Assembly (NCBI GenBank): GCA_049968235.1
Contig: JBMFRC010000020.1
Coordinates: forward strand, 1 to 59,355
Source of the DNA: Candidatus Hydrogenedens sp.
GTDB taxonomy: Bacteria > Hydrogenedentota > Hydrogenedentia > Hydrogenedentales > Hydrogenedentaceae
DNA: 59,355 bases
Direction of reading: 5' to 3'
Position numbers and translations under genes: made by a program. This document shows, in pieces, positions 1-59,355 of this stretch (its first letter is position 1; each line of letters starts with the position of its first letter). The notes beneath the pieces were generated by a model that was not told the DNA's origin, ran no database searches, and saw nothing but the letters and a program-made list of their open reading frames with translations.

Positions 1-235
1 CAGTCCACAGGATTGGAAAATAGGTTTGTCTGAATTATTGCGGTTAATACAATTCTTCAATACAGGTGGTTATCACAATTGCCCGAACGGCGAAGATGGC
101 TACTGTTCCGGTCAGTGATGTATATGTAATTCCTTTTTTTGTATATATATTCTGGCAAAACTTTTTAACCACTGTTTGTTCAGACACAAAATGAATAGAT
201 GGACACAGGGAAAAATCTGTTCTATATTAATGTAT

Positions 236-649
236 TTAATTGGTTAAGTGGTCCACAGATGATTGTTCATTTGTTGCGGGAGGAGGAGAGGTCCTTTGTC
301 TACGGAATCGTTGTCCGCGTTGGCGTGGAGGAGGTTCAGGTTCGTCATTATAGCGAACACGGAATATGCGTGTGCCAAACCCTTCCACACGAAATCCTTC
401 GGCTTTCCCAATAATGTTCCCTTTATCATCTAACAGGTCCGCTTCAAATCGCAGGTCTTTATCTTTTTGATTTTCTTCGCGAGGTAAGAAACGAATTTTG
501 CCTATTTTAGCATTTCTTTCTTTAACTCTCGAATGTAGTTCTAATGCCTCTTTAACCTTCTTATATTCTTCCGAGGGACCACATCCATTTATAGTTAAAA
601 AAAGAGGTAATAGTAAAAAAGGGATAACAAATATTGAGATTTTATTCAT
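236..649 (-). CDS. hypothetical lipoprotein (signal peptide plus Cys lipobox-like LTINGC)
   Basis: Hydrophobic N-terminus [23 protein letters not shown]. Overlaps the upstream gene by 4 nt, suggesting an operon with the DUF1559 protein. Confidence 0.4.
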
Positions 650-1632
650 AGAATTGCGTCCTTTTTATCATCATGTCTACCACGGTCAACTAAAGTTCCC
701 AGGAATAAGGCTAATCCACGCGAGACCGGTGCTTTTTCCGGATAGCGTAGAAATTCCACATGCCCATCCATATATAACACATTACATCCACCGGGTACAT
801 GATTAAAATATTTTACCATGCTGGATAATGTATCGTACATAACGAAAATTTCGCTTTGTGCCTGATTGCTTGCGGATGGATTATTAATATCAGTAATGAG
901 GAATCGTTCAATACCTTCTCTCAAACGGTAAATAGTATTGGTATTCCCATTCCCAAGTGGTTCATTGCTCATTATATTAATGACAGGGCAATCACTATCG
1001 GCTAATTCGAAACTTTTCGCAAGGAAATATGCTTCACCGCTTCCACCATGTAAATATCCAATGGCTTTTGTGAAAAGTCCAATAAACAGGGCAACAAACT
1101 GTTGAGGTCCTGTAGCGTCAGGATTATCAAGGACAAAATCGTGAGGAATATGCGGTAGTAACGACATAATATCCGCAATACCAATTTGTGGGTCTGTGTC
1201 TTCGCACTTATCTAAGACCCAACCTGTATATACATAACTTAAATCGATAGCATCACGCTTTTCTGCTAAGTTAAATTTCCCTGTTGTGGGGTCAATAAGA
1301 CTTTGCATGGTATTTTCCGGGTCTGAAGGGCACAAAATAATAGCAGGGTCTGTCAGATATTCAGGATAAATTGTGTTGACCATAGGTCCTAAAGCAATGA
1401 TTGCACGGCGATGTGAATATGCTTCAAATTGCATGGGCGGAAATTTTCCTCCATGGGCTTCATTGGCATACATTTTGTAGATGAGACCCCATTGTTTAAG
1501 GTTGTTCTGGCAACTGGAACGACGTGCTGCTTCACGAGCACGGGCAAGAGCAGGCAAAAGAATTGCCGCAAGTATTGCGATAATCGCAATTACAACAAGC
1601 AGTTCAATCAGAGTGAAACCTGTTTTTTGCAT
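646..1632 (-). CDS. DUF1559 protein with prepilin-type N-terminal cleavage/methylation domain
   Basis: The N-terminus [25 protein letters not shown] is a classic type IV pilin-like leader/TM. The following ~300 aa fit the DUF1559 architecture that is abundant in the PVC superphylum. Confidence 0.8.
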
Positions 1633-1752
1633 TGTATTTTCCTTTGCAAGAAATTAGCATAATTCTACTATTTCGACATCCGTTGTTTTAGGCTGGTTTC
1701 ATTAAAATAAGGTAACTTTTATAAACTTAGAGAGGTGGGAAAAATATTTGAA

Positions 1753-2781
1753 TTAGATAGTAGAAGAGTCGTTTGTTGTTTGGTTATCATAGATAGTAGA
1801 AGAATTCTCTTCATTAAATAAAGTTCCCTCTGTATTTATAAATTTATTTTTAGAAGCGTTATCATTAGAAGTGTTCTCGTTGAAATTATTAGAGTTAATT
1901 CTTATTTCATTATCTTTAACAACTTCTGAATTTATATTATTTCCATTTGGAGTGATATATTGGAAAAAATCCATGTTGGCATTAGTTTCTCCAAGAATAC
2001 TTACAAAATAATTTTCGATTTTCTTTATATCATTGATAACACCATTTTCAATCGCTGGTTTTATCAAATCTATTCCCTGTGGAGAATAAGGGAATATCAA
2101 AACCCTTACAATATCCCCCTTATAGTCAAAAATTACCTGGATTATTTTGCCCCCTTCTAATTCATTTTCCATATATCCAATAAGTTGATAATCGTTATTT
2201 GTCTCTAAAAAATCTTTTATATTTATTGAAATATTATCTACTTTTGAATTAATCATGTCCTGTATAGATTTAGAATCGGAATTTGATAAATTTTTTTCAA
2301 AGGATGAAAAGATAATATCTTCAAATTTATTTGTATTTGGTTTTTGTACTGCTTCTATAGTTTTACTTTTTTGTAAAACTTGAGAGGATTTATTTGTGGA
2401 GGTATGAATATAAGAAGAGATATATATAACAGATAATATAGAAATAACGAAAACTATTCCAGCACATAATGGAAGGAATAATTTTATAATTTTATTATTA
2501 GTTAGTAAATACCTTTTCTTATTCTTTTTATCATTAGGATTATCTTGTTGAATTTGGTTGATTACCTTTTCTATAAGTTTGTCTGGACAGGTTTCTTCAT
2601 TTTTTAATATGTTTGTTATAAGTATTTCAATTTTAGTTTCTTTTACGATAGATTCTTTATTATCCTCTATAAATTTTATACCTTTATTTTCTTTTACTAT
2701 TTCAAAACCTTCTTTATCAATAGATAGCCAGAACATCTCATTATTATCTTTGAATGGATTTTCAGAATCAGAATACTGCAT
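1753..2781 (-). CDS. putative membrane-anchored anti-sigma factor (Asn-rich extracytoplasmic domain)
   Basis: Overlaps the 3' end of the ECF sigma gene by 14 nt. Single TM helix (LFLPLCAGIVFVISILSVIYI). Low-complexity N-rich C-terminal region. Assignment is by synteny only. Confidence 0.4.
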   Translation of the reverse strand: MQYSDSENPFKDNNEMFWLSIDKEGFEIVKENKGIKFIEDNKESIVKETKIEILITNILKNEETCPDKLIEKVINQIQQDNPNDKKNKKRYLLTNNKIIKLFLPLCAGIVFVISILSVIYISSYIHTSTNKSSQVLQKSKTIEAVQKPNTNKFEDIIFSSFEKNLSNSDSKSIQDMINSKVDNISINIKDFLETNNDYQLIGYMENELEGGKIIQVIFDYKGDIVRVLIFPYSPQGIDLIKPAIENGVINDIKKIENYFVSILGETNANMDFFQYITPNGNNINSEVVKDNEIRINSNNFNENTSNDNASKNKFINTEGTLFNEENSSTIYDNQTTNDSSTI

Positions 2782-3391
2782 TTATTTTACTCCTTTGAAA
2801 AAACATAATATTTTTTTTTGGGAATGCGTTATTAATTTTAGGACTATTGTAAGGTTCATTTGTAGCCTTTTCATTGATTTGTTGTAAAAGGTTTTTTCTT
2901 AAATTTGCTCGTCCTCTGGCAAGATAGGTCATTACACTGGCATAAGGAATAGAAAGAACTTCTGAAATTTCTGTGTATGAAAAATTTTCAACATCTTTTA
3001 AATATATACACAATCTTTGTAATACAGGCAATTTAATAAATGCTTTGTATGTTTCATCAGAACATGATTCTAAAAATTTCTCGAAATCAATCTGAACATT
3101 TCCGGTCTTCCAGACCTGTTCATGAGAGGGAATTTCTTCATATTTATCTAAAGGTTCAGAGTGGTTCCATTTTTCTCTGTTTTCAATAAAAGATTTATTT
3201 ATTAGTATCTTATAAATCCATGCCCGAAAATTAGTTCCTTCCTGAAATTCATTTCTTTTTTCAAATGCAGTTATTATAGTTTCGGAAAATACATCATCAA
3301 TAGATGATGGATTTTTTAAATTTCTTTTTAAAAACCTATAAAGTTCATTTTTATATTTCACAATACATGAGATAAATTCGGTTTCGTTCAT
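2768..3391 (-). CDS. RNA polymerase ECF-type sigma-70 factor
   Basis: Region 2 (FRAWIYKILIN) and region 4 (FSYTEISEVLSIPYASVMTYLARGRANLRK) motifs are present. Confidence 0.8.
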   Translation of the reverse strand: MNETEFISCIVKYKNELYRFLKRNLKNPSSIDDVFSETIITAFEKRNEFQEGTNFRAWIYKILINKSFIENREKWNHSEPLDKYEEIPSHEQVWKTGNVQIDFEKFLESCSDETYKAFIKLPVLQRLCIYLKDVENFSYTEISEVLSIPYASVMTYLARGRANLRKNLLQQINEKATNEPYNSPKINNAFPKKNIMFFQRSKINAVF

Positions 3392-3403
3392 AAAATAAAC
3401 TCT

Positions 3404-3446
3404 TACAAAAACTTTAAGTAGGACGTATATTTAATACGCCCTACTT
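3404..3446 (-). terminator. putative intrinsic terminator downstream of the 3469..3816 gene
   Basis: Imperfect 12-bp stem (AAGTAGG/CGTAT ... ATACG/CCTACTT), 5-nt loop, at 3416..3446. It is followed on the minus strand by AAAGTTTTTGT. Confidence 0.35.
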
Positions 3447-3468
3447 ATTGATAATGTATACTTTTAGA

Positions 3469-3816
3469 TTACTTTTTTGCAGGGGTAGTGGCAGAGCTTA
3501 CTGCCTTTTCGTGTACCGAAGTTACATCAATTTCTGCATTATTTTTTACTGTCCCTGAAGCGGTAACCTCTTTGCCGTCTAATTTAACGACATCACCGGC
3601 TTTCGCTCCTATCACTTTAAGTGATTTGCCATTCAAGTCAGCAATTGCTTTTCCAGTGGCATCTTTGGCTTCACTTACGGCAATAGAAGCGACATTATTT
3701 TGTACGGAGACTTTGCCAGTTACAGTGGCTTTTACATCTGCTGCAAAACTGCTCAAAGAGATGAAAAGAACTACTGCTAAGGCAATACCTAATATTTGAT
3801 ACTTCTTCATATACAA
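3469..3816 (-). CDS. small secreted protein of unknown function
   Basis: Signal peptide LGIALAVVLFISLSSFAADV. Ala/Lys/Val-rich mature part. Confidence 0.4.
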   Translation of the reverse strand: MYMKKYQILGIALAVVLFISLSSFAADVKATVTGKVSVQNNVASIAVSEAKDATGKAIADLNGKSLKVIGAKAGDVVKLDGKEVTASGTVKNNAEIDVTSVHEKAVSSATTPAKK

Positions 3817-4063
3817 ACTCCTTCTTTTTGGGGTTTATTTTTGTATTATTATGAGTGGCCACCCAATGAACCCCTCACATTGGGGTTCATACTATATATT
3901 CATTTCAGTCCATAAAATTATGTCAAAAAGAAAAAATTTTTTAAGAAAAATACTACAAGGATTATGCGGTGGGACAGATTTGCTTTAAGAATGGCTCAAT
4001 ACTTATAAGAATTTAGTCTTGAAAAATTTTTATAGATAGTAAAGAATTAAAAAAGCGTATTAT

Positions 4064-5110
4064 TTATTTTACAAACTTTTCTTTTAATTTTAATGATATA
4101 TTTACCAGACTAATTAAAATAGGAACTTCCAGCAGTGGTCCAATTACGGTGGCTAAGGCTTGTTCGGAATGCACTCCAAAAATAGCAACTGCTACCGCTA
4201 TTGCTAATTCAAAGTCATTACTTGCGGCAGTGAACGCTACAGTGGCTGTTTTGGAATATTCCACCCCCATTTTTTTAGATATAAAGAAAGTAACAAACCA
4301 CATAACAAAGAAATATATCACCAGTGGAATGGATATTCGTATCACATCTAACGGTAGTTTAATGATATATTCACCTTTTAATGAAAACATAACTACAATC
4401 GTGAATAATAATGCTACCAATGTAATTGGATTTATTTTTGGAATAAACGAATTTTCATACCATTCTTTCCCTTTGAGACGAATCAGTCCAAAACGGGTAA
4501 ATATTCCGGCAAGGAAAGGTATGCCAAGATATATAAACACCGTCTTAGCGGAATCAATTATGGAAATGTTTATATTCAAACCGCTTGCCAACCCCAATAA
4601 ATTCAAGAAAATGGTTATGAAAATATAGATATACACGGCATAAAAAAGCACCTGAAATACAGCGTTAAAGGCAACCAGACCTACGGCTAATTCTCGGTCT
4701 CCTTCTGCTAATTCATTCCAGACAATAACCATTGCTATACATCTTGCTAATCCAACGAGAATGACCCCTATCATATACCCGGGATAATTTCGTAGAAAGA
4801 TTATTGCCAGAAGAAACATTACCACAGGACCTATAATCCAGTTCATAATTAATGATAAGGTTAATAGCCGTTTGTTTTTGAAAACCCTACCCATTTCCTC
4901 ATATTTAACCCGTGCAAGTGGCGGATACATCATAAGAATCAGTCCGATGGCAATAGGAATAGATGTAGTCCCTACTTGCATCTTTGTAATAATCTGGGTA
5001 ATGAATGGAAGGAAGAAACCTATACCGATACCTACAAAAATAGCAATGAAAATCCATAAAGTTAGAAACCGTTCTAAAAACGATAATCTTTTTACGGTTG
5101 AGTTGTTCAT
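4064..5110 (-). CDS. acr3: arsenite efflux transporter, ACR3 family
   Basis: N-terminus [24 protein letters not shown] matches the ACR3 family signature. About 10 TM helices. Lies in an ars context. Confidence 0.85.
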
Positions 5111-5134
5111 AAAAAAACTCCTTATTTTTAATAG

Positions 5135-6433
5135 TTAAACGATAACTCCGAATAGAATGCCAGTGATAGTTGCCATAATAACAACAAGGGAAACATAGGT
5201 AAATGTTTTTTTCAATCCTAAAATGTTGTATAGAACTATCATGCTGGGAAGAGATAATGCAGGACCTGCCAGTAAGAGAGCCAATGCAGGTCCTTTGCCC
5301 ATACCCGAACCAATTAAGCCCTGCAGTATAGGAACCTCCGTAAGCGTGGCAAAATACATAAACGCACCGACTATAGAAGCGAGGAAATTAGAACGGAAAG
5401 AATTCCCGCCAACCGCAGTATAAACCCATGAATTGGGAATTACTCCTTCATTACCCGGTCTACCTAATAAAAACCCGGCTACAAATACGCCCATAAGTAA
5501 TAATGGAAGGATTTGTTTTGCAAATGTCCATGTAGAAGAAAACCATTCCTTTGTTTCATCCGTTCCTGTCAGTGTGATAATTGAAAGGCCGATAAAACCA
5601 ACAGAAAACGCTACTACAGGTTCATGCGGGAAAAGAATTGCACTGATAATACATGCTATAGCGGTAACAATAATTTTCCACCATTGAATTTCAAACCATA
5701 ATGCAAGAATAATCCCTAAAATAACTCCCGAAATAGAAGTAAATACCCATTTATATTGAAACGTAAGATACCAGAACCCCGCATTATTTTCAGTTTTTCC
5801 CCAATTTGCAAACACAAGTATTGCTATCATAGATGCAAAGAAAACGGCAGTTTTCCATAAGGGTCGTGTGGGTTCTGAAACAGGCATATTGGCATGTCTT
5901 TGTGTTCGCTGTGTCTCTTCTTTGCGGAAAATAAAGAACATTAACAATCCAATAATAACACTAAATATAACTGCACCGATAGCACGAGCAAGACCTAACT
6001 CCAGACCTAATATACGTGCAGTAAGGATGATAGCTAACACATTAATAGCCGGACCCGAGTAGAGAAAAGCAGTGGCAGGTCCTAATCCAGCACCCATTTT
6101 GTATATACCACTAAAAAGAGGTAGTACCGTGCAGGAACAGACAGCCAGAATAGTTCCCGATACCGATGCTACTCCATAGGCGATAAATTTATTGGCATCG
6201 GCTCCGAGATATTTCATAACGGAGTTCTGACTGATAAATACCCCGATAGCACCCGCAATGAAAAAGGCGGGAACAAGGCATAGTAATACATGTTCCCGTG
6301 CATACCATTTAACCAGATAAAGTGCTTCCATTACTGCATTATCAAAACGGGGTGTGCCAACAGGTAAAAAATAGCAGACAAAAAATGCCAGAATGATTAA
6401 AAATAAAAATTTTCCTTCTTTTTTTATGTCCAT
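5135..6433 (-). CDS. COG0701-type permease with CSC motif (ArsP-like organoarsenical permease candidate)
   Basis: Polytopic membrane protein with the conserved VCSCTVLP motif typical of the DUF318/COG0701 permeases found in ars operons. Confidence 0.65.
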   Translation of the reverse strand: MDIKKEGKFLFLIILAFFVCYFLPVGTPRFDNAVMEALYLVKWYAREHVLLCLVPAFFIAGAIGVFISQNSVMKYLGADANKFIAYGVASVSGTILAVCSCTVLPLFSGIYKMGAGLGPATAFLYSGPAINVLAIILTARILGLELGLARAIGAVIFSVIIGLLMFFIFRKEETQRTQRHANMPVSEPTRPLWKTAVFFASMIAILVFANWGKTENNAGFWYLTFQYKWVFTSISGVILGIILALWFEIQWWKIIVTAIACIISAILFPHEPVVAFSVGFIGLSIITLTGTDETKEWFSSTWTFAKQILPLLLMGVFVAGFLLGRPGNEGVIPNSWVYTAVGGNSFRSNFLASIVGAFMYFATLTEVPILQGLIGSGMGKGPALALLLAGPALSLPSMIVLYNILGLKKTFTYVSLVVIMATITGILFGVIV

Positions 6434-6466
6434 ATATAAATTCCTTATGTGTGTGAAGGTTTATTA

Positions 6467-6802
6467 TTATTGTTCTGTTGATAAATTTAATATCTCGAAC
6501 TGCATTTTTGCTTTTTCAATGATTATGTTTTCAATGCACGATAAAAACATAGGGAGACATTTTAACCTTAACCGATAGTATACCCGTAAACCTTCTTTTC
6601 GGTCTTCGATAATTCCTGCCTGTTTTAATATAGATAGATGTTTTGAAATCGTAGATATATCATCTTTAATCAATTCTTGTAGTTCACAGACGCATTTCTC
6701 ATTTTGGGCTAATTCATTGACCATGAAAAGTCGTGTAGGATGAGATAGAGCCTTTAGTACCTGGGCATGTAATTCATATTTGTCTTTTAGTTTTTTGTTC
6801 AT
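6467..6802 (-). CDS. arsR: ArsR/SmtB family metalloregulatory repressor
   Basis: HTH region HPTRLFMVNELAQ and metal-binding CVCEL motif. First gene of the arsR-permease-acr3 operon. Confidence 0.8.
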   Translation of the reverse strand: MNKKLKDKYELHAQVLKALSHPTRLFMVNELAQNEKCVCELQELIKDDISTISKHLSILKQAGIIEDRKEGLRVYYRLRLKCLPMFLSCIENIIIEKAKMQFEILNLSTEQ

Positions 6803-6825
6803 AATGATATCCTTATAATAAACTG

Positions 6826-6857
6826 TTGGCTATTTGATATAATAGCAAAATAGCCAA
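6826..6857. promoter_or_regulatory. putative ArsR operator: 10-bp perfect inverted repeat with TATAAT in the spacer
   Basis: TTGGCTATTT-12 bp-AAATAGCCAA at 6826..6857. The 12-bp spacer GATATAATAGCA contains TATAAT. The site sits between divergent arsR and thioredoxin-like genes. Confidence 0.45.
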
Positions 6858-6999
6858 ATAAAATTCAAACTGAATATTTTATAAAAATATTACTCTTATC
6901 TCTCTAAGATAACAGAAACATATTATACCCAAATATCTATTTGAAAATATATTTGGTAATTTGGTAAAATAAGAATACTAACAACCCATACAGAAGGAG

Positions 7000-7242
7000 A
7001 TGTATATGAAAAAAATTAAAGTATTAGGTCCCGGTTGTATGAAATGTGTTCAATTATACAACAATGCAAAAACCGCAGTAGATGAACTTAAAATTGAATA
7101 TGAGATTGAAAAAGTTTCCGATATTCAGAAAATTATGGACTACGGTGTTATGATGACACCTGCATTGGTTGTAGATGGTGAAGTAAAAACAGTAGGAAAA
7201 GTCCCTTCTGTTGATGAAATAAAGAAAATATTAGCATCGTAA
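7000..7242 (+). CDS. thioredoxin-family small redox-active disulfide protein (GCMKC motif)
   Basis: The 80-aa protein with a CxxC active site (PGCMKC) resembles the 'redox-active disulfide protein 2' family often encoded beside COG0701 permeases in ars loci. Confidence 0.7.
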   Translation: MYMKKIKVLGPGCMKCVQLYNNAKTAVDELKIEYEIEKVSDIQKIMDYGVMMTPALVVDGEVKTVGKVPSVDEIKKILAS

Positions 7243-7279
7243 TCCTACGATATTACTTTATAATTTAGAGGAAGAAGAT

Positions 7280-7798
7280 ATGAAAAATATTATCTCTGCT
7301 TTACTAATTCTTTTTGTTTGTGTTTCATTAGGTTATCTTGTATATTCAGAGGTCAGAAATAATCGTGTTACTATTTCTGAAGTAAAAGACCAGATTAAGG
7401 AAAGTGTTTCGCAGGAAAACAAAACTTCTCCACAAAATACTATTAATAAATCAGAAGTCAACGAAAAGGTTATTGTATATTATTTTCATGGAACTGCTCG
7501 TTGTCCTACATGCCGAGCAATTGAAAACTATGCGAAAGAAGCAGTTGAAAATGCCTTCAAAACTGAATTAGAAACAGGGAAGTTGGAATTCCTAAGTGTA
7601 AATGTAGAGGAACCGCAAAATGAGCATTTTATACAGGACTTTCAATTATCTACACGCTGTGTAGTTGTAGAATGGAATGTAAATGGAAAAGTTCAGGACT
7701 GGAAACGGTTAGAGAAGGTCTGGGACCTAATTCATGGAGATAAAAATAGATATTACGACTATATACAGGAAAATGTCCGTCAATACTTGAAGGGATAA
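7280..7798 (+). CDS. membrane-anchored thioredoxin-fold protein (CPTC motif)
   Basis: N-terminal TM segment and a FHGTARCPTC CxxC motif. Likely periplasmic thiol-disulfide oxidoreductase partner of the adjacent CcdA-like protein. Confidence 0.5.
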   Translation: MKNIISALLILFVCVSLGYLVYSEVRNNRVTISEVKDQIKESVSQENKTSPQNTINKSEVNEKVIVYYFHGTARCPTCRAIENYAKEAVENAFKTELETGKLEFLSVNVEEPQNEHFIQDFQLSTRCVVVEWNVNGKVQDWKRLEKVWDLIHGDKNRYYDYIQENVRQYLKG

Positions 7799-7805
7799 AT
7801 ACGGA

Positions 7806-8498
7806 ATGCAATTTTTATTGGCTCTCTCATCTGCGATATATCTGGGTTTCTTAACATCTATCAGTCCCTGTCCTCTTGCAACAAATATTGTTGCTATTTC
7901 TTATATATCTAAAAAAATAACGCATCCTGGTTTTGTTCTATTGAATGGGCTTATTTATTCCTTAGGTAGAACACTTGCTTATATAATACTCAGTTTCATA
8001 CTTGTGAAAAGTTTGTTAGATATGCCGTTTCTTTCAAATTTTTTACAAAAATATATGAATAAAATTGTGGGACCTCTTCTTATTATCGTGGGTATGTTTC
8101 TTCTCGACCTTATTAAAATTAATCTCAATGTATCTTTTAAGATGGAAAAGTTTAATATGAAAATTGAAGAGTGGGGATTGGTAGGGGCTTTTCTACTTGG
8201 ATTGCTTTTTGCCTTATCCTTTTGTCCAACATCCGCTGCATTATTTTTTGGTGGATTAATACCATTGGCTACAAAAACAGGTTCTGATCTTACAGTTCCA
8301 TTTTTATATGGAATTAGTACGGGTATTCCCGTTATTATTCTTGCTTTCCTCATTTCATTTGGAACATCGAAAGTTAGTAAAGCATATAATTTTTTATCAT
8401 CTGCCGAACTCTGGGCACGAAGGATTACAGGTATAATTTTTATCCTTGTAGGGATTTATTTAACTCTCATTAATATATTCAAGATAAGCCTTTCCTGA
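7806..8498 (+). CDS. CcdA/DsbD-family transmembrane electron-transfer protein
   Basis: Six TM helices with two conserved Cys: SPCPL near the N-terminus and SFCPTS in the middle, as in the CcdA/DsbD beta domain. Confidence 0.7.
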   Translation: MQFLLALSSAIYLGFLTSISPCPLATNIVAISYISKKITHPGFVLLNGLIYSLGRTLAYIILSFILVKSLLDMPFLSNFLQKYMNKIVGPLLIIVGMFLLDLIKINLNVSFKMEKFNMKIEEWGLVGAFLLGLLFALSFCPTSAALFFGGLIPLATKTGSDLTVPFLYGISTGIPVIILAFLISFGTSKVSKAYNFLSSAELWARRITGIIFILVGIYLTLINIFKISLS

Positions 8499-8645
8499 AG
8501 ATAGTGCTGGCATTGCTATTTGTAGGAGTAATTGTTATCCCTGTAGGTTATACGAAAGATTGAATATTTGTTAATCAGGCAAATGCAAAAATGGGAATGA
8601 AGTGTAATATTGGGTAAACATATTTACATAAAAGTGTAACGGATA

Positions 8646-11600
8646 TTACAATTCTAATAGTTCTTTTATTTTTTGAGTTAATATCTGAATAGAAAAAGGT
8701 TTTTTAATCAAATGTTCTTCTTGTAAAAGTTGTTTATTTTGCAGATTAAGTTCATCTGTATAACCTGAGATAAATAGTGTTTTTAAGGATGGGATAAATT
8801 CTTCTATTTTTTTAGATAAATCAAAGCCATTCATTACAGGAAGAACGATATCAGAAATGAGTAATTTTATCTTATTTTTATTTTCTTTAGCGCGTTCCAG
8901 AGCCTCTATCGGGTCAGTTGTCAAAATAGGTTCGAAGCCCATTCGTGAAATAATCTTGTTTAATATTTCTAAGACAGTTTTTTCATCATCTATTATTAAT
9001 ACTGCTCCTCTTTTTTCTTCTGGTATTTCATAGAGTTGTATATCCCAATTTTCTGTGCTATTTTCTTCTTCACCTTTTTCATTTTTATATCTCGGAAGAT
9101 AAATCGTAAAAGTAGTCCCCTTTCCTGGTATGCTTTCTACGGTAATGAATCCGTTGTTTTGTCTGACAGTTCCATAGACCGTTGCCAGACCTAAACCTGT
9201 TCCCTCTCCTTGTTTTTTTGTAGTAAAATAGGGTTCAAATATTTTAGGCATAATTTCCGGGTCAATCCCCATCCCTGTATCAGAAACACGAAGGATAACA
9301 TACTCCCCATGAAGAAATCCCGGAATATTTGTATTAAATGTTGTTTCTGTTTTTCTATTTGCCACTTCGATAGTAATCTTACCTTCAGTAGGTATAGCAT
9401 CACGGGCATTTACACAAAGGTTAAGCAATATAATATCCAGATGAGAAGGGTCTAAATAGACATTCCATAAATCTTCGCAGGGTGTCCATTCAATATATAT
9501 CCTCTCAGGAATAACCCTTCTTAACAATTTAATATATGTCGAAATTTCGTTGTTTAAATTAAGAACCTTCGGTTTTATATCCTGTTTTTGCCCAAAAGCA
9601 AGTATCTTTTTAGTTAATTCAGAAGCACGTTCTACTGCTTTTCGGATTTCTTCAAGATTTTCTTTAATGGGCTCTCCTGTCTCCGATTTTAGTATTGACA
9701 ATTCTATATTACCTACAATTACACTTAACATATTATTAAAATCATGGGCAACACCTCCTACTAATTTTCCGATGGTATCTAATTTCTGACAGAGAACTAA
9801 TTGCTTCTGCATTTCTTCCTTATCTTTTTCTTCCTTTTTTCGTTCGGTAATATCAGATAAGATATGAATGAACCCGACCAATTGATTATTATCAAGAACA
9901 GGGTCAACAACTACTTCAAACCAGCGGTCATCTTTGCGAAATTCTAAAGTTTCTCTTTTCCTTGATTTTAACAGACGAATAACAGGACAGAAAGAAGGGG
10001 CTTCACGAGTTTCATGGACAATCTCCCAACATTTCTTGCCGAGAACTTCATCTGGAGTTAAATGGAATAATTTAATAATGGCATTATTGGTTCGTGTTAT
10101 TTCAAAATTCTTATTCAAAAACCATATAACACTATTAATATTGTCATAAGCGATTTGCCATTCTCTATTTAATCTTTTAATTTCTTCTTCAAATTTTTTC
10201 TTCTCCGTTATATCTGTAAATACACATGCAAAACGATTTTCTCCTGTCTTAAATGCATGAACAAGATAATGGCGATTTAAAGAATTCGTAAACATCTCAA
10301 ATGTTACAGGATTTCCTGTGATGACAACCTGTGCATAGGTCAATATCCAGAACTGCTCGATATTGGGTAAAACTTCTTTTACTGTTTTCCCGAGGATATT
10401 TTGTAATTTTAATCCTGTCATCTTTTGAAATGCATCATTAGCAACGAGAAAACGATAATCTACAGGAATGCCATGTTCATCAAATATGAATTCATGTTCG
10501 GCAAATGCTTCCTGCATGGATTCAAATAAATTTTTATAGTTCTGCTGTAATTTTCGTGTTTCTGTAACATCCTGTAATGTTCCATAAACCCCAATAATTT
10601 TTTCTTCCGTATCCCGCAATGGTGCGATAAATGCATTAAATATTTTTTCTTCTCCCGAAATAGAAAGGGTAAAATCTGAATTTTGATATATATTCCCCTT
10701 GAGGACTTCTTTGCATATGGAAATAAATTTTTCCGCAGAAGATTCATCAAAAAGTTCAGTATCATTAAATATACCAAATTCCTTATGGTTTTTATTAAAA
10801 AAATTTGCGTAGGATTTATTTACGCGAATATATTGTAAATTTTCACCTTTTATGAAAACACCGGAAGGTATTGCGTCCAGTATACTTGCCCATTTTAATT
10901 CTTCTGTAACCTTTTCTCTTATCTTTTGTTCTAATAATTCCTTCGTTTGGATTAGGTTTTTTTCTAATTTTGTTTTCTGATAAAGATTAATAACATGTTC
11001 TGTTGTAATGGGTTCTTTGATAATGGCAGAAACCCCTTTTTTAAGCCAATAAACCAATTCTTTTCTTGATTTTCCATGAAGTATTGCGATAACGACTGTA
11101 TTTGCATTTTTTTCGGCTATCTTTTTTATTAGTAGTGTGGGGTCTTCATATAATTTGTGAGAAATAACCACCAAATCATAATTTTTTTCAAGAAAAGATT
11201 TAATTGCTTGTTTAATAGTCGCAACATGCTCAATTTTATATTTGCTCATAGGAATAACCGCACAAGATTCATTTGTGCATTGAGTACAGGGGGCAACCCA
11301 TAGAATATTTGTAACTTCTTCTTTTCTTCTATCTTCAAAGACTTTACGAATTTTGGCAAATAAAATTTCCGGTTCGATAGGCATTTCGATAAAATCATCT
11401 GCACCTGCTTCATGAGCCGTTTTCAGTATTCCGTCTCCCAGAAACACAGAAGATACAATTAAAATCGGAACTTCTTTTGTATATGGCATTACATCAGAAC
11501 GAAGGCAACGGCATAATTCCCAGCCATTGATTTCAGGCATATAAATATCTGTTATCACTATATCGGGAGGAGTATCCGGGTTAATGTTCATTAAAGCCTG

Positions 11601-11732
11601 AACAGGTGAATTGAAAGCAGAAACAGAAAATCCTATTTTTTTTAACAGCCCTTCCATCAGTTTTAATTGTGTCAGGTCATCATCAATCAGTAGAACATTT
11701 TTGCCCTCAAATTCCCGATGATTACTATCCAT
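8646..11732 (-). CDS. hybrid sensor histidine kinase/response regulator (REC-PAS-PAS-HisKA-HATPase-REC)
   Basis: N-terminal receiver (LLIDDD...DIYMPEINGWEL). Multiple PAS segments. HisKA H-box AHDFNNML. HATPase G-boxes GLGLATV and GKGTTF. C-terminal receiver (LIIDDE...DIVLPVMNG). Confidence 0.8.
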   Translation of the reverse strand: MDSNHREFEGKNVLLIDDDLTQLKLMEGLLKKIGFSVSAFNSPVQALMNINPDTPPDIVITDIYMPEINGWELCRCLRSDVMPYTKEVPILIVSSVFLGDGILKTAHEAGADDFIEMPIEPEILFAKIRKVFEDRRKEEVTNILWVAPCTQCTNESCAVIPMSKYKIEHVATIKQAIKSFLEKNYDLVVISHKLYEDPTLLIKKIAEKNANTVVIAILHGKSRKELVYWLKKGVSAIIKEPITTEHVINLYQKTKLEKNLIQTKELLEQKIREKVTEELKWASILDAIPSGVFIKGENLQYIRVNKSYANFFNKNHKEFGIFNDTELFDESSAEKFISICKEVLKGNIYQNSDFTLSISGEEKIFNAFIAPLRDTEEKIIGVYGTLQDVTETRKLQQNYKNLFESMQEAFAEHEFIFDEHGIPVDYRFLVANDAFQKMTGLKLQNILGKTVKEVLPNIEQFWILTYAQVVITGNPVTFEMFTNSLNRHYLVHAFKTGENRFACVFTDITEKKKFEEEIKRLNREWQIAYDNINSVIWFLNKNFEITRTNNAIIKLFHLTPDEVLGKKCWEIVHETREAPSFCPVIRLLKSRKRETLEFRKDDRWFEVVVDPVLDNNQLVGFIHILSDITERKKEEKDKEEMQKQLVLCQKLDTIGKLVGGVAHDFNNMLSVIVGNIELSILKSETGEPIKENLEEIRKAVERASELTKKILAFGQKQDIKPKVLNLNNEISTYIKLLRRVIPERIYIEWTPCEDLWNVYLDPSHLDIILLNLCVNARDAIPTEGKITIEVANRKTETTFNTNIPGFLHGEYVILRVSDTGMGIDPEIMPKIFEPYFTTKKQGEGTGLGLATVYGTVRQNNGFITVESIPGKGTTFTIYLPRYKNEKGEEENSTENWDIQLYEIPEEKRGAVLIIDDEKTVLEILNKIISRMGFEPILTTDPIEALERAKENKNKIKLLISDIVLPVMNGFDLSKKIEEFIPSLKTLFISGYTDELNLQNKQLLQEEHLIKKPFSIQILTQKIKELLEL

Positions 11733-12663
11733 TTTTCATTACTCCATTAAAGCAAACTTGATTCCTGCCCTTTTCCTTTGCAAGGTACAATGCTTCATCC
11801 ACATATTTTATTACATTATCAATATTTGTTTTTTGGTTTACTATTATACCACCAATGCTTACTGTAATTTTAATTTTCCCTGTAGCTGTAACCATTTCTG
11901 TACTCTGCACGATTGTATTAAGTCGTTCTAATGTAATTTGGGCGTAAGATTCTGTTATATTAGGGATAATAATTAAAAATTCTTCTCCGCCCAACCTACC
12001 TATCTGGTCATACGGTCTTAACTGAGAGCGGATGATATGAACAAAACCTTTAAGCACATCATCCCCTGTCTGATGTCCATAAGTATCATTAATCTTCTTA
12101 AAATGGTCTAAATCACACATTGCCACACAAAATTGTTCTTCTGTCCTTTGTGAACGTTCCAATTCTTCATTCAATCGTTCTAAAATTCCTCGCCTATTCA
12201 GGCAACCTGTCAGGGGGTCATGAATGGCTTCATACTCAAGGGCTTTTTGGGTTTCCATTAAGTCTTTTTGTAAAGTAGCAGTGCGTAATCCTACACGAAT
12301 TCGTGCCCAGAGTTCATCTGCGTCAAAAGGTTTGCGAATATAATCATCCGCACCTGCTTCTAAGCCCTCGATAACTTCTTCTTTTTCTGTTTTTGTAGTT
12401 AACATAATGATATATGTAATGACTTCCTCTTTGTTTGCGCGTACAGTACGAACAACATCAATACCATCCATTTCGGGCATAACCCAATCCAGAATAGCCA
12501 GTAATGGTGGTGATTTATCCTGTAAAATTTCAAGGGCACTTTTGCCATCACTGACCTCAATGGGTTCATACCCCCATTTTCTTATTGCAGAAACCAGCAT
12601 AAGACGAGATACAAAATCGTCTTCTGCGACTAAAATTTTAATTTTCTCCTTTTTTTCATCCAT
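11725..12663 (-). CDS. response regulator with GGDEF diguanylate cyclase domain
   Basis: Receiver (ILVAEDD...DWVMPEMDG) plus GGDEF domain with RLGGEEF active-site motif. Overlaps neighbours on both sides by 8 nt (operon). Confidence 0.85.
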   Translation of the reverse strand: MDEKKEKIKILVAEDDFVSRLMLVSAIRKWGYEPIEVSDGKSALEILQDKSPPLLAILDWVMPEMDGIDVVRTVRANKEEVITYIIMLTTKTEKEEVIEGLEAGADDYIRKPFDADELWARIRVGLRTATLQKDLMETQKALEYEAIHDPLTGCLNRRGILERLNEELERSQRTEEQFCVAMCDLDHFKKINDTYGHQTGDDVLKGFVHIIRSQLRPYDQIGRLGGEEFLIIIPNITESYAQITLERLNTIVQSTEMVTATGKIKITVSIGGIIVNQKTNIDNVIKYVDEALYLAKEKGRNQVCFNGVMKNG

Positions 12664-15600
12664 AGAATATTTCCCGTATTTTTTCTGTTAATTCTTTAAA
12701 TTTATCTTCCATTTGTTGAATTAATTCGGGTACTTCTGTAATATTTCCTTCTTTACATAATTTTTCAATACGGAAGGCAACCTCGCGTAGTTGTTCACCA
12801 CCGATATTGGCGGAAGCCCCTTTAATCGAATGTGCTTGTCTCTCTGCATCTCTAATCCGTTTTTCCGAAAGATAATTTTTTAATAATTCTATTTGTTTAG
12901 GAATATCCTCTAAAAAACTATCTAAAATTGTTTTTGCCAATTCATTATCATCCATGATTCGTTTCATAAATGATTTATAATCAAAAACTATAGATGTATC
13001 TACCGTAGATGGAGGAGTATATCCTGTGTCTACCGTTGGCTTCTTAGCGATGGTAAGTGTTTCTTTTTCCGTTTGTATTTTACTGGGTAACCATTTTTCA
13101 AGGAGTTCTACCAATTTTTCCAGAACAATAGGTTTAGCTATATAGTCATTCATCCCTGCTTCAAGACATTTACCCTTATCTTCCTCAAGGGCATGAGCAG
13201 TCATGGCAATTATTGTAATATCATGATTTTTAACATTTGAGAAACGACTCCGTATCTTTTTCGTTGCCTGAATTCCATCCATCTCGGGCATCTGAACATC
13301 CATAAACATAAGGTCATATTCATTTTTTTCAAGTAATTCGAGTGCTTCTCTGCCGTTGTTGGCAATGTCGGGGGTTATACCTAACTTATTCAGCATTCCA
13401 ACCGCTACCTGCTGGTTCACCAGATTATCTTCTGCAAGTAATACCTTTGCTTTGAACGTTTTCCGTTGCTTCTGAATATCGCGAATGGAATGCCGGGTAA
13501 TAATGGAAGGTGTAAAAAATGGTCGTCTCCCATCCACAGTTTGTGATTTTGACAGGCTTAAAAGCGTTGTTAAAATGTCAAATAATTCCGTATGACGGAT
13601 AGGTTTGGTTAAATACGCCGAAAAACCAATATCTTTATATTTTTTTACATCACCTCGCATGCCAATAGAAGTTAACATTACTAAGATAGTATCGGATAGA
13701 TTTTCATCTGAAGAGATAATTTTTCCGAGGGTTTCTCCATCCATCTCAGGCATTTGCATATCGATAATACAAAGTTTTATGGGGTCATTTTCTTTCCTGG
13801 CTCTTTTAAGTATATTCAATGCAGTGAAAGCGTCCGGTGCTTCTTCGGGACGGGCTCCCCAGGACTTCAATCGCATTCGTAAAATTTCGCGATTACTATT
13901 GTTATCGTCAACAATTAAAATGCGGATATTTTGCAAATTTTCCGGAAATACAAAAAACTGGGGTCTGGCATCTTTTTGCTTTTTAACCCTTATTGTGAAC
14001 CAGAATGTTGAACCTTTCCCGTATTCACTTTTCACACCGATACTACCATGCATCATTTCTGCAAGGTTCTTGGATATCGCCAGACCCAATCCCGTTCCCC
14101 CATATTTTCGTGTCATTGATGCATCTACCTGAGTAAATTTATTAAAAAGAAGTTTAATTTTATCCTCCGGAATTCCAATACCTGTGTCTTTTACTATAAA
14201 TTTTAACATGACATCTTCATTGGTTTCTTCGATACAACTTACATGGATATTTACTTCGCCTTCATGTGTAAATTTTATAGCATTACCAACAAGATTGGTC
14301 AATATCTGTCGAATACGACCCGGGTCGCCTCTAAGTAAGTTGGGGACATTGTCTTCTGTAGCAATAACGAGTTCTAGCCTTTTTTCATTTGCTTTAACAG
14401 CCATTACATTGGAAAAATCCTCAAGCATACTAATCAGGTCGAAGTCAATCTCCTCTAAGTCTAACTTTCGTGCTTCAATCTTGGAGAAATCTAAAATGTC
14501 GTTAATTAAAGAAAGTAATGATTCGCCACTAGACTGAATCACTTCTGCATAATGTCTCTGCTGAGGTTCTAATTCCGTATCCAATAAAAGACTGGTCATA
14601 CCTATAATAGCGTTCATGGGCGTTCGTATTTCATGGCTCATATTCGCTAAAAATTCACTTTTTGCCATATTTGCCAGTTCTGCTTTTACTGCCAATTCCT
14701 GTGCCTTTTGTATTGCAGTAAGTAATTGATGGTTTGTTTCTCGTAACTCATTCTCAATTTCCTTTTCTTTACTTATATCGATAAAACAATCCAATATCAT
14801 GTTTTTCCCACCAATGTTAATTACCTTCACAGATTTCAAAACAGGTTTGCTCTCTCCGTTAGCCGTTAATAAAATTTTTTCTTGATTTACTATTTCTTCA
14901 TCAGGATTGTGTATGGGACACTGTCCAATTTCAGTGGGACATAAAAATTTATGACAGACCTTACCAATAATTTTATCTTTCTCCGCTCCGAACATTTTCG
15001 TACCCGCATCATTAATATATTCAATGATGTGTGTATCATTATCTATTAAAGCAATTCCTGCCTGTACGCTTTCCATTAATGTTCGCTGAAATAATTCACT
15101 TTCCAATAATTTTTGTTTTTGTTGATACTCCTCTGTTACATCACGGAATACAAAAACCGCTCCCAACATCTGATTTTCTGTATCATAAATTGGCGTGCAA
15201 CTATCAGCAATATTGTATTCTTTACTATCTTTTGATATAAGCACGGTGTTGTTCCCAATATCCACCCGTTCACCACTCCGCAGGGTCAGGTGTATTGGAT
15301 TTTCTATCGGTTCCCCTGTCGTGTAATTCTTTAATTGGATGATTTCGTCTATATGCTTTCCAATACCTTCTTTATCTGTCCATCCTGTAAGAACCTGAGC
15401 AGAACGGTTTATATCTATAATAACTCCTGACCTATCCACACTAATAACAGCATCTCCTATTGAGTAAAGTGTAGATTTGATTAATTCCCGACTACGATGA
15501 AGTTCACTTGTACGTTGTTGAATAAGATTTCGTAAGGTTCGATTATAATTTGAAAGGATAGATACCGATAAAGTTAATGCAAGAGTAACTACAAGACCTA

Positions 15601-17215
15601 CAATAAATGTGGTTTTTTTATCATCAATGATATTTACAAATAATAAATCCCCCGGACGAGTAACAATGCCATATAAAGTTTGTAAAATGAATATGGGATA
15701 AAACAGACTATTAGAATCATAAATGTTTAAATTTTTTAATATGCCGTCATAACCTATCTGTGAATCGTCGAAATAAATTTCGTTAATTTCATCCTTATTC
15801 AAAATGTGGAAAAAGTTTATATATAAAGATTTTGTAGAGAAAGTAAATTCTTTCTCATGTAATAAATAATTTAGAAACTTCTTTAAGTTTAATGTAATAC
15901 CAATAAACCCCTGAATTTGATTGTTTTTGAAGACAGGTTGAAATGCTAATATGTCAAATTGAGATTTATTAGGGAATAGAGGTATTCCACTTAGCGATAC
16001 TGAGGAGGGGCTTAATGTTTTTATCGCTTGTTGGACTATAAGTTTAAATTTTTCATTGGAGTTAATATCATAACCTTTTATTTGTATATCTTGATTCCAT
16101 GTAGAATACAGAACAGGTAAATAAAAATCCCTTTCCTGGGCGGGTTTTATATTCTCATGGCTGTCGAACTCCCATATCTGAAACTCGGGTGAATATGTCT
16201 CTCTAATTTTATTTAAAAAATGTTCTTTATCTTCATTACGAACCCATGGTATCCAGAGGTAAGATGCATAAAAAGAAATTTCTCTATCAAATGACTGGGT
16301 AAAATTATCAAATTCTTGGGGAGTTACTTCTGTACTATTTTCAAAAAAAGAAACAAAGGAGGGAATAATTGTATCACGGATATCTTCCAATTTTTCTCTC
16401 AAGATATTTACTTTTGCTGAAGAAACTTCGTTTAAAGTAACCCAATGTTGTCGCTGGTCTCTTTCTCCAACAAACCATGTCGCTCCAAGTGTAAAAATAA
16501 AAGCCAATAAAAAAGTTAAAATTGTTTCTGCATGTCGTAAACCATCGTATTTCCCTTTTTGTGTGTTTCTTCTACTAAAACCAATTCCTGAAACTAAAAT
16601 AACAATAACTGCTGATATAGTAAATATGATTGTTGGATACGCCTTACCCCAGATAATTTTTTTCCAATCACTTGCGTCAATATCCATCCCTAACACGGCT
16701 ATAGGTTTATCTCTCAATGGACTTTTAATAGGAACTAATCCGCTAATCCATACTCCCCATTCATCGGGAAGAGGTCCTTCCGTAAAAGGAACTCCTGTAT
16801 CAAAACAGCCAATCAACGCTTCTGAAGCATCCTCATATAGTTCTCCGGGTCGTGCTGGGGGGGTTTCTTCTGTGTCCTCTTGTGTATCCATATAAAAGAA
16901 TATCTTTTTATCTTCTGTCCTTCCCATTAAATAAAGATATTTGCAACGCGGAATTATTGCACGAACAGAACGAAGTCTTGTTTGCAAAGACTGATAAATA
17001 GGGTTTTCTAAATCTTCACCTGAAGCATGGAATTTTTCGATGTTATTAGGGTCAATACCTTCTGCTATATTGATAACCTGAGTTAAAAGTAATTGCCGAA
17101 GCCATTTATCATAAAATTTGTATGTGTGATAACTCCATATACTACCGCATAAAAGTATCAGGAATATAGAAAGCAGAATGTGCCATCGTAATAACCATTT
17201 TAAGTAATTACTCAT
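12656..17215 (-). CDS. large hybrid sensor histidine kinase (periplasmic sensor, PAS x3, HisKA-HATPase, two REC, C-terminal Hpt)
   Basis: TM helices flank a ~500-aa N-terminal extracytoplasmic region. H-box SHEIRTPMN. HATPase GTGLGLAI/GKGSTF. Two receivers (DMQMPEMDG and DVQMPEMDG). Hpt motif HSIKGASANIGG. Confidence 0.8.
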   Translation of the reverse strand: MSNYLKWLLRWHILLSIFLILLCGSIWSYHTYKFYDKWLRQLLLTQVINIAEGIDPNNIEKFHASGEDLENPIYQSLQTRLRSVRAIIPRCKYLYLMGRTEDKKIFFYMDTQEDTEETPPARPGELYEDASEALIGCFDTGVPFTEGPLPDEWGVWISGLVPIKSPLRDKPIAVLGMDIDASDWKKIIWGKAYPTIIFTISAVIVILVSGIGFSRRNTQKGKYDGLRHAETILTFLLAFIFTLGATWFVGERDQRQHWVTLNEVSSAKVNILREKLEDIRDTIIPSFVSFFENSTEVTPQEFDNFTQSFDREISFYASYLWIPWVRNEDKEHFLNKIRETYSPEFQIWEFDSHENIKPAQERDFYLPVLYSTWNQDIQIKGYDINSNEKFKLIVQQAIKTLSPSSVSLSGIPLFPNKSQFDILAFQPVFKNNQIQGFIGITLNLKKFLNYLLHEKEFTFSTKSLYINFFHILNKDEINEIYFDDSQIGYDGILKNLNIYDSNSLFYPIFILQTLYGIVTRPGDLLFVNIIDDKKTTFIVGLVVTLALTLSVSILSNYNRTLRNLIQQRTSELHRSRELIKSTLYSIGDAVISVDRSGVIIDINRSAQVLTGWTDKEGIGKHIDEIIQLKNYTTGEPIENPIHLTLRSGERVDIGNNTVLISKDSKEYNIADSCTPIYDTENQMLGAVFVFRDVTEEYQQKQKLLESELFQRTLMESVQAGIALIDNDTHIIEYINDAGTKMFGAEKDKIIGKVCHKFLCPTEIGQCPIHNPDEEIVNQEKILLTANGESKPVLKSVKVINIGGKNMILDCFIDISKEKEIENELRETNHQLLTAIQKAQELAVKAELANMAKSEFLANMSHEIRTPMNAIIGMTSLLLDTELEPQQRHYAEVIQSSGESLLSLINDILDFSKIEARKLDLEEIDFDLISMLEDFSNVMAVKANEKRLELVIATEDNVPNLLRGDPGRIRQILTNLVGNAIKFTHEGEVNIHVSCIEETNEDVMLKFIVKDTGIGIPEDKIKLLFNKFTQVDASMTRKYGGTGLGLAISKNLAEMMHGSIGVKSEYGKGSTFWFTIRVKKQKDARPQFFVFPENLQNIRILIVDDNNSNREILRMRLKSWGARPEEAPDAFTALNILKRARKENDPIKLCIIDMQMPEMDGETLGKIISSDENLSDTILVMLTSIGMRGDVKKYKDIGFSAYLTKPIRHTELFDILTTLLSLSKSQTVDGRRPFFTPSIITRHSIRDIQKQRKTFKAKVLLAEDNLVNQQVAVGMLNKLGITPDIANNGREALELLEKNEYDLMFMDVQMPEMDGIQATKKIRSRFSNVKNHDITIIAMTAHALEEDKGKCLEAGMNDYIAKPIVLEKLVELLEKWLPSKIQTEKETLTIAKKPTVDTGYTPPSTVDTSIVFDYKSFMKRIMDDNELAKTILDSFLEDIPKQIELLKNYLSEKRIRDAERQAHSIKGASANIGGEQLREVAFRIEKLCKEGNITEVPELIQQMEDKFKELTEKIREIFYG

Positions 17216-17218
17216 TTT

Positions 17219-18349
17219 TTATTCTCCAAAACGAATTACACCCTTCATTCCAAATAAAAACCGCAATATTTTATATTTTCTTATTAAAAAGTGGTAAATA
17301 ACAAGCGTAACAGAAAATGATAATACGGATAATACAAAAAATACTAATCCTACATTTAAATTCCATGAAATTATATAATATGCAAGGAGAACTATAATTG
17401 TTTGATGTAAAATGTAAAAAGGATAGGACATTTCACTTGCATAAGGGAGTATTCGCATCGGGGAATTAAGGTATTTCTCTCCATATCCTAATATAAATAA
17501 CAGCCAGAACCATACATTGAACCGGCGTAGAATATAAAAAAGGACATCTGAAGATGAGTATTTCTCAAAAGTCAAAGAAAATTTAATCAAAGAGAGGTAA
17601 ATTATCATTGTAGTCATACCTGCAAGAAATAACAAAAATCGGTTCTTTCGTATAAACTGTTCTATTTTGGGATTAGATACAATAAAAAAACCTATAAAGA
17701 AATAGGTATAATAATAAAAGGGATTTTTTGAGACAGGTGAGGGCAATTGCTCCACCAATCCAATTATTACGGGATAAAGAAATAAAAAAATATAATTTGC
17801 AATATAGTTCTCTATTTTTTGTGAATGTTTTTTGAGATTTAAGAATAATGGGACTGAAATAATACTATAAAAATAAAGATAAAGAATAAACCATAGATGT
17901 GCAGGAGTAAAAAAACCGGTATATCCCGTAAAGTCACCCTGTATATGGAAGAAATACTGTCTAATAAAGTTCAATAGGCTACCATCAGGGTGGGTTTTCA
18001 AATAAGCAAAATAAGGTTGAGGGGGAACAATAAATAGCATGGAAAATACAAAAGGAACAAGTAAACGTTTTGTCCTTTCTGCGATGTATTGATTCCATGT
18101 CCTTTTTTGTAGTGCGTAGAAGGTGGATATACCGGCTATTATAAATAGAAGTGGCATGTGCCACGGGGAAAGGAAAAATACGAAATAGTCCAGCAGGAAG
18201 TGGGAAGAGGAACTTTTTACATAAAAAGATTCGTATGAGAAGAATACCATTGCACAGTGAAATGGAATAAGAAGCAAAACGGCGAAAATTCGTAGATATT
18301 CAATATCATATCGTCGTTTTTCAAATACCGGTGATTTAAAGTTTGACAT
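17219..18349 (-). CDS. acyltransferase family 3 (OpgC/OafA-like) membrane protein
   Basis: Polytopic membrane protein. The N-terminal IEYLRIFAVLLLIPFHC resembles the acyltransferase_3 motif. Confidence 0.65.
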   Translation of the reverse strand: MSNFKSPVFEKRRYDIEYLRIFAVLLLIPFHCAMVFFSYESFYVKSSSSHFLLDYFVFFLSPWHMPLLFIIAGISTFYALQKRTWNQYIAERTKRLLVPFVFSMLFIVPPQPYFAYLKTHPDGSLLNFIRQYFFHIQGDFTGYTGFFTPAHLWFILYLYFYSIISVPLFLNLKKHSQKIENYIANYIFLFLYPVIIGLVEQLPSPVSKNPFYYYTYFFIGFFIVSNPKIEQFIRKNRFLLFLAGMTTMIIYLSLIKFSLTFEKYSSSDVLFYILRRFNVWFWLLFILGYGEKYLNSPMRILPYASEMSYPFYILHQTIIVLLAYYIISWNLNVGLVFFVLSVLSFSVTLVIYHFLIRKYKILRFLFGMKGVIRFGE

Positions 18350-18361
18350 AAATGGGATATA

Positions 18362-21300
18362 TTAATGTTTATGCTTTTTATCCAGTATGTTTCTAACTGT
18401 TCTTAATAAATCCTGTCTCCCATAAGGTTTGTTTATAAGATTAAGGTTTTTATCTAAAACAAAGTTGGTGTGTATGGAATTTTCGGAATAACCTGTTGAA
18501 AAAAGGACGGGCAAATCCGGTCGTATTGCTTTTATCTTTTCATAAACCTCTTTTCCATCCATTATAGGCATAATAACATCTAAGATAACAAGGTCAATAG
18601 CATTGATATTTTCTAGGAAAAGTTTAACACATTCTTCACCATCTTTTGCAGATAATACGCGATAACCTGCCTGTTCTAAAATACGCATTGCTACTGAGCG
18701 AACAGATAATTCATCTTCTGCAATTAATATGGTTTCATTTCCCATGAGTTGTTCATTCGCTCCTTTTTCAGTAGTATTTTCTTGTTGTATTTGCTCCTGA
18801 TGGGTAGCAGGCAGATAAATCTTGAAAGTAGTTCCCTTTCCCACCTCTGAATATACATGAATGATGCCGTTATGTTGTTGAACAAGTCCATAAACAGTTG
18901 ATAATCCCAATCCCGTTCCTTTTCCTGTTTCTTTTGTAGTAAAGAACGGGTCAAAACAATGTTCCAATGTATATTTGTCCATACCTATGCCCGTATCTGT
19001 AATACTAATAACCACAAAATCACCTGAAACTGTCCATGAAAGACCCTCTATCATTTCTTTTGATATATATGTGGAACTTGTTTCTATCAAGAGTTTCCCA
19101 CCATCGGGCATAGCATCATTTGCATTAACACAGAGGTTAATTAGAATAACTTCAATTGCATTTTTATCAGCGGAAATCATCGGTATGGAAGTATCCGGTA
19201 TAAAAGTTAATTCTATATTTTCACGGAGAAGTCTCTGTAACATTTTATATATATCATGGACCAGTTCGTTAACATTAATAATTTCTTTTTTCAGTACTTG
19301 CTTCCGGGCAAAGGCTAATAGTTGACGAATTAATGAAGATGCTTTTTGGTTGGCTTTGATTATTTCCTGTATATAAGGGACAATGGGGGAATCCGTATGA
19401 AGTTCTCGTTCTGCCAATTCCGCATAACCATTAATTACCATCAAATGATTATTTAAATCATGGGCAATACCCCCTGCTAATTGTCCAATACTTTCCATCT
19501 TCTGGGATTGTTTAAGGTCATTCTGGAGTTTCAATTCGTAGGTAATATCCCTGAAAATCATTACGATATTCATTAATTCTTTCTGCTCGTTGAATAATGG
19601 GGATATGGAATATTCTATGGTGGATATGTTCCCATCATTTTTAGTCCATTCCAGTTGTCCTCTTATCATTTTCCCACCTTTAAGAGATTTTATCTTTTCT
19701 TGATATTCTTCCTCTTTCATACCATTTTCAAGAAAAGAAGATAAATGTTTACCGGATAATTCCACATTCCCTTTCCCAGTGATTATCTTAACCGCAGGAT
19801 TCGTATAAATAATTACTTCATCTTTATCGGTAATTAGAATGCCCTCTTCCGCAGTTTCTACGGTTTGGATAAGTAAATCCCGCTGTTGTTCGGATTTTAA
19901 TTTATCTCGGTTCATAAGTGTTAAAGCCAATTGGTCTGCAACCTGACAGGCAAATGTAATTTCGTCATTATCCCAGATATGTTTTTCTCCTGTATATTCA
20001 AAACAAATCACTCCTTTATTTTGTTCACCTATTCGAATGCCCACATCTAACATGGATTTAATATTTAGAGGAATGAGATAGTTAGATGTATATCCTTTTG
20101 TTCGTGGGTCTTCCAGAGCGTCATACGCATCCACATATTTCGCTCTTTTTAATTCCTGAAACTCGTTAAAAAACTCTTCTTCATGTAGAACATAACCTGC
20201 TGAGTGGAGTCCAGAAAATAGGTCATAATGGTCTATACATTCTAATTGAGTTCGTTTATCATTAAATAGCCATACATTAACACGAGGAACTTTTAATTTT
20301 TTCCCAATTTCCTCTGTTATATACTTTGCCAAACCCTCAAAATTTCCCCTTGCTACATCTGGATGGGTTACTATACAGGTAAGAATATCGTTTTCAATGA
20401 TTAACCGCTCATTTTTTTCTTTCTGCTTTTCTTCTTCATTTTTTTGCTGAGTTATATCCCATAAATATCCCTGTAAATATAAAAGATTACCATCATCCCA
20501 TACTCCTGTCCCGATTTCTTCTATCCAGACCCAATGCCCATCACGATGCTGGATGCGGTAGAATAAATGATAAGGAAGTCTCTGCCTCAATTTATCATCA
20601 ACTTCATTAAAAATATAGTCCCTATCTTCTGGATGAAAAATATCCGAAAAATTTATTTTTGTAGATATAAACTCGTCTTTTGTATAACCTGTAAGATTAT
20701 AAACAGCATCCGTTAAATAGAGCATGGTGTAGAATTCGTCATTTTTACAGATATAAACCGTTCCGGGAAAATTCTCCGTTAAAAGTTTATACCTTCTTTC
20801 ACTTTCTTCCAGACTTCTCCTTGCTATCTTCGAATGTTTTAATGAATATTCCAGCATTTTGTTTGTTTTCATGATTTTATAAGCATAGATAATGGATGAA
20901 ATGGCAACAATAAGCAATGTCCAGAAAACAAGGAAAGAAATAATAAAATAACGTTGCCTTTTAATAAACTCAACAGTTGTTTCTTTTTCTACCTCTTCAA
21001 ATGGAGGTAGTCGTAGTTTCCGCACAAGTTCCTCAACAGAAGTGTAACTTAAATGAGGTATCCAACCGGCAGAGTCAATACATTGTGCTTCAGGACTTCC
21101 AGGAGGGATTTTTAAAAGAGCAAGAAGCATTTTCTTTTTAACTTCTTCCGGAATAGTAGAATGTGCAATACAACATGCTTCCGGGAATACATCCGTACTA
21201 TAAGGGTATGCAATTACTTTACTTCTTTTATTGTTTATAATTTTTACGGATTCTTCCTTTATTTTTCCTTCTTGAATAAATTTCCACAAATAAAAAGCAC

Positions 21301-21910
21301 TTATACAGCCTACATCCGCATTACCTGTAAGAACTGTTTGTAATACATCTTCATGATTTCCAGCAAAAACGATAGCGTTAAAATCTCTATCAGGTTCTAT
21401 TCCTTGTTTTTTAAATTCATGATATGGGAGAATCCATCCTGCAAAAAAATCCTTCCCGGGAATACAAACCTTCTTCCCGATAACATCTCGTATTGTATTT
21501 ATATCTTCACGGTCAGACCCACAAAAAATAGTCCCTGCTTGATATTCTGTTATCCCTTCAGGTCCTTTACGAACTATCGTGGCTATGAAACTATAAGCAT
21601 TGATATGTCCTGCAAGTATGGATGTGTAAGGATTACAAATAGCAAAATCAAGTTCGCCCCAGGATAATGACCTTATTAGGGTATCATCGGAAAGACATAA
21701 AAATTGGAATTGATAATCGGGAAACTCATTTTTTAAATATTGAATAAAAGGCTGGATGGATTGTGGGTTTGCTATTTCATTTAAAAATTTTTGATAGCCA
21801 ATGGTTATCTTTTTATCTGTATTTTGAGTATCTGCGTTTAAATTATTAGTAAGTGTAATAATATAGAAAAAGATTAGAAAGACTATATAAATCGTTTTTA
21901 TTTTCTTCAT
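18362..21910 (-). CDS. hybrid sensor histidine kinase with N-terminal PhnD/SsuA-like periplasmic substrate-binding domain, PAS-GAF-PAS, HisKA-HATPase, REC
   Basis: Signal peptide. ~300-aa periplasmic binding-protein-like domain. TM helix. H-box AHDLNNHL. G-boxes GLGLSTV/GKGTTF. C-terminal receiver (LIAEDE...DVIMPIMDG). Confidence 0.8.
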   Translation of the reverse strand: MKKIKTIYIVFLIFFYIITLTNNLNADTQNTDKKITIGYQKFLNEIANPQSIQPFIQYLKNEFPDYQFQFLCLSDDTLIRSLSWGELDFAICNPYTSILAGHINAYSFIATIVRKGPEGITEYQAGTIFCGSDREDINTIRDVIGKKVCIPGKDFFAGWILPYHEFKKQGIEPDRDFNAIVFAGNHEDVLQTVLTGNADVGCISAFYLWKFIQEGKIKEESVKIINNKRSKVIAYPYSTDVFPEACCIAHSTIPEEVKKKMLLALLKIPPGSPEAQCIDSAGWIPHLSYTSVEELVRKLRLPPFEEVEKETTVEFIKRQRYFIISFLVFWTLLIVAISSIIYAYKIMKTNKMLEYSLKHSKIARRSLEESERRYKLLTENFPGTVYICKNDEFYTMLYLTDAVYNLTGYTKDEFISTKINFSDIFHPEDRDYIFNEVDDKLRQRLPYHLFYRIQHRDGHWVWIEEIGTGVWDDGNLLYLQGYLWDITQQKNEEEKQKEKNERLIIENDILTCIVTHPDVARGNFEGLAKYITEEIGKKLKVPRVNVWLFNDKRTQLECIDHYDLFSGLHSAGYVLHEEEFFNEFQELKRAKYVDAYDALEDPRTKGYTSNYLIPLNIKSMLDVGIRIGEQNKGVICFEYTGEKHIWDNDEITFACQVADQLALTLMNRDKLKSEQQRDLLIQTVETAEEGILITDKDEVIIYTNPAVKIITGKGNVELSGKHLSSFLENGMKEEEYQEKIKSLKGGKMIRGQLEWTKNDGNISTIEYSISPLFNEQKELMNIVMIFRDITYELKLQNDLKQSQKMESIGQLAGGIAHDLNNHLMVINGYAELAERELHTDSPIVPYIQEIIKANQKASSLIRQLLAFARKQVLKKEIINVNELVHDIYKMLQRLLRENIELTFIPDTSIPMISADKNAIEVILINLCVNANDAMPDGGKLLIETSSTYISKEMIEGLSWTVSGDFVVISITDTGIGMDKYTLEHCFDPFFTTKETGKGTGLGLSTVYGLVQQHNGIIHVYSEVGKGTTFKIYLPATHQEQIQQENTTEKGANEQLMGNETILIAEDELSVRSVAMRILEQAGYRVLSAKDGEECVKLFLENINAIDLVILDVIMPIMDGKEVYEKIKAIRPDLPVLFSTGYSENSIHTNFVLDKNLNLINKPYGRQDLLRTVRNILDKKHKH

Positions 21911-22185
21911 AAAATAAATTGTTAAATTAGAACATTTATTCTAATAAATTCACACATAAAATTTATTATATGTAATAATTGACACTTTTTCAATTTTATA
22001 TTAAGCAAAATTTTTTATAAGGGATTTAACTGAATGTGCACGATGAGACAGATGGGACAGATTTTGATTTAATGGATAATAATAATGACAGGAGAGATAT
22101 GAAAGTAAAAGAAAAATAGGGTGTCTAAATAATATGAAATTATCTATTTTGTTTATCTTATACTACACATCAGAGGTAATTATGA

Positions 22186-22620
22186 CTAAAAATACATATT
22201 AATTCCTTCAACAAATTTTTTTATTTCATCTCGAACCCTACGATAAATATTAAGTATTTCCTCTTCTGTTTTAGCGGATTGAGCGAGATATGGTGGGTCT
22301 TCAAATCCTACATGAATTATTTTCGTTTTCCCTGGGAAAAGAGGACACTGTTCCCGGGCGTTATCACAAACAGTAATAACAAGGTCAAAATCACGAGAAG
22401 GTAATTCAGCAACTGTTTTAGAATAGTGATGAGATATATCTACACCAACTTCAGCCATAACTTTGACCGCGTAAGGATTTAAACCATGTTTTTCTACGCC
22501 AGCAGAAAAAGGTTCAATAGTGTCATTCCAAAAATATCTTGTCCAGCCCTCTGCCATTTGACTTCGACATGAATTACCGGTGCATAAAAACAATATCTTT
22601 TTCTTTGTTATCTTTGACAT
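22186..22620 (-). CDS. arsC: arsenate reductase, LMW phosphotyrosine phosphatase family (thioredoxin-coupled ArsC)
   Basis: P-loop CTGNSCRS. Correct size of ~140 aa. Confidence 0.8.
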   Translation of the reverse strand: MSKITKKKILFLCTGNSCRSQMAEGWTRYFWNDTIEPFSAGVEKHGLNPYAVKVMAEVGVDISHHYSKTVAELPSRDFDLVITVCDNAREQCPLFPGKTKIIHVGFEDPPYLAQSAKTEEEILNIYRRVRDEIKKFVEGINMYF

Positions 22621-22623
22621 TTT

Positions 22624-23721
22624 TTATTCCTTTTGTTTTGATATATTTCTAAAGGTTTCAATCCGATGAAAGGTCAAATAGTTAGCGTCGTGAAAATTAT
22701 TCGCTCCTCCAAAATCGTCATCATAAGCAGTGCGAACAACTGCAATAATATCTTCATTTTCAAACACCCAGTCTGCATATTGAAAACCGTGTTTGTCCAT
22801 ATTGGGATGATGAAGTATGGTTTTATAAAGTTCCCAGTTTTTCAAGTCGGTACTGGATGCAAGAACGAGTGTGTTTCGAATCCGAGCAGGATGGCGTTCT
22901 TTTATTTGTTCAGGAGAGTGCCAATTACAAAGTGTCCAGTATCTTTTTGTTTGTTCATCAAACCGTATGGTAAATTTTGTTGTTCCTCCGTTAAAATTTA
23001 CAAAACCTGTTTGTGGGTCAAAAGAAATTTTCTTTCCATCATCACTAATAGAAATAATGGCTGATTTTCCTCCTATTTTTGTGTCAACACGAAGCATATT
23101 AACAAGTTTTCCATCTGTAGTTGGTATGATATTCCCTTCCAACCAACCGTAAAACTCGCCATTCAGCCAGTCTTTTGATTTAGGTATACAATTACTAAAA
23201 GTCCAACTTTCAGCGTCTAATAAATTAGAACCTATAGGAGCACTCATAACAAATGCACGATATCGGTCACCCCATTTATCACTACCCATAGCATCTTCAA
23301 ATGCTCGCCAGATTCTACCGTTAAACTCAATCACAGTAACAGGAGCGGTATGATATTGAGCGGTATCTATAATGCCTGATTTTTTACTTATAGGTGTTGT
23401 CCATGTCCAGCCTTCATCGTCCGATTTACTAATTACTATATTCCCATGATGGCGGTCTGTACCCAACATATATATTTCATTGTTATATTTAAAAATACTT
23501 GCCCAGAACATTCCTTTGATGGTTGCTATTCTTTTCCATGAAATACCTTTATCTTCAGAACGATAGATATGTGTTACTGCTAACGAATGCTCTGTGGACA
23601 TTGGTCCAAACTCATCATGTTTTGCTAAATAAATTCCATCACGAACAATCACAATCCCCGGAGAGCCTATATATATACCTGTGTTAGCACATGAGTGTGT
23701 TATAACAATTCCGGGAGGCAA
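22624..23721 (-). CDS. BNR-repeat (sialidase-like) glycoside hydrolase family protein
   Basis: Asp-box/BNR motifs SEDKGISW, SDDEGWTW, SDDGKKIS. TTG start in the ORF track. No clear signal peptide. Confidence 0.55.
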   Translation of the reverse strand: MPPGIVITHSCANTGIYIGSPGIVIVRDGIYLAKHDEFGPMSTEHSLAVTHIYRSEDKGISWKRIATIKGMFWASIFKYNNEIYMLGTDRHHGNIVISKSDDEGWTWTTPISKKSGIIDTAQYHTAPVTVIEFNGRIWRAFEDAMGSDKWGDRYRAFVMSAPIGSNLLDAESWTFSNCIPKSKDWLNGEFYGWLEGNIIPTTDGKLVNMLRVDTKIGGKSAIISISDDGKKISFDPQTGFVNFNGGTTKFTIRFDEQTKRYWTLCNWHSPEQIKERHPARIRNTLVLASSTDLKNWELYKTILHHPNMDKHGFQYADWVFENEDIIAVVRTAYDDDFGGANNFHDANYLTFHRIETFRNISKQKE

Positions 23722-23952
23722 TTCTGAAAATAGGACATTTGCATAAGTTAGTAAAATAAAAAAAAAATGACCACATAAAATATCTCCTCATTAAACAAAA
23801 GTATATCACATTTTATTTGTAATATGATGATAACTACAAATGTTTGTTAAAGTATTACGCAAGGGGTTATACTTAACGATAAGTATATTCATGATTTGAT
23901 TTTTGTATTATATTTTTGCTATATATAATCATTATAAAAGAAGGTAAGGGTT

Positions 23953-24264
23953 ATGGCTACATTGATAAAACAAGTTATTGAAATAGAAGAAAAGGCTGGA
24001 AAAACCTTAGAAGAAGCTAAACAGCAAGCAAAAAAAATCCTGGAACAGGCGGATGAGGAAATAAAACAAATTGTTTCAGATATAGAAGTAAAGACGGAAG
24101 AAAGAATTAAAAAATATCGAGAACAAGCAGAACAAAAAGAAAAACAAGAGGAAGAAAAATTAAAGGAAGCAGGTGAAGAACAGGTAAAAAAAGTAAAGGA
24201 TATTCCACAGTCAAAGATTGACGAACAGGTTCAATTTGTCGTTAAGAAACTAAAAGAACTTTAA
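23953..24264 (+). CDS. V/A-type ATPase small coiled-coil stator subunit (G/H-like)
   Basis: Highly charged E/K-rich 103-aa helical protein in the first position of the V-ATPase operon, as subunit G is in the Thermus atp operon. Confidence 0.55.
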   Translation: MATLIKQVIEIEEKAGKTLEEAKQQAKKILEQADEEIKQIVSDIEVKTEERIKKYREQAEQKEKQEEEKLKEAGEEQVKKVKDIPQSKIDEQVQFVVKKLKEL

Positions 24265-24283
24265 GGAAAAAAGAGAGCGGGCT

Positions 24284-26359
24284 ATGGCTATAGACCGAAT
24301 GAAAAAAGTAACATTATTAACTCCTGTGCAGGCTTCGCAAAGGCTTTTAAAAACTATACATAGTTTAGGTGTCTGTGAAGTTTCTGATGTGTTGAATCAT
24401 TATCCTGAATTGAAAGATGCACTCAAAAGACCCGCCATTATAACAGATGAAATTGACAGCAATCTCCAAAAAATTCAAACGATACTTTCTTTATTAGATA
24501 TTTTTTCTCCCGTTGTTAAAGGTTTTATACAGGGTTTAGCACCTGTTCCTTTATTAATTACAAAAGAAGAATTAGATAATGCATTGCATAAATTTGATTT
24601 GGAAGAAGTTTATAAAGAAGCACAAATATTAGACACTGAATATCGAAAGGTAGAAAGAAATATTTCTGCAATAGAAAATCAAATTACAGAACTAACTCCG
24701 TTTGAAGATTTACCTTTTGCTATCCATGAGTTTCGTAAGCCCCAAAAAATAAAATTGCTTTTTGGTAAAATTGGTAATGCTTCTTATCAGGCACTTCAAA
24801 AAGATAATGAGTTCAAGAAAAAGACAGCAGTTGAAATTGTATATCCGGGGCAGTATTACAGGAAATCAGAGAAAGTAGGTGAACTTCCACAGTATGGACC
24901 TAAAGATACTATTCGTATTTTAGTTGCATGTTTATCGAATGATTTGCCAGAGATACAGAAAAAACTGAGAGAATATGGATTTGAAGAGATAAGTTTGCCC
25001 GAAATTAATGGGACAGTCCGTGACCATATCCGCGAATTAAAAGCGGATTTATCTACCTTAAAAGTTCAGGTTCAAGAAATTGCCAATAAGGCACATAAAC
25101 TATCTGTTCATCGTAGAACGGCAGAAGTATTAAAAGCATATTGGGAAAACAAAAAACGAATGGTTTTAACGAAATCAAAAGCGGTAGAGGGGAAATGGAT
25201 ACAAATTTTGTCGGGCTATGTCAGGGAAATGGATTTACCCAAATTACAACAAGTTATAAAGAATGAAATGCCTGAAGTTTCTATTCTTATAGAAGACCCA
25301 GCCCCGGGAGAAGATGTGCCGATAAGTATATCTTTGCCTCCATTGGTGAGACCTATTCAGATGTTAATTAATATGTATGGGCTTCCTCCGTATGATTTCT
25401 TTGACCCATCTCCTACTTTAATTTGGGGCTTTTTATTGTTCTTTGGTATATGCTTTGGTGATGTAGCATATGGAATCATTCTATTATTGGCAAGTCTTTA
25501 TATAATGAAACGAACGCGTCCCTATGAAGGTATATACAATTTTGCAAAATTATTATTTTTTGCTTCTATCCCTACAATAATTTGTGGTTTCTTATTGGGT
25601 TCATTGTTCGGTGATTTATATAAACCCGAATATTTAGGAGAAAATAATATACTACAGCGGATAATGGAGAAGACGACAGTATTAAATCCAATGGACCAAC
25701 CTGTTATTTTATTAATGATTGCATTAGTTATCGGGGTATTAAATCAGTTTTTCGGTATTGGCTTGAAGATGTATGGGATGGCAAAGAGGGGAGACAAAGC
25801 AGGAGCGGTTATGGACGGATTAATGTGGCTGATAGCCCTTCCAGGTTTTATAATTATTGTAAGTGGAATGTTTGTTACTCCTCCTTCGTGGTTAAATTGG
25901 ATAGGAATTTCTCTTTTTGGAATTGGTGCATTAGGGCTTGTATTGACCCAGGGGAGGGACCAAGCAAATCCTGTTGCACGGTTTGTAACAGGATTAATTA
26001 GTTTATATGGTATTGTGGGTAGTTATGGTATAACTGCATTTATAGGGGATACGATGTCTTACTGCCGTTTACTGGCTCTGGGTTTAACCACATCCATTGT
26101 TGCTATGTCCTTTAATATGATTGCTAACCTTTTGAGACCTATTCCCTATGTAGGAATTATCATTTTTATACTGGCTTTAATTGTAGGTCATTTATTTAAT
26201 TTTCTAATAAGCGTTATGGGTGCATTTGTTCACTCCATGCGTCTTATTCTGGTAGAATTTTTTGGTAGATTCTACGAGGGAGGTGGAAAACCATTTGAAC
26301 CTTTAGGATTTAATTCGGAAAGTGCTATTTTAGTAACTTCTGATGAAAAAAATAAATAA
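24284..26359 (+). CDS. atpI: V/A-type ATPase subunit I (a-subunit)
   Basis: The 691-aa protein has an ~330-aa soluble N-terminal half and a polytopic C-terminal half. Confidence 0.8.
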   Translation: MAIDRMKKVTLLTPVQASQRLLKTIHSLGVCEVSDVLNHYPELKDALKRPAIITDEIDSNLQKIQTILSLLDIFSPVVKGFIQGLAPVPLLITKEELDNALHKFDLEEVYKEAQILDTEYRKVERNISAIENQITELTPFEDLPFAIHEFRKPQKIKLLFGKIGNASYQALQKDNEFKKKTAVEIVYPGQYYRKSEKVGELPQYGPKDTIRILVACLSNDLPEIQKKLREYGFEEISLPEINGTVRDHIRELKADLSTLKVQVQEIANKAHKLSVHRRTAEVLKAYWENKKRMVLTKSKAVEGKWIQILSGYVREMDLPKLQQVIKNEMPEVSILIEDPAPGEDVPISISLPPLVRPIQMLINMYGLPPYDFFDPSPTLIWGFLLFFGICFGDVAYGIILLLASLYIMKRTRPYEGIYNFAKLLFFASIPTIICGFLLGSLFGDLYKPEYLGENNILQRIMEKTTVLNPMDQPVILLMIALVIGVLNQFFGIGLKMYGMAKRGDKAGAVMDGLMWLIALPGFIIIVSGMFVTPPSWLNWIGISLFGIGALGLVLTQGRDQANPVARFVTGLISLYGIVGSYGITAFIGDTMSYCRLLALGLTTSIVAMSFNMIANLLRPIPYVGIIIFILALIVGHLFNFLISVMGAFVHSMRLILVEFFGRFYEGGGKPFEPLGFNSESAILVTSDEKNK

Positions 26360-26411
26360 ACAATTTAAGGAATAAATAAAACGATAACCGTAAAAAGATG
26401 GAGATAAGTGT

Positions 26412-26933
26412 ATGGATAACGCACTTGCAATCGAGATTGGTCGTGGTTTGGCAATTGCTGGAGCAGGTTTAGCGGTAGGTTTAGGTTGCTCCGGGTCCGG
26501 AAAAGGAATTGGAATTGCTTCCCAGGCAGTTGGAGGCGTTCTAAGTGAGAAACCAGATTTGTTCGGAAGATTATTAGTTCTACTGGCACTTCCTGGAACA
26601 CAAGGGTTCTATGGCTTCATCACTGCCATACTTATCTTTGTCCGTTCCGGATTAATTACCGGACAAATGATAATTACACCTGGAACCGGGTTAGCACTAT
26701 TCGTGTTAGGTTTCGGTGTCGGATTGGCATTGTATTTCTCTGCTCAGTGGCAGGGTGAAGCGTCTGCGGCAAGTATCTCATTGGTAGCACGCAGACCGGA
26801 AGCATTTGGTCGTTCCGTCATTCTCCCTGCAATGGTGGAAACTTATGCTGTGGTAGCCTTACTTGTTGCTATTCTAGCTATTAATTGGTTAACTGCAAAC
26901 AATGATGTTACTGCATTTATTCGCACACAGTAA
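26412..26933 (+). CDS. atpK: V/A-type ATPase proteolipid subunit K (c-subunit, duplicated hairpin)
   Basis: Gly/Ala-rich TM helices (GLAIAGAGLAVGLG). Conserved acidic residue in PAMVETYA. 173 aa is consistent with four TM helices. Confidence 0.8.
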   Translation: MDNALAIEIGRGLAIAGAGLAVGLGCSGSGKGIGIASQAVGGVLSEKPDLFGRLLVLLALPGTQGFYGFITAILIFVRSGLITGQMIITPGTGLALFVLGFGVGLALYFSAQWQGEASAASISLVARRPEAFGRSVILPAMVETYAVVALLVAILAINWLTANNDVTAFIRTQ

Positions 26934-26986
26934 TTGAAGAAAAAAATAAATAAAAGTTTTTTGCCTTCACAGTAAGGAATAATAAA

Positions 26987-27580
26987 ATGGCATTAGATGA
27001 AATTAGTAAAGCAGTTTTAGACTCAGTTCAGCGGGAAGCAGAACTGATAATAAAATCTGCAATGAAGGAAGCCGAGGAAAAGAAAAAAAATGCTCAACGA
27101 AGTGCAGAAGAAAAAGCAGAACGGTTATATCAATTAGCTATCCGAAATATTGATGAGGAGATGGCAAGGAAATCCGTTCAGGTTCAAGGGCAGATTAATA
27201 AAGAAGTTCTGAAAGAAAAAAATATTATCATAACTCAGGTATTCCAGAAAGCTAGAGAACTAGTTCTAAAATCATCGGCACAAGAATATCAACAATTGAT
27301 GGAAAAATTATTAACCCGTGCTATTCCACAGGGTAGTAAAGGAACTATTCGTGTTCATAAAGATGATTTAGAACTTTTCAAAAGTTTGGTCAACAAATGG
27401 AATACAAGCCATGGGACTGTATTAACGATTGATGATAAAACTTTTCTTCCTTCTCGTGGAGGATTTTTATTTATCACAGATGGATACCAGGTGGACCAGA
27501 CACTGGATACTATTTTAAGTGATTTACAAAGGGAAATAGTTCCCATAGTTGCTCAGAATTTATTTATCGGAAATACTTAA
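26987..27580 (+). CDS. atpE: V/A-type ATPase subunit E
   Basis: The 197-aa protein has a long N-terminal charged helix and a globular C-terminus. It sits in the operon position matching subunit E. Confidence 0.75.
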   Translation: MALDEISKAVLDSVQREAELIIKSAMKEAEEKKKNAQRSAEEKAERLYQLAIRNIDEEMARKSVQVQGQINKEVLKEKNIIITQVFQKARELVLKSSAQEYQQLMEKLLTRAIPQGSKGTIRVHKDDLELFKSLVNKWNTSHGTVLTIDDKTFLPSRGGFLFITDGYQVDQTLDTILSDLQREIVPIVAQNLFIGNT

Positions 27581-27604
27581 TAGAAAACAAGAAGGAGTAG
27601 GTGC

Positions 27605-28597
27605 TTGAAAGCCCTTTCAAAAGGACAACATCGCTGGGGATTTGTATGTGGACAGATTAGTGTATTAGAAGGGCGATTGATGTCCTATGACTTTTTTATG
27701 AACCTTGGAAGTATTGAAAAGTCAGAAGATGTTTTGCATCGTCTTCAAGAGACTTCCCTTCGCGAATTTATGGTTCCCGGTGCAGAAACATGGGAAGATT
27801 GGAGTACTATTATTGATAGCTATGTCCATTCTCAAATAAATGAATTAAAGAAGGCATCGCCATCTCCCGAAATTACAGATGTTTTCTTATTAAATGAAGA
27901 CTATGTTAACTTAAAACGAGCAATTAATGGTAAGAATGCACTTTTCCCTAAAAATGTATTTAGTGATTCACGATTAACTGAAATTGCTTCTGGAAATCCT
28001 GCTTTATTCCCTGAAATTATTAGACCATCTATTAGTGCTATTGCTAATTCTGCAGGTGCACAAACCGAAAATCCAATAATTACGGATATTGTGCTGGATG
28101 GTTGTTATTTAAGACAGTATTTGTGGCTTATCTCGAGACTTAATTGTCCCCTGTTAAATGAATGGTCGGAATCTCGTGTTCTTTCTAAATTAATAGTAGT
28201 TCTCTGGCGAGCATTAAAAGCAGGACACAATCTGAAAATGTTCCAACAATATTTGCTACCACTGGAACCGTTTAATCATTTAGTTACGGAACTTTGTACC
28301 ACAACAGAATTAAGGTCTTGGGGAAATATTATACCCGGAATAATAGGTGACATCTGGAGAGAATGTTTTGAATTGAGTGAAGATGAACAGATTTCAAAAT
28401 TTGAACAAAAAATTTCCGATTTTATAACTCAGCAAGTGAAACAAGCAAAATTACAAACAATGGGTCCTGAAAGAGTGGCTGCATTTTGTTGGGGGCTTAA
28501 CATGGAAGCATTCAATTTGAAACTGATTGTAAGCGGTAAACTTAATGGTTTGCCTTCTAATATGCTTAAAGACAGGATTCGACAGACTTATGTATAA
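27605..28597 (+). CDS. atpC: V/A-type ATPase subunit C (d-subunit)
   Basis: The 330-aa helical protein has a TTG start 9 nt after AAGGAG. Operon position is between E and F. Confidence 0.7.
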   Translation: MKALSKGQHRWGFVCGQISVLEGRLMSYDFFMNLGSIEKSEDVLHRLQETSLREFMVPGAETWEDWSTIIDSYVHSQINELKKASPSPEITDVFLLNEDYVNLKRAINGKNALFPKNVFSDSRLTEIASGNPALFPEIIRPSISAIANSAGAQTENPIITDIVLDGCYLRQYLWLISRLNCPLLNEWSESRVLSKLIVVLWRALKAGHNLKMFQQYLLPLEPFNHLVTELCTTTELRSWGNIIPGIIGDIWRECFELSEDEQISKFEQKISDFITQQVKQAKLQTMGPERVAAFCWGLNMEAFNLKLIVSGKLNGLPSNMLKDRIRQTYV

Positions 28598-28913
28598 AGC
28601 GTATGTTATAGGTGAAAAAGGTTTAATACAGGGATTTAAATCAGCGGGTTTTGAAGTGTGCCATGCTTTAACTCCTCATGATTTACAACTAATTTTCCAG
28701 CAAATACAGCAAGAAGGTGGGGCTTCAATCATTCTGATAACAGAAGAACTTGCAAAAGAATCCAGAGAAATCATACAAGACTATAGGTTAGTAAGCAATG
28801 CAGTTATAACAACGATACCAACACATAAAGGCACCCAACATCTGGGATTTAAAGAAATGAAAAGACAGATAGAATATTCAATCGGCGTTGATATGCTCGG
28901 GAAAGAGGAATAA
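28590..28913 (+). CDS. atpF: V/A-type ATPase subunit F
   Basis: MYKAYVIGEKGLIQGFKSAGFEV is the typical subunit F N-terminus. The ATG at 28590 overlaps the atpC stop (ATGTATAA). The ORF-track start at 28545 is probably over-extended. Confidence 0.75.
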   Translation: MYKAYVIGEKGLIQGFKSAGFEVCHALTPHDLQLIFQQIQQEGGASIILITEELAKESREIIQDYRLVSNAVITTIPTHKGTQHLGFKEMKRQIEYSIGVDMLGKEE

Positions 28914-28989
28914 GCCCGATGAACATAAATAAGAAAAACATATTAAATGTAATAATGTGAATAAAAAAGGAACATTAGGGAAATAGAAT

Positions 28990-30750
28990 ATGAGTACAAA
29001 CAATCAGGGTGAAGTCGTTAAAGTATCCGGACCGTTAGTTGTGGCTCGTGGTTTAGCCGGTGCCAGAATGTATGAAATGGTGCGTGTCGGTGAAGCCAAA
29101 CTGTTCGGAGAAATTATTGAAATTCGAGGAGAGGAATATTCCATTCAGGTTTATGAAGAAACTGAAGGGATTGGACCGGGTCAACCTGTTTATAGGACAG
29201 GAGAAGCCTTAAGTGTCGAATTAGGACCCGGGTTGATTCGCTCCATTTATGACGGTGTTCAGCGACCACTGGATAAAATTGCGGCACAATATGGCGAATA
29301 CATAGTCCGTGGAGCGGAAAGTCCTTCATTAGACCGTTCATTAATATGGAAATTCGAGCCTGTTGCAAAAGTAGGCGACCATGTTATCGCCGGTGATGTT
29401 CTGGGGACGGTGCGTGAAACAAAATTAGTTGTTCATAAAATTTTGGTGCCTAATGGAGTAGAAGGGACCATAAAAAAGATTGCTCCTGTTGAGGGTAATG
29501 TTGATACCGTTATTGCGGTTATTGATACAGAAAAAGGACCGCGTGAATTAACAATGGTTCAGCGTTGGCCTGTTCGAGAACCCCGTCCCGTTGCGAAAAA
29601 ACTTCCACCCTTAGAGCCGTTAACTACCGGACAACGTGTCCTGGATATGTTTTTCCCCATGACCAAAGGGGGTACGGCTTGTGTACCGGGACCATTTGGA
29701 AGTGGTAAAACGGTTGTTCAGCACCAATTAGCGAAGTGGGCAAATGCGAATATTGTTGTTTATGTAGGATGTGGGGAACGCGGAAATGAAATGACCGATG
29801 TGCTCATGGAATTTCCCGAATTGAAAGACCCCGAATCGGGCGAACCTCTTATGGAACGGACAGTTCTTATTGCCAACACATCGAACATGCCTGTAGCAGC
29901 CCGAGAAGCAAGTGTGTTTACTGGAATTACTATTGCCGAATATTTCCGTGATATGGGCTATAGTGTGGCTTTGATGGCGGACTCAACAAGTCGTTGGGCA
30001 GAGGCTATGCGAGAAATGTCCGGTCGTTTAGAAGAAATGCCGGGTGAAGAAGGTTATCCCGCATATTTAGGGACAAGAATTGCCAGTTTCTATGAACGCT
30101 CCGGGAATGTTATCTGTTTGGGTTCGGACAAGAGAAATGGAACATTATCTCTTATCGGTGCGGTATCCCCTCCGGGCGGAGACTTTTCTGAACCTGTTGT
30201 GCAAGCAACACTTCGTGTTGTTAAAGTATTCTGGGGATTGGACGATAAATTAGCCTTCGCAAGACATTTCCCTGCAATAAACTGGTTAACATCATATTCG
30301 CTATATCAGGAAGTTGTAGATAAGTATGCAAATGAGCATTATAACGCAAGGTGGTCTGAAGTGCGTCGAAGGGCAATGGCTATATTACAAAGAGAAGCAG
30401 AGTTGGAAGAACTGGTTCGTCTGGTAGGTATGGATGCACTTCCCGCAGAAGACCGTTTATTAATGCAGGCGGCAAAGATGATAAGAGAAGATTTCTTACA
30501 TCAGAACGCCTTTGATGAATTAGATACATATACATCCATGGTAAAACAATTCCAACTTTTGAATACGATTTTGCATTATTACGATGAAGTTCGTCCTGCA
30601 TTACAAAGAGGTGTCCCTTTAACCAAACTTTTGACTTTGCCTGTTCTTGAAGAAATTTCAAAAGCAAAATTAATACCTGAAGATAAATTAACTCAGTTTG
30701 ATGAGTTACGAAATAAAGTTACAGAACAAGTAAAAGCATTAATGTCATAG
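28990..30750 (+). CDS. atpA: V/A-type ATPase catalytic subunit A
   Basis: Walker A GPFGSGKT. 586 aa with the non-homologous region typical of A subunits. Confidence 0.95.
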
Positions 30751-30800
30751 AGTTATTGATAAATGTTAACCAACATAAAAATAGAGTGAGGTGAATAACC

Positions 30801-32180
30801 GTGGTTACGAAAGAATATCGCACAGTAAAAGAAATTATCGGTCCACTAATGTTAATCGAAGGAGTAGAAGGAATTACTTATGGTGAACTTACAGACATTC
30901 GTCTTGATGATGGGACGATGCGTCGTGGACGGGTTCTGGAAGTGCATCGGGACAGAGCAGTAGTTCAGGTATTCGAAGGTACCAGTGGACTGGCTCCCCA
31001 GGGTGTTACAGTCAAATTTCTGGGCAAAGGGGTTGAATTAGGTGTTTCAGGTGATATTTTAGGTCGTGTGTTCGATGGTTTCGGAAGACCGATTGACGAT
31101 GGTCCTCCTATTATCCCTGAAAAATGGCTGAACATTAATGGAAACCCCATGAATCCCTATTCACGAGATTATCCTAATGAATTTATTCAAACAGGTATAT
31201 CAACCATAGACCTATTAAATCCCTTAGTGCGTGGGCAAAAACTGCCGTTCTTTTCAGGGTCCGGTTTACCTCACTCAAGAATGGCTGCACAGGTAGCGCG
31301 TCAGGCAAGGGTATTAAAAACAGGTGAAAAATTTGCTGTAATATTCGCTACGATGGGTATAACCTTTGAAGAAGCAGAATTTTTCATTAACGACTTCCGC
31401 AGAACAGGTGCTCTCGAAAGAGCGGTATTATTTATTAACCTTGCTGATGACCCTGCTATTGAACGTATTGCTGTTCCGCGTATGGCTTTAACCGTTGCAG
31501 AATTTTTAGCATACGAAAAAGATATGCATGTTCTGGTTATTCTTACAGACCTTACCAATTATTGTGAGGCATTACGCGAAATATCCGCCGCACGAAAAGA
31601 AGTCCCCGGAAGACGTGGTTACCCTGGATACTTATACACTGACCTAAGTACGATTTATGAACGGGCAGGTCGTATTAAAGGGAAAATGGGTTCCATTACT
31701 CAACTTCCTGTATTAACCATGCCTGAAGATGATAAAACACATCCTATTCCAGACCTTACCGGATATATCACAGAAGGACAGATTATTTTAAGTCGTTCTT
31801 TGCATGCTCAAGGAATTTATCCGCCTGTAGATGTGCTTCCTTCTCTATCACGATTGAAAGATAAAGGAATTGGTGTTGGAAAGACTCGTGAAGACCATGC
31901 CAATGTAATGAATCAATTGTATGCGGCATATGCACGAGGCAAAAATGCAAAAGAACTGGCGGTAGTCTTAGGTGAGTCTGCTTTGAGTGATATTGACCTT
32001 TTGTATGTGAAATTTGCAGATGCCTTTGAAGACCGTTTTATCCGTCAGGGTGAAGATGAAAACCGTAGTATTGAAGATAGTCTACGGATTGGTTGGGAAT
32101 TACTTGGCTTACTTCCGAAATCAGAATTAAAGCGTGTAAGACCCGAATTTATCGAAAAATATTATCCCGAAAATAAATAA
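30801..32180 (+). CDS. atpB: V/A-type ATPase subunit B
   Basis: 459 aa. Motifs [24 protein letters not shown] and the degenerate P-loop region are typical of regulatory B subunits. Confidence 0.95.
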
Positions 32181-32213
32181 AACCATAGAGAGAATGATAT
32201 ATAAGGTTGCTAT

Positions 32214-32846
32214 ATGAGATTAGCAGTAAATCCAACAAGAATGGAATTGCTTAGGCTACGAAAGAGATTAGTCGTGGCTCAGCGGGGGCATAAATTATTA
32301 AAAGATAAATTAGATGGTCTGATGAAGGATTTCGGGAGAATCACCGCCGAATATAAAAAGGCACGGTTAGAAGTAGATAAAGAATTGCCACAGGTTTTGA
32401 AATTATTTGTGTTAGCAGAAGCCACATCTTCGAGATTAATTGTAGAAGATGCTCTTGAATCCACAAGACAAGAGATGGACATTCAGATGAAACCTCAGAG
32501 ATTAATGAGTGTTCAAATTCCAAAATTAGAGATTACTTTCGGAAAAAGCGAAGGGGGCTACTCTTTGATTCATACTTCTTCTGAACTGGACAAAGCTATA
32601 ACGCAGATGAAAGAATTTTTACCGAAACTATTGAAAATGGCTGAGTTAGAAGAAACTGTCCGCAGGTTATGTCAGGAAATAGAAAAAACACGAAGAAGAG
32701 TTAATGCATTAGAGCATACCTTAATCCCACGAATGAAAGAAACCATTAAGTTTATTAAAAACAAATTAGACGAAATGGAACGCTCCACTACCAGCCAGTT
32801 GATGCGAATTAAAGCACAGCGATTAGCCCAGGAAGCGGGGAATTAA
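32214..32846 (+). CDS. atpD: V/A-type ATPase subunit D (central stalk)
   Basis: The 210-aa coiled-coil protein is in the last position of the operon. Confidence 0.8.
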   Translation: MRLAVNPTRMELLRLRKRLVVAQRGHKLLKDKLDGLMKDFGRITAEYKKARLEVDKELPQVLKLFVLAEATSSRLIVEDALESTRQEMDIQMKPQRLMSVQIPKLEITFGKSEGGYSLIHTSSELDKAITQMKEFLPKLLKMAELEETVRRLCQEIEKTRRRVNALEHTLIPRMKETIKFIKNKLDEMERSTTSQLMRIKAQRLAQEAGN

Positions 32847-32901
32847 TACATTATAAGGTCGACCAAGCCAAACTGGTTCGTCTGACCTGTCCGATAATAA
32901 T

Positions 32902-34143
32902 TTATTTCACCCAATTTGCCTGAATAGGTTCTTGAAAATTTCGTGCCTGTTCATTTACCTGAGCAGTCTTTACATCTCCAGAATGGATATACATTCGATA
33001 ACGAAATGATAAAGTTTCACCCTTCTTAATTGTATAATTTCCGTTTTCCGGTAAATTCTTGTTATATTCCTTTTCACGGAAATAAGAATAACCAAAACAG
33101 TTAGCAGCAAAGAGACCATATTTACGCACATGCCAACTAGTGGGATAGCGTAGATTCGAAGGATAGTCAAAAATAGCCAATCCCCTCCAACCAACATCCT
33201 TCATATCAGCAGAATAATCACACCATGGTGCCGGTTTGCCCCATACTTTATCTTCACCTATTTCACCATTGGCGATAGTTATGATTCCTTTAGAAGAAAT
33301 ATCTGGATGCATTCTTGCTGCAACAATTCCACCTTCTTTTGTATCCTGAAATTCAACATCTTTCTCTTCTGCTACAAAAGATACAAAAGCATCAAAAATA
33401 CGGGCTTTTTCAGGTGTATTGTAAAAACGATATTCGCGATTTTCTGTAACAAGATAATTTCCATCTTTGTCATACCACTTATTACTGCTAACAATCCAGC
33501 CATAAGCATCACCCGAGCCATAGGTTACATTTTCTACTTTTTGAATACCTGTTCCTTCTTCTTCTGTCCAGACATTAACACCGTTAATATTACCGTATGC
33601 CGACCAGAATGATTTATGATGAGGATGGTCCTGTGCAAATTTAGGAGTTCCTTCGGATTTCATTGGGTAATCTCTTGTAATTGTAACCTGGTTTTCCGAC
33701 ATTAAAGGCCAGAGAAATGGTTTTTTCCACTCTTTTCCATAGTAATATACCGTAAACAACTTGCCATTAATAGTAACCTTTAAGGTGTCAGGGACATCTC
33801 CGGGAATTATCTCAACATTCTCTACGTATTCCGCAGGTTTATCCGGAAGTATTACCTCATATATATGTTCCGTGTTAGGCATTGCACCTTCGGGAATACA
33901 TACAAATTCTCCATTTCGTAAAGTTGCAGGAAACTCTTTACCTGTCTTTGCCTCAAGTATTTTTACTAATCTATTTTCAGGAATGGTAGCATTGCAGGGT
34001 AAAACGATGATGGGATTGACCATTTTATAATCACCTGCTTTAAGATGAATTTTCATATGTTCCAGCGATTCAGAGAAAACGGAGGAAGTTAAAACAATCA
34101 ATAGTGTTGAAAAAATAAGCATGACAACCAACTTGCTGTTCAT
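32902..34143 (-). CDS. secreted protein of unknown function (PmoA/DUF6807-like)
   Basis: Signal peptide MLIFSTLLIVLTSSVFS. Trp/Tyr-rich ~390-aa mature domain. The family call is tentative. Confidence 0.4.
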   Translation of the reverse strand: MNSKLVVMLIFSTLLIVLTSSVFSESLEHMKIHLKAGDYKMVNPIIVLPCNATIPENRLVKILEAKTGKEFPATLRNGEFVCIPEGAMPNTEHIYEVILPDKPAEYVENVEIIPGDVPDTLKVTINGKLFTVYYYGKEWKKPFLWPLMSENQVTITRDYPMKSEGTPKFAQDHPHHKSFWSAYGNINGVNVWTEEEGTGIQKVENVTYGSGDAYGWIVSSNKWYDKDGNYLVTENREYRFYNTPEKARIFDAFVSFVAEEKDVEFQDTKEGGIVAARMHPDISSKGIITIANGEIGEDKVWGKPAPWCDYSADMKDVGWRGLAIFDYPSNLRYPTSWHVRKYGLFAANCFGYSYFREKEYNKNLPENGNYTIKKGETLSFRYRMYIHSGDVKTAQVNEQARNFQEPIQANWVK

Positions 34144-34309
34144 AAAAAAACTCCTTTAATTAAGTATTATGAGATATAGATTTGCTTTATTATAAACACT
34201 TATTCAGACATTTTTCAAAAGTATAAATAAAAGGGTAAGTCGTTTTAAATTGGAGAGGACTTTATAGTATTCTTATACGAATTGTCGAGAGAAATAAAAG
34301 GAATAGAGT

Positions 34310-35278
34310 ATGGAAACAAGAAGAAGTTTTATGAAGACATGTGCTTTAGGTTTTGGTTTAACAAGTGTTAGCCAGATTACTTTTGGAGGCACAGAAAAGG
34401 AACCGAAGAAAGAAAGTAATGAACCAAAGAGGTATCAAGGGGGAATTAGCCCCTGGCCATTAATTTTAAATACAAGCACAATAAGACCTGCCCCAAATTT
34501 ATTAGAAAAGATAAAGATTGCACATGAAACAAAATGGGATGGAATAGAACCGTGGATTAACGAGATAGAAGAATATGAGAAACAGGGGGGTAATTTGAAA
34601 GATTTAGGTAAACAAATTAAGGATTTAGGACTTATCGTTCCCAATGTAATAGGTCTGTGGGATTCTATGCCTGATGGAGAAGAAAACTTCAAAACTTCTC
34701 TGGAAGTAAATCGGAATCGGATGCGAATGTCCGCGGATATTGGTTCAAAGCATATTGCAGCAATTCCCGCACCTGATAGAGAGAATATAGACCTGAAATG
34801 GTGTTCCCGTTGTTATAAAGAATTATTAAAGATTGGTGAAGAAGAATATGGGATAAGGGTTGCAGTTGAGTTTGTAGGTTTCTTTAAGGGAGTTTATCGT
34901 TTTGGACAAGCCTGTGCTATTGCGGTAGATGCGGATGACCCACGAGCATGTATTGTTGCAGACACATTCCATTTATTCCGTGGTGGTTCGGGATTTTCCG
35001 GTTTAGAACTGGTTCAAGGGAAACTTATTGCCCATTTCCATTGGAATGATGTACCAGGAGATGTCCCTCGTGAAGAACAGGGTGATGCACATCGTATATT
35101 TCCCGGAGATGGAATACTTCCTCTAAAAGATACGCTAGTAACATTAAAGAATATCGGATATACAGGCTGTCTGTCATTGGAAATTTTTAATAGAGAATAC
35201 TGGAAACAAGATTTAAAAATAGTAGCGGAAAATGGTTTGAAGAAAATGCAGGAATGTGTTAAGTCATCAGGAGTGTAA
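34310..35278 (+). CDS. Tat-exported sugar phosphate isomerase/epimerase (xylose isomerase-like TIM barrel)
   Basis: Twin-arginine motif ETRRSFMKTCALGFGL. TIM-barrel family features (HFHWNDVPGD, LSLEIF). Confidence 0.65.
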   Translation: METRRSFMKTCALGFGLTSVSQITFGGTEKEPKKESNEPKRYQGGISPWPLILNTSTIRPAPNLLEKIKIAHETKWDGIEPWINEIEEYEKQGGNLKDLGKQIKDLGLIVPNVIGLWDSMPDGEENFKTSLEVNRNRMRMSADIGSKHIAAIPAPDRENIDLKWCSRCYKELLKIGEEEYGIRVAVEFVGFFKGVYRFGQACAIAVDADDPRACIVADTFHLFRGGSGFSGLELVQGKLIAHFHWNDVPGDVPREEQGDAHRIFPGDGILPLKDTLVTLKNIGYTGCLSLEIFNREYWKQDLKIVAENGLKKMQECVKSSGV

Positions 35279-35281
35279 TGA

Positions 35282-35932
35282 ATGCGATTTCGACTTCTTT
35301 TGCTTACAGGTATAGTGCTGTCTCTGTCCTTTATTTTTAGTTGTCAAAATAGCAATATATCAGAAAAGTTAAATGTAAATACGGAACTTAAATCCGAAGA
35401 AAGCCCCGATTTGTTATTAGAAGAAATATATTCCAAGGAGGAGGAAGAGGAAATAGAGGTATCTTTTAACGAGATGGCTGATAGCAAAGAAATGAATATT
35501 CCGGAGGGAATTGAATTCAGTAAGAAAGTTCCACATCTCTGGCCTATAAAAGATAATTCAGGATATATAAGTTCATGGTTTGGCGGTTCTCGCAGTAAAG
35601 GAGGTGGTAGAACAAGAGTTCATAAGGGAATTGATATTATTGTTCCATTGGGGACCCCTGTAATAGCAACTGCAGATGGAATTGTTCGTTTATCAGGAAC
35701 CATGCGTGGCTATGGTTTATTAATTGTTGTAGAACATGCAGATGGAATCCACAGTGCATATGCACATTTAAGCAAATTGTTAGTTAAAGTAGGAGATGTT
35801 ATTAAGGAAGGGGACATTCTTGGTTTATCCGGTGCTACAGGAAGAGTAACCACTGCTCATTTGCATTATGAAGTCAGAAAGGGAGAGAAATCTCTAAATC
35901 CTTTATGGTTCTTACCCGCTATGGAAGAATAA
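35282..35932 (+). CDS. M23 family metallopeptidase (lipoprotein)
   Basis: HKGIDI...ATADGIV...HLHYEV catalytic motifs. Lipobox SFIFSC. Confidence 0.8.
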   Translation: MRFRLLLLTGIVLSLSFIFSCQNSNISEKLNVNTELKSEESPDLLLEEIYSKEEEEEIEVSFNEMADSKEMNIPEGIEFSKKVPHLWPIKDNSGYISSWFGGSRSKGGGRTRVHKGIDIIVPLGTPVIATADGIVRLSGTMRGYGLLIVVEHADGIHSAYAHLSKLLVKVGDVIKEGDILGLSGATGRVTTAHLHYEVRKGEKSLNPLWFLPAMEE

Positions 35933-36161
35933 ATTTATCGATACGAATATGTGTCTTTATTTTTCCAATCAATTTCGTTTTAGGAGGGTATTGATTTAAA
36001 ATATAATATAGTTATAATCACGATAAAGTATTATTGACTTTATAAGGAGGCTGAATACTCTGATTACTGGTAATATCCACGGTTTAAAAGCAAATCAAAT
36101 AAAGAGGCTTGAATCACTTAAAAATAGAAAACCGGTTCCTACCCGAATAATTTCTGTAGAA

Positions 36162-37697
36162 TTGAGCCGAACTTTATGTGAATTATCTCACGAGATGGGA
36201 CGGCAGATAGGTGTCCTTATAGACCGTAAAGGAAGGATAACGGATGTTTGTGTCGGCGATGCCCAGTCAATCCCCATGCCTCCTATTGATAGGAGGACAT
36301 TAAACCGATTATCCGAAGTTCGACTTGTTCATACCCATTTAGGGACAAACACAGGATTGGACGATAATGATTTAAGTTATCTGGCTATTTATAGATTGGA
36401 TGCTGTTTCTGCAATTGAAGTAGATAATAATGCTCTTCCCAGAAGGATATATTTTGCCCATTTACTACCTGCCAATGATAAGAACAAATCATGGCAAATT
36501 TATCCACCGACTACGGTTTATGATTTAAAAGATGATTTCTTAGAACTCATTCAGTCTTTGGAAGAAGAATTAGAACGCAATCGTGTCTCCAATCAACCTA
36601 ATTTGAAAGGGGACAATGCTATTCTAATTCATGTATCTACCCAGCCTTTATCTATAATACAGGACTCCATACTGGAACTTTTAGAATTATCACGAAGTGC
36701 GGGAATAAAGGTGTTGGATAAAGTAATTCAAAGGAGACCTCCCGACGCGAGATATGTGCTGGGACAAGGAAAATTCAAGCAGATACTTATACGGGCAGTA
36801 CAGTTGGGTGCAGATATGCTTGTCTTTGACCAGAATCTGAGTCCTTCACAGGTAAAGTCCCTATCTGACTTTACCGATTTAAAAATTTTGGATAGGACAC
36901 AGGTAATATTGGATATATTTGCCCAACATGCAGTTACGCGAGAAGGAAAAATTCAAGTTGAATTGGCACAATTAAAATACCTGTTCCCATTTTTAGGGAT
37001 AAAACAAACGGCACTATCACGGTTAACAGGTGGAATTGGGGGAAGAGGTCCCGGTGAAACGAAATTAGAAATTGATAGAAGAAGAGCCAGAGACCGAATT
37101 GCCCAACTTGAACAGGAAGTGAAGGAATTAGGAAAACGAAGAGAACTAAGAAGACAGGTCCGCACAGTTCGACAGGTACCAACAGTGGCTATTGTGGGAT
37201 ATACAAATGCAGGGAAATCTACTTTGCTCAACAACTTAACAAATAGTACAGTTGTCGCAGAAGATTTTCTATTTGCTACCTTACACCCCGTTTCAAGACG
37301 ATTGCGTTTTCCTCGTGAAAGAGAAGTAATTATAATTGATACTGTAGGTTTTATAAGAAATCTGCCCAAAGATTTAATGTCTGCATTCCGAACAACATTT
37401 GAAGAAATTAATGATGCAGATTTATTATTACATGTATTGGATGTTTCATCTGAAGATGTTGAGGAAAAACACGATACCGTAGTAAAACTATTGAAAGATT
37501 TAGAATTGGATAGCAAACCACGAATTAATGTGTTAAACAAAATTGATAAGGCAAATCCGGCTATTGTTCAAGGATTAATTCAACAATACGATGGGGTCCC
37601 TATCAGTGCATTAGACCCTTCCACATTTAATTCCTTACTTGAAAAGATGGAGATACTTCTTTGGGGAAGAACGGCTTTATACGAATCAAAATTTTAG
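36162..37697 (+). CDS. hflX: GTPase HflX
   Basis: G1 GYTNAGKST, G3 DTVGF, G4 NKID, plus HflX N-terminal domain. The listed start is TTG without an SD. The reading frame stays open upstream to 36018, with AAGGAGG at 36044..36050. The true non-ATG start is probably near 36060. Confidence 0.8.
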   Translation: MSRTLCELSHEMGRQIGVLIDRKGRITDVCVGDAQSIPMPPIDRRTLNRLSEVRLVHTHLGTNTGLDDNDLSYLAIYRLDAVSAIEVDNNALPRRIYFAHLLPANDKNKSWQIYPPTTVYDLKDDFLELIQSLEEELERNRVSNQPNLKGDNAILIHVSTQPLSIIQDSILELLELSRSAGIKVLDKVIQRRPPDARYVLGQGKFKQILIRAVQLGADMLVFDQNLSPSQVKSLSDFTDLKILDRTQVILDIFAQHAVTREGKIQVELAQLKYLFPFLGIKQTALSRLTGGIGGRGPGETKLEIDRRRARDRIAQLEQEVKELGKRRELRRQVRTVRQVPTVAIVGYTNAGKSTLLNNLTNSTVVAEDFLFATLHPVSRRLRFPREREVIIIDTVGFIRNLPKDLMSAFRTTFEEINDADLLLHVLDVSSEDVEEKHDTVVKLLKDLELDSKPRINVLNKIDKANPAIVQGLIQQYDGVPISALDPSTFNSLLEKMEILLWGRTALYESKF

Positions 37698-38728
37698 GAA
37701 TACTCCTTTTATCATGTAGTATATTTCAATGCTCGAAAATCGGTGATATGGCCACTACAATAACACTGGCAAAAAATAAAATAAACGAGTATTACCAACT
37801 ACAAAAACAGATTAAAAATACTCCACCTTCCTCATCGCAGCAATTGCAAGAATTAAATCTAAAAGCCCGCTCTTTAATCAATGACGCTCAAATTATGTTA
37901 GAACAAATAGATGTGTTAAATTTAGATTTACCTGAAGGGATTAATACTTACCTGGATGTCTTAGAAATTCAGGGCCATCACGACCTGGTTGTCGAAATTT
38001 TACAGAAACTTGTTAGAAAAAATTCGGAGAATGGAGATTATTGGGTTCGATTGGGCTGGAATAATATGAAGAAAGGAAATAATTGGCTACAGGATGCCTT
38101 CCGTTGTTTTGAAAGAGCCGTAAAATTGAAAGTTTCCGAAAAAGAGAAAATACGATTATGGAAATCATTTGGAGATATTTATTGGGAATTAAGACAAATA
38201 GAACCTGCAAGAGAATCTTATAATAAGGCATTAGAGATAGGTAATGATATTTGGTCAAAAGTGGGTTTGGCAGGTATAGAGGTCGTTTATGGGAATATGA
38301 AAGAGGCAGAAGACAAACTTGCAGATATTGGTAAAGAATTACAGGAGTATGATGTCCCCGTTCGATTAAGAATGAGAGAGGCATTGTCACTATTTGAAGA
38401 GCAGAAAAAGAATATTGATGAAAAAGCAGAGACAATAATGGCGTATAGTCATATATTATATAGAGCAGGAAGGATAGAGGATGCTATTGCTACTGCGAAT
38501 CATGCTTTATTTATGAACAACCAAAATTGGGAAGGATGGAATTTTTTAGGTAGCATATATCTTCAGTTAGGTTACTTAAAGGATGCAGAAAAAACATTTT
38601 TAGAATCTTTAAAGGTAAATTCAGACCAGCCTAATTTAAAAAATATAATTGAAGAATTGTCAAAAAGAGGAAATACAAATCCACCGACCGATAAAAGCCC
38701 CCAACCTTTAATCTTTAGAAAAAATTAA
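37661..38728 (+). CDS. TPR-repeat lipoprotein
   Basis: Signal/lipobox ILGILLLSCS. Multiple TPR-like helical repeats (YWVRLGW, AFRCFERAVKL, ARESYNKALEI). The start overlaps the hflX 3' end. Confidence 0.55.
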   Translation: MGKNGFIRIKILGILLLSCSIFQCSKIGDMATTITLAKNKINEYYQLQKQIKNTPPSSSQQLQELNLKARSLINDAQIMLEQIDVLNLDLPEGINTYLDVLEIQGHHDLVVEILQKLVRKNSENGDYWVRLGWNNMKKGNNWLQDAFRCFERAVKLKVSEKEKIRLWKSFGDIYWELRQIEPARESYNKALEIGNDIWSKVGLAGIEVVYGNMKEAEDKLADIGKELQEYDVPVRLRMREALSLFEEQKKNIDEKAETIMAYSHILYRAGRIEDAIATANHALFMNNQNWEGWNFLGSIYLQLGYLKDAEKTFLESLKVNSDQPNLKNIIEELSKRGNTNPPTDKSPQPLIFRKN

Positions 38729-38783
38729 TAGTAAAAGTAGAATATCAAGAAAATAAACAGATATTGGTGCAATGTAATTAAAG

Positions 38784-38812
38784 TTGTGATATTAATAAAA
38801 ATATGATATAAT
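38784..38812 (+). promoter_or_regulatory. putative sigma70 promoter of the ffh-rpsP-trmD-rplS operon
   Basis: TTGTGA (38784..38789), 17-bp spacer, TATAAT (38807..38812), about 50 nt upstream of the ffh ATG. Confidence 0.35.
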
Positions 38813-38859
38813 ATAGTGCATTTCTATAAGGATTCCCATATAACTATTCGAGTAAAAAT

Positions 38860-40209
38860 ATGTTTGAGAACCTATCAAAAAAATTAGAATCTGCATTTAA
38901 ATTCTTTCGTGGTCAACTTCGGCTAACCGAAGAGAACATGAAAGAAGGGTTGCAAATAATTCGTGTCGCCCTTCTGGAAGCAGATGTTAACTACAAGGTG
39001 GTAAAAAAGTTTGTTGAGGATATTCAACAAAAGGCATTGGGACAAAATGTCTTAGAGAGCATAAATCCAACTCAACAACTTATTAAAATTGTATATGATG
39101 AACTTGTAGAAATTATGGGTGGTGAAAATCAGGACATTGTAAAAGCAACAACACCACCTACAATAATAATGATGGTCGGGCTACAGGGACAGGGAAAAAC
39201 AACATCTGCTGCAAAACTTGCGAATTATATGAAGAGGAAAAAAGGGCAAAAGCCGATGTTGGTTGCATGTGATATTTATCGCCCTGCAGCGATTAAACAA
39301 TTGGAAATTTTAGCACAACAAGCAGAAGTGGAGTATTTCTCTTTGGGTGCAGATGTAAATCCCGTCGATATAGCCATGATGTCAATTGGAGAAGCAAATT
39401 TAAGAGGTTGTGATGCTGTTATTCTGGATACCGCAGGAAGACTTCATATTGATACAGAAATGATGGCAGAAGTCCGTCAGATAGCCATGCAGGTAAAACC
39501 CCATGAGATACTTTTTGTGGCTAATGCTATGATGGGTCAGGATGCAGTCCGTTCAGCAAAACAGTTTCATGACACAGTGCCACTTACAGGTGTTGTTTTG
39601 ACACAGATGGATGGTGATGCACGGGGTGGAGCGGCACTAAGTATTATTGAAGTTACAAATTGTCCTATTAAATTTATTGGTACCGGAGAAAAGATTGATG
39701 CCTTAGAGTTATTCCATCCACGACGTATGGCAGACCAGATTTTGGGAATGGGCGATGTAGTCTCTCTTGTAGAGAAAGCACAAGAGGTTGTAGATAAAGA
39801 AAAGGCAATGCAATTCCAGGATAAAGTCCGAAAAGCCAGTTGGGATTTAGAGGACTTTTTAGAACAAATGCGACAGGTTAAAAAAATGGGAAGTTTCGGT
39901 GATTTAATAAAGAAAATCCCCGGAATAGGTAAGATGATACCTTCAGGTATGGATTTGCCTGAAGATGAATTAAAACATACTGAGGCTATAATACTATCAA
40001 TGACAAAGGAAGAAAGACGAAATCCGAAAATTATTAATGGAAGTCGCCGTAGACGAATTGCAGATGGTAGTGGGACATCGGTTCAAGAAGTTAATGCACT
40101 ATTGAAAGATTTTGAAAAAATGCGTAAGATGATGAAAGATATGGTTAAAGGAGCAAAAGGAAAAATTCCGAAAGGAATTGGACCTTTTATGCCCGGAGGT
40201 ATGATGTAA
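38860..40209 (+). CDS. ffh: signal recognition particle protein Ffh
   Basis: N-domain. G-domain GLQGQGKTT, DTAGR, TQMDGD. Met-rich M-domain C-terminus. Confidence 0.95.
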   Translation: MFENLSKKLESAFKFFRGQLRLTEENMKEGLQIIRVALLEADVNYKVVKKFVEDIQQKALGQNVLESINPTQQLIKIVYDELVEIMGGENQDIVKATTPPTIIMMVGLQGQGKTTSAAKLANYMKRKKGQKPMLVACDIYRPAAIKQLEILAQQAEVEYFSLGADVNPVDIAMMSIGEANLRGCDAVILDTAGRLHIDTEMMAEVRQIAMQVKPHEILFVANAMMGQDAVRSAKQFHDTVPLTGVVLTQMDGDARGGAALSIIEVTNCPIKFIGTGEKIDALELFHPRRMADQILGMGDVVSLVEKAQEVVDKEKAMQFQDKVRKASWDLEDFLEQMRQVKKMGSFGDLIKKIPGIGKMIPSGMDLPEDELKHTEAIILSMTKEERRNPKIINGSRRRRIADGSGTSVQEVNALLKDFEKMRKMMKDMVKGAKGKIPKGIGPFMPGGMM

Positions 40210-40268
40210 TAGGAAGAACAAATTAATATTAACATATAACACAGAAGGATAATAAAGAAAGGAAAATT

Positions 40269-40532
40269 ATGGCAACAGTAATACGGTTAAAAAGAGGTGG
40301 AAGAACTCATGACCCTTACTATCGCATAGTGGTTATGGATTCGAGAGAAAGAAGACAGGGAAAAGAGATAGATATTATTGGGTTTTATCAGCCCAAGGCT
40401 CGCCCCGAACCTATTACAAATATTGATGAAGAAAAGTTAAAACAATGGTTAAATAAAGGTGTTCGCACATCCGATACAGTACGTTCACTCATTAAAAAGA
40501 TGGGTATTTTGAAAAATACCACGAACGCTTAA
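40269..40532 (+). CDS. rpsP: 30S ribosomal protein S16
   Basis: MATVIRLKRGGRTHDPYYRIVV is the canonical S16 N-terminus. Confidence 0.9.
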   Translation: MATVIRLKRGGRTHDPYYRIVVMDSRERRQGKEIDIIGFYQPKARPEPITNIDEEKLKQWLNKGVRTSDTVRSLIKKMGILKNTTNA

Positions 40533-40564
40533 TCTTAATAGTATAATGATATTGGAGTTATACC

Positions 40565-40795
40565 GTGAAAGAACTTGTAGAATTTATAGTTAAAAAATTG
40601 GTTAAAAAACCAGAAGAGATTTCCGTATCTTCCATAGAATCCGAAGAACAGATTGTGTTGCAATTAAAAGTAGAAAAAGAAGATATGGGAAGAATTATTG
40701 GTAAGAATGGTAAGACAATTAAAGCGATACGGACAATAGTTAATATCGCTTCTGCCAAATTAGGGAAAAAAGTAAACCTGGAAGTCCTCGAATAA
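40565..40795 (+). CDS. KH-domain RNA-binding protein (YlqC-like)
   Basis: [21 protein letters not shown] motif. Conserved position after rpsP. Confidence 0.8.
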
Positions 40796-40827
40796 CGAGA
40801 ACAGATAAACATATAAGTTTATATGGA

Positions 40828-41550
40828 ATGACAATACAAATAGATGTTTTAACAATTTTCCCAGAATACTTTACAATACCTCTTCAAAATAGTTTGTTAG
40901 GTAAAGCAATTCAAGAGGAAATAATGAAAGTAAGAGTGCATAACATAAGAGATTTTGCCAAAGATAAACATAAAACGGTCGATGATACTCCTTACGGAGG
41001 AGGACCGGGAATGGTAATGAAGTGTGAGCCTATGTTTGAAGCAGTGGAATCTTTAAGAGATAGCAACTCTCTCGAACATGTAATTTTGTTATCTCCCGGA
41101 GGTAAACTACTCACACAGGACAAAGTCAGGGAAATGGCACAATGGAAAGATTTTGTTCTAATTTGTGGGCGGTATGAAGGCGTTGATGAACGAGTTGTCG
41201 AGAACCTAATAACAGAAGAAATATCTATTGGCGATTATGTGTTAAGTGGGGGAGAATTACCCGCACTTGTAATTATCGAGGCTGTTAGTAGAATGTTGCC
41301 CGGTGTTATTGGCGAATGGGAGTCTGTTACAAATGATTCTTTATATGATGGATTATTATCTTATCCCCAATATACAAAGCCTGCAGAATTTCGTGGGATG
41401 AAGGTCCCGGAGATTTTATTGTCGGGAAATCATGAAAAAATAAAATTTTGGCGAGAAGAGCAATCTCTTTTGCGAACCAAAAAGAAACGCCCTGATTTAC
41501 TAAAAAAATATCTTGAAAAGAAAGAAGCAGACAATAAAAAAGTGGAATAA
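40828..41550 (+). CDS. trmD: tRNA (guanine37-N1)-methyltransferase
   Basis: [14 protein letters not shown], and [12 protein letters not shown] motifs of the SPOUT TrmD family. Confidence 0.9.
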
Positions 41551-41599
41551 TCAAATACAAAATAAATATAATAAATACTTTATAAAAGGAGACTTAACC

Positions 41600-41995
41600 G
41601 TGGATGTAATTACAGAATATTTATCCAAGCACATGAAACCCCCGGAAAATTTGCCTGAATTTAATATAGGAGATACAGTTCGGGTTAATTTTAAGATTAT
41701 AGAAGGGGGAAAAGAAAGAATACAGGTTTTTGAAGGTGTTGTTATTGGTCGTAAGCATGGAACCAGTCCCCATGCTACCTTTACCGTAAGAAGAGTAACT
41801 TATGGTGAAGGAGTAGAACGCGTTTTCCCATTGCATTCCCCGCGTATTGCTAAAGTAGATGTCGTTCGCGAAGGTAAAGTGAGAAGAGCAAAACTTTATT
41901 ACCTGAGAGAGCGTATTGGTAAGCATGCCAAAGTAAAGGCGAAACAAAGACTTACAGTCGAAGAAACATCTCCAGAACCATCCAAAGAAAGTTAA
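41600..41995 (+). CDS. rplS: 50S ribosomal protein L19
   Basis: [26 protein letters not shown] core. A GTG start at 41600 lies 8 nt after AAGGAG. The ORF-track start at 41513 lies inside the trmD 3' end and is probably over-extended. Confidence 0.8.
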
Positions 41996-42096
41996 AATTA
42001 TTATACAACTCAATTTTTTCATAGATATAAGGGGGTTGTTAATTTGAAAAAATATATAAAAGGGGGGTATAGTTTTAAAAACTATGGAATAATTCT

Positions 42097-42699
42097 ATGT
42101 TGAATGGGGATGTTCTTGTATTAAATCGCTCATGGATAGCGGTAAATATAACCACCGTTAAAAGGGCTATGGTTATGCTCTTTCAGGGGCATGCTTGTGT
42201 TGTACACCCACAAAATTATACATTATACGATTTTAATTCCTGGTGTGAGTTGTCTCAACAAAAAGAACAATTCCACAAGGGTCGTTATATTGTTACACCA
42301 AGTGTGAAGATATTACTCCCTGATGTGATTCTGCTAACTGTTTATAATGGTTTCGTCCTTCGCGAAGTTCGTTTGTGTCGAAAAAATATATTTGAAAGAG
42401 ACCGTTGTCAGTGTCAATACTGTGGCAAAGTATTACCCAAGCATGAATTAACTATTGACCATGTTATACCTCGTTCCCGCGGTGGAGAAGATACCTGGGA
42501 CAATTTAGTTCTTGCATGCTTATCATGTAATTTACGAAAAGGGAACCTGACTCCGGATGAAGCAGAAATGTCTCTACTTCGCAAACCTATTGCTCCTAAA
42601 TGGCTACCCAAATTGGGAATTCGTGTCCGAAAAGAGCAATTGTCAACATGGCAGAAGTTTGTTGATTTTGCATACTGGCATACAGAAATATCCGAGTAG
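42097..42699 (+). CDS. HNH endonuclease family protein
   Basis: HNH motif CQYCGKVLPKHELTIDHVIPRSRGGEDTWDNLVLACLSCNLRKG: zinc-finger Cys pairs plus catalytic H and N. Confidence 0.75.
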   Translation: MLNGDVLVLNRSWIAVNITTVKRAMVMLFQGHACVVHPQNYTLYDFNSWCELSQQKEQFHKGRYIVTPSVKILLPDVILLTVYNGFVLREVRLCRKNIFERDRCQCQYCGKVLPKHELTIDHVIPRSRGGEDTWDNLVLACLSCNLRKGNLTPDEAEMSLLRKPIAPKWLPKLGIRVRKEQLSTWQKFVDFAYWHTEISE

Positions 42700-42795
42700 A
42701 TTGCATAAAAAGGTAATAAAAGGGGACTATTCTTTTTGTTTTTTATTTCAACTTAAAATAATTACCAAAAGCGAAGAAATGGAATCTTTTATTTT

Positions 42796-45264
42796 GTGAA
42801 TAATATGTTTGCCGATGTAATCGTTTTATTACCTATTGATAGTATTTTAACTTACAAAATCCCCGAGAATTTACAATCCAAAATTGCTGTGGGGTCCCGT
42901 GTAATTGTCCCTATCAGGAATGCAATGGAAGTGGGTATCGTTATAAATGTCCATAATAATTATCCTGAAAGTGATATTGCGAAAGAAATCAAAGATATAA
43001 TTGATGCCCCGGATAAAGAAACTGTTATCAATCAAGAGATGATACAGTTATGTAAGTGGATTTCAGATTATTACATTTGTGCTCCGGGCTTATCACTTCA
43101 GATGGCAATTCCCGGTTTTTTACGCTCAACAGGTAAAATTAAATATGCTATTAATACAGACAGGCAATGTAATTATTTACCGGGAAGTCTACCCTATCAG
43201 ATTCTTGAAGTTATAAAGGATAGACCTTTAGACCTGAAAGAATTGAAAAAGAAATTTGGAAATGCGGAGATAGAGAACGAAATACCCCTTTTACTGAAAG
43301 ATGGAATTATCAAAGTTATTATTGAACCGATAAAAATACAAGAAAAAATAAAGAAAGAAATATGGGTACGATTAAGAAAAGATAAAACGGTTACGCAGGA
43401 AGATTTATTACTCTGGCAAAAAAAAGCTCCTCAGCAGGTAAAGACTTATCTTTTCTTACTTCATGAAGGGAAGGAGTATCCACTTTCTGAATTAATTCAG
43501 ATGCAGGAAATTAGCAGGAGTATTGTTTCATCCCTTAAACGGAAAGGATTAATAGAATTCATAGAAAAAAGTGTTCTGCGAATTCCCAGAGTATATCAAT
43601 ATACAGAATCCTTTGAAAACCATCAGCCAATCATTCTGAATGAAGAACAACAATTATGTATAAAATCCATTTCTGACGCGATTCATGAACAGAAGTTCAA
43701 GACTTTTCTGCTTTTCGGTGTAACAGGTTCAGGAAAAACAGAGGTGTATTTACAGGCAATACAGAAGGCAATGGAATGTGGACAACAATCTTTACTCCTT
43801 GTGCCGGAAATTTCTCTCACTCCGCAGACGATTGCCCGATTATATTCACGGTTTAAAGAACAGGTGGCTGTTTTACATAGCGGTTTAAGTGAAGGAGAAA
43901 GATTTGATGAGTGGAGAAGAATAAAAGAAAGGAAAGTAAATGTAGTTGTAGGTGTCCGTTCTGCAATTTTTGCACCTTTTCAACGTTTAGGACTTATTAT
44001 TATAGATGAGGAACACGAACATACCTATAAACAGGGAGAAACTCCACGATACCATGCGAGAGATGTCGCTGTTATGCGTGCTCAGATAAATTCTGCTGTA
44101 TGTGTTTTAGGTTCTGCTACACCCTCCCTTGAATCTTTTATGCATGCATCATCAGCCAAATATCATTTACTTCAATTAACACAGAGAGTTGCATCCGGTT
44201 CGTTACCTTTGATTCATATTGTTGACTTAAGAAAAGAAACGGATAAAACTTCAGGAGAACCTGTGCTTTCAGCATTACTCAGAGAGAAAATAGATGAACG
44301 ATTAAAAAGAAAAGAACAGACCATCTTATTAATTAACCGCCGTGGCTTTTCTCCTATATCCATGTGCCCATCCTGTGGCTGGATAGTATTATGTCCCAAT
44401 TGCCAAACAAGTTTGAATTATCATAGATACGATGGTACAGTGCGTTGCCATTATTGCAATTACAAACAACCTCGACCCGTTCAATGTCTTGAATGTGGTC
44501 AAACCCCATTAGTGCTAATAGGAACAGGTACCCAGCGAATAGAAGATATGTTAATACAGAATTTCCCATCTGCATCAATAGCAAGAATGGATACAGATGT
44601 TACTATATCAAAAAGTAGAGGATATTCTGTTTTAAAAAAATTTGCAGAACATAAAATAGATATTCTTATCGGGACACAGATGATAGCCAAAGGACATGAT
44701 TATCCCCATGTTACTCTGGTTGGGGTATTGAATGCGGATATAGGACTATCCATCCCCAATTTTCGTTCTACTGAATTTGTATTTCAATTGCTTATGCAAG
44801 TAGCAGGACGTTCCGGTAGAAGGGAAAGAACAGGAGAGGTTGTTATCCAGACATTTATGCCCGGACATTATGTTATTAAATCTATCCAGAATCATGATTA
44901 CAAGTTATTTGCGGAATATGAATTGAGAAATCGTAAAACTGTAGGTTATCCACCCTATAATCGCATGATTCAATTCGGATTGGAATCTGAAGATGAAAAA
45001 GAAGTAAGAGATATGGTGTATAATCTTGTGCAATATTCGAAGATGAATTTAAATATACAACAGAATAACTGCCATATATTAGGTCCTGCTCCTGCTATAA
45101 TACGCAAGGTTCAAGGAAAATATCGTTGGCAATTTGCTCTATTAGGAAAAGCCACAAAAACTATTAATGCTATAGCAAGAGATATTAATAACTATTTTTA
45201 TACACAAAAAACAAGTAGTAAAATTTTACTTCGGATTGATGTTGACCCTTATGATATATATTAA
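42796..45264 (+). CDS. priA: primosomal protein N' (replication restart helicase PriA)
   Basis: Walker A GVTGSGKT. DEEH box. Cys-rich zinc-binding insert CPSCGW...CPNC...CHYCNY...CLECG. Confidence 0.9.
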   Translation: MNNMFADVIVLLPIDSILTYKIPENLQSKIAVGSRVIVPIRNAMEVGIVINVHNNYPESDIAKEIKDIIDAPDKETVINQEMIQLCKWISDYYICAPGLSLQMAIPGFLRSTGKIKYAINTDRQCNYLPGSLPYQILEVIKDRPLDLKELKKKFGNAEIENEIPLLLKDGIIKVIIEPIKIQEKIKKEIWVRLRKDKTVTQEDLLLWQKKAPQQVKTYLFLLHEGKEYPLSELIQMQEISRSIVSSLKRKGLIEFIEKSVLRIPRVYQYTESFENHQPIILNEEQQLCIKSISDAIHEQKFKTFLLFGVTGSGKTEVYLQAIQKAMECGQQSLLLVPEISLTPQTIARLYSRFKEQVAVLHSGLSEGERFDEWRRIKERKVNVVVGVRSAIFAPFQRLGLIIIDEEHEHTYKQGETPRYHARDVAVMRAQINSAVCVLGSATPSLESFMHASSAKYHLLQLTQRVASGSLPLIHIVDLRKETDKTSGEPVLSALLREKIDERLKRKEQTILLINRRGFSPISMCPSCGWIVLCPNCQTSLNYHRYDGTVRCHYCNYKQPRPVQCLECGQTPLVLIGTGTQRIEDMLIQNFPSASIARMDTDVTISKSRGYSVLKKFAEHKIDILIGTQMIAKGHDYPHVTLVGVLNADIGLSIPNFRSTEFVFQLLMQVAGRSGRRERTGEVVIQTFMPGHYVIKSIQNHDYKLFAEYELRNRKTVGYPPYNRMIQFGLESEDEKEVRDMVYNLVQYSKMNLNIQQNNCHILGPAPAIIRKVQGKYRWQFALLGKATKTINAIARDINNYFYTQKTSSKILLRIDVDPYDIY

Positions 45265-45299
45265 AATGCGGTCTAAAATTAATTAAAGAAAGGTGAAAT

Positions 45300-45980
45300 A
45301 TGGAAATTAAAGTGTTTATTTTTGATTTAGATGGAACTTTAATGGATTCTGAAATCATCTGGGTATATGCAATTTACGAATATCTTTTAGATAAAGGATT
45401 GGATATGAGTTATGGCAGTGCGGTTGACCTTGTTTATGGCAATTCATGGGAATATATTTATGAGGAATTAGAAAAAAGGTATCCTGAATTAAAAAATGAA
45501 ATGCCTAATTTTATAGAAAAAGTATATCCATATTTTAATAAATATATAGAAAAAATGCCTTTAGCGATACCCTCGTCAATACAATTATTAAAAGAATTAT
45601 CAAACAATTATATTTGTGCCATTGTTTCAGGTTCCTATCGTAGGGATGTTATAGAAGCCATTCAAAGGTTAGGAATAGAAGAAAACATATCTTTATTTTT
45701 AGGAAAGGAAGATTATTACCCCGGCAAACCTCATCCCGCTGGGTATGTGAAGGCAAGTGAACTGTTAAAGGTAAAACCGGAACAGTGTGTTGTTTTCGAA
45801 GATTCTACTGTAGGAGTTAATTCTGCAAAATCTGCGGGTATGTTCTGTGTAGCTCTGGCAAGACCAGACCGCCCTAAACAGGATATTTCTCTTGCGGACC
45901 TTGTCCTCTCTGATTTAAGCCAGTTTTCTCTGGATTTGTTAGAACAGAAATGCAGGAAAGAATGTTCAGCGATGGAATAG
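45300..45980 (+). CDS. HAD-superfamily hydrolase (beta-phosphoglucomutase-like subfamily IA)
   Basis: Motif I FIFDLDGTLMDSE. Motif II SGS. C-terminal FEDSTVGVNSAKSAGM. Confidence 0.7.
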   Translation: MEIKVFIFDLDGTLMDSEIIWVYAIYEYLLDKGLDMSYGSAVDLVYGNSWEYIYEELEKRYPELKNEMPNFIEKVYPYFNKYIEKMPLAIPSSIQLLKELSNNYICAIVSGSYRRDVIEAIQRLGIEENISLFLGKEDYYPGKPHPAGYVKASELLKVKPEQCVVFEDSTVGVNSAKSAGMFCVALARPDRPKQDISLADLVLSDLSQFSLDLLEQKCRKECSAME

Positions 45981-46202
45981 ACTTAAAGCAAATATTATAA
46001 GATTGATGATGATAGTAAGTATTAAACTCAGAATAATAGATGTAGTTAATGGAAAATAAACTTTACCTTTCTCCCATTCAAAATTTATATCTCCGGGAAG
46101 TTTCCCAAAATTAAAAGGTAGTAAATTAGAAAGCCAGATTGTCCCTCCAATGAAAAGGAATACAAGACCTAATACAAAAAAGTATTTTGCAAGGTTGTTC
46201 AT
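45966..46202 (-). CDS. small membrane protein (DUF2905-like)
   Basis: 78 aa, two TM helices separated by GKLPGDINFEW. Confidence 0.45.
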   Translation of the reverse strand: MNNLAKYFFVLGLVFLFIGGTIWLSNLLPFNFGKLPGDINFEWEKGKVYFPLTTSIILSLILTIIINLIIFALSLFHR

Positions 46203-46214
46203 ATTAAACCTCCA

Positions 46215-47318
46215 TTAATACTTATATAAACACTTTTTATATGTTTCAAGTGTTTGTTGAGCGGTCTTTTCCCATGTAAAATTTTTAACATAAATCATTC
46301 CGTTTTGACTCATATCCTGTCTTTTTGTGTTGTCTTCGCAAAGATAATGAATTGATTCAGCAATGTGTTGAATATCATGAGGGTCAACCAGCAATGCTTT
46401 GTCTCCAAGTATTTCAGGAAAGGTTCCACAATTGGATGCGATTACAGGCGTACCACAACTCATCGCTTCAAGAGGGGGTAAGCCAAAACCTTCGTAAAAA
46501 CTAATATACATAAAAATATCTGCTCCACTTATAATAACGGGAAAATCCTCATCCAGGATATACCCTAATCTGTGAATACGTTCGCGATGTTCCGATTTAT
46601 TTATGATTTCTTCGATACTTCTTGTCTTCCAACCTGTGCGTCCTATAATAACAAGGTCATGATGAATCTTATGAGCAATGTTTGACCATGCTCTAATGAG
46701 AGATGGAATATTTTTCCGTGGTTCTAATGTACCCGCAAATAGAATATACTTTTCTGGGAGTTTGTATTTATTTTTAATTTCATCTATTTTTTGTTGAGGC
46801 TGTGGTTTAAAGAAATCACTAACGCCGAGATATATTACATCAATTTTGTCTTTATTAATGTCGTAATGCTTTTGTATCTCTTTTTTAGAAAAAAAAGAAT
46901 CAGTAATAATTCGTTGAGAGAATTTTATTGTCTCTTCAACAGTTCTTTTATAGAACCATTGATAGTGGATTGGAAACCAATTTGGATTTTCTAAGAAAGC
47001 AAGGTCGTGAACTGTTGTGATATGGGGAACATTTCCCAATTTATAGCCATAAGTTGCGGGATAATGGACGATATCAGGTTGAAATTCATTGAAATACTTT
47101 TTTAGAAGGAATGATTGAAAAAATCTCATTATATATTTGTTACTCGGTAAAGATTGAACGGTTAATTTGTTAGACGATATAGATAAAGACTTTGACAAAG
47201 GAAGGAATATATGTAATTCTTCAGGAAGATTGATAAGATTTTTGACTAATTCTTCCGTATATCTACCTGTTCCACTTAAATTACCTATCTGAAAACCATT
47301 TAATAAAATATGTATCAT
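46215..47318 (-). CDS. glycosyltransferase family 4
   Basis: EGFGLPPLEAMSCGTPVIASN is the GT4 EX7E region. Confidence 0.8.
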   Translation of the reverse strand: MIHILLNGFQIGNLSGTGRYTEELVKNLINLPEELHIFLPLSKSLSISSNKLTVQSLPSNKYIMRFFQSFLLKKYFNEFQPDIVHYPATYGYKLGNVPHITTVHDLAFLENPNWFPIHYQWFYKRTVEETIKFSQRIITDSFFSKKEIQKHYDINKDKIDVIYLGVSDFFKPQPQQKIDEIKNKYKLPEKYILFAGTLEPRKNIPSLIRAWSNIAHKIHHDLVIIGRTGWKTRSIEEIINKSEHRERIHRLGYILDEDFPVIISGADIFMYISFYEGFGLPPLEAMSCGTPVIASNCGTFPEILGDKALLVDPHDIQHIAESIHYLCEDNTKRQDMSQNGMIYVKNFTWEKTAQQTLETYKKCLYKY

Positions 47319-48475
47319 ATTTTTCCCAGTTCTTTATAAACTTCGAAATGAGATTGTGCAGTTTTTTGCCAACTAAAATTTTTTGCCTGTAATATACTAT
47401 GATTACTCATATCATTTAGTATTCTTTTATCAAATAAAATTTTCAGTATTGTTTCTGCAAAATTGTCTATATCCTGCGGATTTATTGTAATCCCCTGTGT
47501 CCCTACAACTTCAGGTAATGCCCCCTGATTAGAAACAATTGTAGGACACCCACACGCCATTGCTTCAAGTGGTGGAATCCCAAAACCTTCATCAAAACTG
47601 GGAAAGACAAATAAGTCCGCAGAATTATAGAACCACTTTAATTCAGTATGGTCCTGTACATAATTCAAATAAACAATTTTCTCTGCACATGCTAACCGTT
47701 GCATGTACAAAAAAATATCATCTGCATGAAATCCTTTTTTCCCTATTAAAACGAGTTTATGGGGAATTTGGCGATGTATCTTTTCATAAATATTGAGGAG
47801 ACCGGTTATGTTTTTTCTCTCTTCAATAGTTCCCACAAATAAAATGAATGGGGAATCAATACGATAATGTCCTTCTACATAGTTTTGTGCTTCTTCTTTA
47901 TCCAGAGGTTGAAAAATAGTATTGTCAAAACCTGGATATGAAACGGATACTTTATTCGATGAAATACCTATCAATATCTCTATATCCTTTTTGCTTTTCT
48001 CAGAACAGGTAATAATATGAGAAGCTCTTTGTGCAGAATTTATTATGTTGGGTAGAAATAAATTTTTTATTTGCGGACTTACCCATTGAGGGTTTGTTAG
48101 AAAAGTTAAGTCATAAATAGATAAAACAGTTTTTTTATTCTGGACTGGGGGTAAGTAGTAGTTTGTGAAATGAAAAATTGAATTATCATGAAAAAAATGG
48201 TCAATCCCTGGATAATGAAAGTGTTCCCACCATTTGTATAATATCCTTACAGGGATAGGAATGTATTTATTTCTCTGTAATTTTCTGACTATTTCAAGAG
48301 AATTTTTTTGAAACCTATGGAGACCAAATGAAATTCCATTTATTTTTAAGTCATTATACTCTGATAGCAGGTATTTAAGTGTATAGTGAACATAATTGCC
48401 AATACCTGTTTTTTTACCTCGTAAAGGGGTGATGTCAATAGTTACAGAAAAATTTAAATAGGATAAATCATTCAT
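47315..48475 (-). CDS. glycosyltransferase family 4
   Basis: EGFGIPPLEAMACGCPTIVSN. A 4-nt overlap with the downstream GT4 gene indicates an operon. Confidence 0.8.
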   Translation of the reverse strand: MNDLSYLNFSVTIDITPLRGKKTGIGNYVHYTLKYLLSEYNDLKINGISFGLHRFQKNSLEIVRKLQRNKYIPIPVRILYKWWEHFHYPGIDHFFHDNSIFHFTNYYLPPVQNKKTVLSIYDLTFLTNPQWVSPQIKNLFLPNIINSAQRASHIITCSEKSKKDIEILIGISSNKVSVSYPGFDNTIFQPLDKEEAQNYVEGHYRIDSPFILFVGTIEERKNITGLLNIYEKIHRQIPHKLVLIGKKGFHADDIFLYMQRLACAEKIVYLNYVQDHTELKWFYNSADLFVFPSFDEGFGIPPLEAMACGCPTIVSNQGALPEVVGTQGITINPQDIDNFAETILKILFDKRILNDMSNHSILQAKNFSWQKTAQSHFEVYKELGKI

Positions 48476-48594
48476 AAAAGTCTGCTTTTGTAATTTAATA
48501 TGTTTAAGCGATAAAATATTATAATGTTGGATGTTTATGCAATTTAAAATCCAGATTCCAAATAAACATTAACTTTAAAAGAAGGAGTATTTCA

Positions 48595-49692
48595 ATGCTT
48601 ATTGATTTTGGTGGGACGAAAGAAGAAGTGATTACTCGAAAAGAATTTCCTATGGCAAAGGCAAGGAAAGTTTTGAAGGACGAAGTAATTGCAATTATAG
48701 GGTATGGAGTTCAGGGTCCGGCGCAGAGTTTAAATTTGCGAGATAACGGTTTTAATGTAATTGTAGGACAGGACCCGAAATTTAAGTCCGATTGGGACCG
48801 TGCTGTAAAAGATGGCTGGAAACCTGGCAAAACTTTGTTTGATATTGAAGAAGCCTGTGAGAAAGGAACAATTATTCAATTATTGGTTTCTGATGCAGCA
48901 CAAAAAGCTATTTGGCCCGATGTAAAGAAGCATTTGAAACCCGGAGATGCCCTATATTTCTCTCATGGTTTTTCTATCGTATACAAAAATTTAACGAAAG
49001 TAATTCCGCCTGATTATGTGGATGTTATTATGGTTGCTCCAAAAGGGTCAGGTACTTCTGTTCGTAGAAATTTCTTGAGTGGTGCTGGTATTAATTCCAG
49101 TTATGCCGTTGCTCAAGACTATACGGGGAGAGCATTAGAACGATGCTTAGCACTTGGTATAGGTATCGGTTCTGGCTTCTTATTCCCGACTACTTTTGAA
49201 AATGAAGTATATAGCGATTTGACAGGTGAAAGAGGTGTATTAATGGGTGCCCTTGCAGGTATTATGGAAGCACAATATCAGGTTCTACGCGAGAATGGTC
49301 ATAGTCCCAGTGAGGCGTTCAACGAAACGGTAGAAGAACTTACACAGAGTTTAATCCGTCTTGTTGATGAGAACGGAATGGACTGGATGTATCAGAATTG
49401 TTCCGCAACGGCACAACGCGGTGCTTTGGATTGGAAACCTAAATTTAAAAAAGCAACGCTTCCTGTTTTTCGTGAATTGTATAAACGCGTGAAAGAAGGG
49501 GCTGAAACAAAGCGTGTATTAAAATCTTTGGGCAATCCAAATTATAAGCAGGAATTGCAGAAAGAACTTGCAGAAATGGCAAATAGTGAAATGTGGCTTG
49601 CCGGAAAAGCATGTAGGGCATTAAGACCCAAAGAACCTGCAAGTAAACAGATTAAGTCAAAAGTTGGAACCCAAGGAAGAACTAATTATTAA
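48595..49692 (+). CDS. ilvC: ketol-acid reductoisomerase (class I)
   Basis: Rossmann GYGVQGPAQSLNLRDNGFNV. The DFGGT...EFP N-terminal extension is as seen in some class I enzymes. C-terminal extension is present. Confidence 0.85.
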   Translation: MLIDFGGTKEEVITRKEFPMAKARKVLKDEVIAIIGYGVQGPAQSLNLRDNGFNVIVGQDPKFKSDWDRAVKDGWKPGKTLFDIEEACEKGTIIQLLVSDAAQKAIWPDVKKHLKPGDALYFSHGFSIVYKNLTKVIPPDYVDVIMVAPKGSGTSVRRNFLSGAGINSSYAVAQDYTGRALERCLALGIGIGSGFLFPTTFENEVYSDLTGERGVLMGALAGIMEAQYQVLRENGHSPSEAFNETVEELTQSLIRLVDENGMDWMYQNCSATAQRGALDWKPKFKKATLPVFRELYKRVKEGAETKRVLKSLGNPNYKQELQKELAEMANSEMWLAGKACRALRPKEPASKQIKSKVGTQGRTNY

Positions 49693-49720
49693 TGGGTTCA
49701 TTGTGTATTGATAATTATAT

Positions 49721-49749
49721 CCGGGAAGTGAAACTTCCCGGATTTTTTT
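49721..49749 (+). terminator. rho-independent terminator after ilvC
   Basis: CCGGGAAG-TGAAA-CTTCCCGG perfect 8-bp stem followed by ATTTTTTT. Confidence 0.6.
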
Positions 49750-49763
49750 GTGATGATTTAAAT

Positions 49764-50831
49764 ATGAAAAGAACAATCATTGAAACATACCTGTATAGTA
49801 AAGAAAAACCTTCTCGTTTCCTGTTTCCTGTATTAAATAGTTTGGCGTACTTCCAGAAATGGGGAATGTGGGTTCGTTCCCAAAAAACGGTTTATAGACC
49901 GAACATATATGTGGTGAGTTTCGGGGGGATTACAATAGGAGGAGTAGGTAAAACGCCCGCAGTTATAGAACGATTAGAAAATGAAACTAAAGATGGTAAT
50001 AAAAAAATTTGTGTAATTAGCAGGGGTTATGGAACAAAAAAATATAGGGGTATCATAGAAGGTTGTTATAAAGGGGAAAATGTCCATTTAAGGAAATATT
50101 ATAAAGAAAACAGATTTCCCGTAGAAGAGATAACCATTCCTATCAATAAGGCTTATACAATTTTGGGAGATGAATTATCATTAATCCTTTACCGTATAAA
50201 AAATATAACAGTGGTCAAAGATTCAAACCGAGTGAGGGCGGTAAAATGGGCAGAGCATAATGGATTTAATATGGTAATTTTGGATGATGCATATCAGTAT
50301 TTGATGATAGGTCGAAATGAAAATATTTTACTATTAAGTGCACTGAACCCATGGGGAAATGGACTTATTTTTCCAGCAGGTATTTTAAGGGAACCTTTGG
50401 ATGCTATGCATAGGGCAACAGAAATATGGATAACACACTGTGATCAGGTACCAAAGGAAAATTTGAAAAAATTGAAAATTTTTCTAAAAGATATTTGCCC
50501 GGAGAAAAAAATACGATGGACATACCATAAACCATTGTATTGGACAAAAAAGAATTCTTCCTATCAACTCCCTGTGGATTACTTCACAGGTAAGGATGTG
50601 GATGTATTTTGTGCGGTTGGAAATCCCCAATCCTTCTTAAATATATTGGGACGGCAACAAATAAATATTAAAAACACTTATCTATACCGTGACCATACAC
50701 CTATACCGAGCAAGATATTAAAAGGGGAGAGAGTTATCTTGACTACGGAGAAAAATCTTTTAACTTTGGAAGAAGAACGGGCAGAGGTGTATGCCCTTTG
50801 TATTGGACTTGCTGATTATTTATGGGATTAA
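49764..50831 (+). CDS. lpxK: tetraacyldisaccharide 4'-kinase
   Basis: P-loop VVSFGGITIGGVGKTP and ISRGYG motifs. Start moved to the ATG at 49764, downstream of the ilvC terminator. The ORF-track start at 49692 lies within the terminator hairpin region. Confidence 0.7.
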   Translation: MKRTIIETYLYSKEKPSRFLFPVLNSLAYFQKWGMWVRSQKTVYRPNIYVVSFGGITIGGVGKTPAVIERLENETKDGNKKICVISRGYGTKKYRGIIEGCYKGENVHLRKYYKENRFPVEEITIPINKAYTILGDELSLILYRIKNITVVKDSNRVRAVKWAEHNGFNMVILDDAYQYLMIGRNENILLLSALNPWGNGLIFPAGILREPLDAMHRATEIWITHCDQVPKENLKKLKIFLKDICPEKKIRWTYHKPLYWTKKNSSYQLPVDYFTGKDVDVFCAVGNPQSFLNILGRQQINIKNTYLYRDHTPIPSKILKGERVILTTEKNLLTLEEERAEVYALCIGLADYLWD

Positions 50832-51768
50832 TTTTATAAATCTTTAACTCTTCATATATATCTATTAGATCTCTTATTTCAAATTTACCTATGTCCCATA
50901 TCATAGCATTTGCAGTCCCTAATGCAACACCCAATCTTCCGGTATCCTCTATGGAAAACTTCTTGTGTAAACCAATTGCAAAACCAGCCACAAGAGCATC
51001 TCCTGAACCTACAGGATTTATTTCTTTTATTTTGGGGGGGACTATGTGAAAATAAGTATTATCCCGAAAAACAAGAGCCCCTTCCCGTCCCATAGACAAG
51101 ACCACCAGGGGTATTTTATGCGATTTGTGTAAATACTGAATGGCTTCTATTCTCGAATTTATATTTTTTAAGTCAGAATTTAAAAATTTAGATAGTTCCT
51201 CAATATTAGGTTTTACCATATAAGGTTTACTTTTTATGCCCTCTGAGAATTCATTACCATAAGTATCAAGTATGACTTTAGTTCCTTTATCATTTGCTAT
51301 TTTTATCAAATCTTTATATAAAAAGGATATTTCTGCATCAGGAACAGTTCCTGAAAGAACGACAATGGGTATCCTATGCGAGGATAGGATTTCCTCAAAT
51401 TTTTGAATAAAATTTTGATATTCTTCAATAGATATTTTAGGTCCTGGTTCAAAGAAAGCAGTTTGTCTCCACGATTTTTCTTCAAGGACAGTGGTTATTG
51501 TTCTTGTTGGAATTTCAGTCCATACAGGGAAACATGTAACCCTATCATTTTCGCAAAGCATTTTTATCACTTGTTTCCCCGTGTATCCTCCGACCCACAA
51601 CAGAGCACCAGCACGAAATCCTAATGTTACTAATACGCGGGCAACATTGTTCCCCTTACCACCGGATATTTGTGTATATTTATAGGCACGAACTCTATCA
51701 CCGGGTTTGAATTCTCGAATAAAAACGGTTTTGTCGATGCATGGATTGGGTGTAACAGTAAGGAACAT
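50743..51768 (-). CDS. PfkB-family carbohydrate kinase (1-phosphofructokinase/tagatose-6-P kinase-like)
   Basis: N-terminus LTVTPNPCIDKT and C-terminal PVGSGDALVAGF (GAGD-type anion hole). Confidence 0.7.
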   Translation of the reverse strand: MFLTVTPNPCIDKTVFIREFKPGDRVRAYKYTQISGGKGNNVARVLVTLGFRAGALLWVGGYTGKQVIKMLCENDRVTCFPVWTEIPTRTITTVLEEKSWRQTAFFEPGPKISIEEYQNFIQKFEEILSSHRIPIVVLSGTVPDAEISFLYKDLIKIANDKGTKVILDTYGNEFSEGIKSKPYMVKPNIEELSKFLNSDLKNINSRIEAIQYLHKSHKIPLVVLSMGREGALVFRDNTYFHIVPPKIKEINPVGSGDALVAGFAIGLHKKFSIEDTGRLGVALGTANAMIWDIGKFEIRDLIDIYEELKIYKINPINNQQVQYKGHTPLPVLLPKLKDFSP

Positions 51769-51776
51769 AGGTATAA

Positions 51777-52754
51777 TTATTTATGTTCTTCGTAATATCT
51801 TGTTAAGGCACAACCTGCACAACCGATAACGCCACTGTCTTCACCTAAACCGGCGGGGACAATCTCACATCGTTTTGCTGGCACTTCAAAGGCATTTTTC
51901 ATTACTGTTTCCCGAACAGGGTTAAATAAAACATTACCTGCGGATATCATTCCACCACAAAGAATAACCCGTTCTGGATTTAACATATTAACGATGCTGG
52001 CAATACCCAGACCGAGCCATACTGCTGTTTCATGGAATACTTCCCTGGCAAGTGCGTCGCCTTTTTCGACTGCCTGAAAAATCATCTTACCCGTGATAGT
52101 ATGAATATTGTTATGGCATATTTCTGTCAATATAGTTTTCTTTCCTTTTTCAATTTCTTCCTGTGCAGTGCGGACCATACCCGTTACCGATGCGTACGCT
52201 TCTAAACATCCTTTAGAACCACAACCGCATAATCTACCATCCCTCTGGACCTTCAAATGTCCTAATTCTCCTGCAGTTCCATCAATACCACGCAGCAACT
52301 TCTTAAAAACAACAATACCACCACCTACTCCTGTGCCTAATGTCAGCACCGCGATACAATCACAACCCTGGCCTGCTCCCAGCCAATATTCTCCAAAACA
52401 TGCTGCATTCGCATCATTTTCAATATAACAGGGGACATTTAACCGTTTTCGCATTTCGTCGGCTAAAGGGACATTATGCCAGCCTGGCAAATTCGGTGGG
52501 CTATATACAATTCCCGTTTGCCAATTCATCGGACCCGGTGCACCAATTCCAACGGATAAAATATCTTGAGTCGTTAGACCTTCCTTATCCATTAACTCAT
52601 GCACGACATCAGCCATAGCATCCATAATGGCTTTGGGTCCTTCCTGTGTGGGCGTAGGGACGCTTGTTTTCACAACGATTCTTTTCTCTTCAGATACAAT
52701 AGCAGATTTTATATTTGTTCCGCCCAAATCAACACCAATAATATATTTACTCAC
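51777..52754 (-). CDS. ROK-family glucokinase
   Basis: IIGVDLGGTNIKSAIV. ROK zinc motif CGCGSKGCLEAYAS. Confidence 0.8.
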   Translation of the reverse strand: MSKYIIGVDLGGTNIKSAIVSEEKRIVVKTSVPTPTQEGPKAIMDAMADVVHELMDKEGLTTQDILSVGIGAPGPMNWQTGIVYSPPNLPGWHNVPLADEMRKRLNVPCYIENDANAACFGEYWLGAGQGCDCIAVLTLGTGVGGGIVVFKKLLRGIDGTAGELGHLKVQRDGRLCGCGSKGCLEAYASVTGMVRTAQEEIEKGKKTILTEICHNNIHTITGKMIFQAVEKGDALAREVFHETAVWLGLGIASIVNMLNPERVILCGGMISAGNVLFNPVRETVMKNAFEVPAKRCEIVPAGLGEDSGVIGCAGCALTRYYEEHK

Positions 52755-54216
52755 AGTTTATACCTCCTTTGTTATGTAAATATTCAATGGCTCTGGAAAG
52801 TCGTTCCAGTGTTTTTTCTTTCCCTAACAATTCCATAAGTTCAAAGAAGCCCGGTCCAACCGATTTTCCCGTAAGTGCAAGGCGTGTAGGATTTATCAAT
52901 GCACCTAATTTTATATTAAATTCAGCACAAACTTCATCAAAAACCTGCTTTAACGGGTCATGTTCCCACACAGATACACAGGACAGTTTAGTCTGAACCT
53001 TTTTTAGATAAGTAATTACCGTTTCTGGCGTTTTCCATAATTTTGCTTCCGCTTCCGATTCATAAGTATCAAAATCCTTGAAAAAGAAGTCAGAAAGAAA
53101 CACAATTCGATTTAAAGTTGGCAATTTTTCCTGACAAATTTGAGCCAATTTTGTCAACCATTCCTTACTTTTTGTAGATGTGTTAAACCCATGCTTTTCG
53201 AGGATAGGTATAAGGCGGTCACGAAGGTCTTCAACCGATAAATTGCGAATATGCAAACCATTAAGCCATTCTAATTTTTTCCGGTCAAATCGTGCAGCAG
53301 ACTTGTTAATTCGTTCGATTGAAAAATGTTCAATAAGTTCGGGCAGAGTAAAAAACTCGCGATTTTCCTCCTCCGATGTCCAGCCTAAAAGTGCTACATA
53401 GTTAACAATAGCCTCCGGCACATACCCATCTTCCCGCCAATCTAACACATTCGCACCATGCAATCTCTTACTAAACTTTCGACCTTGCTCATCATGAACC
53501 AGCGGATGATGTGCATAATGGGGGAGCGGAGCATCCAATGCCTTGAAAAGCATAATGTGGCGGGGGGTATTTGTTAAATGGTCATCACCGCGAATGACAT
53601 GCGTTATTTTCATCGTAATATCATCTACAACTACAGCCAGATGAAAAACCGGATCACCATTGGCACGAAGAATGATAAAATCATCATACTGACTGTTCTT
53701 AAAAACAACCGTCCCTTGAATAAGGTCATTTACCACCGTCTCACCTTCCGGCACACGAAAACGAATTACATAAGGGGCATCCCCTTTTTCACGAACCTGT
53801 TCCGGGGTTAAATTCCTGCAAAAACCCGGATAATACAGATTCCCTGTTTCATCTTTATAAGATTCCAAACTTTCCTTTGAACAAAAACACTTATAGGCTT
53901 TCCCCCGTTCCAATAATTGATAAGCCATTTTCCTATAAAGTTCTTTCCGTTGACTTTGACGGTAAGGAGCATAATCCCCTTTCTCAGGCACATCACCAAA
54001 CGGGGGTCCCTCATCCCAATCAATCCCTAACCACTTAAACCCCTCACACATCCCGAAAACATACTGTTCATCTGTTCGCTCCGCATCAGTGTCTTCCAAT
54101 CTTAATATAAATGTTCCCTTATTCTTACGAGCAAAAAGCCAATTATACAATGCAGTCTTAGCAGTACCTATATGCAAAAAGCCTGAAGGCGAAGGTGCTA
54201 TTCGTGTGCGAACCAT
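52747..54216 (-). CDS. gltX: glutamate--tRNA ligase
   Basis: HIGH motif PSPSGFLHIGTAKTA. KMSKS variant KFSKR. Confidence 0.9.
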   Translation of the reverse strand: MVRTRIAPSPSGFLHIGTAKTALYNWLFARKNKGTFILRLEDTDAERTDEQYVFGMCEGFKWLGIDWDEGPPFGDVPEKGDYAPYRQSQRKELYRKMAYQLLERGKAYKCFCSKESLESYKDETGNLYYPGFCRNLTPEQVREKGDAPYVIRFRVPEGETVVNDLIQGTVVFKNSQYDDFIILRANGDPVFHLAVVVDDITMKITHVIRGDDHLTNTPRHIMLFKALDAPLPHYAHHPLVHDEQGRKFSKRLHGANVLDWREDGYVPEAIVNYVALLGWTSEEENREFFTLPELIEHFSIERINKSAARFDRKKLEWLNGLHIRNLSVEDLRDRLIPILEKHGFNTSTKSKEWLTKLAQICQEKLPTLNRIVFLSDFFFKDFDTYESEAEAKLWKTPETVITYLKKVQTKLSCVSVWEHDPLKQVFDEVCAEFNIKLGALINPTRLALTGKSVGPGFFELMELLGKEKTLERLSRAIEYLHNKGGINCE

Positions 54217-54418
54217 AATGTTCCTTACAACAATTCATAATTTAATTTTATGGAATAAAGAGATTTTATAATACCACGAATATCCACATATTTTCACATA
54301 TCAAAAAAACACCCAAAAAAAATCATAACAAACAATCTCTCACCACCTCGCAATCTATACTTAAACAACTATATTATTTATAATCATTAGTCTTATTAGA
54401 TAGTGAATAAAGCAATTT

Positions 54419-54450
54419 AAAAAAAATAAATGCCCCCACTGGGAGGGCAT
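54419..54450 (-). terminator. intrinsic terminator of the tracrRNA
   Basis: Minus-strand RNA AUGCCCUC-CCAGU-GGGGGCAU: 8-bp stem (one G-U), 5-nt loop, followed by UUUAUUUUUUUU. Confidence 0.6.
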
Positions 54451-54492
54451 TGGCTACCTTTTACGGATACCCTTACGCAGCAGAACTCCTTA

Positions 54493-54528
54493 CTATGTTA
54501 AGAGGAGAAATGCTCGCTCTGCTATAAT
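54493..54528. repeat. solitary degenerate CRISPR repeat copy, inverted relative to the array (encodes the tracrRNA anti-repeat)
   Basis: CTATGTTAAGAGGAGAAATGCTCGCTCTGCTATAAT versus the reverse complement of the array repeat, GCTATGTTTTGAGGGAAGTGCTCGCTCTGCTATAAT. The 3' 18 nt and 5' 7 nt are identical; the middle is diverged. Confidence 0.75.
54520..54528 (+). promoter_or_regulatory. putative cas9 promoter: extended -10 TGCTATAAT contributed by the degenerate repeat
   Basis: Perfect TGnTATAAT on the + strand, 116 nt upstream of the cas9 ATG. No recognisable -35. Confidence 0.35.
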
Positions 54529-54536
54529 CTTTTTTA

Positions 54537-54565
54537 ATTATAGCAAAAAAAAATTGAAATGTCAA
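54537..54565 (-). promoter_or_regulatory. tracrRNA promoter (consensus sigma70 with extended -10)
   Basis: On the minus strand: TTGACA (54565..54560), exactly 17 nt spacer, TGCTATAAT (54545..54537). The predicted TSS is about 54530, at the first nucleotides of the anti-repeat. Confidence 0.6.
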
Positions 54566-54643
54566 ATTATATTTGGTAAATTATTTAATATAATTATTGA
54601 CAAATTTTTATTTTTAACCAAACACAAAAAAAGGAGAAAGAGA

Positions 54644-57600
54644 ATGAACAATACAGATAACTTTGATAACTTTAGTCCTTATACATTAGGTCTTGATTTA
54701 GGTTCCAATTCTATCGGTTGGGCACTTATTAAATTAGATGAGAACGATAATCCCTGTGGAATTGAGAAGGTGGGTGTTCGCGTATTTGAGGCGGGTATGG
54801 AAGGTCAGTATGAAAGTGGAAAAGAAGAATCGCGAAATAAAAAAAGAAGGGATGCCCGGTTAGCTCGTCGTCAATATGAACGCCGTGCTCGAAGGTATCG
54901 TAAGTTAGCAAACTTACTTCAGAAGATAGGATTACTTCCGGAGGGCGATATGAATAATAGTTTAGAAAGGCAAGCCATTCTGGATACATTAGATAAGGAA
55001 TTACGTTCCAGATATATTAATCCCAATCTTCCTGAAGAAGAAAAAAATCGACTGAACCAAATATTTATCTATTACCTCCGTTCATTGGCAGTCGAGCAGA
55101 AGTTAGAACCGTTTGCATTAGGACGTATCCTATATCATTTATGTCAGAGACGCGGATTCTTAAGTAATCGTCGTGGACAAAAACAAGATGATGAAGAACG
55201 AGGAAAAGTAAAGGAAGGAATCGCCGAAATTCGACAGGAAATGAGCCGATTAGGTGCAGAAACACTCGGTAGATATTTTGCTAAAATTGACCCTCTTGAA
55301 AAACGAATACGCGGGAGATGGACTGCCCGTGATATGTATGAACAAGAATTCTATACTATCTGGGAACACCAGGCAAAATATTATCCAGAACTACTCAACG
55401 ATACAAATAAAAAACAAATCTTCCGTGCAATATTTTTTCAACGCCCCTTAAAATCGCAAAAAGATAAAATTGGGTTTTGCCAGTTTGAATGTATCAAACT
55501 AGGTGCCCAACGCAACCGTCGCCGGGCTCCATGGTTTATACTCAAAGCACAAAGGTTCAGATTGCTACAAAAAGTGAATGATTTGTTAATTGTAGAAGAT
55601 AAGTTTACAAAAAGACCTCTCACAGATGATGAACGAAAAATAATTATAGACCATCTTGAAAAATATGGAGATGAAACCTTTGCACAATTGCGCAAACTGT
55701 TGGGTTTGAAAAAGACAGTAAAATTCAATCTGGAAGAAGGTGGAGAAAAGAAAATTCGTGGAAATAGAACCGCAGGTGCTATTCGTGAAGTTATCGGTGA
55801 ACTATGGGACAACATGCCGGATGCGGAGCGGGATAAACTTGTTGAAGATATATATTCCATTGTCAGTAATAAAGCATTAAAGAAACGATTAATAAACCAT
55901 TGGAAATTCACAGAAGAACAAGCAGAAAAATTATCGGAAATAAGCATTGAAGATGGTTACTGCAATCTATCCCGTCAGGCAATTGATAAATTCCTGCCTG
56001 GACTGGAATCGGGAAAACACTATTCTACATTAGTCAAAGAAATTTATGGGATAGATGACATTAATATCATAGTTAACCTGTTACCCCCCTTAGAATCCGC
56101 CCCTATTGGCGAAATTCGGAATCCAACCGTAACACGAACATTGGCGGAAATGAGAAAAATCGTTAACGAACTTGTAAAACGATATGGCAAGCCAAAGTTT
56201 ATTCATATTGAAACTGCACGAGATTTAAGGAATACAAAAAAAGAACGAGAGAAGATTTGGAAAAATAACAGATATTTGGAAGAAGTTCGTGAAAAAATAA
56301 AAAAAGACCTGATAAGTAAAGGTATCTCCAATCCAACAAATGATGATGTTGAACGATATATGTTAGCAGATGAGTGTGGTTGGGTTTGTCCTTATACAGG
56401 TCGTTCTATTAGTTTTAATGCCTTATTTGTCGAATCTCAATTCGATATAGAACATATAATTCCGCTCAGCCGCTGTCTCGATAATTCATTCAAGAATAAA
56501 ACATTGTGTTATCACGAGGAAAATAGGAATAGAAAGCATAATCAAACGCCGTTTGAAGCCTATGGCTCAAATGAAACACAATGGAATGAAATTTTAAGAA
56601 GGGTCGAAAATTTTAGTTCGATATACGCAGTAGAAAAATTAAAACGATTTAAAATGCACGGGGAAGATTTAGACGAATTCATCGATAAGTTTTCTGCATC
56701 TCAATTAAATGACACGCGCTACGCTTCGAGAGAAGCAAGAATATACTGTGCTTTGCTATACGGAAAAGAATATCGAAAACATGTATTCACCGTATCTGGT
56801 TCAACAACAGCAGTCATACGGCGTATGTGGGATTTGAATAAGATATTAGGTAGTGCGGAAAAAAATAGAGAAGACCATCGACAGCATGCTATCGACGCTA
56901 TCGTAATTGCCCTGACTTCACCTGCAATGATAAAGAGCATTTCCCAACAGGCAGAAAAAATCCCGAAAGATACCCCCAAACGATACCGCTGGTGGAGACA
57001 TATTAAACCGCCATGGGATACTATCTTTAACGAAGCCCATGAAAAAGTGCTGAATATTATTGTCTCACACCGTCCCGAACGAAAAGTGAGCGGTAGACTT
57101 CATGAGGAAACAAATTACAGTCCACCCAAACCCGGTGATAAAGAAGGAGAAACCGTTGTTCATGTAAGAAAATCTTTAAGTAATATTTCTAAGGGTGAGA
57201 TAGAAGAAATTGTTGACCCGGTTGTTAGGGAAACAGTAAAAAAGAAATTAGAAGAATTGGGGGGAGACCCGAAAAAAGCCTTTGCTGACCCCGCGAATTA
57301 TCCATTAATGCCCAATAAGAAAGGACTTCATATACCTATACGCCATGTGCGTATTCGTAAAAAAATGAATGTTTTCCCCATAGGCAAAAATGAACGAATT
57401 CGTTATGTCGCCACAGATGAAAATCACCATGTGGAAATTTTTGAGACAAAAGATAAAAAAGGAAAAACCATCTGGGATGCTAATGTGGTCAGCATGTTCG
57501 AAGCAATGCAACGAAAGAAAGAGGGCAAAGAAATTATCCAGCGAAAACTTATCCGCGATGGGAAAGTTGTCGAAGATGCAAAATTCCTCTTTAGCCTCTG

Positions 57601-57844
57601 CAAAGGAGATGTGGTTTACATGAAAGAATTGTATGATGAAAACAAATATGAATACTTTAAATTAATAAAAATGGATATAAACTGTGTATTTATGTTTCTT
57701 CCAATTTACATGGCAAAAATACCACAAAAAAATGGTAAGAAGGATTTTACAGGATTAACAAGAAAACCAAGTTCTCTTTTAACTTCTGATGCAAAGAAAT
57801 GTTCTATCAATGTTTTAGGAGAAGTGCAAATAGCACATGACTGA
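54644..57844 (+). CDS. cas9: Cas9, type II-C (1066 aa)
   Basis: RuvC-I LGLDLGSNSIGWAL (Asp18). Arg-rich bridge helix RRDARLARRQYERRARRYRKL. RuvC-II IHIETARD (Glu523). HNH FDIEHIIP...N (His604, codon 56453..56455). RuvC-III HHAIDAIVIA (His748/Asp751). The ATG at 54644 lies 7 nt after AAGGAG. The ORF-track start at 54554 adds a spurious 30-aa extension. Confidence 0.9.
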   Translation: MNNTDNFDNFSPYTLGLDLGSNSIGWALIKLDENDNPCGIEKVGVRVFEAGMEGQYESGKEESRNKKRRDARLARRQYERRARRYRKLANLLQKIGLLPEGDMNNSLERQAILDTLDKELRSRYINPNLPEEEKNRLNQIFIYYLRSLAVEQKLEPFALGRILYHLCQRRGFLSNRRGQKQDDEERGKVKEGIAEIRQEMSRLGAETLGRYFAKIDPLEKRIRGRWTARDMYEQEFYTIWEHQAKYYPELLNDTNKKQIFRAIFFQRPLKSQKDKIGFCQFECIKLGAQRNRRRAPWFILKAQRFRLLQKVNDLLIVEDKFTKRPLTDDERKIIIDHLEKYGDETFAQLRKLLGLKKTVKFNLEEGGEKKIRGNRTAGAIREVIGELWDNMPDAERDKLVEDIYSIVSNKALKKRLINHWKFTEEQAEKLSEISIEDGYCNLSRQAIDKFLPGLESGKHYSTLVKEIYGIDDINIIVNLLPPLESAPIGEIRNPTVTRTLAEMRKIVNELVKRYGKPKFIHIETARDLRNTKKEREKIWKNNRYLEEVREKIKKDLISKGISNPTNDDVERYMLADECGWVCPYTGRSISFNALFVESQFDIEHIIPLSRCLDNSFKNKTLCYHEENRNRKHNQTPFEAYGSNETQWNEILRRVENFSSIYAVEKLKRFKMHGEDLDEFIDKFSASQLNDTRYASREARIYCALLYGKEYRKHVFTVSGSTTAVIRRMWDLNKILGSAEKNREDHRQHAIDAIVIALTSPAMIKSISQQAEKIPKDTPKRYRWWRHIKPPWDTIFNEAHEKVLNIIVSHRPERKVSGRLHEETNYSPPKPGDKEGETVVHVRKSLSNISKGEIEEIVDPVVRETVKKKLEELGGDPKKAFADPANYPLMPNKKGLHIPIRHVRIRKKMNVFPIGKNERIRYVATDENHHVEIFETKDKKGKTIWDANVVSMFEAMQRKKEGKEIIQRKLIRDGKVVEDAKFLFSLCKGDVVYMKELYDENKYEYFKLIKMDINCVFMFLPIYMAKIPQKNGKKDFTGLTRKPSSLLTSDAKKCSINVLGEVQIAHD

Positions 57845-58730
57845 ACATATTATAGACCTGTCCGAAGAAGGTGGACGGCTGAATATCGATTTAGAACGAT
57901 TAGCAATAACACAAGGGGAGAAGGAATTTTTTATTCCCTTAGCAGAAGTATCTGTGGTAATTGTTTCACATCCGGCTGTAACTTTAACACAACCCGTATT
58001 GTCCGGCTTAATGAAGTATGGAGCCGTATTTATTACCTGTGATGAAAAACGAATGCCCATCGGTATGATGTATCCATTAGTGGGACATCATCTACAAATG
58101 GAAAAATTAAAATATCAGATAGAAGCCTCTTTACCTATACGCAAACGAGCATGGCAACAGATTATTAAATCAAAAATTCAAGCACAGGGAAACTTATTAT
58201 TAGAATTACACGGAGACGATAAAGGTCTAATTCCATTAGCAGAACGCGTGCAGTCCGGTGACCCGGATAATGTGGAAGGACTGGCAAGCAGGAAGTATTG
58301 GAATTTTTTATTCCCAGCCGAATTTGAGTTCCATCGAAATCCAGAAGCAGGGGGAATTAATGCCCTGCTGAATTATGGATATGCTATTCTACGCGGGATT
58401 ACAGCAAGAGCCATCGTTAGTGCAGGGCTAAATCCAAGTATCGGCATTCATCATCACAACCGATATAATCCGTTTTGCCTCGCTGATGATTTAATGGAAC
58501 CCTATCGACCCATTGTAGATTTTGCTGTGGTGAAGTTTATGCGGGGAAAAGATGCCTTTGTTGAACTAAATAAAGAAGCAAAACAATTTCTGATACAAAA
58601 TTTGATGAAAAAATATAAAATGAATGATGAAGAACGAAACTTGTTCGATATTACTTTTAGAACCGCTGTATCCCTTGCTCAGATGTTTGAGGGAAAAAGA
58701 AAAACATTAATACTCCCTGAAATTGTATAA
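57837..58730 (+). CDS. cas1: Cas1 (type II)
   Basis: Motifs CDEKRMP, LNYGYAIL, DLMEPYRP are shared with type II Cas1. An 8-nt overlap with the cas9 stop indicates translational coupling. Confidence 0.9.
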   Translation: MTEHIIDLSEEGGRLNIDLERLAITQGEKEFFIPLAEVSVVIVSHPAVTLTQPVLSGLMKYGAVFITCDEKRMPIGMMYPLVGHHLQMEKLKYQIEASLPIRKRAWQQIIKSKIQAQGNLLLELHGDDKGLIPLAERVQSGDPDNVEGLASRKYWNFLFPAEFEFHRNPEAGGINALLNYGYAILRGITARAIVSAGLNPSIGIHHHNRYNPFCLADDLMEPYRPIVDFAVVKFMRGKDAFVELNKEAKQFLIQNLMKKYKMNDEERNLFDITFRTAVSLAQMFEGKRKTLILPEIV

Positions 58731-58849
58731 ATATAATCCATGGCTAAAAAAGCCACGAACTTGCAAATTAAGAACAAATTAAACCATGAAAAGCCATGAG
58801 CAAGAAAAAAGATAAAAATAAAAAACCTCAAATATCAGGATATAAATCT

Positions 58850-59155
58850 ATGTGGATGATCGCTATGTTCGATTTACCTGTGGAAACAAATGAAGACCGA
58901 AAACATGCTACGCAGTTTCGAAATTTGCTATTAAGAGAAGGATACTCCATGTTGCAGTTTTCCGTTTATGGCAGATATTTCCCAAGCGAAGAAGCAAGTG
59001 AACCCTATAAAAAAAGAATTCGTCAAAGTATTCCACCACGAGGAGAAGTCCGACTCCTCTATATTACTGATAAACAGTTCGAGAAAATGGAAATCTTCGT
59101 GTCAAAAAAGAAACGAAAAGCAGAAGAACCTACCCCACAATTACTACTTTTTTAA
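58850..59155 (+). CDS. cas2: Cas2
   Basis: MWMIAMFDLPV...RNLLLREGYSMLQFSVY matches the Cas2 core (MLVLVTYDV-type start). The ATG at 58850 lies after AGGA. The ORF-track start at 58796 adds a Lys-rich 18 aa without an SD. Confidence 0.8.
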   Translation: MWMIAMFDLPVETNEDRKHATQFRNLLLREGYSMLQFSVYGRYFPSEEASEPYKKRIRQSIPPRGEVRLLYITDKQFEKMEIFVSKKKRKAEEPTPQLLLF

Positions 59156-59175
59156 TAAAAAATCCTCCCTTTTTA

Positions 59176-59190
59176 ACTATGTTTGAGGGA
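59176..59190. repeat. partial degenerate inverted repeat fragment between cas2 and the array
   Basis: CTATGTTTGAGGGAT matches the first 16 nt of the reverse-complement repeat (CTATGTTTTGAGGGAA) with one T deletion and one substitution. Confidence 0.4.
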
Positions 59191-59204
59191 TTTATAAATT
59201 TTAG

Positions 59205-59355
59205 ATTATAGCAGAGCGAGCACTTCCCTCAAAACATAGCTTATCCATTAGCAACTCTCTAACGGTTACCATTATAGCAGAGCGAGCACTTCCCTCAAAA
59301 CATAGCAGACTCGAATTGACATTGACACCACCGACAATTATAGCAGAGCGAGCAC
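59205..59355. CRISPR. CRISPR array, 36-bp repeat ATTATAGCAGAGCGAGCACTTCCCTCAAAACATAGC, 30-bp spacers; truncated by the window end; probably transcribed on the minus strand
   Basis: Identical repeats at 59205..59240 and 59271..59306, and a partial one at 59337..59355. Spacers at 59241..59270 and 59307..59336. The minus-strand form of each repeat ends in TGCTATAAT. Confidence 0.9.

What the first reader, a model, noticed from the sequence alone, without database searches (positions are those of the whole stretch)
59205..59355. Each CRISPR repeat carries a perfect extended -10 promoter, giving a leader-independent array transcribed toward cas2
Read on the minus strand, the repeat is GCTATGTTTTGAGGGAAGTGCTCGCTCTGCTATAAT, so every repeat ends in TGCTATAAT, an exact TGnTATAAT element. 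This mirrors the Neisseria meningitidis/Campylobacter II-C arrangement (repeat ending TGCTACAAT), where each repeat fires its own crRNA transcript starting inside the downstream spacer and no leader promoter is needed. It also fixes the array orientation as minus, matching the minus-strand tracrRNA, and predicts crRNAs as about 24 nt of spacer followed by the GCUAUGUUUUGAGG... repeat.
Basis: partly seen in the sequence, partly recalled or inferred. Interest (0 to 1): 0.7.

Follow-up and report, generated by a model that had tools for sequence, protein, structure and literature searches.

The report
Promoter built into each CRISPR repeat
The window ends in a type II-C CRISPR-Cas9 locus of an uncultured Hydrogenedens-like bacterium whose repeats each end in a consensus promoter element, an arrangement already shown experimentally in Neisseria and Campylobacter, so this is a new example of a known design.

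Summary
The last 151 bases hold two full 36-nt repeats and one cut repeat, with 30-nt spacers. Read on the minus strand, each repeat ends in TGCTATAAT and has TTGAGG 16 nt upstream. The minus-strand orientation is fixed independently by a tracrRNA gene upstream of cas9, which has a consensus promoter, a 36-nt anti-repeat and a terminator.

Across 55 distinct repeats from 60 related cas9-cas1-cas2 loci, the four key -10 positions (T-12, A-11, A-9, T-7) are invariant or nearly so, even in hosts with up to 72% GC. The anti-repeat copy shares the RNA-pairing constraint but loses the last T in 8 of 40 cases, against 0 of 40 repeats. Degenerate repeats lie only at the cas2-distal end, so spacers enter next to cas2, as in known II-C systems.

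Repeat-embedded crRNA promoters were shown in N. meningitidis and C. jejuni in 2013 and are now treated as a general II-C trait. This is a new member of a known kind, of low interest.

One side observation: the cas2-array leader carries a conserved inverted partial repeat that can pair with the adjacent repeat.

The parts
54537..54565 (-). tracrRNA promoter: TTGACA, 17-nt spacer, TATAAT, preceded by TG
   Evidence: The scan gives 12 of 12 matches with TG. The -35, the -10 and TGn are conserved in 9 close relatives. A comparable promoter ends 5-9 nt before the anti-repeat in 33 of 53 related loci.
54419..54530 (-). tracrRNA gene, about 110 nt. The start is predicted at A54530 or G54529. The anti-repeat is 54528..54493, the terminator stem 54451..54429, then a T run.
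   Evidence: Read from the sequence. Terminator from the scan. Fold gives a 3' hairpin, -32.7 kcal/mol, z = -2.2. The region is nearly invariant in relatives.
54644..57844 (+). cas9, 1066 aa
   Evidence: TIGR01865 Cas9, E = 5.8e-224. Catalytic D18, H604, N627 and D751 are invariant in the alignment. The best solved relatives are the 6KC8/6JDQ group, E = 7e-80, which I know to be N. meningitidis Cas9.
57837..58730 (+). cas1, type II (NMENI) class
   Evidence: TIGR03639, E = 3.5e-80.
58796..59155 (+). cas2
   Evidence: TIGR01573, E = 1.9e-19.
59156..59204 (.). Leader in the acquisition sense: the 49-nt cas2-array spacer region, which ends in TTAG next to the first repeat. It contains an inverted partial copy of the repeat's 5' end at 59177-59190 (CTATGTTTGAGGGA).
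   Evidence: Conserved in 9 clade loci. Forms a 14-bp helix with the adjacent repeat: 93.7% of cells paired against 21-56% when slid, with 2 compensatory pairs.
59205..59240 (-). Repeat next to the leader. The -10 TGCTATAAT is at 59213..59205 and the -35-like TTGAGG at 59232..59227. Its promoter would fire into the leader at about 59200-59198.
59241..59270 (-). Spacer, by inference the newest. The predicted crRNA start is at about 59266-59264.
   Evidence: The start site is inferred from the -10 position and from Nme and Cje data (PMC12477760, PMC3656092). No match in IMG/VR.
59271..59306 (-). Repeat. The -10 TGCTATAAT is at 59279..59271 and TTGAGG at 59298..59293.
59307..59336 (-). Spacer. 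The predicted crRNA start is at about 59332-59330.
   Evidence: No match in IMG/VR.
59337..59355 (-). Third repeat, cut by the window end. Only its 3' 19 nt (crRNA sense) are present, including TGCTATAAT at 59345..59337.

Best explanation
This is a type II-C CRISPR-Cas9 locus laid out as tracrRNA (minus), then cas9-cas1-cas2 (plus), then the array (read on minus). Every 36-nt repeat is itself a compact sigma-70-type promoter: TTGAGG, 16 nt, TG-n-TATAAT, with the -10 hexamer filling the last six bases of the repeat. RNA polymerase is predicted to start about 5-7 nt into the downstream spacer. Each spacer would then get its own primary transcript: about 24-25 nt of spacer followed by the next repeat (GCUAUGUUUUGAGG...). 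That repeat pairs with the tracrRNA anti-repeat and is loaded into Cas9, with RNase III trimming the 3' side at most. Transcription runs from the old, cas2-distal end towards the new, cas2-proximal end. Internal promoters therefore let the newest spacers be expressed without a long read-through transcript. Shown here: the sequence elements, the strand, the locus architecture, family-wide conservation of the -10 key bases, and the polarity of repeat decay in relatives. Inferred: that the element fires in vivo, where transcription starts, and that no outside promoter is needed.
For: - Motif and its position in all three repeats. Such strong sites are rare in the window.
- The orientation is fixed independently by the tracrRNA promoter, anti-repeat and terminator.
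- In 55 distinct repeats from 60 related loci, repeat positions 31, 32, 34 and 36 are T, A, A, T with 2.0, 2.0, 1.9 and 2.0 bits. The hexamers are TACACT, TACAAT, TACATT, TATACT, TATAAT and TATATT, plus one TACGCT. Positions 9-11 are TTG, and 7 loci have a perfect TTGACA at the same 16-nt spacing.
- These bases stay fixed in hosts of 35-72% GC.
- Internal control: the anti-repeat copy upstream of cas9 is under the same pairing constraint but loses the final T in 8 of 40 distinct cases, against 0 of 40 repeats (Fisher p = 0.005).
- The same loci use consensus sigma-70 promoters for the tracrRNA, so the hosts read such signals.
- Degenerate repeats occur only at the cas2-distal end, which is the polarity described for II-C (PMC12080349, PMC12477760).
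- Experimental precedent with the same geometry: N. meningitidis (PMC12477760, PMC5965381), C. jejuni (PMC3656092) and C. cellulolyticum (PMC7038990).
Against: - There are no transcript data for this organism or any close relative.
- The perfect TATAAT is partly what an AT-rich genome would drift to: the match to TATAAT falls as locus GC rises (Spearman rho = -0.43, p = 7e-4), and TGNTATAAT is not rare in the window.
- The conserved end of the repeat is also the end that abuts the leader, where Cas1-Cas2 integrates. Part of the conservation could therefore serve integration rather than transcription.
- TG at -15/-14 is present in only 13 of 55 related repeats.
- The cas2-distal end of this array is outside the window, so an outside promoter cannot be excluded. 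In relative L006 a gene reads towards the array from that side.
Confidence: 0.8

Rival explanations
1. The array is transcribed as one long pre-crRNA from a promoter beyond its cas2-distal end, or by read-through from the neighbouring gene, and is cut by RNase III with tracrRNA. On this view the TAnAnT end of the repeat is conserved because Cas1-Cas2 recognises the leader-proximal repeat end, and its likeness to a -10 box is incidental or of minor effect.
For: The conserved end abuts the leader-repeat junction, where integration occurs in II-C (PMC12080349). The distal flank of this array is not in the window. In L006 a minus-strand ORF reads towards the array. The full 36-nt repeat:anti-repeat duplex, with 18 perfect pairs at the distal end, is a good RNase III substrate.
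Against: The invariant positions are exactly the informative positions of a -10 hexamer, and a TTG or TTGACA sits at -35 spacing. Several relatives carry TGn as well. The same geometry is a proven promoter in Nme and Cje (PMC12477760, PMC3656092). Integration and promoter roles do not exclude each other, and in Nme internal promoters and RNase III processing both operate (PMC5965381).
Confidence: 0.12
2. The match is a chance product of AT-rich sequence, copied into every repeat only because CRISPR repeats are identical copies of one another.
For: TGNTATAAT occurs 10 times in the window against 6.0 expected, so it is common. The three copies in the array are not independent observations.
Against: The chance of the motif at one given position is about 5e-5 (derived). 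The T-A-n-A-n-T end is kept in 54 of 55 distinct repeats across hosts up to 72% GC.
Confidence: 0.02
3. The crRNAs come from the plus strand, the same direction as the cas genes, so the minus-strand motif is irrelevant.
For: Read-through from cas2 would enter the array on the plus strand, and no strong terminator was detected between cas2 and the array.
Against: A plus-strand crRNA would need a tracrRNA on the plus strand at 54493-54528. That RNA would have no 3' hairpins and would run into cas9. The minus-strand tracrRNA, by contrast, has a consensus promoter, the anti-repeat at its 5' end and a terminator. This layout recurs in 53 related loci.
Confidence: 0.01

Closest known systems
Neisseria meningitidis type II-C CRISPR-Cas9 (Zhang et al. 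2013; PMC12477760, PMC5965381)
   Same: Both have cas9-cas1-cas2 only, 36-nt repeats and 30-nt spacers, and an array read towards cas2. In both, the -10 box fills the last bases of the repeat (Nme TGCTACAAT, here TGCTATAAT), and 12 of the last 15 repeat bases are identical by my own comparison of the two sequences. New spacers enter at the transcriptionally last, leader-adjacent repeat. The closest solved Cas9 structures are the NmeCas9 group.
   Different: Here the hexamer is the perfect consensus TATAAT and a -35-like TTGAGG sits 16 nt upstream, whereas the Nme repeat has no TTG at that place. The middle of the repeat is unrelated. The phmmer match to the PDB sequences I take to be NmeCas9 is E = 7e-80, and its best stretch covers query residues 143-768. 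The host is an uncultured Hydrogenedentota bacterium. Here the leader carries an inverted partial repeat, which I could not check in Nme.
Campylobacter jejuni minimal type II-C CRISPR (Dugar et al. 2013, PMC3656092)
   Same: Each repeat ends in an extended -10-like box (GGTAAAAT). Primary crRNA transcripts start inside each spacer, at position 5. RNase III and tracrRNA make only the 3' end.
   Different: The repeat sequence is different. Transcription is shown experimentally there and only predicted here.
Clostridium cellulolyticum and Flavobacterium type II-C arrays (PMC7038990, PMC10309648)
   Same: In both, the array is read opposite to the cas genes. The terminal nine nucleotides of the C. 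cellulolyticum repeat resemble an extended -10. A repeat-encoded TTG about 35 bp upstream of each spacer is proposed for Flavobacterium, matching the TTG at repeat positions 9-11 here.
   Different: In those systems the promoter role is likewise mostly inferred, and the hosts and repeat sequences differ.
Type II-A arrays (S. pyogenes type)
   Same: Both use tracrRNA-dependent Cas9 with spacer-repeat crRNAs.
   Different: II-A arrays are transcribed from one leader promoter, spacers enter at the first transcribed repeat, the repeat has no -10 box at its end, and a fourth gene (csn2) is present. None of this applies here.

Membership tests
Type II-C CRISPR-Cas | The operon holds cas9, cas1 and cas2 only, with no csn2 or cas4 | tested here: met
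   ORFs at 54644-57844, 57837-58730 and 58796-59155 match Cas9, type II Cas1 and Cas2. Upstream lie gltX and a ROK kinase on the other strand, and downstream is the array.
Type II-C CRISPR-Cas | A compact Cas9 (about 1000-1100 aa) of the II-C sequence group | tested here: met
   The protein is 1066 aa and matches TIGR01865 at E = 5.8e-224. Its best solved relatives are the 6KC8/6JDQ group, which I know to be NmeCas9. Sources name its homologues type II Cas9.
Type II-C CRISPR-Cas | A tracrRNA with an anti-repeat complementary to the repeat, followed by 3' hairpins and a terminator | tested here: met
   The anti-repeat is at 54528..54493, with 18 perfect pairs and then an interrupted duplex. The terminator is at 54451..54429. 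The gene is conserved in relatives. No Rfam family matched.
Type II-C CRISPR-Cas | The array is read opposite to the cas genes, with spacer acquisition at the transcriptionally last (cas-proximal) repeat and decay at the distal repeat | tested here: met
   The strand follows from the tracrRNA logic. In relatives with complete arrays, mutated repeats lie only at the cas2-distal end in arrays that follow cas2 (14 loci in all; 12 of these arrays follow cas2), and the cas2-proximal repeat is intact in every array that follows cas2. For the window itself the distal end is cut off.
Repeat-embedded crRNA promoters (Nme/Cje kind) | A -10 box, usually extended by TGn, fills the last 6-9 nt of every repeat in crRNA sense | tested here: met
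   TGCTATAAT is found at the 3' end of all three repeats.
Repeat-embedded crRNA promoters (Nme/Cje kind) | The promoter-critical bases are held fixed among diverged relatives beyond what RNA pairing requires | tested here: met
   T31, A32, A34 and T36 are invariant or nearly so in 55 repeats. The anti-repeat copies lose T36 in 8 of 40 cases against 0 of 40 repeats.
Repeat-embedded crRNA promoters (Nme/Cje kind) | Primary (5'-triphosphate) transcripts start about 5-6 nt inside each spacer | not testable with these tools
   This needs dRNA-seq, 5'-RACE or primer extension, and no transcript data are available.
Repeat-embedded crRNA promoters (Nme/Cje kind) | crRNAs are made without an outside leader promoter and without a need for RNase III | not testable with these tools
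   This needs genetics or a heterologous assay. The distal flank of this array is outside the window.

The most novel reading that the evidence does not exclude
The 49-nt leader between cas2 and the array holds a conserved inverted copy of the repeat's first 15 nt (59177-59190). It would be transcribed from the leader-adjacent repeat's own promoter. It could act as a functional RNA or DNA element specific to this clade in one of three ways. It could fold back on the last repeat to stop or insulate transcription leaving the array towards cas2. It could give a short anti-repeat-like RNA that competes with tracrRNA for crRNA handles. It could be a structural signal for Cas1-Cas2 integration. A survey of over 650 II-C systems reported no leader-repeat hairpins, but it examined the opposite (upstream) flank of the array (PMC12080349).
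Probability: 0.15. Interest if true: 0.45.

Novelty: new member of a known kind. Interest (0 to 1): 0.2.

Why it matters
The locus adds little that is new. It extends a mechanism proven in two pathogens to an uncultured phylum (Hydrogenedentota) and, through the comparison made here, to a large II-C clade found in MAGs labelled Planctomycetota, Acidobacteria, Chloroflexota, Zixibacteria, Nitrospirae, Lentisphaerota and other phyla. This supports the current view that self-promoting repeats are a general II-C trait. In practice it fixes the crRNA strand, the likely guide length (about 24 nt) and the tracrRNA boundaries. That is what anyone wishing to reconstitute this Cas9 as a tool would need.

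Tried and rejected
- **Rest of the array:** I looked for it through the exact Cas2 protein. This gave only a 3.5-kb contig that also breaks in the array. Close relatives in metagenomes mostly break there too.
- **Protospacers:** 22-nt seeds of both window spacers have no match in IMG/VR. The 65-repeat array of relative L009 has no match in GenBank phages. There is therefore no PAM and no independent check of strand from targets.
- **Rfam:** nothing in the window reaches any family's threshold.
- **Zhang et al. 2013 (PMC3694421):** the paper is not held, so I relied on later open papers that restate its results.
- **Terminator in the leader:** a conventional hairpin (48-56 with 72-81 of alignment A3) is no better than slid controls, so I dropped it.
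- **Repeat ends as terminal inverted repeats:** positions 4 and 33 do not covary, by inspection, so I did not pursue this.
- **Plus-strand TGCTATAAT in the anti-repeat as a selected cas9 promoter:** its conservation is explained by pairing with the repeat, and relative L009 has lost the TG. I left it as a side note.

Full report
**What is in the sequence**

The window ends in a CRISPR array. Full 36-nt repeats lie at 59205-59240 and 59271-59306. A third repeat starts at 59337 and is cut by the window end after 19 nt. The spacers are 30 nt. The reverse complement of the repeat is GCTATGTTTTGAGGGAAGTGCTCGCTCTGCTATAAT. All three copies therefore carry TGCTATAAT at their minus-strand 3' end.

The promoter scan also reports TTGAGG, a 16-nt spacer and TATAAT with an upstream TG in both complete repeats, 10 of 12 consensus positions. 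Over the whole 59-kb window only seven sites on both strands reach that score with a TG. Three of these are the two repeats and the tracrRNA promoter.

TGNTATAAT on its own is common in this 36% GC DNA: 10 were seen against 6.0 +/- 2.5 expected. A single match proves nothing, and the three array copies are not independent. The chance of the motif at one fixed position is about 5e-5.

**The locus**

Upstream of the array lie cas9 (54644-57844, 1066 aa), a type II cas1 (57837-58730) and cas2 (58796-59155). There is no csn2 or cas4, and the neighbours are gltX and a ROK kinase. This is the type II-C gene set. The closest proteins are labelled Candidatus Hydrogenedens (up to 99% identity for a partial sequence, 83% for a full one). 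The closest solved structures are the 6KC8/6JDQ group (E = 7e-80), which I know to be N. meningitidis Cas9.

**Strand of the crRNA**

The orientation does not rest on the promoter motif. Just upstream of cas9, on the minus strand, there is a perfect TTGACA-17-TATAAT promoter with TG (54565..54537). About 7 nt after it comes a 36-nt anti-repeat (54528..54493). Its first 18 nt pair perfectly with the 3' half of the minus-strand repeat, and the rest forms an interrupted duplex with the repeat's 5' half. Then follow about 40 nt, a GC-rich hairpin (54451..54429) and a T run.

This is the standard build of a tracrRNA, and it requires the crRNA to be the minus-strand transcript of the array. The array is therefore read towards cas2. 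The whole tracrRNA region, including the -35, the -10 and TGn, is almost invariant in nine relatives with 74-83% Cas9 identity. A plus-strand crRNA would need a tracrRNA with no 3' hairpins that runs into cas9, so I reject that reading.

**Comparative test**

I collected 88 related loci from metagenomes and genomes. Sixty of them have a recognisable array, always with 36-nt repeats and about 30-nt spacers. In almost all of them the array lies downstream of cas2 in the same orientation. They give 55 distinct repeats, with Cas9 identity to the window from 39 to 99%.

In crRNA sense:
- Positions 31, 32, 34 and 36 are T, A, A and T in 55, 55, 54 and 55 repeats. These are positions -12, -11, -9 and -7 of a -10 hexamer, which I know to be the positions that carry most of the information in sigma-70 promoters.
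- The hexamers are TACACT (26), TACAAT (8), TACATT (7), TATACT (6), TATAAT (5, the window's clade), TATATT (2) and TACGCT (1).
- TG at -15/-14 is present in 13 of 55 repeats.
- Positions 9-11 are TTG in most repeats, at 16-nt spacing from the hexamer. Seven loci have a perfect TTGACA there.
- The fixed bases persist in hosts from 35 to 72% GC. The overall match to TATAAT falls with GC (rho = -0.43), so the perfection of the window's motif owes something to base composition.

**An internal control**

In 53 loci a copy of the repeat's 3' half sits about 80-100 nt upstream of cas9 on the plus strand. This is the anti-repeat of a divergent tracrRNA, as in the window. It shares the RNA-pairing constraint with the repeat but not any constraint that acts on the repeat as DNA in the array. 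Among 40 distinct copies the final T is lost in 8, whereas none of the 40 matching repeat tails has lost it (Fisher p = 0.005). Something beyond pairing therefore holds that base in the repeats.

In 33 of 53 loci a TTGACA-like -35 and a TAnnnT -10 end 5-9 nt before the anti-repeat. Hosts of this clade thus read sigma-70 consensus signals for the partner RNA.

**Polarity**

Mutated repeats are found only at the cas2-distal end in arrays that follow cas2. In all, 14 loci have mutated distal repeats; 12 of these arrays follow cas2, and the other two (L032 and L062) start directly after cas9 and also have mismatches at the first repeat. The repeat next to cas2 is intact in every array that follows cas2. 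For example, L007 has four perfect repeats and then two with 9 mismatches each, and L006 is a complete two-repeat array. The 49 nt between cas2 and the first repeat are conserved within the clade.

This is the published II-C arrangement. Spacers enter at the transcriptionally last repeat, next to a leader needed for acquisition. Each repeat has its own promoter. The first, extra repeat accumulates mutations (PMC12080349, PMC12477760, PMC13187072).

**How it most likely works**

Each repeat recruits RNA polymerase. Transcription starts 5-7 nt into the next spacer. The transcript carries about 24-25 nt of spacer and the following repeat, pairs with tracrRNA and is bound by Cas9. RNase III may trim the 3' side. 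The geometry, with the hexamer ending on the last base of a 36-nt repeat before a 30-nt spacer, is the same as in N. meningitidis (repeat GTTGTAGCTCCCTTTCTCATTTCGCAGTGCTACAAT; start at the 6th nt of each spacer; PMC12477760) and C. jejuni (repeat ends GGTAAAAT; start at position 5; PMC3656092). I put this at about 0.8. No transcript evidence exists, and the conserved repeat end is also the end that meets the leader, where the integrase acts.

The main rival, at about 0.12, is that an outside promoter or read-through plus RNase III does the work and the motif mainly serves integration. The two roles are compatible, and in Neisseria internal promoters and RNase III processing coexist (PMC5965381).

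**Comparison and novelty**

Repeat-embedded promoters were shown in Neisseria and Campylobacter in 2013. They have been noted in C. cellulolyticum (PMC7038990) and Flavobacterium (PMC10309648), and recent papers state them as a general feature of II-C (PMC12080349, PMC13187072). The defining sequence features are met here. The defining functional features (primary 5' ends inside spacers, independence from a leader promoter and from RNase III) cannot be tested with sequence tools. I file this as a new member of a known kind, with an unusually clean consensus and in an uncultured phylum. Interest is low. 'Leader-independent' should be read as transcription only, because an acquisition leader is present.

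**Side observations**

- The plus strand of the anti-repeat carries its own TGCTATAAT (54520-54528) pointing at cas9. It overlaps the tracrRNA promoter, with the two -10 boxes 8 nt apart on opposite strands. Its conservation is explained by pairing, and relative L009 has lost the TG.
- The leader holds an inverted copy of the repeat's first 15 nt (59177-59190). With the adjacent repeat it forms a 14-bp helix that appears in the minimum-energy fold. In nine clade loci 93.7% of cells are paired, against 21-56% when slid, and two pairs change on both sides. The sample is small and the signal weak (12 of 500 shuffles reach it).
- Several distant loci have either a similar complement or a strong hairpin right after the last repeat. 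A device that stops transcripts leaving the array towards cas2 would fit the model, but I could not establish this.

Noticed in passing
window 54520-54528 (+), facing 54537-54545 (-): The plus strand of the tracrRNA anti-repeat carries its own TGCTATAAT pointing towards cas9. It lies 8 nt from the tracrRNA -10 box on the other strand, so the two would be overlapping divergent promoters. It is conserved in relatives, but pairing with the repeat explains that, and L009 has TA instead of TG.
   Followed up: partly
window 59177-59190 (leader 59156-59204): An inverted partial copy (CTATGTTTGAGGGA) of the repeat's 5' end lies 14 nt from the first repeat. It forms a 14-bp helix with the leader-adjacent repeat. 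The helix is conserved in 9 clade loci and has two compensatory pairs. Its function is unknown.
   Followed up: partly
leaders (60 nt before the first repeat) of L055, L051, L038, L067, L020, L049, L069, L043, L028: Many distant II-C loci have a strong perfect hairpin, or a segment complementary to the repeat's 5' half, immediately after the cas2-proximal repeat. These may be terminators or insulators between the array and cas2.
   Followed up: partly
window 54554-54582 (+): TTGAAATGTCAA is a near-palindrome that holds the tracrRNA -35 (minus strand) and a plus-strand TTGAAA, 17 nt, TAAATT with TG. It is a candidate cas9 promoter set back-to-back with the tracrRNA promoter, and is partly conserved in relatives.
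   Followed up: partly
L001 3332-3433 compared with window 59205-59306: The contig's Cas2 is identical to the window's and its partial Cas9 is 99% identical. Yet its repeat differs at 3 of 36 positions (GCTTTGTTTTGAAGGAAGTGCCCGC...), and one of the changes is mirrored in the leader copy. The last 29 nt after its second repeat are a T-rich low-complexity stretch.
   Followed up: no
L005 about 10340-10520: A direct duplication of about 50 nt (ATACGCCCTTCTTCCATCAC..GGAATTATAAATATAAATAAATA) lies between cas1 and cas2 and lengthens that spacer region relative to the other loci.
   Followed up: no
L010 5715-5832: A 38-nt direct repeat, with copies 80 nt apart, duplicates the 3' part of the tracrRNA gene upstream of cas9.
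   Followed up: no
L032 9120-9615, L062 9280-9710, L078 9172-9535: These arrays start directly after cas9 with no cas1 or cas2 between, and several of their repeats are mutated. They look like decaying loci or loci unable to acquire spacers.
   Followed up: no
L009 10871-15192: A close relative (76% Cas9 identity), whose genome is labelled Nitrospirales, has at least 65 identical repeats, all with the intact TGCTATAAT, and the array runs off the stored locus. None of its spacers matches GenBank phages.
   Followed up: partly
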